Assembly: GCA_900291995.1 (NCBI GenBank)
Contig: OLMU01000154.1
Location: forward strand, 1-50,369
DNA: 50,369 bases
Direction: 5' to 3'
DNA from: Licmophora abbreviata
Lineage: Eukaryota
Shown: piece by piece, positions 1 through 50,369 of the stretch
How the letters are laid out: every line of letters begins with the position of its first letter
How positions within the stretch are numbered: the stretch's first letter is position 1
Translations under genes and position numbers: made by a program
The notes under the pieces: generated by a model
Told to the model about the DNA's origin: nothing
The model's input: the letters and a program-made list of their open reading frames with translations, nothing else
Database searches by the model: none

Positions 1-120
1 GAAAACAAGTAAGTACAGCGCGATGACGAATGACGACGCGCACGGCAAAAAGAAAAATGATGCGATGAGATGCATCACATCACACATCATTTCACATCGA
101 ACATGCTCTTGTTTTCCAAG

Positions 121-688
121 CCGTTTTGATGCGGTATCAAATCTTCCAAGGTGCAGAAGCATGAAGGATGTCAAAGTGTCATCAGTAATGGAGCCTATTC
201 CGGCGGCGTCAGCGCGATCCTCGGCTCGATTGGCAGGGAAACGAAGACGCCTCGAAGACTTGGCCAAAAAGTCTTCTTCAGCGGCGCACCATCGTCCTCG
301 TCCCGGAGGCACTTCGTCGCAACAAGATTGTGGAATTCTTCCAAGCGAATGATATCGAATTGCGGCTAGCGTTACGCCTTCGGTGCCTTGGGGGTTTGTT
401 TGTGGTTACCCCACAGAAAAGGGTGATCTCTATGGCGGCGGTCACTACCATGAGGCGGCCTCCTCCAAGATGACACCTCAAGGAAAAGCCATCAAGGAAG
501 CAGCGGTGAAGTTCGGGGACGGAGAGACATTGCCGTTTACTCCATGCAAGAAAGGGTACAAACCAATCAGCAATGGAGCTCGCATGTACGCGTGTCCTCT
601 GCACAACGAAAGCCGACGGAAGCGATTCGAAAAGGAGGCAGGTCGTTTGCGGTCAGGCGAAATCGACCTCCACTACTTTTGGGAATGA
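121..688 (+). CDS. Hypothetical protein with an interrupted frame, possibly continuing from an exon upstream of the window
   Basis: ORFs 23..352 and 383..688 are in the same frame, separated by one TGA at 350-352. There is a GTAAGT donor at 9 and a TTTTCCAAG acceptor ending at 120. The basic RSSARLAGKRRRLE stretch and the C-terminus look protein-like, but no family is recognised. Confidence 0.4.
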
Positions 689-890
689 GTAGACCTACGG
701 TGGAATGTCAGGCACATCTTTCTGCTCTTGTCGTCGTTGAATGAAGTGCTGCATGCCACCAGTGGCTTTGAATAGGCGTCCTTGAGCTACAGGCTACAGC
801 ACAGAGAAAACGACCGCCAAAGTAGAGACGTATGATACTTTCCGTTCCAGATCGAAGCATGTACGAATAAGATAGACCGCCCAGCCTCCT

Positions 891-2528
891 CTATTTAGCT
901 TTCTTATCGTCTGGGACATAGGCGCACGCATCGCAGTCGGATGGAGCGGTAGTAAGGTCGTGAAACTTTGTAAAGTCAACATAGCAAGCCGGTCGTACAA
1001 CACGATCGCGATCACAGTTTCGCTCTCGGAACCAGGTTCGCATGTTCCCGTAGTCGTCACTGTCGTCGCTGGTGTCAGCAGTATTCTCAGTTGGCAGCAC
1101 GCATTGCACGAACGTCTGGTCCCATGCTATGTCTTCTACACGATATGAATGTCTGCTCTGTAGAGCCGATCCCGTCAACTCATCCGAACCTTCCAACAAT
1201 ACCACAATCTCCGCCTCTCGGTCCAGAAGATATCTCCACAAATCCTCTCCGTTTCTGCGTGAATGGTGCGTATGACCTTGAGCATCATACCACACGGATC
1301 GCGAGGGACACAGTGGTGAGCTTTCATCCAGTCGATGGACAATCATCTGTGGCAGACCCATCAGAATTTGCGATCCGACCGTCTCATCGGGGTGGAGCAG
1401 TCGCATCTGCCGAGTCAAAAAGTGTGTCGTCTCAATATTCTGCGCGGCAACGCTGTCACTCGATGACGTTTGAACAGTGGTGGGAATTCGTTCGTGGATC
1501 AAGCAGTACACTCGCACCGTCGCTTCAATGAGATGATGTCGCCTCAGCTCGCCCACCCGGAACATGAGATATGGTACGCCACGAACACGCCGAATTACAG
1601 CCTTGTTGGAAAAGACAATCGTTTTACCACGCTTTTGTCCGCGTGAGATTCTCTGAAACAACAAACCAATCGCAATGGCACTAAAGGAAATGGAAGTGCA
1701 TGATTGCCAAAGTACCAACAGCAGCGGAGTCCAGCAGTCTCCAAAATAATAGTCGGAAACACCATATCCAATCGTAGTCATGGTCGAGAGGCTAAAGTAC
1801 AGTGCCTCCATGTGGTTGGCAATGTCCATACCGCAGAATGAATGCGTCGTAATGGTACCGTCGTCCGGGTTGGTGGTAATCCTCTCTCCCAGAAGCGATA
1901 CCCCCAAGTAAACAAAGGCAAAGAAGAATACACAGGCGGTGTAGAGGAGAAATATAATCCCCATGAGTACCATAGTTGGTTGGTAGGCAAGCGAGTGAAA
2001 CCAGTCATCGTATATTCGACGAACTCGTCGCCCGTGATATAGGCGTACACCTCGTGCTCGTCGTTGTACCTGCCAGTGGCCTCGCGATTGATGAAAGTTG
2101 GCGTCGCGATCCAATACTCGATGCGCATGAGACATAGCGTCTATTTCGCCATCGTTTTCCAGAGGAGCTCTTCTTGGAAGATCACCGAAAGGCGGGAGGG
2201 GCGAGTCGGAAGCTTGTGGTCTCGATGCCAGAAACCCGTCAGTGATGGATATCCTCGATGATGCAAATTCAGGCGGTGGCTCCGGCGTCGAGACGCGACT
2301 TGCATGCGCTGTGGCAAAATCAAACTCTTCCGACGTACTCTGCGACTCGGGTTCCTGCTTGGTGTTAGTTTGATTCGTGACGCTTGTCTGCTGCGGGGGC
2401 GCCGGTCGACTGGAAAGCATTTGAGACTCGTGAAGCGACTGACCCAAAGCTAACAGCGGTTCTCGTAACGAAGACATTTCATCCGGTACTAATATGGTTT
2501 GAGTCTCGTCTCTGCTGCTATTTGGCAT
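891..2528 (-). CDS. Inward-rectifier potassium channel (Kir family)
   Basis: Two hydrophobic helices flank the pore ALYFSLSTMTTIGYG. The cytoplasmic domain has Kir motifs (TIVFSNKAVI, YLMFRVG, MIVHRLDESSPL, EIVVLLEG, QSRHSY, FTKFH). First ATG at 2528; single exon. Confidence 0.92.
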   Translation of the reverse strand: MPNSSRDETQTILVPDEMSSLREPLLALGQSLHESQMLSSRPAPPQQTSVTNQTNTKQEPESQSTSEEFDFATAHASRVSTPEPPPEFASSRISITDGFLASRPQASDSPLPPFGDLPRRAPLENDGEIDAMSHAHRVLDRDANFHQSRGHWQVQRRARGVRLYHGRRVRRIYDDWFHSLAYQPTMVLMGIIFLLYTACVFFFAFVYLGVSLLGERITTNPDDGTITTHSFCGMDIANHMEALYFSLSTMTTIGYGVSDYYFGDCWTPLLLVLWQSCTSISFSAIAIGLLFQRISRGQKRGKTIVFSNKAVIRRVRGVPYLMFRVGELRRHHLIEATVRVYCLIHERIPTTVQTSSSDSVAAQNIETTHFLTRQMRLLHPDETVGSQILMGLPQMIVHRLDESSPLCPSRSVWYDAQGHTHHSRRNGEDLWRYLLDREAEIVVLLEGSDELTGSALQSRHSYRVEDIAWDQTFVQCVLPTENTADTSDDSDDYGNMRTWFRERNCDRDRVVRPACYVDFTKFHDLTTAPSDCDACAYVPDDKKAK

Positions 2529-2906
2529 GACGATCGGACTTTGAATTGGAAGAGTAGGAAGTCGCAGTCGAGAAAAGTTGTTCACACGCCCGTTGGAAGA
2601 CCATCATTGTCATCGTCAATTCATTCTCAATTCGGACCAGAAGAGTCAATGACATTTTGAGATGTCTGATCCATAATCACAGAATGTCAACCAACGCATT
2701 TCTGTACTTAAATCAGACCTCGGACCTCGCCGTGTCCACTTCGGTTTTGTTTGGAACTTTTTCATCACGCCGACACAAAACCATCACACAGAGTCATGAT
2801 GAAGGCGGTGACGAAGCGGCGCTTCAAAAGCAAGCAACGGAGGTGATGTAAGTCAGTCATATCCTTGGGCACCCCAGAAGAATTCACAATAGTTTAGGAA
2901 AGTGAG

Positions 2907-3908
2907 ATGGGAGAGACTGATGGAGAAGCGGCGACAGGAGAAGCTGTTGGCTCGTACGTCGAATTGGCAAGTCAGCATGGCAGCGTAGCGTCGTCTTCCC
3001 TCGTCCATGACGACGATGAGAATGATCATGGCGGTCCTGAGGAGGAGGAAATGGAGGCGCCACTTCTGTTGGATACAGAAAATCAAGAGTCATCAAGTTT
3101 GTCAGAATCAGATGGGATGCGACCCTGGATGGTCATCTCGTCGAATGCATCTTTCTTCCTTGGTAGCATCCTCTACCTGATACTTTCCGTTCGGAACTTC
3201 GGGTACTATGATTCCTCATCTTACTCTGACGACTCCACAGATGATACCGATGACTCTTCAGATGATGATGGCATCGACAGTCTTGATTTGTTTCTCTCGT
3301 GCGCAGCTGCATTCATGTACGTTGCCAATAGTGGCTTTGATTTTCGCATGTCATCCTTCGAGCTCGACACAGGCGTGTCACTGAGACGCTTTCGTGGAGA
3401 CAACCCATACTGGGAAATTGGTGTCGCTGTAACCTTTGGATCTGCAGCCATGTGTGATTTGATTGGTGCTTTGACAGAAAACAGCGACAATCCCTATGTG
3501 GCGTATACGGCATCATCACTCGCCGTCCACATTTACTTGGTCAACGCTCTCTTGGTTGTGACGGGACGACAACCCACTTTTCATGAACGGCCCGAGGCGT
3601 TCATGAGTGCAGGTGATATACTTTTTGTCATTGGATCTGTCATTGATGTTGTAATCTCCTACTTTGAAAGCCCCGAGACGTCTGAATCAACGTGGGAGGC
3701 GCTGGCTGTATGCGACATTATCTCATCGGCTCTGTGGTTTGTCGATGCGGTCCTCTACATTTTGGCCGATGTCTTGCCGAGGAGTAGCGGAATAATGCGA
3801 GCGGAGATTGTTGATGGGAGCAATGTACAAGATGTGATGGTGTCAGCGGCAGAAAGCGATGCCAGCAGTGGTATCAGCGCATGCGAAATTGAAACCGAAA
3901 GAGTATAA
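2907..3908 (+). CDS. Multi-pass membrane protein of unknown function (possibly YrhK-like repeats)
   Basis: 333-aa ORF with an acidic N-terminus and about 6 hydrophobic segments, including the similar motifs SFFLGSILYL and ILFVIGSVIDV. Confidence 0.7.
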   Translation: MGETDGEAATGEAVGSYVELASQHGSVASSSLVHDDDENDHGGPEEEEMEAPLLLDTENQESSSLSESDGMRPWMVISSNASFFLGSILYLILSVRNFGYYDSSSYSDDSTDDTDDSSDDDGIDSLDLFLSCAAAFMYVANSGFDFRMSSFELDTGVSLRRFRGDNPYWEIGVAVTFGSAAMCDLIGALTENSDNPYVAYTASSLAVHIYLVNALLVVTGRQPTFHERPEAFMSAGDILFVIGSVIDVVISYFESPETSESTWEALAVCDIISSALWFVDAVLYILADVLPRSSGIMRAEIVDGSNVQDVMVSAAESDASSGISACEIETERV

Positions 3909-3937
3909 AGGACGAGCATTGTAAACTACTATAGATT

Positions 3938-6193
3938 TTACCATATATCTACTCGAGTCTCAGCTGGTCTGTACATTGGCGAGTCATTTGGAATATTGAA
4001 GGACTCCAAGAACTCGGGAATGTTGGAGAGAGGGCCGTTGCAGCGCATTTCGTTCGGACCGTGAGGATCGAGAGTCAGCAGCTGCAGCGCCCGTTCCTTG
4101 GTCACGTTTTGTCGCCAGCACTGCGCCCAACCCAAGAAGAATCTTTGAGTTGGCGTGAATCCATCCACCAGTGGAGACGACTCAAATTCCTTTTGAGATT
4201 TGAGGGCACGATACGCAAGGCGCAAGCCCCCAAGGTCAGCGATGTTCTCACCGCAAGTCAACTTTCCTTGCACCGACTGACCGAAGACCTCGAAAGAGTT
4301 GGCCTGTTCTACCATTACCTCCACGCGGCGTTCGTATTCCTTGGCGTCACCCTCCGTCCACCAGTCGATCATATTTCCGTCGGCGTTGAACTTGCGTCCC
4401 TTGTCATCAAAGCCGTGAGTCATTTCGTGTCCCACAACTGCACCCATTGCCCCATAGTTAACGGCATCATCGGCTTCGTGGTCAAAGAACGGCGGTTGAA
4501 GAATGGCAGCCGGGAAGACAATCTCGTTGAGACTGGGGTGATAGTAAGCATTGACCGTTTGAGGTGTCATAAACTACGAAGAGAGCAAAAATGAGCGCGA
4601 AGGGTTAGGATCGGTCACAGCCGACATCTGACAGCTCGAAACATCGATACCCACCCACTTCTCGCGGTCTGTCGGAGCATTCATTTCCCTTGTGTCGCGC
4701 TTGTGATCAAAGGCACGAGCCTTGAAAACCATGGCAAGAAATGCCTCGCCGTGTTGGATGTCTAGGGTCGTGTAGTCGACCCATTTGTCCGGATAGCTGT
4801 GGTGCAACGAAGAAACCGTAACATTGAAAGGTTGGCGCAATTCTTACTTGCGCAACAGAGGACAACAGTTCGAAACTCACCCGATCTTAATTCGAAAGCG
4901 AGACATCTTCTTGAGACCAGCTTCGCGAGTCGCGTCAGATGTCATCCAGTCGACCTCCTTAAGTCTTTCCTCCAGTGACTTGCGCACATTCTCCACAATA
5001 CTAAGCGCGCGTCCCTTGAACGACTCATCAAAGTACCTGGCGCAATATAGTTTTCCCAACGCCTCTCCTAGAGCTGATTCCGTAAATGCCATGGCGCGTT
5101 TCCAACGGGGCTTGATCTCATCTGTCCCGGATAGGATGCGCTCGAAAAAATTAAAGCTCTCCGTTACGAACTCGCTACCCAAGTACGAGGCACAAGACTT
5201 GACACTGAACCAACGTAGATAGTTCGATAGCACCTGTGGTTTAACATTTGAGGCCACCTCCGCGACACGAGAAAGTGCCGCCGTGTTGCGTACATTGATG
5301 TCTCCTAGTTCTTCTGTCGACTTGCCGGTGGATCCTTCAAAATACGATGCGAACGCGAAGGCCCCCTTCCCGAGTTCTTCCAAGTCCGCCACGGTCATTT
5401 TGTTGTAGGTCTCTTCGGGATCACGGCATTCCGTCTTGGTCATGTGAGCCTCAGCCAGTTTCAGCTCCAAGCCATACACCAATTCTGCCGCTTCCGAAGC
5501 TTCCTCGGCCTGTTCTTCGGTGGCAGGGTCTTGCAAGAGAGTGAGCATCTTGGCGACATGCTTCTTGTAGGCGAGGCGTTTATCTTCCTTGTCTTCATCG
5601 AAATAGTAGTCACGGTCCGGGAGTCCAAGTCCGCCCTGACTGACCTGTGCCACGGAGTGATCCGAATTCTTGTTGTCTGGACCTGCGCCGATGCGAAAGA
5701 ACGGGTCGACACCGAAGGTCGCACTCAGTTCTCCGAGAAGTTTGGCGTACTGCTTTTGATCTTTCTGGCTTGCCTCCACAATAGAGGCGCACGCGTCCAA
5801 TAACGGTTGCATAGGACCCAAACCAGCCTTTTCAATCGCGTCTTCGTCCAAGGCGGCGGCGTAGAAACTAGCAACCTTGGTCTCGTCGGCAGTAAGGTCC
5901 TCCTTGACTTCCAGGTCGGCCAGCAGCTCCTTCAGATTCTCTTGCGATTTGACGTGAAGGGTCAGAAACGTATTCCAAGAGGGATATCCACTGGGGATGG
6001 GATTCTTTTTCATCCAGTTTCCGTTGGCGTACAAGAAGAAATTGTCCGCCGGTGCAATATCGAAATCCATGTTGGATCGCGACATGCCACGGCCTCGAGG
6101 GGTCGTTTCTTCGCATGTTTCGCACAGTTTTGCAAAGAAATCTCCCGTGGCGCTTGCCCAAGGATTTGCGCAGCAAGGACACTTGGTAGACAT
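3938..6193 (-). CDS. M13 family zinc metallopeptidase (neprilysin/ECE/PepO-like), 3 exons
   Basis: Motifs DNFFLYANG, GLPDRDYY, KIGYPD, VNAYY, HEMTH, GENIADLGG and DPHGP. Exons 6193-4881, 4796-4655 and 4573-3938; the GT-AG introns restore KIG|YPDKW and KW|FMTPQ. Confidence 0.95.
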
Positions 6194-6596
6194 AGTGGAG
6201 TGGTCAGTCAAAGGGTGATTGCTCGTGGTGCAGTCGACTGTGGGCTTCACGGCGCTGTAGATATATTTCCGAATCGCGACGCGACGACGAGAGCGTGACT
6301 AGGAGCGTGACGAATGTGTTGAATGAATCAATGCATCAACCAAGTAATAAATATAGAAAAAGACATAGATGAGAGCGTGCTCCTCCGAGCGCTTCTGTTG
6401 TGATTAACTTTATTTATTCATTTCAATTCGAAATTGTGGGAACAGCCGAACCCCAAATCCCATCAATCGAGTTTCAAATTGACCACAGTCCGGCAAAACT
6501 GTCAATGATCCTGACGACGACGACCTCACATCCATCCATCCATTCAAACCTCACAACTCCCTAATACAGACACGGCCGCGCCGCTAGAGTAAAGCT

Positions 6597-9500
6597 ATGT
6601 TGCGGAGAGCTGCAAGAACAACGCACGTTGCCGCTGTGGCATCTCAGAGGAAGCTTCCCCATCCAGTTATTGACTCGTCTCGTTTGTCAAGGCATGGCCC
6701 TAACTTTCTACCTAACTTACTTCGCTCCTCGACGGCACAGCATGTTAAATTTGCTGGTACTCTGTCCACGCCTCAGTATTTTGACAACCACCAGCTGTCT
6801 TTCAGTCCATCAAGTACGAAAGCTGCTGAATTTCAGCAAAGATTCTACAGTAAAACTCAAAAAATTGGAAAGTCAAGCCCCGCATTGTCGGATATGGAAC
6901 CGGAGGAGGCCGAGCCATCCACCACCAGCAAGAGCGTGGAAGAGCAGTACAGTCGCAAGACTCCACTGGAACATGTATTGCTACGACCAGGAATGTACGT
7001 CGGTCCCGTAGAGAGACTGCCGCCCAACCAGTGCTGGGTATTGGAACCGACGCCGGATGGCAAAAACCATGTCGAACGGCCGACGCGCATGGTGCGACAC
7101 GAGTATGGCTTGATTCCAGCTCTCATCAAGATTTTCGACGAGATCTTGGTCAACGCCTCTGACAATCGCTTGCGACATCCGAAGAGTTGTACGAAAATTG
7201 ACGTGGTTCTTGATCCTGGCAACGAAGAGGAAGGACGTGCGCCGTTCATCAGTGTATTGAACGACGGAACAGGTATTCCTGTACAGGTGCACCGGGAGGA
7301 AGGTATGTACGTGCCCGAGATGCTGTTCGGACACTTGTTAACAGGATCAAATTTTGACGACAGTGAAAAACGAGTGACGGGTGGTAGGCATGGCTACGGG
7401 GCAAAGCTATCCAACATCTTTTCCAAGTCCTTCACGGTGGAAACGCTCGATTCACGGAATGGAAAGTCATACAGACAAACGTGGAGCAACAACATGACAG
7501 AGTCGTCGGAGCCCATAATAGAAGACGCAACGCGGGACTCGACAGATTATACGCAAGTTTCATTTGTTCCGGACATGGCACGGCTAAGTGGTGACCCGAC
7601 AGCTGCGGTCATTCAACACGAGGACTATGCTGTCATGTGTCGGCGCGTTGTCGATGTTGCGGGCTGCGCAGCTGGGCATCTTCAGGTCACTCTTAACGGG
7701 ATTGATGTATCAATGAACTCGTTTGAAGACTATAGCAGGCTATATCGGAACCCTGAGTCACCGCCCTTGTGCTTCCACCGCATCAGTCCCCGATGGGAGG
7801 TCGGAGTCGGTCTTTCAGACGGCGGTTCTTTCGATTCCGTGTCTTTCGTTAATGGGATGGCGACAAGTCGCGGCGGAACACATGTCAATGCAGTCGTCCA
7901 ACAGATCACCAAGGCAATTGCTGATCGTGTTGCCAAGCTTCATCCAGATTTGCGGGAGATGATGACGCAGGGACTCATTCGCCGTAATATTTTTGTTTCA
8001 TGCAACTGCTTGATTGAGAACCCTACATTTGATTCCCAGATGAAAGAGTCCCTTACTTCGAATCCAAGCAGCTTCGGAAGCAAGTTCAAGCTTCCGAAAA
8101 GGTATCTCGACGATCTCATTGCTGATGAGGAAGATGGTGGGCCAGGAATTGTCGAAGAGGTGGTTCGAATAGCTCGTGGTCGTTTGCAAGCAAACTTGAT
8201 GAAAGAGGTAGGGGGCGGAAAGAGGACTAGACGACAGCTCTTGTCCATTCCCAAGCTTGAGGACGCGCATCTAGCGGGCTCAGATGACGGCTCAAAATGC
8301 ACATTGATCCTAACGGAAGGAGATTCTGCGAAGGCACTGGCTGTCGCAGGCCTAGAGGTGATTGGTCGAGAGAAGTTCGGTGTGTTTCCGCTTCGCGGCA
8401 AGTTCCTGAATGTGAGACATGCTACTATCTTGCAATTGACGAACAATGCCGAAGTCAAGGCAATGTGTTCGATTTTAGGGTTGGACTTCGACAAGGAGTA
8501 TGACACTCATGCTGAACGTGCAGAGCTTCGGTACGGCCATATCATGCTCATGACAGATCAAGATACGGACGGTTCTCACATCAAGGGTCTCGTCATGAAC
8601 TTTTTTCGTCACTTTTGGCCAAAACTCCTGAAACCTGCTGTCGACCATCCGCTCGACAAGCCTTTTCTTTCTTCTTTCGTCACTCCCTTGCTCAAGGTCA
8701 CTAGAAAAGGGAAAAAGGAGACGTTATCTTTTTACTCGATGGCCGAGTATCTCGATTGGCGAAACTCACTTTCGAATCCAGAGGATATCAAGAAGTGGAC
8801 CGTCAAGTACTACAAAGGTTTGGGTACGAGCACACCGACTGAGGCTAAGGAATATTTCTCTGCCTTCTCAAGCCACCATAGACCTTTCCATTGGAATTCG
8901 GACATCGACGGAGAGTTGCTAGACATGGTATTCGACAAGCACCGTGCTGCGGATCGACGCCATTGGATTCTTGAAGAATACGACGAGAAAGAGATGTTGA
9001 TTCCCAACGAAGACAACTCTGTATCGTACGAAGCATTCGTAAACAAGGAGATGATTCATTTCAGCAACGCAGACAACGTTCGCAGTCTACCTTCAGTGGT
9101 CGATGGACTGAAGCCGTCTCAGCGCAAAGTCCTTTACGCCTGCTTCAAACGGAAACTGCGCGCTGAGATCAAAGTTGCGCAACTCACAGGGTACTGCGCT
9201 GAGCACACAGCCTACCACCACGGTGAAGCTTCGCTGCACTCGACGAGTAAGTGATATGAGCAGCCTATGTCGTGTCGAGACTAGGGCTTATCCGCCCATC
9301 TAACGAGTTTTGCCGTGTTTTTTCACCGCAGTCATCGGCATGGCTCAAGACTTCGTGGGATCCAACAATCTCAATCTGCTTGTCCCCTCCGGTCAATTCG
9401 GGACACGCCTCACAGGAGGAAAAGATGCGGCATCACCTCGTTATATCTTCACACATCTCGCTCCCGTTACACGATTACTGTTTCCAGAAGCGGACGATTT

Positions 9501-10539
9501 GCTTTTAAATCACCGAGAGGACGATGGCCAAATGATCGAGCCCAACTTCTACTGTCCAATCCTACCGCTGCTTCTCATCAACGGGACTCAGGGCATTGGT
9601 ACTGGCTGGAGCACCTTCATTCCTCCCCACAACCCTAGAGATGTTCTCGCATTCGTACGGAGCAAGCTCGACGAGATCGGGAGTTGCGAGGAAATCTGCC
9701 CGTGGGCCAGAGGCTTTAACGGAGGCGTGCTCAAGAAGCCAGACGGCAACGGATTCTTGACGATAGGAAAAGCCACGAGGAAGTCCAAGAATACGGTGCT
9801 TGTAAGCGAACTCCCAATCGGTCGATGGACAAATGACTACAAAACAATCCTTATTAAGATGCGTGATTTGGGGCAGATCCAGTCCTTCATCGAGAATCAC
9901 ACTACAACTGAAGTATCTTTTACTGTGTCACTAAAGGCAGCTCAGCTATCACGTCTGGAAAAAGCTGGTCTGGAGAAATCCTTCAGACTCGAAGCGAACT
10001 TACCGACGACGAACATGCATGCATTCGACTCGAACCATGTGATTCAGAGATTTGAAAGCGCTGAGTCGATCGTCGAGTCGTACTTCCCGATTCGCTTATC
10101 GTTGTATCACGAACGAAAGTCCGTGCTTGAGAGCGAAATGAACCATACAACAGAACTATTGAGAAACAAGGCTCGATTTATCTCTGCTGTTACCAATGGA
10201 GAAGTCGATCTAATTCGGGGAAAGAAGACAAAGGACGAAACTGTTGCTTTTCTCCGCGATGCGGGGTTCACAAGTACTACTGAGCTCAAGTCTATCAGGA
10301 AGAAGAACGCAGTTGCTTCGCGACAAGCGCGAGGCGATGACGAAGATGGAGACGCGAACAATCTTGCTTCGGAATACGACTATTTGCTCGGCATGCCCTT
10401 ATCGTCTCTAACTGTGGACAAGATTGAAGATCTACAGCGACAAGCTACAGCGACCGAGGAGAATCTAGTGGATATTCAGAAGCAGTCTCCAGAAGACCTG
10501 TGGAGGCACGACCTAAACAAGCTTGAGCCCCTTTTGTAG
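6597..10539 (+). CDS. TOP2: DNA topoisomerase II (eukaryotic type IIA), probably organelle-targeted, 2 exons
   Basis: GHKL motifs EILVNA and GGRHGYGAK; TOPRIM motifs TEGDSA, PLRGK and DQDTDGSHI; also YYKGLGT, DGLKPSQRK, YHHGE and the catalytic SPRY. Intron 9247-9331 (GTAAGT...CAG). Confidence 0.96.
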
Positions 10540-10548
10540 AGAGATCTT

Positions 10549-13500
10549 TCACAACTTTGTCAACTTGTCGTTCAGCTCGCGGATCTTTTCGTCGCTCTCT
10601 GGGGATCGCCACGAGCCGTGTTTGAAAAAGATCTTGAAAGCTTTCTTCATGTTCAATGGGATCTCTGTTGAAGCGTTGCTCTCTCCGAGGGGAGGAACCT
10701 GTTCGCCATTTCGTAAAGCATCAAGAATGGTATCGGCGCGTTCGACGACTCCCTTTCGAAGGCCAGCCATTTTCGCACAGACCAAGCCAGCGGATGAGCT
10801 AGAGACCCCATCTTCCAACTTGAAGAGAGGTGCAGGGTCATCGTCGGTGCTGGAGCTCGGGAGGTGAACCGCCATACGAAGTGCCTTGATACCGCCCTGT
10901 CCATCCTTTAGGATACCGAGCGAGAATATTTCTAGAAAATGTGTGGTGCAAATGACGTTGCACTTGATCATGGCCAGTTTTCCTAGAGCAGCCGAGAGCA
11001 CGGCAATACCAGACGAGGGACTTGTTCCTACAGACGACGACGACGATCATTTGAGGATCACGAAATTTAGAAGTCGACAAGTCACTGTCCGGACGCTTAC
11101 CTTTTCCAAACTCGTCAATGAGGACAAGTGACTTTTCAGATGCACGGCGAAGAATTGTGCCCATCTGGGTTAGATCAAGCTGGAAGCTGCTTTGTGGTAC
11201 GGCGCATGTTTCAAGTGAGTTGATTCGTGTAAGAATCTGTTCTGTGATGGAAATTCTTGCACTCTCACACGGGAGGAAACAACCGATGTGTGCCATGTAC
11301 ACCAAAATTCCAACCTGCCGCGTGTAGCAGCTCTTTCCACTGAAGTTTGGCCCCGTAAGAACATTCACTTGGCTGCGTTCATCAATGTGCGAGTTGTTTG
11401 GAACATATTCGGTCTCGCTAATGAGTTCCTGGAGAGGGTGTCTACCCTTGGTGATGTGGATGATCGACTGGCTAGCTTCAACCACAGTTGGTCGAACGAA
11501 GCAAAGATCGGCGGAACAGTCCGCGAAGGCAAGAATCACGTCAAGCTCCGCCAGGGCAGTGAAGGTCTCGCGAAGCTCGGTTTCGCAGTCGAGAATATCG
11601 TCTTCCAGCTCGCTGACAATCATGCTTTCAGTATCCTTGATGAAAGCGTCCAGGTCACCATACTGGTCGTCGAGCGCTTCCATATCAGCATTCTTGAAGT
11701 ACGCCTTGTCCTCGTGAATACAGATACATTTTAGCTCTGGAGGGAGCCCCGGAAATTCATTCGTGTCTTCATTGTGGCTGTGCTGCCGCTTGTCGAGTGC
11801 AACGAGGAAGCCAACCTAGTTCGCTCGAAGGAGGGAGACGTGGATTAGTTATGCGATTGCACGAACAGTACGATGGCACAAGCTCCGCCAAGATTCGGTC
11901 GTACCTGCGGCATAAACATAACATGCAACTCCTTGATCACGTGACGGTACTGGTGAAGAATGTTTCTTCCCACGGATGACAGCGTTTCTGTATCGTAAGA
12001 AGGTTAGTATCAGTCGTCGACGCCAGAACTATACAATACAACTACCGTTGCAACTCACCATCGAGGTGTTCGTATGTCTCCTTCGCTGCATCGAGCTCCT
12101 CGTGAAATCCGATCGAGATGACGACGGTCTCTTTCAGTTCCAACGTCATGGGCTCATCGACAATTGACGCTATTCGCTTTTGGACGTCACGCAATACTGT
12201 GACATAGCAACGCTGAACGATGCTTTCGATAAACGCACGGTATCCCTCGACTTTGGTCGCAAGAGGCTCCTCCTCTGGAGTAGCTTGATCGAGCGCCTCG
12301 TCGCCGCTGACGTTCAAGAATCGTAAAAAGTCATTCACGAGCGTGCCGCATATGTCCAAGGCCGCTGACAGCGTCTGTTCCAGCACAATGAAGTCTGTTG
12401 GTGTGGTGTGGCATTTCTGCATGCGAAGAAGAATCTTGTCAACGGCTCCAATACTGTCAAGTAGATCGAGCAGTCCTCCGACGGAAGCTTGAAACTCCGT
12501 CCGAAGGAACAGTTCGACCCCATATTGACGCTCTGCGATTGCCTTCGGATCCAAGAGTGGTTTGAGCATCCACTCCTTGAGACATCGCTTGCCTCCTTTG
12601 CTCCTAGTCCGATCCAGTAGCGAAAAGAGACTGAAGCCTTCCTTGCTGTGTCCGTGTCCTTTCGCCATAAGAGGATGATGCTCGGTCGTGAAAATGTGCA
12701 GAGCATCGAGTGCTCCTGGACTGAAGCGCATAAACATGGACGAGTCGGCATATTTGATCGTGTTGACAGTTATGGTTCCTCCCTCTTCCAGCCGAAATAG
12801 TGTCGACTGAAGGTATGATAACAGTGACCCCAATGCTTTGACCATAACTTGCGAATCAAAGTCGACGACTGCTGCCAGTGAGTGATACGATGAGACGCCG
12901 AAGCCTCCTCGGGATCCTGCTTTCAGAAAGCTCCGGTCCCGCTGATGTACGCCCTGATACAAGGCATCACCGGCACCGCGATCTTGAGGCGACGGGCCGG
13001 CACGCCCTCGTAGTAGAGAGAGAACGCGCAGCTGGTGAACAATCATTGCTTTGCAACGCCGTTGGTCGAAGGCTCCTGATTTCAGCAGACGATATGGTGT
13101 GGGACCAACACGCTTCCGTTGCGTGGACCTGATACTGCCTGGCGTCTGAGGTGCGGCCGAGCGGTCGCCAGTCGGGTTGGCAGTCATTGGACTCGTGAGA
13201 AGCTGAAGAAGCGGAGCATTTCCTGCAATCTGGTTCCCGACGAGAATGAGGTTCGGTCGAGCGACGGCGAGAAAGCGTTCGACCACTTCCTCCGTGTCAT
13301 AGCCGTTCGCGTAGCTCTGTTCTAAAAGGATGTCATTGCGCTCTTCGTCGTAGCACGCGAACGCGATTTGTGCTCCCTCCACCACTACAGAAACGCACGT
13401 AATTGAATCCTCCATGTCTGGAGCTTCCATCCTGACGTCTTGGTCGTCAGCTGTAATGATGGCATTGGCGTCGCGACGGAGAGACGACGCGGCACTTGCA

Positions 13501-13571
13501 CGAGCGGAGGCAACGGACGAGCATGCCGATCGAAGCCCTCTTGTGACGCTCGTAACAGTCGCTCGGCTCAT
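10549..13571 (-). CDS. MSH5: MutS homolog 5 (meiotic crossover factor), 4 exons
   Basis: Motifs ALHIF..EHHP, KEGFSLFSLLD, GRHPLQE, P-loop GPNFSGKS, SSFQLDL, IDEFGKGT and THFLE; no mismatch-binding N-domain. Exons 13571-12059, 11987-11905, 11815-11101 and 11027-10549. The start codon is less certain. Confidence 0.9.
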
Positions 13572-13710
13572 GGGGATTCGTCCAATGTAAGAAATGACAC
13601 AGTTTTGGTCGATGTTCCAGAAGTTCAAGGGCGATGTAATGCGTCGACGAGGATTGAAAGAAGGATGAAGGGTGTGCCCGGGTGCATTTCGGTTTTGTCG
13701 GTGGCAAGTT

Positions 13711-13724
13711 TTTTGGCGCGCCAA
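13711..13724. promoter_or_regulatory. Candidate E2F-type site upstream of MSH5
   Basis: TTTTGGCGCGCCAA matches TTTSSCGC and is near-palindromic; it lies about 140 bp upstream of the MSH5 ATG. Confidence 0.4.
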
Positions 13725-13941
13725 CTTTTTCGACTTCGGTGTTCGCACGTGTCGTCACCAGCACGAAATGCTATTCCACTTCCAGCCACACACCATCATA
13801 CACATCGATCGATTGGTATGATACCGTGCTTAATGCTCAAAAGGGTCTAACATATCAGCCTTGTGCGACTTTCGAGCATACGCACTCGACAGCGAGCGTA
13901 TGAGTTGTTGCACAGTATAGCTAACATGTCTTAGTACAAAC

Positions 13942-15266
13942 TTATTGCTGACTTGGCGGATACATGTCGAAGGAAAACTCATCGAACGTACAATGTTCAA
14001 CATCTTGATCCCTCTGTATCTCCTGTAGTGGTCGAAAGTTCTCTCCTGTGGAACCAGCACTGGTATCTTCGGCGCACGTCGAACTCTTTGAAGCCTTTAC
14101 TAGCCCCGCCAATTGCTTGAACTGCCGACGAGAAATTTGCCTACGTTACAAGGAGAGATGTAAGTTACAAGAAAACTTCAAACGACGGGAGAGTCCACGT
14201 TTTGCGAAATATAAGACAACTTACATTGGAACATCAAGGATACGCCAGTTGACAAGTGATGAGCACGGTGGCGTCGTGAGAGACCCTGAATAGCCGTAAT
14301 ACCAGATTGACGGCCATAGGTTGTACGGATACTGCTTCCTGCGCGGACCAAAGGGCTCGCAGCCGGCGCCAAACCTGTCTGGTTTGCAAACAAGCTGGTC
14401 CCGTCGATGACTTCCAAACTCTTCGTCCATATCACTCGCACCGTGCAGGTTAGTCCACTCCACGTCAAATTCAAGATTGGTTTGCCGTGACAATCGTCTG
14501 TTGCGAGCTCGGTTGCGACGAAGAGCGGTGGCGCAATCTGCGCTCTCGTCGCTGGCGACTTGCTGCCATGCACCGATCAAAGCCTGAGCATCTGCATTCT
14601 CCTCTCGTCCATTCCCTTCAACCATGATACTCACAATGGCCATCTCATCCGAGAAGCCGCCCCTTCCTGTATGTACCATTTGAAGCTCGGCGTCATATCG
14701 ACGACCGTCCACCACATGCTCCGCGCGCACATGAAGTTCCATAAAGGCGAGAACGAAGGGACCATCCACGCCATTCAGTAAAATTCTGGGAGGCCGGCAT
14801 GAGGCATCATTATCAGACGGAAAGTAGGCACGGAGTCCATGCGGTGTAATGTCGAATGTCAAGTCTTCTTGTTTGCAATCACTTTCTTGAATCTGGCGAG
14901 TCAGGATTTCACGATTGTCTTGGCAAGGCATCGTGGGGAAAAGAGTGATTGGTGATGGCCGCGCCTCCCTCCCGCATCGATTTTCAGACAGATCCAACAT
15001 GGGATACTGTACCCATTCGGAGCCCGAGACGTCAACCTCTCCCCAGTTCTGAGGACTACGTGCGTATGGAGTGCAGAGGTGAGTTACACGGCGGGATCAG
15101 TGGCGCTCAAGAGCGTTCAATAATCGAGGAACTCATGTGATGCTCACCCAGCTTCTGAAGTTGGATCATAACTGAAATCAAGACGATACGAATCCTGCCA
15201 TTGCGCATTGATGCCCCCAACAGTCAGCGCTGCGATAACCAGCCCAGTACGGTGAAATGATGCCAT
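13942..15266 (-). CDS. Secreted alpha-carbonic anhydrase-like protein, 3 exons
   Basis: Signal peptide MASFHRTGLVIAALTVGGINA; motifs GPQNWG, PSPI, AEHVVDG, AELQMVH, YSGSLTTPPC and NFRPLQ. Exons 15266-15148, 15055-14225 and 14140-13942. Confidence 0.88.
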
Positions 15267-15693
15267 CGTTCGGTCTTTTCAGGTATCGCGTGTATCTTTA
15301 CGATGGTAGATACGTTGTGCGTCCACGCTACTGAGGGGGATAAGGAGACAAGTGGCTCCGTCGGTTGCCCTTGAAGGGTGTGGCCCTGTGTGACTTGTAA
15401 AGTGGCAACAAGTTAACAAGTCGTGTAAGGGAAAAAAGTGAGAGCAAATTCCTGGCTCGGCCGGCGCGAGACCCCACGCACGACAGATGCACGAAGTCAC
15501 TTTTCGTAGATTCTACAGGATGACGAGTACCAAGTACCAAAAGCATGAGCTATTTGTATACAAAAAAGAGACAGAGCTCGGAATGGGCTTTGAGCGTCAA
15601 TCAGCTCCACTCAGCACGTCTCACGCATAACGTGGATCATCCTTCATCCCTCATCATTCGGCAGCACTTCTCTCCGTCCATCAAACGACGACC

Positions 15694-17387
15694 ATGTCGC
15701 AACCTACGAGCGGTCTTCCCTCTCAGGGAGGCATTCAAAATACTGCCACCGGCGTGGAGGTTATGGATTTGACGGCAGATTCGCAGCTGGAACGACAGAA
15801 GCACGAGGCCCTGCTCGTCGAGCTCGAGGCCAAGAAGAGAGCCTTTTCCGTCGACGTTCCGACGCTTCCTCATGATGTAAGGAACGATCTACGTCAGTTA
15901 GGACAGCCTGTTCGCTTGTTCGGCGAGAATCTGGCCGATGTGCGAGATCGACTTCGAATAGAACTTGCGCGACGACAAGTATTGGAGGAAGGGGGGATTT
16001 CGGCTGCGACCCGTGCACAAGCCGAGGAAGAAGCAGCACGGGCAAAGGAGGACGAAGAAGAAGTCACCAAGTACACCAGGGCGCCCCCGAAGCTAGTGGA
16101 AGCCCGTAACCGGATCACAGAATTCTCTCTGAAGCGAGCGCAGGAGCGTCTCAATGTCGAGCGACGGCGACGTGCGGGCGCGAAACGAAAACTTGGCATG
16201 CTATTGCAATCTTCGGGGTCAACTGCAACCGTAGTTCCGGCGGAAGCGTCCGATGATATGAACGATGAGTCCATGGTGGAAGTGGGTCGTCTTGATGACC
16301 ATTGCTCTAAACTATACAAGTCTATTCGATCCTACGGGCTCGAAGGATCACAGTATGGAGATGCACGGGCTCTCTCTACAATCTGCACATCACGCTCACT
16401 CGTTGGAGGCATCCCCGTCATCGCTACCGCCAGTTGGAGTGGGACCATCAAATTATGGGACGGCAGCTCTTCACAGCTAGATTTTATCTCGGAAAAGACC
16501 TTGGCTCACGAAGATCGTATCATGGGCATGGCCCTGCAGACGCACCGTGACCCGGCCACGAGTGTCGCGTCAACAATGGCGGCGACTACATCCATCGACT
16601 TGTCGGCCAAACTGTGGCGTATCCAGTTGGATGATAATACCATGTCCGATGGAGACTCGACTCCAAAATTGCAGATTTCCGAGGCGGTGCATCTCAAAGG
16701 GCACGCTGCCCGCCTTTGCCGAGTAGCTTTCCACCCAATGGGCGGTCACGTGGCGACGACCAGCTTCGACCACACCTGGCGTCTCTGGGACATTGAAACT
16801 GGCGGGACTGAGATTCTACTGCAGGATGGACATTGGAAGGAGACTTATGGAATCGGCTTTCATCCGGATGGATCGCTCTGCGCAACGACTGACTTCGGCG
16901 GAGTAGTGCACGTCTGGGATCTTCGGACGGGAAAATCTGTTTGCCACTTTTTGGTAAGCTCCAATTTTCTGTTGCAATTCTGGGATTGTTGTATCCATCT
17001 TTCTCACCCTCTATCTCTTGTGCCTCCTCATCTTAGGGTCACGCAAAGCGCGTCTTGTGTTCGGAGTTCTGCCCGAGCGGATTTCAGTTGGCGACTGCCG
17101 GCGATGATGGCACCGTCAAGGTTTGGGACCTACGACGGCGAAAGCAGGCTGCTTCGATACCAGCACATTCGAGTCTGATTACACAATTGCGGTTCGCCAA
17201 TACTGAAAACAATGGAGAGTATCTGGCGTCGAGCTCTTTTGACGGCACTGCTAAGATATGGTCGAGTAGGGACTGGAAGCTCCTGTCGACGCTGCGGGGG
17301 CATGAGGGCAAGGTGATGGGGATTGATGTGTTAAACGATAGCGTCGTCACAAGTGGATATGATAAGACGCTAAAGGTATGGCGCTAA
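15694..17387 (+). CDS. PRP4: U4/U6 snRNP WD40 protein Prp4, 2 exons
   Basis: SFM/PRP4 motif VRNDLRQLGQPVRLFGE..ADVRDRL followed by WD repeats (DHTWRLWD, VWDLRTG, VKVWDLR). Intron 16954-17036. Confidence 0.93.
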
Positions 17388-17748
17388 AAGAGAACGCAAT
17401 CGTTAACATCTCTCGCTTTTGAGTCTGCTAAAGACGACCAGCTGCCTCTCAAAGTAGCTCTAGATATCTCAAGCTGCGGCTAAGCCAAGACGTGTATGCG
17501 CCACGCGCTCCTGATGCGCGCGCGCCTCTCGGTTCAAGTCATTTCGCCCATGGCGGCTGTGATGCGTTGTGCGTTGTCCTTCTGACAAACACCAAACTCC
17601 AACCTTTGCATCCCTCCTCCCCTCATAAACTTTCCGTTCACGTTGTCCGCCATTTCTCTCGAACTGGCTCATAGAGCGTTGTAAGCAGTTGAAACAAAAT
17701 CTGTGAAGTTGGGAATCGAAACGAAATAAATCTCAATTTATCTTGATC

Positions 17749-20700
17749 ATGTCCGACGAGAAAGGTATCCTCGCCAATGATGATGCCCCAAACGGTGCGA
17801 TTTCAGACCCCCTGCGCGACGCCGCGAGTGAAAACGCATCAGTGGTTGACAGTGAAAGAACTGAGGAGTTTCCAGCTGCTGAAGTAAGCGAGAAAGAATC
17901 CGACGACACAAATGAGAACGTTGGATTTCATCCTGCGAGAAAACTTGAGCTTCAGAGTATCCTCTTCGAGAATTTAAGCAAAGGTTTCACCGAGCTCCGC
18001 AACCGCCACCTAGGCGAGCATGAAGACTCCAACATTTCACCCTCGAGGTCCTCTTTTCTGTCGGTGAACTTCATTGATACCACGAGTGGTGTCAGTGCAA
18101 CTTCAGCTTCGCCTCAGAAATTCAGTCTGCTTGGTCAGAGGGGCAGCAAAGCCACAACTAGCGAGACAACTCTTTCCTTGAACCTGTACGAGAAGTTCAG
18201 CAGAATATTTGAGCGAGAGTTTGCGTGTACTCTTCAGGCGGTCGCGTACGAGAATGTTCGCAATGGAGCCGCGGGTGTGGTGGAAAAGCTGCGGATTCGA
18301 CCGGTGTTGGCCAACAGGGAAAACGCACCTTCGACGCTAGCCCCAGAGGGAGATCCAGCTGAGTGGCACAATGGGGCATATTGTCATGTTTATATCGCTG
18401 CCTGTGAAAGTATGGAACACTACCGAGGAAAGGTTCGACCTTCGCTGCAAGCATTTGTGAGTCAAATTGGAGGACCGGCGACGAGCGGGCTGGCCGCCTC
18501 ACTGCCTCGGAGAAACAGTCTCGATGACTCGTCCTCGCTTCATGGGAATTTCAGCCCTCATTTCGTTGTGGTGTATGTGCCGGTAGGTGCGAAGCATTCG
18601 ACTGTGGCCTCGTCTTCTGAAGGGACAGCAACTCGTGTTGGAGCGGCATTTGCCTCGCGTATGGCCGCGGCGCGGCGACAGCTTCAACATACTGGGTCCA
18701 GAGATTTTAGCAGCGACTCGGTTCACAGTCAAGCCACGAACGGTACTGATGGAACTGACTCAGAATTAGATTCGTCAGAGCTGCCCGCTGATTTGCCACA
18801 GGGGCCGACGGTCAACGTATCCAAGATGGAGAAAGACATTTTCAAGAAGTTTGCGACTGACTTCCCCAATGGGAACGCCTGCATCATGTCCACACTACTA
18901 GACACAGACGAAAGCGACGCATGGGACGCAACGGAGAACTCGGTGAAGAGCCAAGAATGGAACACATTTCTTCGATTGCTCGGTGGGGCAGTTGCGAATG
19001 GATTCAAGGATCGTTGTCGGCGATACGACGAAGAGCTTCGCAGGTTGGACGCCCAAAGAGCGAGCGTAACAAATTCAAGCAGCCACTCCATATCATCGAT
19101 CGCAGTCGGCCGAAATCGATTCGATTTTAGCAATTTCTTTTGCGTAAAAGAAAGTCTCGCCTTTACCTACGAGCAGATGCAGATGCCAGCAGAGGCCCTC
19201 CTGCAGTACGAGGAGCTGCGTGCGTTCGTCCCAGAACTGGTTCCGGAGGACCGAGCAGGCAGCAATGAAAAGGCGAAGCAGCATAAACGGACCCCATCGT
19301 CGTCGTGGCGTAAGGCAGCTGACTTTGAAGACCAGACGATGCTGTATGCGGTGGCAGGGGATAGTACTGAGTTTCGCCGGAAGCTTAGGTCTTCCAAGAC
19401 TGTCGCCCCAGTTTCCCATGTTATTCTCCAGTACCTGTTTTCCCGTGAATCAAGCCTCCTCTTCCAGCTTGGTGACGCCGTTGAAATTGTGAAGCGATCT
19501 CGTGCTTTCGTAGGGACGTCGTACAAGAACAAGATAAAGAGCATCGATATGCAAGAGCCTCCTGCCGCTAGTGAGGATACTCTTGATCAGCGTTCCGAGG
19601 CTGAAGTCTGGGCGCTGAGCTGTTGCTGGCATATCAAGTGCGCTTGCGACAAATATTTCGCTTCCTTACAGACTGACGAACCCAAAATTGACCATCTTGC
19701 ACGAGAATCGGATGATGAGTTCAACTCTGAAATTGCAACCGATCGAAGCTCTGGAGGCACTGTTTCGCCTGAGGGTGTCCAGCGAACAGTCGTGTCGAAA
19801 ATAGACCTAGCCAGATCGATTGCTGAACTCCTTGAGTTTGCAAGGCTTCGCTTACTTACACTTGGCGACGTGAATCTATCGGGCGGGAATCCGGTAAGGG
19901 CTTTGCGCCGATCCCGACCAGATGATGTGGGCGAACCATGGGAGGCTTGGGAGGCGATAGAGACTCCCGCTGACGACATTTTGATGAGCAAAGGCGTTGG
20001 CACGGAGAAAGACCAACTTCCGAACGCTTTGCTGGATGGAGCTTTTGATTCAACAAGAGCCTACGAAGATTGCTACCTGAAGCTTGCATCCGCCCTGACT
20101 TATTTCGATGAATCCGCTGGACGTCATCGCTCCGCAGCCAAGATTCAAGGCGAATTAGCGGAAATCCTCATCAGAAGAGGGGACCGTCGATCTGCTGCTG
20201 ACATTCTCCTTTCGATCGTCGATGTGCCTGCGTCGGATCACTGGGATAGAGGGAACTTCTGGCTTCTTTTTCGCTTGGCCTGCTGTCAGCGGACTTTCAG
20301 GAATCCGGGTGACTACCTTAGGACGATCATTCGTTGCTTTGGTAGTCGATTGTCTCCAACACATCCTGCTCAGACGGCGGAGCTGCTTCAAAACGATCTC
20401 GAGGCCGTTGTTGAAGACGCAGAGATCGCTAAAGTCAGACTAGGTGTTGCTTGTTTTCTCGATGTCGAGATCAGTGTGGACTCACATTCAACAGGGAAAG
20501 CAACAGCGCCATTGGACTACATCCGAAAACGGGTGGCGAAAAGCTTCTGTGCTGTCGGAGAAACGATGCGACTCTCTCTGAACATCACTAGCCACCTTCC
20601 CAAGGCGATCGATATCGACAAGTTGGAAGTGTTCCTAGTTCCGTTCCAGGAGTTTGAATCATTTGTTAGAGAAAAGGGGCAAATCACGGACGATTTTGTG

Positions 20701-22091
20701 GAACTAACCGTTCGGTCTCCCATCACTGTCGTTCCTGGTTCGAGCAATTTCAGCGTAGATTGGACACCTATGAGTACTGGGCAGTATGTGGTCGCTACTG
20801 TTCAAATGCAATGGAAGGAGGCTTCATTTAGCTTCGACTGTGCGACCTTGCGCAGACACCTTACGGGAATTGACGTGTTGCCCAGTGATCCGACTCACAC
20901 GGTCGAAATAATCCCCTTTTTCTCATGCCCGGGCACGTGCAGCAAGTTCGCATTGTATTCCACGCAGGGTCCGACGTCATTCGATCTGGAAAGGTGCAGC
21001 TAGACTGCTCAAATGGATTGGCGGTGATTCCACCGGGAACTGTGCCAAACGAGACAGCCTGGGTGCAGTCCTGCCACATCGACTTGCCATCCTGTAGTCC
21101 GCAAGGAACCACCGTCCTCACGACGTATGTTAAGAGTGAGATCTTGTCTACGACTGACACATCAGTCAATACTATTCAAGACAACGGGGCCCAGAGTCTT
21201 GTCGTCAAGATTGCGACATCTTATCACCACAAGCTGATCGAACAGTCGCAACAAAGTGAGGAATCGCCTAGAATGAAGACTGTCCTGGAAGCGAGGGTAA
21301 CGACTCTTGATCGACCTGCTTTGACGATCGACGAAACTGATGTTGTCCCTATTGGAAACCGGAAATCGTTGCTCAGAGCTACGTTGCATTGCAATACGCC
21401 CGAACCGTTTTCTATAAAAGAATGGCAACTAACGCTTCCAAAGCTAAAAGTAACCGAAGAGGGAGACATGAATGGGGATATTCTCGATCAGTCCGTCGTT
21501 GAGGGCGATCAGATTGCGGTTGGATTTATATGTGAATATTCCAGCGATTCTTCTGAGCTCAGTATCCAGCCTCACCTGCGTATGGTACTGCAGGACCACT
21601 TCGGGAAGAGTTTTGAACAAATCTTAGCGCTGGATCTAGTCGACTTCTACGATCGAATGAAGACGAACAACGAGTTGGTTGTACCGAAATTGGTGACAGC
21701 CGAATTGCAGTGCTCTTCCATAGAGGGTCTCGTGGGAGCCCCTGTCGACCTAAAGTTTACCTTGCTCACGTCAGGGATCCCAGGATCGAGTGGCACGCGG
21801 CGGATTCATTACAGCGTCTCTAGTGATGCAGACTGGGTGGTCGGTGGCAAGGTGGAAGGTGAGCTGGGTTGCGACAAAGAGCGACTTTCCCTTGAATTCG
21901 TTGGGATCCCCACGCGTCCGGGTGTGCTCAGAACGTTCCCTGAGATATCCGTTACACTCGCATCGCCTGGACAAAAGCTGCCACTTGATTTACACTGTCG
22001 TGGCCCCGAGAGTTTCAAGTCGTTGTCGTTTGTCAATCACATGGCACTGGCCTGCCCAGTAGTCATCGACAAGCGCGCAGAGCGTGCATGA
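17749..22091 (+). CDS. TRAPPC10: TRAPP II subunit TRAPPC10/Trs130-like, with a frameshift near 20910-20922
   Basis: YCHVYIAACE..EHYR.KVR and FFCVKESLAFTYEQM..EALLQYEEL resemble the TRAPPC10 N-terminus; the C-terminus is beta-rich (DWVVGG, IPTRPGVL..P). The two overlapping ORFs join with a -1 shift. Confidence 0.75.
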
Positions 22092-22177
22092 CGCGGATAC
22101 TGTCGCCCAGAAATGTGTATACTGGTAGTGTTGAAGTCGTGTCATCAAAGAGAAGCTTCTTTATATCTCAAACTAGT

Positions 22178-24430
22178 CTAGCGATTCCATAGAGTCTTCT
22201 GTGTTAGCCCTCTTAGAAGACGATCCACCTGTTCAGAGCTACTAGAGACTGAAACCGTGGGTGTTATTTTCTTCGGTTTGAGGCAGGCGATGCAGTCGAC
22301 CAACTCGGGGAAGCTCGAGTGCTCACTGTACGGAACTCCATGTACACTGAAGATACCCTGCGATCGACTGGACAAAAGTCCGTTGCCTTTTGCCGCCATT
22401 GACCAGCCCGTTGGACGAAATCCTACAACGCGATCGTATCGCCTTGTGAAAACTTTGTCGTTCGAGGCATCGAAAATCGAGGGCATGTTCTTAAAGTTTA
22501 TGTGACCCAAGGGTACGACCCAAAGGCAAGTTTCCTCTTTGACTGTAGTCAAGAGCGCCAAACGCTCTTGAGGCCAATTCAGCGCTGAAAGTATCCTAAA
22601 GCGCTTCTTATCCACGTAGACTTTCATGTGGAGCCGTTCGGCGACCGAAAGGAACAGTCTTTCCTTTCCGATAGTGTAAGCCCCGAAGAGAAAAAGCGTC
22701 TTCTCGCCTTTTCGTCTCGAAGCCTCCCATTCCTTCACTGCTAGGTCTTCTGTCGCTCGGATGGCCTCTTCTTGAGAAGGGAGAGCGTACTTCTCATTGC
22801 AATACGTTGTATCAAGGAAGAGATCGTCAAGCCGCTCTTGCTGAGTAGAAAAGGCTCGCAAGGGCGCATGTCGGAGCATTGCATCTCGATTCCATCGAAA
22901 GTCACCTACGTGCAGAATACGTCGTTTTCCGACCTTAAAGAGGAACATGACCGCTCCTAAGGACAAAGCCCGACACAGATATTGGAGAGACGAACAAACG
23001 AATTCATTTTGAGAAAAAAGCATTAGCAACTGAAGGCAAACACGGGAAGTTCATTCTTTCTTGACGTACCCGGGCAGTGGTTGGCGTCGATTAGCGTGAC
23101 TTGAACTGGCCGGCCTTTGCTCTCAATGACAGCTGGGGTCATCATACCGAGGGGGTGAAGGTATTTCCGATCAACCCCGAGTTGTTGATGTACGAGGTTA
23201 GCTGTCGGGAGCGAGCAGTAGATGACCCCAGCATTCCACGACGATGTGATGCCTCCATAGTGGTCTGAATGGAAGTGAGTCAAAAAGTACTTCTCTGAAA
23301 GTGAACTGTTCAGAGGGAAAGATGGCAAGAGATACTCATATGAGGAATCGATGGGACCGAATACTTTTTGTGAAAGTTTGCTCATCCGTACCTTCTCGCA
23401 TACATAAATCCGTCGCAAACGAAATCCGTTCCCGGTATCTTCTTGTAAGAAGGGCACACGACCTGATTGTAGACAAACGCATGAGAGCGAAAGTGATGTG
23501 CTGCGAGATATGGACATAGGACATCAGAAAGCAAAAAAGTGTCGTACCTTGGAATAGTCGATTCTGCGTCGCTTTTGATACCGACCGCCGTTCGACTGCG
23601 TGGTGCTACTTGTGTGTATCATGTCTCGCTTGGAAGCAATGTCCGCCGTTTTATTGGCCCTCCGCGCTCCCGCCAAGAGCACGTTCGTCAAGGATCGCAA
23701 TTTTGTTGTCGGAAAGAACTTTTTCAAGCTTGATTGTTTCGTCGCAAATTCTGAACCTCGGCCAACTTCCATCGCAACTGCCGCCGGATTGGACGTTGCT
23801 TGGACCGTCATGCAACTGGAATCACAAAGATCGGATGCAAGTTGCAAATCTACGTCGGCGCCTTCGTGCCAGGAGTCGTCATTATGCACGTAGGGATTAA
23901 TGCTTTCCTTGGCAGATGCAGTTTTGGCAGAGCTGCTCGTCGCATTGGTGAAAAAATCGTCGTCGTCGTTCACTTTGACATCGCGACCAGTCACTCCATA
24001 CTTTTTGGAGCAGCGTTTGATATGGTTCGTGCGGCCTTTGAGCCCAGTGGATATTTTCTTAAATGAAGCGCCGCATATGAAGCAGACATCGTCATCGCCT
24101 ACGGTCTTTCCCTTGTTGAGGCGTGGCTCGGTCTGAGGCAGCGCATCTGGCTGCCGACCGCTGTCGTCGTCTTCGTCGCGCTGGACACACGACTCTCGTG
24201 CCATCGATGTTTCCATGCGAGTAGCCTGCTCTGTTTTCCCCGTCTCTGTTCGCCGACATTGCTTGCATTGGATATGTGCTGTTGATTCGATTCAGGACAG
24301 ACGAGCATTTTTTACGAGTTGGCACTGAGATGTCGATACTGAGCTACCTGTGCCAAAGCAAGTTTTACTCACCGCATGTGGACAGAAAGCGCTGTCGACA
24401 GGAGACGCAGGACCGAATCTGGCGCACCAT
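22178..24430 (-). CDS. SNM1: DNA interstrand cross-link repair nuclease SNM1/PSO2 (MBL/beta-CASP), 5 exons
   Basis: Motifs FLTHFHSDHYGG, DANHCPG, LHVGDFR, LDTTY, IGKER, PTGW and YSEHSS, plus a UBZ-like CFIC...HIKRC. Exons 24430-24373, 24278-23548, 23462-23392, 23305-23070 and 22956-22178. Confidence 0.9.
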
Positions 24431-24513
24431 GGTCAGGAGTCAGGAGATTGAGATTGTCGCCCTCTGATGATTTCTGACTTGGACCTCTTCTCAATCTTCA
24501 ATGTCGATCTGCC

Positions 24514-24533
24514 GGCGCGAAATTGGATTTGAA
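24514..24533. promoter_or_regulatory. Candidate E2F plus CHR-like elements upstream of SNM1
   Basis: GGCGCGAAA (reverse TTTCGCGCC) is followed 5 nt later by TTTGAA, about 85-100 bp upstream of the inferred ATG. Confidence 0.35.
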
Positions 24534-26193
24534 CTTATAGAATAAATGTCAGGGCAATACTAACTCTGTCGATAACCATTACAGGACGCACGACTCGTAT
24601 CATATTTCCGGGCGACCGGAAGTCTCATTTTGTTCGAAATGAAGCGCTACTGCTTGTTATATATAGACATGTGTGCGCTGGAGAAGATAGTGCATCTTGA
24701 GGACGATTCATTCTCGTTTGACGATTGAGGCTGGTCTACAGAAGTCTATGCATACCAGCGACAGGAGAATGGAAGGCTATGTACATATGTATCATACTTT
24801 TTATAAAGCGTCATTACATCAATAGCAGTACCATACACAATCTTGAGGGCATGCTTGAGTTATCTATTGGCCTTCGTCTCGGTCTTGTAGCCTCCCCTAC
24901 TAAGCATCTAGATGCATGAAATGCAATGTTGGCCCGTCTTGGGCCCTTGACCATGCAGCCCGCTAGCATGCTCACGACACAGAGTCACGACGCTCGTGCA
25001 GTCAATCAGAATGAAGAGTCCAGTCTCATCATGTTACCTCAAACGAGATGATTCACATGGGACTGTCGTGGCATGGAGGCGTACTGCCGTTCGTTGTGCC
25101 AGGTCGTCTTCGTTGAAACTCATTGTACCATCACCTCGTCTCGCTCACGATGAAGAGCCTATTTCCGACTTCATCGCAGACCATGGTTGAACAACCAAGA
25201 TATTGTGTATGCCTCATGGCGAGCTTTCGGAAGTGACTGCCTATCTCTAGCAGCGACTCCTTCTTTTTAAGTTGAACGCCGCAAGACCGAAGAAGACTCG
25301 ACTTTCTATTGTCTTTTTGGAAGAAGCCTTTCTCGGCGGTTAAATCATAGTTGAACCCGTTTCAGACCGATTCAGCCCGAATAGCATGTCTTGAAAGAGA
25401 ATCGTGACGCAGCGACCCTCATCTGTTCAGGACAACATGAAATTGAGCGTTTGTTAGAATTCCTAAATGTCGAGGTCAATTCCTTCAGCAGTTGCACGTA
25501 TGGATCGGCGCTTGGACTCATTCCATCATACAAATGCCTCGTACATAAATCGACACAGAGGTCTTGTTGCACAACGCAACAAGCAGGTCTCTCCGACTCG
25601 TCATCTACGAATATAATCATCTGGATTCCAGAGCCAACCACAACCAAACTAGCCGAAAAGAGATGACGATCATGCTTACCTGAGACGCAAGAAGAGTTCC
25701 CGGAGCTAGTCAGCAAAGAGAGAGCCATGCGAGAAGAGGATGAATTAGTGGCTGAAACTCACAGTCAGTTAAAGAGTACTACCAGGTACTTCTTTGATAG
25801 TAAACCTCAAACCTGTCCTTGAAGGAATTTTTGGCCATCACCCCGAGCCTCGGATGTGGACCGCTCTCCTGGCGCCCACCCACATGGCCGACGTTCGCTT
25901 TGAAGAATCCGCTCAACCGGCGTCGCTGTTGCGACGTCGACATTGTGTGGCTGTGCGCAACAACGACGGCGACGCGACAAAGCGGAGAGAACATTCGTGG
26001 CTATGATACAACGATACAACGCGAGTCCGGTCGGCGGACAGGTATAAAGAAGAACTTTAGAATTTCAGTACCGGACCAATAAGTAAAGAATTCGAAATGA
26101 TACTTTCCCTTCACGATCTCAGATCGAAAGACGCGACGATGCGATGCACCGCGCCCGCAGAAAGTTGAAAGTTCTGCGTCGATCTGTTTGACG

Positions 26194-28183
26194 ATGATGC
26201 AGCGACAATGGCGGCTGCTTTGGTCGATATTTCTGTTGCTGGGAGAGGCTATGAGCTTCACCGGCACCTCAATACTCGATAACTTTGGTAAAGGTGCTCA
26301 GAAGGCTCCGAAAAGCTCCGAAACGGCGTTGTGGGGGGCAGGAAGGAAGAAAGATGTGAACGTCCCAGATGACGACTACGAAGAACAATCGTCAATGCCT
26401 GCAACGAAACGAAACCCGGGTCGGCTGAGACCAAAAAGACCGAAAGTCATTACTGATCAAATGACGGAACGCCGTTTGGAAGCACAGAAGCGACACGCTG
26501 AGGCACTGAAGGACCCGACGTTGCTGACAAACGTAAATTTCGCCGACCGCAACGATATGCACCCGTCCACCAAGCGCGCGCTCACCCAAATCATGGGCCT
26601 CCAGTCCATGACCGAGGTGCAACTCCAGACATACGCGGCAGCGCTAGATGGAAAGTCTGTAGTCGCGCGTGCACGTACTGGTACAGGAAAGACCCTTGCA
26701 TTTCTATTACCGATTGTTGAGCGACTGTTGTCGGGAGACCGAAAGATATACAGGCAGGGGCAGAATATTGGAGCGCTCATAGTCGCTCCCAGTAGAGAGC
26801 TAGCGATTCAGATTGCGGACGAGGCCAGAGTCCTTCTGCAATTGCACGGCCTGACTGCACAGTGTATTTATGGGGGCACCAAACTGCAGCGCGACACGGC
26901 GCTCATGACCAAGGAAATCCCTGCCGTATTGGTCGCAACGCCTGGGAGATTGCTTGCTCACATTGAGCAGACACGGATACGCAGTCGACGTTTTCAAGAT
27001 GTACTCTCCGAAACAAATATCGTTACGCTGGATGAAACTGATCGTCTGCTTGACATGGGGTTTCAAAAGGAAGTCAAGAGGATTCTGTCTTGCTTGCCAA
27101 GGTCTGATAAGAGACAGACTTTTCTGTTCTCTGCCACGATTCCTTTGAAACTACGATCGGCAATGCGAGACATAATGGGGAGTGATTTCGTCGAGGTGGA
27201 CTGTTTGACGATTGCAGAAGAAGAGCAACAGACAAACTTGCGTGTCAGGCAGTCGTATATGCTCCTCGATAGCACGGAAAGCTACATTTCCGCGTTGGTG
27301 GCGACTTTGTCGCTGATTATGCGAGATACGCCTGACTTCAAGGTCGTTGTCTTCTTCCCAGCTGCAAAGCTAGTTCGTTTCTTTGTCGACATCTTTACCG
27401 TTGCACTAGGAAATCGAGTGATCGAGCTGCACTCTCGAATGTCGCAGTCTGCGCGACAGCGAGCGAGCTCAGAGTTTCGAAGCAAGAAGCAGCGATCGAT
27501 CTTGTTTACAAGCGATGGTGCGTCATGTATACATTTTGTTGTGCTCCTCCATCACTACAGGGGAATTCTCAATCTCGCTTTTGCTGTCTGTCTTTTGCAT
27601 TCTCAGTGTCGGCGAGAGGGATTGACTATCCCCGCGTGACACATGTAGTACAGGTACGAGACTTCTGCAGGTGATCGCGGGCAATATATGTGTCTCGCCC
27701 TCACCCTTAAATCTGTTTGACTGTTGCCAGTATGGATACCCGGAGAATGATGTCACCTACGTTCACCGCCTGGGGCGAACTGCCCGAGCAGGGAGAAGCG
27801 GGGAGGGACTACTCATTCTCTTTCCTTTTGAACGATCTAGGATATCAGCGTTGAAAAAAAACAATGTCGAAGAAATTAAACCCATGAAATCGGACAGAAT
27901 AATCGACGCCGCTACAAAAGAAAATTTGCTAGCTGCATTGCAACGGATACGGAGCGGTGATCTCAAGTTGACTCGGTCTGCAGAGGGGGCATACCGAGCT
28001 TTTCTTGCATGTTATATTGCACAAGCTGCTGACTTGGGGTTAAGCCACGAAGAAGTTGTTAGTTATGCGAATAAATTCGCGCGCTTCTCCGGGCTGCCAG
28101 GGCCCCCTAGTCTCTCCGAGAAGATTGCCTCCAGGTTGGGGATCAGCAAGGTATATGGTCTTAATATTGAACGCGAGCAATGA
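26194..28183 (+). CDS. DEAD-box RNA helicase (Mss116-like), probably plastid-targeted, 3 exons
   Basis: Q motif MTEVQ, ARTGTGKT, PSRELA, TPGRL, DETD, SAT, SARGID and HRLGRTAR. Introns 27518-27606 and 27654-27730. Signal peptide ends AMS-F. Confidence 0.92.
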
Positions 28184-28270
28184 ACTATGCAAGACGAACA
28201 ACATAATATCGTTATCTAGAGTCAATCAGATGCTATGGCGACTGACGTCAATATCAGTCATCGACACACT

Positions 28271-31200
28271 CTAAAGCCAGGCCCGGAAGCTCGTGGGCAT
28301 CATGCACAGCGTTTCCTGATTGGAGGCCTTATCGACTAGTCGTCTCACTTTCGCGTCGACCGGCTCCTTGGCATTATTGTTGTCTTCGTTGCGACCCTTT
28401 GGTGCGCAGTCGGCGACCCGCCTCTGCGAATCAGAGACGTTTCGAGAGACTCTATCTGCTAGGTGCTTTTCGAGGTCACGGGTCTTGGAATCGCTTTTAG
28501 CCATGGACTTGGATGTATACCACGACACGATATCATCACGAAGAAGGAGTCGAAGTACAGGATCAAGATTGCCTTCGTGATTGCTTACAGCCCTGGCGAC
28601 GGTCGACATCGATGGAATGAAACAACCCTCGAGAATAGTGGGACCGAGCAAGACTTTGATGTTGGGTGTCATTCGAAACGGGACCTGGCGAGGCTCAAGA
28701 AAGCCTGAATATTTTAAGTATGGGTTGTGCAAGTTAGAAGTGAATTGGAACTTGCAGTCACAAGGAACGATCGTCGCATACCTTGATTACTATACTCGAA
28801 TCGATAATCCGGCGCAAGTGTCCTTCCACGGTTCAGAACGAACGCAAACCTTGTTGGCGTCCTTTCAACCACACAGAAAGCATACTGCAACACAGAGTCG
28901 GCAGCCAGCTGTCCTGCAAACTGTCTTCGAAAGTGAAAGAGAGCTTCTGCTCCATCTAATCTCGTCGCAACATATTTAAGGAGCATATTTGGATCAGAAT
29001 GAGCATCACAGATTTCTCGAAACGCATCTAGTTTCGACGACATCTCTAACTGCGACGTATCGGTCTCGTCGCGTGCCTCGAGCTTTCTTGCCTGTACAAA
29101 CTCGGCGGCCTTCTGGTGGAACAGCTTGGCAACCGATCTAGCGTCAGTATCGTTTCTCTCACAGAATTCGTGGTGAATGCGATCTAGAGAGGTCCAGCTC
29201 TCCTCCTCGGCGACCATTCGCAGGCGCTGCGCGATCGGGATGATAGGCGTCGGCTGCAGAGACAAGAGATTCCTTGCGCTCGAGGTCTCCCGCCGCAGTA
29301 ACTTGTCCGTCAAGAATTGAAGCTGGGCCGTACGCTCGTCGGTGCGTGTCCAATACGGAATAGCAAACTGGAGCAAGAAGTTTCGCTTCGTCCCATCGTT
29401 CCCGACCATTCCAAGTCTGCGCACCAGCTGCTCGTTCCGCTGAACTACCTGGATGGAACACTCGAAACGAATCAGTTTTGAGTGAAGCTCCGGACAAGGC
29501 CTACTATCCTGCGCGCTTGTTACATTTGGAGCGTACTGGCCAGGGATCTCAATTGCGGATGCTCCTCCACCAAAATCGCCGCTACAGCCTTCAAGTGATG
29601 CCGAGTTAAGGACTGTTCGTGCCGCCATAGCGGCAGCCGCACTGGCTGCTCTTGCTGAAGAGGTCGTGGATTGCGCAAGGGCATCTTCTGCGCCAGGTGA
29701 TGCATCCAGTTGGGGCGACGATCGACTCGTGGGTCTGGGATCACAGGATCCAGGCCACAGGTCTGGCGCCCAGCTAGCAAAAGTCGCCATTGATGTGGAA
29801 GACTCGACGAGCGGGATAGACGATGGAGTCAGCGAAACCTGCGCCTCGAGTAGTTGCTTCCATTTTTTCAATCGACTTAGGTAGAGATACAGCGGCAGAT
29901 CATGCGCTGAAACCTCTTCCTTTTCAGTCTTTTCCGTCGCATCACTTAAACGCTTCTCTGAAGACTTCGGGTCGGTTTGCTCCGCAGCCTCGCCCACCCT
30001 TCTTTCCAAATCCTTCTGGTCGTCCCTCGTCTCCAGCGCACTAGGAACACTTACTTGAAAGTCAGACTCGAAAAGAGCCATATATTTTCGCTTGAATTCG
30101 GCAGTTTTCTTTGCACGATCATCTTTTCTATTCGATCCGTGTTCCGGAGATTGCGGGCGAAAGAACTTTGCTGAGATTCTTAAGAGCGTTTTCGATACCG
30201 ACGCCACGACACCTCGTTCGTCCTCTGCTCTTTTCTCGGCTTGTGCAAAGCTGTCTTCCTGGCTCTCGGCCCTCTCTAGAAGGGCTGTGATGTAGGCCAG
30301 AAGCTCCTCTTCGTACGAGGGTCGAAATTTTACTATAAGCTCTTCCAGTACCGCCTCCAAGGAGCTCCAGAGCGTCGCGTGAGATCGCCGCAAGATCGAC
30401 ATAAGCTCTTCTGCAAATACGACAGAGCCATGGTGGTGGGGTGCGGAAGAAGACGACCCGCTCCCTCTAGATCGATCCACGTCTCTCCTTTCGAGATAGA
30501 AAGCCCTCAGAGGATAGTACAGAGCCTGTGGATAGGCCTTTACAACAGTGGCAAGGATGGCTTTGACAGCTCTCCCTTCCGTCCGGCAAAGGCTGCTCAA
30601 AAGCTGCGGAATCCAGGGTAGCCAAACCCACGGTTGCAGCGTGACTGCTCTCAATTCGAGCGTCTGACAAAGGATGCCTGGCGCAGAACCGTCCTTGTTG
30701 AGCATCCACAAACATTTGGGAAGGTTCATCCGTGTCCAGTCATTCGCATCGCACTGAATTGCTTCAGTATAGCACCCCATCGCCTGCGCGAGGTATTGCG
30801 CTACTTTCTTCGATGATGATGCCGAATCCTGTGTGAGCGTTCGTGAGATGAAGAATGCCAAGTGTGAGAAATGGCATTTCAAGATATGCAAGATCAAAGG
30901 TACGGTTCGAACTTGCCTTTCGTACATCTGGGTCGGTTTTGGTCACCTCTATTTGGCTCTGTCTCTCGGCGAGTCTCCCCAGGGATGAACAAAGATCGCC
31001 CCAACTCGCCCACGCTCTCCCGTGAGTTGGGCAGACCTGGACAGCGTGGCGGAAGGCGTCGTTGGCTTTCGATCGGCCGCCCAAAGATGCCAAGAACGCA
31101 CCTTTCAGTCGGAACAGCTCTCCTTTCTGCGAGGCATCAAAGAACGATAGATTTGTATTGTTAACGAGATTGAGCCCCCCGGTTCGCTGCAACTCAGTCG

Positions 31201-34200
31201 CTTCGGAGTAATGAGACAAAATTTGCTCTCGCAATTTCGAAAATGCATCTGCGACGTCTATTGCGCTGTCTGACAATTTGCTAAGGGACAACAAGGCGGC
31301 CTTCGAAAATCATGACATGGCAGTGGTAAGAGCCTGACAAGGCAAAGTATAAAGCATGGGCGTCAAGCCCCGGCTTACCTGACCGAGACCCTGTTTCCTT
31401 GCTGTCTTGGCCATTCGAACGGCCGTCCATGGCTTGTCGTGTAGAGTCGCCAGGGTGTTTGGCTCGCTCCAACTGAAATTCGAGGTGATTGCGCTGAACA
31501 TGTGCATGCGCCATAGGAAGACATCATCCCACTCAGCCAAACGATCAAAGTCATTAGGCAGGCGGTGCCTCCATGCACTAGGATGACGGCAGAAAATGGT
31601 GCAATGTTAGCGCGAGAGACTAAAACTAATTCTCCGCTTCGGAATGACACTTACGTCAGAAGATTCTTCAAGTCAGGCAACGTTCTGCGGTTGGAGTGGT
31701 TGCTCGTCTCTACCATGATCTGTCCGGACTCTCTAAGCTCAACCAGCCGATGGAAGAAGTGAAGCAAATCTGAATGAGCGTGTGATCCTGAAGACATCGC
31801 AGGTAATAGTTGCCATCGGTGAAGAGTAAGTTGGGCGGTCTGCGCATGTAGATTCTCCACTTCACTTAGTTTGCCCTCGTTGATGGCAAGTAGGATTTCA
31901 GTCATCTTGACAGCTGGATCTCCCCTCTCTACAGCCTCCCCCAGCAATGGTGAAGAGCACAACAAACGTAGCTGCCCCCAATCCTGAAGCTTCCATGACG
32001 AATCTAACTGTAAGTAGGGATCTCCAGAAGCAGAAGCGTACTCCGAAACTACCTGTAACTGACACATTTCCTTCTGTAAATCAATCCACCTGGATTCCCA
32101 AAGGTCCATTTCAGAGTCGCACGGGGAAGTGGTAGCTTCCTCTACACCTCGCTGGCGTTCCATGAGATCACTGTAGGCATCAACGGCCTCTTCGATCATC
32201 CCATACATGTCAAGCGAGATGGCGCGCTTCGACTCAGGCAGTCGGCAAGATCGAGATGCAAGACTTAAAACTATTCTGTTTTCACCCAGTCGTTCGTAGC
32301 ATCGTTGTACAGCTGACGAAATCTTTTCTCGCTCCTCTCTTCCCTCCAAGCTCAAATGGATTCTTGACATGATACTGAGTTGCTGTTCAAGCAGGTGTAG
32401 AACCTCGTGCGACGAATTGTAATTCTCGGCGAGATATAAGAGCAGATTTGAGTCCATGATGGGAAGCGGCCGAAGCCTGGCAATTGCCTTCAGAAAGGAT
32501 TTTATGGCATTTGAAACATGCCTCGGCTGCGGGAGCGCAAGATCATGCAGAGCAACAGGGGCACTGCTGCACTCGATGATCTGAGAATGGTGCGGCTTCG
32601 CTAGAAGACTCTCAAACGCGGACGCAAGTGAAAATCTCATTCCATCGCTTGGAAGCTGCCTCCATACAGTTTCAATTAGGCTCTCAAGCATCTGCTGATA
32701 GAGCGGGAAGTCGGCGTGTGCAAGTCTTGCTACGGCATCGACGGCCCTTTCGCGCCCCCTTTGACCCAGATAGTCTTCATCCGCAATCGAGACGCAAAAG
32801 TTAGCGTACGCGTCCAAAGCAAAGGATTCTTCTGCAGACGATTCAGTTAACAGAGGTGCAGGGAACCACGGTTCACTGTTCTTGCTGTCTATCCTGCTGA
32901 AAGCTGGTCTACTCAGAAGAAGCACGTCAACGAAGACAGCGCCCCATAATCTTCCACCAAGCCCCTCGAAGTCGCTGTGGCAGAGCTGCCACATAATGTC
33001 AAACGACGAACGTTGCTGGAAGTCATCGTCCGATTCATCTGTTAGTTCCTTGTCCTCAGAGTTTCCGTGCTGACGCGCGTAGAGCTTCAGAACTCTTGAT
33101 CGAACAAGCCGGTTGGGGGTCAGTAGACAAGATGAGAGCGCTCGGTTCAATAGTACGTCTTCGCTCTCGCTGAACCGTGGTCGCCCCTCATGAACCACAA
33201 AGCTCTCGCGGGGATGAGAACTTGAAGCACCCTCGCTGTAAACGTTTAGAATGAAGGAGGCGACGAGGTCTGACAGCGGCTGAGAAGCGTCGTCGCTCAG
33301 CCCATTGAAGTCAAACGAAGCAAGTTTCCATAAGAAAGCGCTTTTTTCCTTTAGAGTCATGGGACCGCGTCCATTATCGGTTAGCAGCCAGTGGCCGACC
33401 GAGGATACAGCTGTCATCAAAAGTTGAAGATTGTCGCTTTTGTCCAAGATCATGCTGAGCGTCTGAAAGAAGCCTTTTCTGGCAGATGTGAATGAAAAAG
33501 GAGTGCGACTCGACCTCAGAAGTCGGATCGATAGAGTAAGGCTCATGAGTGCCGTTCCCAGTACACCAACCGTTGCTGAACTGGCGGCGACATGACGGTT
33601 GTTCGATCCACCCAAATTGGAGAAAGTCGAACCGACCTGAGCGAGAATACCTGCTACAGGTGTGAAGCTCTTCTCTTGAAAAGAGGACGACCCCAACTGT
33701 GGGGCTGAATTTGTCACCTGCCGGTGGGTCGAGGATACATCTTCAATATGCCTGCTGCACAACCAGCTGGCTAGAGACACCAATGATCCCGTAAACGGCT
33801 CAACGAACTTCGGGTTCGACTTGCAAATTGTATCGATGATTTCTACCGAGAAATATGCTGAGCAAGAGCCGCCAACTTTCCCTTCATCTGAGGGAAACCC
33901 TCTGAATCTATCTGACGACTCTCCTCCAGATGTTCCAGAGGTTGGTGCCATGTCATCGCCAGAGATCGCCTCAAGAATCAGACCCTCGAGAAGAACGCGT
34001 ACTTTTACTGCGCCATTACGATCCACCAGAGGGAGGTCCTTCGCTGTCATCACGGCGACAACGAAATCTCGTAACTTCCTACGAAGTTCCCCGCATCCTC
34101 GCTGCCGAACCCGGCCGAAACAAGGTCCCAATATCGTCGTCACTTTGTCCGAATTATCGGCAAAGAAGGCGCTCCCGTGTGACTCTTCCACCAGAATATT

Positions 34201-37200
34201 GAATATGTCTAGGCATGCGGACAGCAAGGGCGTAGATACAGCCTTGGCATCGTGCTGGGCGTTTCCAACCCCACCGCTTCCCCTCCCTGTTGGGCTTTTC
34301 CCTACTTTCGACGTCTTGGTACTTTTCCCTTCGCTCTGTCGCGCGTACGCGCATCGACGGCTGCGTCAGCCAACTTGCTAGACACTAATTCTTCGGCACA
34401 CATTGAAACAACTTTCTCAAAGTATGCCGGTCGAATCTCGCTCTTGGGCCACCTTCGCAATACCAATCTTAGAAGCGAGCTCGTTCGGGTCTCCAGGTTA
34501 GACACCGGTCCATCGATTTTTGAGTCGGCGACGAGCATTCTCATGCGCACAAGGAAGTTCAATATTGTCTCCGCCTACAGTTGGGAATAAAAACTCTGTG
34601 AGATCAAATACTTTGCCCCCAGCTAGCCTATCGTGAGTTCCCACTCACCATACCGGCGTCCAAAGTGAACGCGGCGTCTTGCGTCGAATCAGCTGGATCG
34701 ACGGGATGTCCGTCGATCGCCTTCGGACGTTTATTGGGTCGGTCGTCTAGAGAGGCGTGCCGCCGTTTTCGACCGTCAAAAGCACTCTCTGATCCCACGG
34801 TGTCGTGCGCCTGTGCGCTACTCCAGACTACAACAAGCTCGGCAGTAGAGACAGCTAAGACTCGGTTCTCACTGGGACAGTTAGGCGGGAGCCCAAGCCT
34901 GTTAAGAGAATTTATCATCTGGCGAATGAACCCCCCTCTGTATGGCGCGAAAATCTTCGCATGCGAAACAATGGTGCGCCAAACGTGGGCAAGCTGGGGA
35001 GCCGTGTTGCCTTCCTCATAGATGATCTTGTTCGTGTAGTCGATCACCTTTTGGAAATCTTCTGCGCCGAGCTTTTCCGGAAGGACCGGAATCAGGAACC
35101 CAAGAGCTATCTGGACAAGCTCTTTCCCTTCAGGCTGGTAAGAACGTAGAAGTGCGGCAAAAACTTGAAGAACTATCTTCGACGGAGTATCGAAGGTTGA
35201 AATGAACCGACAAACGTTGACGTATGCCCAATTCTTGCAGCTCGTGTCGTCTGATTTTAGAAGACTCCAAGAGTATCGTATAATGTCTTTTCGATACTCT
35301 GAAATTTGTTGTGGGACACACTCAACCAGGAGAGTTGATAACCTAAGCAGCTCTACCCTCAATCGATCGCCGCAGCTCACAGCACTCCCATGCTTGAAAA
35401 GAACACTCGATAAGAACTTCTCAATCATTTCATTGTCAAGGAAGGTAACCTCGGCTTGGCCATCGGCTTCAAGAGTACATCGGAGCGAGCTACGTAGCAT
35501 AGGGAGCACTAGAAGCTGGATGCTAAGGGCCTTCGTTTCCTCCGATCCATCACCTGTCATAAGCGAGAAGAATCGCTGCATGACCAATCGTTTCTCTGGA
35601 GGAGTAATAACATCGGAGACTGTTTGGATCAAAAACTTCCGGACAAAAAAATAATCGCCTGTGTTCGGCTGGAGAAATATGCGCAACAATTCAAAAAGAA
35701 TGTCGACGTCCTTTGTTGAAGCCGACGCATACCTGACGAGAAGGGATGCCAGAAGTCTTGACTCCTCGTGAAATCTTGGGGGGATCGCTTCTTCGTGCTG
35801 AAGCCTCAGGAATCGCCCTTTTGAGCGCCATAGCCACCGAAAAGCACGAACGATGTCGTTGTGCTCTGTCAGATAAGCCGAATTTTTGTTGCTGAGAATC
35901 TCGATAAGCTTGAAACCCTGGTGTTGAAGTTCCAGAGCATCGATTGTCATGGGTCGAGGCGAGTCCTTCTTTTCAGAATCGGGCGCTAAAGATGACCGAG
36001 AGGTCACATTCGAGCTCTCTGACGTGTGCCGTTTCTGGGCGTCACCTATCTCCTTCCGGACCTTCTCGTGCGTGGCCTTCGCTAGCTTGACCTTTGCCGA
36101 GGCTTCATCGACCGCGGACTGCGAGTTTGGAGTTGGGGACGCAGCGTGAGCTGCGAGCTTCGTCTGAAGTATGTCATTCCTTCGAGATACCTCGTTCTGC
36201 AGAAGCTGCAACTTGCTTTGCTCCGATTCTATTTCCTGCCGCAACGCGGCTTCCTTTTGTCGCTTAGCTGCACTCGACTCAGCTGATATCCCATGCATGG
36301 CCAAGATTTGGACCACACCTTGCGATGTCGTCCCTTGTTTCAGACCTGATGAGGCCGTCTTCTCAGAGCGGATTATCGCAAGAGGTCTCTCGAAGCACAC
36401 ATTCAGCAATGTTACTGAGCATTGTGATCCTGAAAGGTATTCGCGAAGGGGTTCTGACTCATCGAGGTTCAGAATGCTTTGAAAAATGCCACTGTAATGT
36501 GGATTTCGGAGCCTTTGAAAGAAGAAGCCAATAGCGCTCTGACAATGCTTGTTCAAGAAACGGGCAAGTGGGAGTCGATAGGGTGAGTCGATCCTCTTGG
36601 GCTTGTACATATGCAGTGCAGCCTCCAACTTCACACATATTCTGACAAGAGGTTCCACAAACTGGGATGCGTGGGGTAACAGAGAAAACAAATCTATTAC
36701 TGCCGATGCAACCGCTGGCTGGTGCCCCTCTCTCCAGATGTTCTTGGACAGGATCGACTCGGGGTCCATCCATTTCTGCAGATGTTCAAGAAGCTTCTCT
36801 CCTAAGGTCTTATTGAACCAAGATGAAAGTAATGACAAAAGGCGAGCCAGACCTCTAAGAAGAGGAACTGAGAGTCGAGTGTAGTCTCTCAGGTTTAACA
36901 GCACGGGCCTAATACAAGTTTGAAGAAGATCCTTGGGGAGCCGAGACTTCGGTTTTTCGTCGCTACTGGCATCTGCCTGAACAGCGCTAAGCGTGAGGAC
37001 ATCTCTGAGCGCGTCGTAGGCTGCAATTACAGACTTGGGCGAATCTGATACCAGTGAGCGGAAGAGAAGACTGACGACGTGCGGCCGCAGATTGCCTGTT
37101 GCGAAGGTCAATCATGGTGTAAGTTTCAGAGTCCAACTACTCACGCACGGCACTCTTCTGGGCTTACCGATAGGAGTCGAGGACTCAGAATCGAAAAATA

Positions 37201-40200
37201 TATCTGTACTGCTTCTGATTACAGCCTGAAAAAGTCGCAAGGCCGATACTCGCAATTGGACACCATAGGGGAGTTCTGCCGGGACAGCAATGAAAGATGT
37301 CCCGTTTTCACACTTCATAAGGCACTCTCGTCGAAGAAAGACCGAAGTGGCATGGCTAAGAAATGACATGCGACTTGGTTGGTTCAGAGATATTTGCTGC
37401 GCGGGCATCGCGTATCCGTTCTTATCCACCACAAAAGCCGCCAAAGTCTTGTCACTCATTTCACCGTCAGCAATGGAAGACATCTTGAGAAACTCTGAAA
37501 GGAAAGCAAGCAAGTGCTGGTCCTCGATCGTCAAGATGGTTGGGGCTTCATGGATTATAAACGCAAGTGCATCAATGGCACCGACCTGCTCAGGCAAAGC
37601 AAGGAGACGGAACGACCGTGCGAACAAGACTTTCTTCAGCGAAGGCAGAGTACCCGCCAAAAGTGAAGAATACTTCGAGCTTGAAACATGACCAAAATAG
37701 TGCTGAATAAAATGCCGGGCAGTAAACCTAAAGAACGCACAGAAAAGAGAACGATCAAACATTTCAGCGACCAGGCACGTTGTTGCATTTGTCAGTTTAC
37801 CCCGTCAGTCCCCACCTTACTATGGCATCTGCCGACATCAGCTCCAAAACGAGCAACTGTAGTACCGGCTTAGAAGGAGACACAACCCCCATTTCTCGTT
37901 CATCGCTTTCGTTCCCTGTCGTCGACTTATCGCGGGTGGGTGAAATGCTTTCGGCATTTTCCTTGTTTGCAGCAAGGACATCTTGTACAACCCGTGAGCC
38001 ATTTAAGGACAGGGGTGTACCGTACATCCTATTGAAGACGAGGTGGAAGAATCGAATTGCCTGGATCGAAGCGTTCGGAATTTCTCGCGGCGCAGTTTTT
38101 AGTGTCAACAGTGCAACCTGAACGATTTCAAGCTCATAACGCCTACTCCATTCCATTCCATTCTTCTCCATGACAAGGCATATAGCGTCGCATCCTCCCC
38201 TTCGGCGATTCCATGGCGATGACACACAGACGCGGCACAATTCGCTTAATAAACTCTCGAAAAACAGCTCCCGTCCCTTCCGAAGAGCAGAGGAACCAAG
38301 TGGCACCTTTTCTGACAAGCCCGATAACTTTGAGATGATTTCAAGACAGACCTCAGCTACAGCTCGGGATGAAGAACAAAGACTTTCGGCCAGAGCTCGA
38401 TTCACAACGAACGGATCAGCCTTTCCTTCAAACGGGCCGGAAAGATTAAAGTATCCAAACGGTGCCGATGTCAGTGACCGGGGACGGCGAGCGGTGTCTT
38501 CAGCTATCTTCTCCATTTCAGACGCATCTAGCGAAGTCGAAAGAATGCCTTGATCATCTTCAGCTAGTTGTGAGCCACTTGAGTCAATTCGGATTACATG
38601 GTGATGATGACTCGATACAACCAGGAAACAGTTTGACACGAACCCGTTCAGAAGGTGGCGAGCTTCCTCTCGTGTTCCCTTCAGAACGCTTGCGTAAATA
38701 AGACCTTCGCATAGACGTAGTACATATTGGTCGCGGCAGTCTGTGGACTTAGAAGTGATCTTGGGAAGCGCGGTATCGCTGTGTAGAACATCTTTCTCGC
38801 CCGGTGAGCCGTTATCGTTGACGATCACATTCCCGATATTGCGAAAGACCCCGATGTCTAGAATCTCCGTGAGCGACAGACGCATCACTTCAAAAGCAGC
38901 CCTTGCAGTAGCCCTTTTCGTCTCATCAACCATACCTGCGCAGTAAGAACTGAGATCAACGTCTTCCGGATGTAACGAGAAAAGCTGGTCATACTCTCGC
39001 CAAGTCACACTCGCGGCTTGCCCTGACGAGTCTTGCTCACGTCCGTTGTCTTCCTCAAGAGCAAATGATCTCAGCAATGCAGCCGACCTCGTCAAGGGAA
39101 GATGTATTGGGTAACTAGAGTCGCTATCAGAGCTTTTTTCCCGCTCGCTCACACCCGACCAGTCGCATACAATCTTCAGGAGATCCACATCCTCGGAGGA
39201 GATTGCTACGGAGGATAAATCCATCGCCTCCCTCAAGAAGCGACGATTCTTCCCCCCGAGTTTACCAAGCAGTCTCAAGGTAAGGAGGCCGTACGGATAT
39301 GGGGCGGGTCGGAGGTGGCCCGATAGCGAAGACATCAACTCCGTGAGTATATCGGTCTGGCGAGAGAGGATGGGATACAAGAACTCGGGATTTAGATTGT
39401 CCACCCAGAACTCTAGGGTCCGCAGTCTATGGTAGAAGGGAAAGCAGCTGAGTACAGAATGACCAGTGAAGATTCGCTCCGACACAAAACAGAATCTTAC
39501 CCAAGATTCACCAATTCTCCTTTGGTCGACTGGAGAGCGGGGATGATTACCCGAAGAAGCAAAGGCATGTGGGGGAGAAGAGATGACAGTCTAGCTGGAA
39601 CTGTCAGACAGAGCTCAACAATAGCGTGTCGAAGTTTTATGTGTTCAGTTGAACAATAAATCCTGTAAAGCCCATTCAATATCGCCGGAATCAAAGGCAG
39701 AAGCTCTTTGTAGGACTGCTCAAACTTTCCGGCTGAAATTGACCGAAAGATATGCCGGAGTAGTGTACAGTACTTGTCGGGCCAGCTCCCAGAGCTTTCC
39801 ATCGTGAAGCGAAGGCAAGTAGCTACGATTCGTTGCAAGTGAGGCCGCAGTACACTTTCATTCTCCGGAAATGCAGTCAGCGACTTCAAAACCCTCTCAA
39901 AGAGTTCAAGAAGAGTCGAAGCCCTCGCCTCTTGATCACCACTTTGGCTGTCGAGTTGCAGGAGCAGCTTCTCGGGGGCTGGAAACAGTTTGGTAGTGTC
40001 CATCTCCATGTTCGACTGGGAATCCATGAACAGAAATTCTCTCTCCGTGTTGACAGCTAGCTCGGTCATTCTTTCAACGAGGAACGAAAGCAAGACATCG
40101 CAGAAAGCAAGGCTAGCATTCTGGTTGGAGACAAGCAGATGACGAGGAATCACCATAACGTTACGATCCTCAACAATGGCATTCACCAAAACATCGGTAT

Positions 40201-42295
40201 ATCTTCCGATTGTCTGCCGAATATTCATTGCATCTAGGACGGTGAATGCAACCGCAAAATAGGTGAGAACTTCTCTGTACACCGTTGCCGAAGAGTGCGA
40301 TGTGTCGTCGGCGTAGATATCACGGTGATCCGATTCGCCCTTCGCCGTTTCCGTGCGGTCGAAGGACCCGTCTCTTCTTTTAAACACCCCAATACAGGGT
40401 AGTGCGTAGGAAATATATTTGTCAATCAATTCCTTTTCCCACGCAGTGAGCTTCTGATTCGCAGATGCAACCTGATCGTTCGAGCCCGAAGGACGTGCCG
40501 CGTGATCTCTGCCCTTCTCTTTCTCTCGCTGGTGTTTGTAGTTGTTGACACACCAAATGACAGTTTTGAGACCAACGACAATCGAGCGAACAATTGCCTG
40601 CAGGTCATGCACACTATCTCCCGACTCGGGTTCCACCTCGGACGACCAGAGCGTCCTATCGACGGCAGCAGATGACATTGAGTTTCTTGCTTGCAGCACC
40701 TCCACCTCCATCGGTATCACATCTTCAGTCTGAGGATCTCCTACTTCAGCCCCTCGAGCGACTTCGGCTGCCTGAACTTTTGGAATATAATCCTTCAGTG
40801 TGCCCAGCTTGCTCACGAGCGCTTCCAGAATACGTACCAGCAAGTCACGCCCCAGCTGAGGGTTCGGATCCTTATTATGAAAGATGATGTCGACAATGTT
40901 TAACAGCAGACGGACCGCCGTAATTTGTATCGTCATGGGAAGCTTCAAGGATGAGTCATGCAACACACGTGCGAATACATGTACCACGCGAGAGAGCTGG
41001 GCCATGCTAAGGAGTGACCTTGCGTGATGCACCAAATCGGCCAACGCTGAGTACCCCAACGGTCGCAAGACGGACTGGTCTGAATGCCGTGGATGAGACC
41101 CTATCAAGATGCGTTCATCGAGCAGCGCATCCACATGGCGAAAGAGACCTTTACGAAAGTCTGTCGCTAGAATATGACGTGTCGCCTGTAACAACTCACG
41201 ACGTGCGCCAATGCATTCTCTGGGACACGTTGTCATGAGTGAAACCACACTGCTAGCAATGCGGTCTTCATATGGCTTCATCTGTTCCCCGAAGCCTCGT
41301 AGAAATTGCGTTAGAAACGAGAGCGCCTTGACCTGAGCTGCAATCAGCTCCCGGGATCGAGAAAAGTACATGCGCTTGTGGTCGCTGGAAACCTTCTCGG
41401 CTGTCGCCGACTGAAGCGGTGGCGGTCGGAGTGCCAATGCTTCGATCATGACGTTAATCATGATGGAAATATTTGCCTTCATGAACTTCGGATACAACTG
41501 GAACAACAGCATGACCGCCAATGGACATTCCGTCAATACGCGAAAGGATGCCGTCGACTTGAGGGCCAATCGCGAGGTTGGGGTACTTGGTATTCCGGCC
41601 GAAGGGCTTGTACTTTTCGGCGTCGGTGCCGTCACCGGTTCCGTCATTACTAAATCTGACTTGAATGGCGTAGTCTGCGTCTCCTGCTCATTGTCTTGCT
41701 TATCAGTCGACAGCAACAAGTCCGACCCCGTCAGCGATGCTGTCGACCCTCCCCCGGTCGACATTTCCTTAGGGAACGTAAAGTTCCGCTGGACCGAAAC
41801 CGGTAGTGCACGGTACACGCTAACCACGAAATCTAAATAGGGCTGGACCAACTCTTGCGGCATGGTCCTATAGTTCTTGTGCAAATCAAAGATGATTCGC
41901 GACGCGACCAAGGCGTTGTCCTCGTAGTCTCGCGAGAGGGCGTCGCTCGCAATGCCTAATATCTGCGGCGCGTGTGGACGAAGCACCTCGTTGTTGGGCA
42001 ATCGACTTATAATTTCCAGCACAGAATTCCGTAGCTGCTGTTCCACAGACTTCGTATCCGGGTTGGGGCGGGTGCAATTGGACAAGACCGAAGCAAATGC
42101 AGGCAACAGAGCCGCTAGCATGGCGGGAAATTCCGTCGTATGCACAATTTCGATCCGTTCGCGAAGTTCTGTGGCCGCCTGGAGCGCGACGCTCAAGTCC
42201 GCGCCCAGAAGTTTCTTTCTCGTAGGCTCCCAGTCCATTGTGACTTCGATTGAAGTCAAATCTGCGGCAGAAAGAGCGGAAGATGCACTCATCAT
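28271..42295 (-). CDS. TRRAP: TRRAP/Tra1 PIKK pseudokinase scaffold (about 4,450 aa), multi-exon, with a frame break near 34325
   Basis: Tra1-like motifs LRNSVLEIISRLP, SFRVLTECP, VKALSFL, ELCLTVPARLSSLLP, LRTLEFWVDNL, LLGKLGGKNR, AWRHRLP, WIPQLL, YPQALY and VPFRMTPN. Kinase catalytic motifs are degenerate (ERTPTR, PDY). Introns 39427-39500, 37728-37815, 37096-37167, 34575-34648, 31578-31654, 31301-31378, 30829-30925 and 28705-28781. Confidence 0.93.
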
Positions 42296-42411
42296 GGTCG
42301 TCGATGCGGCGCCGCCTCACAATCCGGTGAACTTTGAGTTGATGAGAGCAACAATAAAACATTTTGGCAGAAAAACTAGGATTTTGGTTGAAGCGGTATC
42401 CACAGATACAA

Positions 42412-42425
42412 TTTTCCCGCCAAAA
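42412..42425. promoter_or_regulatory. Candidate E2F-type site in the TRRAP/HAD divergent promoter
   Basis: TTTTCCCGCCAAAA, about 120 bp upstream of the TRRAP ATG. Confidence 0.4.
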
Positions 42426-42701
42426 ATATATTGAATATATTAGAGAATGAAGAGCAATAAAGCTTACACAAGAAGTATGATATACGGCATAGCTCTAAAG
42501 AGAGCTCGCACCCCTGAAAACGTCTGTGATGTCGAATGTGACGCCGCGATGTGAGATGCCCACACAGAAAATTCATAATGTGACGCTCAAGACGACTCGC
42601 CCCCTGCTGCTCTCTATTCTCCATGCAAGCGGTGTGGGTTTAACCTACCGGTAGGTCTTTCTACTCGTCCTCAGTCGCCAGCAGGAAAGCCATACACATT
42701 T

Positions 42702-43445
42702 ATGACTCGCAAAACGGAAGCCTCGCCACGACAAGATTCGATGAGCACTTCAAAAGATAAACTTGCGTGTGAAGAGCTGCAACGCCTGGAAATTGCAATG
42801 GATGACACCGCTGGTCTCGTGTTCGACTGCGACGGCACCTTGCTGGACACGATGCCTATCTATTTTGAGTCCTGGACGCGAACTTGTAATGAAATAGGTT
42901 TAAACTTTCCCATGGAGCGATTCTACTCGTTTGCTGGCGCTCCCGTGGAAGATATTTTTCAGACGCTGATTGACGAGCAGTGGCAAAATGATCATACCAA
43001 GCCGACTGCCGAGTACTGTTCGTCTGTCAAACGACGACACCACAAGAAGATAGAAGACGAGGGAATGATTGCAGGACCTGTCGACGTTGTTGTGGAGCTT
43101 GTTCATCGCTACCATGGAAAGTTGCCTATGGCAGTAGCAAGCTCAGGATGGAGAGACCATGTCATGGCCGGCTTGGAGCGCATTGGTATCCTGCACAAGT
43201 TCGATGCCGTTGTCACCGCCGACGATGATGAAGTTCATAATCCCAAGCCAGCACCCGATATATTCCTAGTGGCTGCCAAACGAATTGGTGTCAAACCCGA
43301 CGCTTGTGTAGGATTCGAAGATGCTGATTTGGGCATGCAAGCACTAAGGTCTGCCGGCTACCACTACTCGTGTGATGTCCGGCTTATGCACATGTATCCA
43401 CGGAACGTCGAGCGGCGCGAATCCGAAGGGCTCAGCGATGCATGA
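42702..43445 (+). CDS. HAD-superfamily subfamily IA hydrolase (beta-PGM/YqaB/CbbY-like phosphatase)
   Basis: Motif I FDCDGTLLDT, motif II VASS, motifs III/IV KPAPDIF and FEDADLG. Confidence 0.9.
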   Translation: MTRKTEASPRQDSMSTSKDKLACEELQRLEIAMDDTAGLVFDCDGTLLDTMPIYFESWTRTCNEIGLNFPMERFYSFAGAPVEDIFQTLIDEQWQNDHTKPTAEYCSSVKRRHHKKIEDEGMIAGPVDVVVELVHRYHGKLPMAVASSGWRDHVMAGLERIGILHKFDAVVTADDDEVHNPKPAPDIFLVAAKRIGVKPDACVGFEDADLGMQALRSAGYHYSCDVRLMHMYPRNVERRESEGLSDA

Positions 43446-43507
43446 GCGAATGTAGCGACGGGGACCTTCTCTACATCTACTCGTACTATGTTACATGATT
43501 TCAACAC

Positions 43508-46393
43508 TCAATTTAGATTACTCTTGCATGTGTGCCAATCTTGTATTGATTCCAGGGTTTCCGCAAAAAACCGAACTTCGCCTCTCGTATTGTAGTGAAC
43601 AAGCGATATGCGAACTGGCACGTCCGCTGATGGTCCGAAGTGCAAACAGTGCTGTAGCCGTTCGGTCGAGAGAAACGTGCTGGCCCGACAGACTACTCCA
43701 CGTTCGCGGCAAAACTTGACAATGCGAGCAGACGGGATATGGCGGTGCAGAAACGAGACAACAGGCAGTCTTGCAAGAGAGTCGATGCTGAGTTCGAGGA
43801 TCCTTACGTTGTGACAAGCGGTAAGCTTTGACAGTAGCAGCTCAACCAACGGTGCTTCCACACACCGAATGCGACGATACGACTCATTCACAATTTTCCG
43901 GGTGATCCTATTTTCAGGACACAGAAGCCTTCTCCCGTTTCTGCATCGATTAGAATAGGAACGCTGGCTTGAAGACCGCTGAAGCTGACCGGGCTTAAGC
44001 TGACAGGTAGCTAGCTGGTATACATAATCTCCGATGCCCGCCACACCGGCACACGCCTCATAGCTGACCGTCCCCTTTTCAAAGAGCCGTGCACGAGCTT
44101 CATCATCGTCATCGCACAGCAGCTGGGCCACAGCGTTCTTTCGGGCGCACAGGGCGCCAAGATGCGGACCGAACAGCTTGTGACATGAGACTGCGTACCA
44201 GTCAACGTTTGATACCGAAACGTCCGCCGGGACATGTGGTACTGCCGCCACACCATCAACAACAACATGTGCATGACCGTGTGACTTCTTCTTGACCACA
44301 CTGCAAAGTGATGCGACATCGTGAACTTGGCCCAATACGTTGGACGCATGAGGGAATGCCACTATTTTCGTTCTTGGTGTCACGACACCCTCCAACCTCG
44401 AAGAGCCGCTGCCGTCGTTGACTACATCCCACCACTTCACAAGTGCGCCTGTCACTCGAGCCGCACACAGCCACGGTGTCACATTGGCAAGATGATTTTC
44501 GGCGCAAACGACGATTTCGTCATTCTGCGTTAGCAGGCCTGACTCAACGTAGTTCTTCGCGAGTCTCTCAAGTAAGCTTGTAGCGTTGGCCCCAAGGAAC
44601 AGAGTGTGGTCGTTGCTGGATCCACCCAGAATAGTCAGTAGAGTCCGTCGCGCTGAATCCATACACTCGACGCCAAGTACGCAGCGGTCTCTGGCACATA
44701 GTGAGCCGTACACTGCATCGGCGACTTGGTTGGGAGCTTGAGCGCCGCCTGCGTTCTCAAAGAAGATCTGGGGACCCAAAGGTATCGAAGAGGAGTGTTC
44801 GCCGGTGGACGAGTCACTCAGCTCGCTGAAATAAGGGAACTGTGATCGAGCAAAGCGAGTAATCGCGTCCTCGAACGATGTCCCTGGAACAGAGGCCTCT
44901 CTTCCGTTCGTTGAATAAGACATGTTGAGAGGTGTCTTCCTGAGGAGTCCCCTCGACACATTTCTTTCGTATATGGCCCATCGAATCTTGTTCAATATGG
45001 AAGCCTTGGAAGGAACACAGAACTCGCGTTGTGACTGCAGAGTGCGAGTCCCAGCATCGTCATTCTCATTGTAGACGCACTTGAATCCACCTCGGCGTTC
45101 CGTTGCTGTGCCCGATACCTTTGGGAGAATCCAGAGCGAGAGAATATCACGAATAATGTCATCGTGTAGTTCCTCCGCCTGCGCGAGACCAGTCGCAGTG
45201 TCTTGAGATGGCGGCGCATTCACCTCCAGCAAGTAGGCAACAGGAAGACCATCGTGGGAGTAGGAGAGAATAAAGTCCATGCCCAAGTACTCCATTCCGT
45301 TGTTGGCTTCTCCTCCACGCAGGAAGGGGAACGTTGCTTGAGCCAACGCTGAGACAGACGCTGCAATCGACGGAAAGAACTTCGCTAGGGGCACAACAGA
45401 ATGCTCACAGGCACCTTTCATGTCGTCGGAAGTCTCGTCCAGGTCTGCACAAATCTCGCCGGCAAACTTGGCTGCGTCATGACTATTCGCGCAGCAGTTG
45501 GTAATGTGCTGTGACGGTTCGAATACTTTATCCCCGCTGCCCGACTCGGAAGTTGACCTATGATCATACTCAAAGAACTCATTCGCGACATGGAGAAATG
45601 CTCTCTTGTGCACGAAGGCTCTGCCGTCGCACGTCATGAGGCCGTACACACGAACATGGAACTTGCGACCGCCGTACAGCAATGGAGGCCATGCATATCG
45701 CTGTGCCACGTAGCGGTGCTCCTCCTGCAGGGGAGTCACTCTCGGGTCCGCGAGTTCTCTAGCATTTCGCGGATCTACGACCCAAATACCGCCAGCTCCA
45801 TTGGAGTTGGCATCCTTGACTACCCACAGGTTGTGCGGTGAGGATCGTGCCGACGACAGGTCTGTACGTGTGTTGACGGAATCGTCGAGAAGATCTGGAC
45901 GTCGACGATCCTGACCACCAGAAGACCCAACGACGTGATCAATAGACCACATTTCCACCTCATCACAGAATGATCTATATCCCCTGATTCCTCTAAAGCA
46001 GTGACTCTCGAGGGTCGCAAGAAAAGGATTACTCTCGTCGTTGTCCATCTGTGCCGATGAGCTGGTGGCATGATGACGATCAAATAGCCTCGCCAGGACC
46101 CACTTGTCGTCCAGAATAGCAGTTCCGTTCGGTAAGTGGGAATAACATCGAGCCTGGTCGCGATAGGCTTTCGTCTTGTGTCGCGGAGCATTCTCCCACA
46201 AAAAATGAGGAGGTTGTGTGTCCTCGATCGTCTCGCGAGAAGATGTCGATGATGCATAGGGACTGACGTCGCGCCAATGCGAAGGAAGTAGCGGTGTCAG
46301 GCGCGAATGGGCAGCTCTCCCTGTTACTTCAAAACGAATGTGTTCGCTGAGGTCATGATGATCCGATGACGAGCCCGTTTCGCCTGTCCTCAT
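43508..46393 (-). CDS. Fusion of a tubulin-tyrosine-ligase-family ATP-grasp domain and a class-V PLP-dependent (cysteine-desulfurase-like) domain
   Basis: One uninterrupted 961-aa ORF. N-half: WVVKD..SNGAGGI, AQRY..PPLL..RKFHVRVY, HITN, EYLGMDF, LLEVN..P. C-half: FFENAGGAQ, NHLANV.PW, HASNVLG, VDGV..VPH, SCHKLFGP, EKGT, VRISLVHYNT. Confidence 0.88.
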   Translation of the reverse strand: MRTGETGSSSDHHDLSEHIRFEVTGRAAHSRLTPLLPSHWRDVSPYASSTSSRETIEDTQPPHFLWENAPRHKTKAYRDQARCYSHLPNGTAILDDKWVLARLFDRHHATSSSAQMDNDESNPFLATLESHCFRGIRGYRSFCDEVEMWSIDHVVGSSGGQDRRRPDLLDDSVNTRTDLSSARSSPHNLWVVKDANSNGAGGIWVVDPRNARELADPRVTPLQEEHRYVAQRYAWPPLLYGGRKFHVRVYGLMTCDGRAFVHKRAFLHVANEFFEYDHRSTSESGSGDKVFEPSQHITNCCANSHDAAKFAGEICADLDETSDDMKGACEHSVVPLAKFFPSIAASVSALAQATFPFLRGGEANNGMEYLGMDFILSYSHDGLPVAYLLEVNAPPSQDTATGLAQAEELHDDIIRDILSLWILPKVSGTATERRGGFKCVYNENDDAGTRTLQSQREFCVPSKASILNKIRWAIYERNVSRGLLRKTPLNMSYSTNGREASVPGTSFEDAITRFARSQFPYFSELSDSSTGEHSSSIPLGPQIFFENAGGAQAPNQVADAVYGSLCARDRCVLGVECMDSARRTLLTILGGSSNDHTLFLGANATSLLERLAKNYVESGLLTQNDEIVVCAENHLANVTPWLCAARVTGALVKWWDVVNDGSGSSRLEGVVTPRTKIVAFPHASNVLGQVHDVASLCSVVKKKSHGHAHVVVDGVAAVPHVPADVSVSNVDWYAVSCHKLFGPHLGALCARKNAVAQLLCDDDDEARARLFEKGTVSYEACAGVAGIGDYVYQLATCQLKPGQLQRSSSQRSYSNRCRNGRRLLCPENRITRKIVNESYRRIRCVEAPLVELLLSKLTACHNVRILELSIDSLARLPVVSFLHRHIPSARIVKFCRERGVVCRASTFLSTERLQHCLHFGPSADVPVRISLVHYNTRGEVRFFAETLESIQDWHTCKSNLN

Positions 46394-46919
46394 TGTCTAA
46401 AGGAAAGCACAAATCCAATGCGATACAAATTCGAGCAATCGAGAAACGAGTCAAACTGGCGCTGAGGGTCGTTCCAATCTGAGTCAGGCCCAAAATTGAG
46501 CATCCAGAGAAGTCGTGCCAAGGCGAGGATATATGCGGCGTGTCTACGTTCCTCGCCGTCTTCCAATCCAATGCAGGGTTTGCTTTTGCACAACCACATG
46601 AAACATGAGATCGCAGATCACAGCGTCTCGCGGGTTTTGCGTGTTTTCAGTTTGTCGCGCGGGCTTCTCAAAATCGAGCTCCTTTCAGAGCTAAGCGTCT
46701 CAAATAGCACGCAAAAGGAAAAAGTGCGCGCCGAGATGAACACATCAGCATCAGCACACTCGCGTCCACCCGTCGCGCCGCTCGCCGCCGACGAGACACG
46801 CGTGACGGATGCGATGACAACCATCCTGTACTAATACTCGTACATTCGCAATAAACTGAGGTCTCCGTCGTTGACCCACGTTGAAGGACACCGGAAGACG
46901 TAGATTCGCGACAAGAACA

Positions 46920-48250
46920 ATGAGTTTGGTCAGACTACTCTTCGCTTTAAGCTGCTTCACATTTCACAATGCCAGTATAAAACATGGCGCACGGGCTTTC
47001 GCATCATCTTGCACGTTTTCGAAACTTGGTGGCGGCGCATCGACTGCATCCTTCTTATCGACTCGGCGACTGATCCCCTCTCATCTGAGAACAAGAACCT
47101 CGCTGTCTATGAAATCGAGCCCCCCATATCCAGTGCGCATCGCAGTGATGGGGGGCGGGAACTTTGGTCTCGCCTTGGCAACCGTATGTGCTCGAAAAGG
47201 TCTCCCTACTACACTACTGGTCCGCTCCGAAGATATCGTCGAGTCAATCAATAACAACCACACGCATCCTAGATACATGTCGGAACTGAAGCTTCCCACC
47301 AAGATTCGCGCTACTACGGATCCTGGGGCAGCTCTTCCGGATGCAACCTATATCATTCACGCAGTGCCGGTCCAGTACAGTCGTCAGTTTCTCTCGTCAA
47401 TCAAGGAGTACGTGGACCCAAACACCCCCATTCTCAGTGCCTCGAAAGGTATTGAAACGTCAAGTCTTGGTTTCATGGCAGATATTCTCAAGGATGAGCT
47501 GGGAAAGGATCGGCCTTATGCCTTCTTGTCGGGACCATCCTTTGCCAGAGAAATTGTGGAGGGCGTAGCGACGGCTGTCGTCATTGCCTCTGACGACATC
47601 TTGCTGGCCAAAGATCTTGCGGAACTTCTTTCGGATGACAACCTTCGATGTTTTACGTCCAAAGATGTCATGGGAGTCGAGATTGGAGGAGCCGTCAAGA
47701 ACGTTATCGCATTGGCCGCGGGAATGTGTGAAGGGCTGGGACTAGGCACCAACGCCATGAGTGGTCTTGTCACGCGAGGGTGTGGTGAGATGCGGAGACT
47801 GGGCCTTACCTTCGGTGCAAAACCGAGTACGATTGCTGGTCTTTCCGGTGAGTTCCTACTGTTTGTATTGTGTGCAGCAAACATGACTAGAGAGATCCTG
47901 TGTGGCTCAATGGCGACTCCATGTTGACTATTTGGCCTTCAGGGGTCGGGGATACATTTGGTACATGTTTTGGCCCGCTATCGCGAAACCGAAAGTTCGG
48001 ATTTCGACTAGGTCAGGGGGAGACGATGGAGCAGATTCGAGAGTCAACATCAGAGGTGGCGGAGGGTGTGGACACGTCTATCGCACTGGTGGACCTTATC
48101 AAGACGAAATGCAAAGGTTACCGCCTCGATCTAAAATACCCAATCTTGTTTGGTGTTGCCAGTATTCTCGAGGGGCAGCAAACTCCCCTTGACGGACTAA
48201 AAGGACTCATGAACATGCCGATGCAATGGGAGAACTTTGACGAACGCTAG
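46920..48250 (+). CDS. NAD(P)H-dependent glycerol-3-phosphate dehydrogenase (GpsA type), probably plastid-targeted, 2 exons
   Basis: Motifs GGGNFG, SKGIE, LSGPSFA, GGAVKNVIA, GLSG|VGD, LSRNR and VAEG. Intron 47848-47942. A signal peptide ending ARA-F is followed by an S/T/R-rich transit region. Confidence 0.93.
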
Positions 48251-48330
48251 CTAAAGCTTGAGAGTTCGCTACGTTCATATGCCAGTACAATAGGAATGTA
48301 GCGTCGACGGGGTAATGCACTTGTCTAAAA

Positions 48331-48915
48331 TCAGTAGCTGCCATACGTATAGTGCACAGGTGGCCACTTCGGCGGATCGTATCCCTTGCCTCCGAATGGG
48401 CTGCATCGAAGAAGACGCCATGCCGTCAAGATGATTCCTTTGGTGGGACCGAACTTCTCGATGGCCTGAACTCCGTACTGACTACATGTTGGCAAAAAGC
48501 GACAAGCCGGAGGAAGCAGCGGCGAGATGAAAGTTTTGTAGAAACCAATCGTTGACACCATAGCAGTTGATACGACCTGTTTCGGTTCGTCGGTTGAGTC
48601 GCCCTGGTCTGCTGTTGAATCGGAGCGCTCGGCTTGGTTCACTTCATCGTCACGACCATTGCTGTCATCTTCAGTACGAGTTTCATCTGTCTGATATAGC
48701 ACAGACAATGATATCGAAATTGCAGGCTGCAAGTGACTCATCTCCGATTCAGTCGGGCCATAAAAGATGTGGCTTGCCATGAATGGACTCACTTTTCTCT
48801 GGCTCCGCAACAACCGGCATGACAGACACATTGCATCTACCCGAACAAGAATCACCCCCGCGACAGCCAACACAATGCTTCCGCATCTAACCCACCGATT
48901 TAGGTTTCTCATCAT
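48331..48915 (-). CDS. yidD: YidD-like membrane protein insertion efficiency factor, probably plastid-targeted
   Basis: [23 protein letters not shown]...[15 protein letters not shown] has the three conserved Cys; the N-terminus is a hydrophobic signal. Possible in-frame intron 48727-48792. Confidence 0.88.
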
Positions 48916-49240
48916 CGTCTATTAGAAGGGCGTGAACGGGACAATATGATGCAATCACGTAGCTGCATCATTGCCCCACGCCGGGTCGAATGTTTTGTTG
49001 TCGATCAAAAAATGACCGCATGACGTTTTGAGATTCTATCAGTGAGAGTAGCAAAATGAGTGGCCCGGTACTCGAGAGACATTGCTCTCTTTGAAAGCAT
49101 TTTCCCGCCACTCTCTACTCTGTGGTTGCCGCCGACAACCCGAAGAAGTGGACAACTCCGATGGCAATATTCCTATAGACTGTTATCGTATGTATGCCCC
49201 AGCTAGAAGGCTCGAGTTCGGCGCGTGCAGCATATTGAAG

Positions 49241-50369
49241 TCACTTCTTCCAGAATTTCCACCATGCCGACCTACGAGATCTAGACGTTGGTGGCCCAGT
49301 AAAGGCACGAGCGCTCGAAGTTCCTGTAATCGTCTGGCGGCTCGAGAAATCAGTTGTGAATCGTTGCCGCTTCCAGAATTTCCATCTCGCTGCTTTCTGA
49401 GGCTGGTTCGACGGTGGACCTGTGAAGGCGCGTGGCACAGTGGCAGTGGTCGGACGACCCCCGATCGTTGCTGTTCCCTGTGTAGCTACAGGTCGGGTTG
49501 GCGACCCGAAATTCGGGGTCGGCATGAACGATCGAGACATTGATGGCATGCTGTACGACCGTCGACTGAATGATGTTCCCGTCAGGTTGGTGCTTCGTGC
49601 AGACCATTGTCTCGAAGTTGCGCCAACCGAGTATACCGAGCGCGATTCTTCATGGCGTGGCGCGGATCCCGACCCGCTTTTTCTTTCTACTGGCACCGTG
49701 GATGATTCCGACATTTTGCGGCTGTTATTCCCGTTTGATGTGGGGGGCTGGAAGACTTGCTCGGGAGGTCGACGTGGAGTGGCGCTCTTGCCGCTTGACA
49801 GATTGCTCTTCGACGATCCATTGAAATATGACCACATTGTTGTCGGAGAGGCTCCACCTGCGCTCTTGCTTGTGGTCGATGACCGCTTACACGATTGGCT
49901 GACAGAAGAATCGCAAGATGAAGGGACCCTGTTAGACTCAGACGTGTAGTAGGACCACACTGATTCCGGTTCGGTCTTGTAGGTAGTTCGACTTAGCACG
50001 GGTCTCTTCGGGCGGCTCCGACGAGTTGACCTCTGTTTTGATGTATTGTGGCTTGAATGAGTGGAGCTCACCGTCCCGCTGCTACGTGCCGATGATCGAG
50101 GTACTCCGTTCTTTCTTGACTTAGCCGAACTAGACGGGCCACTGCTTGGCGCGCTCTTCTGGGACGGTTGAGCGGGTCGTCGACTCGACGCGGTTTTTTT
50201 CGTGTGGTGTGCTGCATTCTGACTCCTTGGTGGTGATGGCTTTGGGGCTCTGCCTGTCGAAAACCCCGATCTCGATACGTGCTTAGTGGGTGTTTGTTCG
50301 CTGCTTTGTGTTCTGGGTGGCCACTGCGAAGAGCTTTGACGTTCGGAACGAGCTGGGGCCGATCGCCGA
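49241..50369 (-). CDS. Ser/Arg/Thr/Pro-rich low-complexity protein, 5' end outside the window
   Basis: The frame of ORF 49241..50071 stays open to the window edge; the C-terminal motif RAFTGPP...WKFWK is duplicated. Confidence 0.7.
   Translation of the reverse strand, partial: RRSAPARSERQSSSQWPPRTQSSEQTPTKHVSRSGFSTGRAPKPSPPRSQNAAHHTKKTASSRRPAQPSQKSAPSSGPSSSAKSRKNGVPRSSARSSGTVSSTHSSHNTSKQRSTRRSRPKRPVLSRTTYKTEPESVWSYYTSESNRVPSSCDSSVSQSCKRSSTTSKSAGGASPTTMWSYFNGSSKSNLSSGKSATPRRPPEQVFQPPTSNGNNSRKMSESSTVPVERKSGSGSAPRHEESRSVYSVGATSRQWSARSTNLTGTSFSRRSYSMPSMSRSFMPTPNFGSPTRPVATQGTATIGGRPTTATVPRAFTGPPSNQPQKAARWKFWKRQRFTTDFSSRQTITGTSSARAFTGPPTSRSRRSAWWKFWKK

Follow-up and report, generated by a model that had tools for sequence, protein, structure and literature searches.

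Identification of a fused ligase-PLP gene

The window, which is the whole stretch of 50,369 nucleotides analysed herein (Licmophora abbreviata, contig OLMU01000154.1), carries on its reverse strand a long single-exon open reading frame (Table 1), the coordinates of which were confirmed codon by codon, and using the window's own stop-codon frequency of 0.031, the probability of a run of 961 stop-free codons was estimated to be 5.5e-14. The encoded protein, P0001, was found after Pfam search to consist of an ATP-grasp domain of the TTL family (PF03133) followed by a PLP domain of class V (PF00266), both exceeding the gathering scores, in agreement with an earlier note on this DNA, in which a fusion of these two domains within one ORF was predicted from the letters alone. 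All the motifs quoted in that note were located in the 961-aa translation, including WVVK (residues 190-193), QRY (231-233), KFHVR (244-248), HITN (296-299), GMDF (371-374) and LEVN (389-392) in the ligase half, and ENAGG (546-550), NHLAN (633-637), VDG (712-714), SCHK (736-739) and RASTFLS (903-909) in the PLP half. The domain spans proposed at that time were roughly right, except that the ATP-grasp domain is longer, extending from residue ~17 to residue ~480, and therefore the true linker is just the short segment up to residue ~510. The mean column conservation in the alignment of 60 orthologs is 0.14 at residues 481-500 vs 0.6-0.8 in the domain cores.

Table 1. Location of the fused gene, its domains and its key residues in the window
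Feature	Position	Strand	Basis or remark
Whole single-exon ORF	43508..46393	-	961 codons plus TGA stop, ATG start; encodes the two-domain protein P0001
Pby1-like TTL-family ATP-grasp ligase domain, residues ~17-480	44954..46345	-	PF03133, model, profile
Lys193 (WVVK), putative ATP-binding lysine	45815..45817	-	Invariant
Lys244-Phe-His-Val-Arg248 (KFHVR), nucleotide/acyl-phosphate motif	45650..45664	-	Pby1 alignment, invariance
Asp373, Glu390, Asn392 (GMDF...LLEVN), putative Mg2+ ligands of the ATP-grasp site	45218..45277	-	Invariant
Inter-domain linker, residues ~481-510	44864..44953	-	Short, poorly conserved
Class-V (fold-type I) PLP domain, residues ~511-955	43529..44863	-	PF00266; TIGR01976/Rv3778c/UstD-like, without catalytic Cys
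His634 (NHLAN), ring-stacking histidine	44492..44494	-	Invariant (60/60); aligns with the His of Fgm3 'VDHESN'
Asp713 (VVDGVA), PLP pyridine-N aspartate	44255..44257	-	Invariant (60/60); also in bacterial TIGR01976 proteins
His738-Lys739 (SCHK), Lys739 being the Schiff-base lysine	44177..44182	-	Lys739 invariant (60/60)
Arg903...Phe907-Leu908, loop bearing the persulfide cysteine in SufS	43670..43687	-	Cys position is Leu
Arg928 (VRISLVHYNT), putative binder of the substrate α-carboxylate	43610..43612	-	Arg in 59/60

Conservation of the fusion among diatoms

Both domains were present in all of the 120 homologs listed (of 222 with E <= 1e-3), and the orthologs among these matches align with P0001 over 97-99% of the length with no large gap. 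The listed homologs include proteins from both pennate and centric diatoms, and the ortholog of Leptocylindrus danicus, which derives from the MMETSP transcriptome, is also fused. All 71 members (100%) of the Atlas cluster carry both domains, Bacillariophyta being the commonest phylum. Out of 47 metagenome loci, 34 hold both halves, and the two halves are in one uninterrupted ORF at 27 of these 34 loci, while at the remaining 7 loci the halves lie next to each other on one strand, with their order unchanged. Nothing was found in favour of a chimeric assembly or an erroneously joined gene model, the three short contigs that were aligned stopping short of the linker, and such an artefact has virtually no chance of being the explanation, because the fused ORF was found on many independent contigs, in the genomes of named diatoms and also in a transcriptome; the assembly artefact against which the earlier note had cautioned is refuted for practical purposes by the 120 fused homologs together with the 27 loci.

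The gene is a real nuclear gene conserved across diatoms. The encoded protein is probably cytosolic, and inspection of P0001 by eye indicated that no additional N-terminal segment precedes the conserved domain. A literature search turned up no published characterization of a ligase-PLP fusion, in line with the earlier note, to whose author no characterized protein of this architecture was known. The neighbours of the fusion gene in the window are HAD and GPDH, which recur in 0 of the 47 related loci, and the genomic context gives no hint of a pathway.

The ligase half and its relationship to Pby1

PF03133 matched residues 181-424 (E 2e-17; 63.8 bits vs the cut-off of 20.1), and the AlphaFold model of the ligase half (pLDDT 87, pTM 0.90) includes a C-terminal helical extension at residues 443-479, with pLDDT above 90 over residues 461-480. 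As to the residues expected for ATP-grasp catalysis, K193, K244, R248, H296, N299, D373, E390 and N392 are all invariant in the 60 fused orthologs, and Lys193 stays invariant in all 76 sequences after addition of the stand-alone relatives. The TTL and TTLL glutamylases and glycylases share with the diatom ligase half the Pfam family, the fold and the ATP/Mg residues, and the VIA Z values against the TTL, TTLL and Pby1 structures range between 19.6 and 26.7, with TTLL11 (26.7) at the top, followed by TTL (23.4), TTLL7 (23.1), TTLL6 (22.5) and Pby1 (21.6 over 313 residues, rmsd 4.2). More distant ATP-grasp neighbours of this fold are ArgX (Z 16.7), LysX (Z 16.1) and BacD (Z 12.5).

The closest solved relative in sequence is, however, Pby1 (fungal P-body protein with a C-terminal ATP-grasp domain; PDB 6y3p and 6y3z), which was matched with 2.3e-6 and 1.5e-5 and is only ~20% identical, and Pby1 was also the best in profile ranking, with 121 and 112 bits vs 95 for TTL. 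The motifs KFHxR, HxTNxC and LLEVNA are common to Pby1 and the diatom ligase half: KFHVR aligns with 'GRKFHIRCY' of both K. lactis and S. cerevisiae Pby1, and LLEVN aligns with Pby1 'LLEVNAFP', of which the Glu is equated with TTL Glu331 in the excerpted text of the Pby1 paper. The likeness to Pby1 that the earlier note had pointed out is thus borne out, and judged by these alignments and profiles the ligase half is nearer to fungal Pby1 than to the tubulin ligases. The two proteins differ in the partner domain. According to the Pby1 paper, the fungal protein has a SurE-like domain at its N-terminus and binds Dcp2 through the residues of a 'YKR' patch; in contrast, the diatom protein carries a C-terminal PLP domain, and the SurE-like domain is absent from P0001, for which Pfam shows TTL and Aminotran_5 only.

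These findings bear on the possibility that the fused protein is a tubulin writer with its own supply, in which the TTL half would add the amino acid from the PLP half to a Glu side chain or the C-terminus of tubulin. All the top structural matches are indeed tubulin ligases, and to our knowledge all the characterized TTL and TTLL enzymes act on protein carboxylates, but we consider this role improbable, because in both sequence and profile Pby1 is a better match than TTL or any of the TTLLs, and Pfam indicated no additional microtubule-binding domain in P0001. As a weak argument in the same direction, the gene has been retained in the pennates, a group devoid of flagella. For Pby1 itself, the excerpted paper notes conservation of the ATP site and the catalytic residues, regards Pby1 as probably a ligase, though not one acting on tubulin, and argues against tubulin from the lack of conservation of the tubulin-facing surface. 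The Pby1 likeness of the ligase half therefore speaks against tubulin, one of the targets suggested in the earlier note.

The PLP half and its closest relatives

PF00266 (Aminotran_5) matched residues 575-758 (E 6.6e-37; 127.8 bits vs the cut-off of 21.5), and the model of the PLP half has pLDDT 88.5, both halves being modelled with confidence. The best structural match was M. tuberculosis Rv3778c (PDB 3cai; VIA Z 42.5), followed by SufS (39.8) and UstD (39.7), and the lower matches include C-DES (34.8), a carbon-sulfoxide lyase (8irk; 32.4) and Egt2 (27.3). The best NCBIfam model, TIGR01976, matched over model positions 18-399 of 401 with 201.1 bits, below its curated cut-off of 352.35, while the top solved sequence relatives are Fgm3 (7.3e-30) and UstD (1.5e-25). 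The PLP half is therefore closest to the TIGR01976/Rv3778c/UstD/Fgm3 group. The core PLP motifs listed in the earlier note, the His of NHLAN, the Asp of VDG and the Lys of SCHK, are kept without exception in the 60 orthologs, and the residue at position 738 is His in 58 and Gln in 2 of them. With respect to the ring-stacking residue, the pi-stacking in Fgm3 is done by a His according to the GntC paper. The motif around Arg928 is common to Fgm3, UstD and the bacterial TIGR01976 proteins, and from its position in this motif Arg928 would correspond to Arg385 of KpbH, to which the KpbH paper assigned the binding of α-carboxylate.

The nearest stand-alone homologs, with 31-36% identity, are the bacterial TIGR01976 proteins (VC1184-type 'cysteine desulfurase-like protein'). 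The motif set collected from 13 bacterial members consists of ENAGGSQVP, GPW, APH, YKVYGPH, RHGHMY and VRxSLVHYNT, and the diatom proteins keep ENAGG(A/S)Q, PW, (V)PH, GPH and VRxSLxHYNT, whereas YK and RHGHMY of the bacterial proteins are replaced by HK and RxxxFL, respectively. Among 61 immediate neighbours of the bacterial TIGR01976 genes, neither an ATP-grasp enzyme (0/61) nor a conserved partner was detected.

The fungal Cys-less class-V PLP enzymes UstD, KpbH and Fgm3 (PDB 7mkv and 9x4u) are ~25% identical to the diatom PLP half and share with it the absence of desulfurase Cys and the motifs NAGG and VRxSLVHYNT, but they are stand-alone enzymes of natural-product clusters, whereas the diatom enzyme is fused. 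In the TIGR01976/Rv3778c/UstD/Fgm3 group, the members characterized so far act on the β or γ carbon of amino acids, where a bond is either cleaved or formed: UstD catalyzes β-decarboxylation of L-Asp to an enamine and then forms a C-C bond (decarboxylative aldol), KpbH catalyzes a decarboxylative Mannich reaction via the enamine from L-Asp β-decarboxylation, and Fgm3 is a retro-aldolase. The Schiff-base site is Tyr-Lys in UstD, Fgm3, KpbH and bacterial TIGR01976 proteins, but is His-Lys in the diatom enzyme as in the case of SufS. This Tyr (Y225 of Fgm3 and Y231 of KpbH), which was implicated in the chemistry of Fgm3 (GntC paper) and of KpbH (KpbH paper), is absent from the 60 orthologs examined, and since His takes its place, UstD-like chemistry may not carry over to the diatom enzyme.

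Loss of the desulfurase cysteine

The type-II desulfurases SufS and CsdA have the same fold as the diatom PLP half and the same PLP-binding His, Asp and His-Lys, but differ in the catalytic Cys. After alignment of SufS 'RSGQHC' with P0001 'RASTFL', the Cys of SufS falls on Leu908, which is Leu in 58 of the 60 orthologs, and the 60-ortholog alignment contains no conserved Cys elsewhere in this loop. The loss of the persulfide Cys, pointed out in the earlier note, was thus confirmed, and because the catalytic Cys is missing, persulfide formation is impossible for the PLP half. In parallel, the NCBIfam scores of desulfurases stayed far under the cut-offs, for SufS (132.8 vs 475), CsdA (91 vs 607), NifS (43 vs 531) and IscS (31 vs 643). 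The orthologs carry in their sources such names as 'selenocysteine lyase/cysteine desulfurase' and 'Cysteine desulfurase', and an enzyme of this kind, delivering sulfur or selenium, would agree with the SufS-like fold, with many of the sequence matches and with the SufS-type His-Lys; with Leu at the Cys position and the SufS score as low as noted above, however, this activity is hardly to be expected. Since Leu occupies the desulfurase Cys position in nearly all the orthologs, the databases probably mislabel these proteins as 'cysteine desulfurase/selenocysteine lyase', and the correction of annotation extends to many diatom genomes and metagenomes, in which the proteins so named lack the activity-defining cysteine.

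A C-S lyase that is independent of Cys might act instead on a substrate such as cystine, cysteine sulfinate or the sulfoxide of a thiohistidine, of which the ovothiol intermediate is an example, and the ligase might then conjugate the thiol or amino-acid product. The Cys-less class-V enzymes C-DES, 8irk and Egt2 are among the structural neighbours, and diatoms make ovothiol B, for which the excerpted literature on ovothiol does not name the diatom OvoB gene. Nevertheless we take such a role to be quite improbable: C-DES and Egt2 rank under Rv3778c, SufS and UstD, the characterized OvoB is described in the excerpts as a class-I/II-type lyase, and OvoA of P. tricornutum is reported therein to be mitochondrial, whereas P0001 appears to start directly with the conserved domain.

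Phylogeny and parallel fusions

In the PLP tree, all the eukaryotic sequences are separate from the bacterial clade with the support of 100, and 8 'PLP-only' eukaryotic proteins nest inside the fused clade at 5 places; one of these proteins (P0181) has a fused cluster mate of 886 aa (P0390). On a separate branch of the ligase subfamily, the partner of the ligase (P0375) is an aminotransferase of class I/II that resembles 2-aminoadipate aminotransferase (2egy, 3e-32), the enzyme feeding LysX in lysine synthesis of Thermus. The pairing of ligase and PLP enzyme, as in LysX or ArgX with LysW, or in BacD, is an analogy only and not a homology of systems, these being separate prokaryotic proteins of a different ATP-grasp family, in contrast to the diatom pair within one protein. 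In addition, a closely related ligase is fused to a Sir2 domain, an arrangement equally compatible with action on proteins and with a metabolic role. The repeated fusion of this ligase subfamily with a second catalytic domain provides 'Rosetta-stone' hints, open to testing, that point to the chemistry of amino acids or acyl groups.

The unrelated nature of the partners (class-V PLP, class-I/II aminotransferase, Sir2 and fungal SurE-like) could also mean that the ligase is a general targeting or regulatory module. The two halves would then be uncoupled, either one being a pseudoenzyme or binding module, or the fusion serving merely for co-regulation or co-localization; alternatively, the order could be reversed, the ligase product being the substrate of the PLP half. 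A precedent is found in the excerpts of the Pby1 paper, in which the ATP-grasp domain binds Dcp2 and the E693Q mutant of yeast Pby1 still suppressed the growth defect, indicating that binding but not catalysis mattered and that a domain of the Pby1 type does not need catalysis in order to act. The catalytic residues of both halves of the diatom protein are, however, invariant in 60 of 60 orthologs, which shows both halves to be under selection and is hard to explain by a pure binding module, and we regard uncoupled or reversed halves as rather unlikely.

Proposed function of the fused enzyme

Because the fusion is conserved, the product of one half is most likely the substrate of the other. 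Indirect arguments for such coupling are the retention of the fusion in pennate and centric diatoms, the position of the 'PLP-only' proteins within the fused clade of the PLP tree, and the parallel fusion with an aminotransferase. We propose, with about an even chance of being correct, that the protein is a bifunctional enzyme, in which an α-amino acid is made or trimmed by the PLP half and then joined by the ligase half through an amide bond to a carboxylate. The gene, its fusion, the two folds, the conserved catalytic residues and the missing Cys were observed directly, whereas we infer the two activities and their coupling as well as the substrates and the sequence of steps. In the inferred scheme, the PLP half would be a dimer-type class-V enzyme that binds a free α-amino acid as the external aldimine, in which a bond at the β or γ carbon is then broken or made. 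One option is the loss of a β-substituent (CO2, SO2 or thiol) to leave a PLP-alanine enamine, and the alternative is an aldol or retro-aldol step; either L-alanine or a γ-substituted amino acid would result. The ligase half would then convert a carboxylate into acyl-phosphate with use of ATP/Mg2+ and join the amino group of the PLP-half product, so that the amino acid becomes ligated to the acceptor carboxylate, for which a non-tubulin protein or a small molecule is the candidate. Of the two products suggested in the earlier note, an amine or an amino acid, the amine fits less well, since the closest characterized relatives of the PLP half carry out β/γ-carbon chemistry and not α-decarboxylation, and making or trimming of an α-amino acid is therefore the better reading.

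A narrower version of this coupled scheme, which we regard as rather unlikely, is a self-contained make-and-attach enzyme that transfers a non-standard α-amino acid or alanine from the PLP half either to the carboxylate of a non-tubulin protein, as a new post-translational aminoacylation, or into an amide or dipeptide metabolite distributed diatom-wide. Diatoms are an ecologically dominant group of algae, and the retention of the protein throughout this lineage, pennate and centric, hints at a metabolite or a protein modification specific to diatoms. If the make-and-attach scheme is true, the diatom enzyme together with the aminotransferase and Sir2 fusions would offer the first handle on the role of the Pby1-type ligases. 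The PLP half also adds a new branch to the UstD/Fgm3 group of enzymes, which are wanted for biocatalytic C-C bond formation.

Identification of the TTL-PLP fusion in diatoms

The 961-residue protein of the fusion gene (P0001) consists of an N-terminal ATP-grasp ligase half and a C-terminal class-V PLP half, both of which are members of known superfamilies. The motifs by which the earlier note had recognized the two domains were all found in the translation of the ORF at the positions where it had placed them, and the chance of 961 stop-free codons, with the stop-codon frequency taken from the window itself, is about 5.5e-14.

Features of the fusion gene and of its surroundings in the window
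Feature	Position	Strand	Description
Fusion ORF	43508..46393	(-)	961 codons, ATG start, TGA stop
TTL domain (PF03133)	residues 181-424		E 2e-17, score well over the Pfam gathering threshold
Aminotran_5 domain (PF00266)	residues 575-758		E 6.6e-37, score well over the Pfam gathering threshold
Cys-Cys pair C300/C301	45494-45499		directly 3' of the HITN motif
HAD hydrolase gene	42702-43445	(+)	HAD_2, 5e-28; convergent with the fusion gene
Interval between stop codons	43446-43507		62 bases, HAD gene to fusion gene
Tra1 fragment	39497-42295	(-)	HEAT-repeat central region; two genes downstream of the fusion gene
Glycerol-3-phosphate dehydrogenase (GPDH) ORF	46881-47927	(+)	stops inside the C-terminal domain (profile positions 1-83 of 142)
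Second ORF near GPDH	47900-48250	(+)	frame other than that of the GPDH ORF

The search with the full-length protein yielded 222 proteins at E <= 1e-3, and both Pfam domains were present in every one of the best 120 of these 222 (120/120) examined for domains, with 39-55% identity and, for most, about 97% coverage of the query. The sources of the fused homologs, where named, are all diatoms (Cylindrotheca, Seminavis, two Nitzschia, Mayamaea, Amphora, Fragilaria, Cyclotella, Stephanocyclus and Leptocylindrus), with both pennate and centric forms represented; since the Leptocylindrus ortholog was derived from an MMETSP transcriptome, the fused mRNA is present in at least one diatom. At the DNA level, both halves were identified in 34 of 47 related metagenome loci, in one uninterrupted ORF in 27 of the 34, while in the remaining 7 the two are next to each other, with strand and order kept but the frame changed, consistent with an intron or an assembly frameshift. 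Six other loci of the 47 reach the contig end and seven are distant TTL-only relatives. The ESM Atlas cluster of the fusion protein has 71 members, all with both domains and with Bacillariophyta as the commonest phylum; a search of the same atlas with the TTL half gave generic TTL clusters only. The sequencing-run contigs matching the fusion gene are three in number (140-303 bases, 100% identical), one covering part of the PLP half and two part of the TTL half, and none of these three short contigs spans the linker. The TTL-PLP fusion is real, and the probability of an artefact of assembly or gene modelling is negligible.

Full-text literature searches turned up no paper on a TTL/ATP-grasp plus class-V PLP (desulfurase) architecture, diatoms included, nor did those directed at Pby1 and the UstD/Fgm3 enzymes. 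Predicted orthologs are already deposited in public databases, where their names are either generic or most likely wrong. New are the conserved TTL-PLP fusion, the His-Lys variant of the PLP group that has no Cys, and the tie to Pby1-type ligases.

The ligase half is related to Pby1

Among PDB representatives, the fold of the ligase half is closest to TTLL11 (Z 26.7), TTL (23.4), TTLL7 (23.1) and TTLL6 (22.5), followed by Pby1 (21.6) and TTLL3 (19.6); the next folds are the amino-group-carrier ligases ArgX (16.7) and LysX (16.1), with RimK (15.9) and glutathione synthetase (15.8) after them. The order by sequence is unlike this ranking: the sole clear matches of solved structure are Pby1 of K. 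lactis (2.3e-6) and of S. cerevisiae (1.5e-5), in which GRKFHIRCY, HLTNTC and LLEVNAFP align with KFHVR, HITNCC and LLEVNAPP of the query, and a profile of the ligase subfamily gave 121 and 112 bits for Pby1 against 95 for TTL, 92 for TTLL7, 86 for TTLL6, 71 for TTLL3 and 68 for TTLL11. The likeness to Pby1 that the earlier note had pointed out is thus supported by the top rank of Pby1 in both comparisons. In the Pby1 paper, the ATP and catalytic residues are described as conserved and the tubulin-facing surface as poorly conserved, the substrate as unknown, and a SurE-like domain as located at the N terminus. This last domain is absent from the diatom fusion protein by Pfam analysis, and therefore the latter is Pby1-like and not an ortholog of Pby1. 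A ligase specific for tubulin, the reading nearest to the fold ranking, is improbable beside the closer relationship to Pby1 in sequence.

After alignment of 60 fused orthologs, the ligase residues K193, D194, N198, Q231, K244, H246, R248, H296, N299, C300, C301, N303, E313, E368, D373, E390 and N392 were found to be invariant (60/60), and 12 ligase residues stayed invariant among 76 sequences when 17 TTL-only or otherwise-fused relatives were added. The adjacent cysteines C300 and C301 are thus kept in all 60 fused orthologs; Pby1 has TC at this site.

The PLP half lacks the desulfurase cysteine

The top NCBIfam model for the PLP half was TIGR01976, "cysteine desulfurase-like protein", which matched over nearly its full length with 201 bits against a cut-off of 352, while the SufS model gave 133 bits against a cut-off of 475. 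The top sequence matches of solved structure were Fgm3 (7.3e-30) and UstD (1.5e-25), then SufS enzymes, and by fold the highest scores were obtained for M. tuberculosis Rv3778c (Z 42.5), SufS (39.8), UstD (39.7) and C-DES (34.8), with lower values for selenocysteine lyase (32.9), kynureninase (32.4) and Egt2 (27.3). Among stand-alone homologs the nearest come from bacteria, with a length of about 410 residues and 31-36% identity, and many of them are named TIGR01976 by their source (JGI). They share with the diatom enzymes ENAGG(A/S)QVP, PW, PH, GPH and VRxSLxHYNT, but differ at the Schiff-base site, which is SCHK in diatoms and S(T/A)YK in bacteria, and in the loop, which is CRxxxFL in diatoms and RHGHMY in bacteria.

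The RSGQHC segment of SufS was aligned over RASTFL of the diatom protein. The position of the desulfurase cysteine is Leu in 58 of the 60 fused orthologs, and none of the neighbouring loop positions carries a conserved Cys in this set, so that persulfide-forming desulfurase action is impossible; a true cysteine desulfurase, to which the names of the orthologs and the SufS-like fold would point, is scarcely credible. The names "selenocysteine lyase/cysteine desulfurase" or "Cysteine desulfurase" are carried by the fused orthologs P0004, P0010, P0012, P0017, P0068 and others. Because the family is without the catalytic Cys, such names are probably wrong. In the PLP half, H634, W641, H682, N685, D713, H720, Y733, K739 and T775 are invariant (60/60), and R903 and R928 are kept in 59 of 60.

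As described in the respective papers, the chemistry of UstD, KpbH and Fgm3 takes place at the beta or gamma carbon of an alpha-amino acid and does not require cysteine. UstD decarboxylates L-aspartate at the beta position to an enamine that is added to aldehydes; KpbH performs the same type of enamine step onto an imine, and in its model Tyr231 is near the side-chain carboxylate of Asp, with Arg385 close to the alpha-carboxylate; for Fgm3, retro-aldolase action on a gamma-hydroxylated arginine is described, with Tyr225 as the proposed base. In place of this Tyr of Fgm3 and KpbH, the diatom enzymes have His738 (58/60), as does SufS, so that their exact reaction may be another one. Equally possible would be the simple loss of a beta-substituent, whether CO2, SO2 or a thiol, to give alanine. 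A C-S lyase is very unlikely, and its OvoB version finds no support in the ovothiol papers examined.

Possible coupling of the two halves

The structures of the ligase half (pLDDT 87.0, pTM 0.90) and of the PLP half (pLDDT 88.5, pTM 0.89) were each predicted with confidence. Since the helices at residues 443-479 are part of the ligase model, the linker is short, and only residues 481-500 fall to a conservation of 0.14 in the 60-ortholog alignment. In the reaction scheme we propose, the PLP half, using beta/gamma chemistry that is independent of cysteine, would make or trim a free alpha-amino acid, and the ATP-grasp half would convert an acceptor carboxylate to the acyl-phosphate and join it to the amino group of this amino acid. 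That the PLP half supplies the amino acid and the ligase half attaches it is plausible, with about equal weight for and against. Uncoupled halves, a pseudoenzyme on one side or the reversed order are, taken together, unlikely, and a small remainder of probability goes to readings beyond those considered.

Other fusions of the ligase subfamily, which were unexpected, bear on this scheme. P0375 (994 residues; Logan contig of 12339 bases) carries the ligase domain (residues 225-512) and a class-I/II aminotransferase (PF00155, residues 657-986, 3.5e-34) similar to multi-substrate, kynurenine and 2-aminoadipate aminotransferases; its ligase domain falls in a separate subgroup (support 1.0) of which the other members are stand-alone, and this fusion thus arose independently. 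P0389 (754 residues; on a 6317-base ENA contig) shares a cluster with the shorter P0320. Of the ligase relatives it is the nearest to the fused clade, with 33% identity to query residues 15-477, and it has a Sir2 domain (PF02146, residues 490-663, 7.2e-15) in place of the PLP domain. Including the SurE-like domain of Pby1, the subfamily adjoins four different catalytic partners, two of which are amino-acid PLP enzymes, giving mild support to the pairing of an amino-acid maker with a ligase, while the Sir2 fusion leaves room for a protein-directed role. TTL and the TTLLs provide the precedent for protein acceptors, and this together with the Sir2 fusion favours a protein as acceptor; a small molecule is favoured by the wider ATP-grasp superfamily (BacD, glutathione synthetase and D-Ala-D-Ala ligase) and by the metabolic nature of the partners.

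Evolution and genomic context

In a quick maximum-likelihood IQ-TREE analysis of 79 PLP domains (P0321 was left out for its coverage of 0.58), the 13 bacterial TIGR01976 proteins formed a single clade (support 100, branch length 1.6), separate from every eukaryotic sequence. Eight eukaryotic "PLP-only" proteins fell at five places inside the fused clade, and one of them, P0181, shares a cluster with the fused 886-residue P0390; the best reading of these PLP-only forms is thus that they are fragments or split secondarily, and one old fusion event is the simplest account. In a FastTree analysis of 33 ligase domains (16 of 59 fused rows and all 17 other relatives), the fused domains with P0320 and P0141 were split from the 15 other relatives with a branch support of 1.0, and the stand-alone relatives appear eukaryotic.

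For the context of bacterial TIGR01976 genes, 43 of 80 loci (L048-L127) were chosen, and the matching ORF was found by a crude ORF caller in 35, of which 33 gave a total of 61 immediate neighbours. No ATP-grasp enzyme and no conserved partner or pathway hint was detected among these 61, of which 23 are without family at E <= 1e-8. Thirteen of the 61 are peptidase-like (three Rce1-like, two each of S33, M1, M56 and S8, one M48 and one Met-zincin); the three Rce1 neighbours are from closely related genomes, and the peptidases could be there by chance in peptidase-rich phyla.

The distant TTL-only loci L041-L047 are about 30% identical to residues 10-418, and their TTL genes consist of two ORFs about 180 bases apart (for instance, 1797-2711 and 2892-3308 of L047), probably split by an intron. 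A PLP enzyme is absent from the neighbouring genes of these loci; in L047 the flanking genes encode a DUF900 hydrolase and an AAA_12 helicase.

In the window, the genes flanking the fusion gene are eukaryotic, and with the named homologs all from diatoms we infer that the window is part of a diatom-type nuclear genome. The fusion protein is probably cytosolic, because by eye its sequence has no N-terminal extension ahead of the conserved domain. The HAD and GPDH neighbours were found in none of the 47 related loci, while Tra1 homologs are near the fusion gene in three (L015, L038 and L039), which points to local synteny in some diatoms; the synteny around the fusion gene carries no functional linkage. 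With so few bases between their stop codons, the 3' UTRs of the HAD gene and the fusion gene probably overlap. The second ORF downstream of the truncated GPDH ORF looks by eye like the remainder of the GPDH C-terminal domain, suggesting that this gene is interrupted by a short intron or a frameshift.
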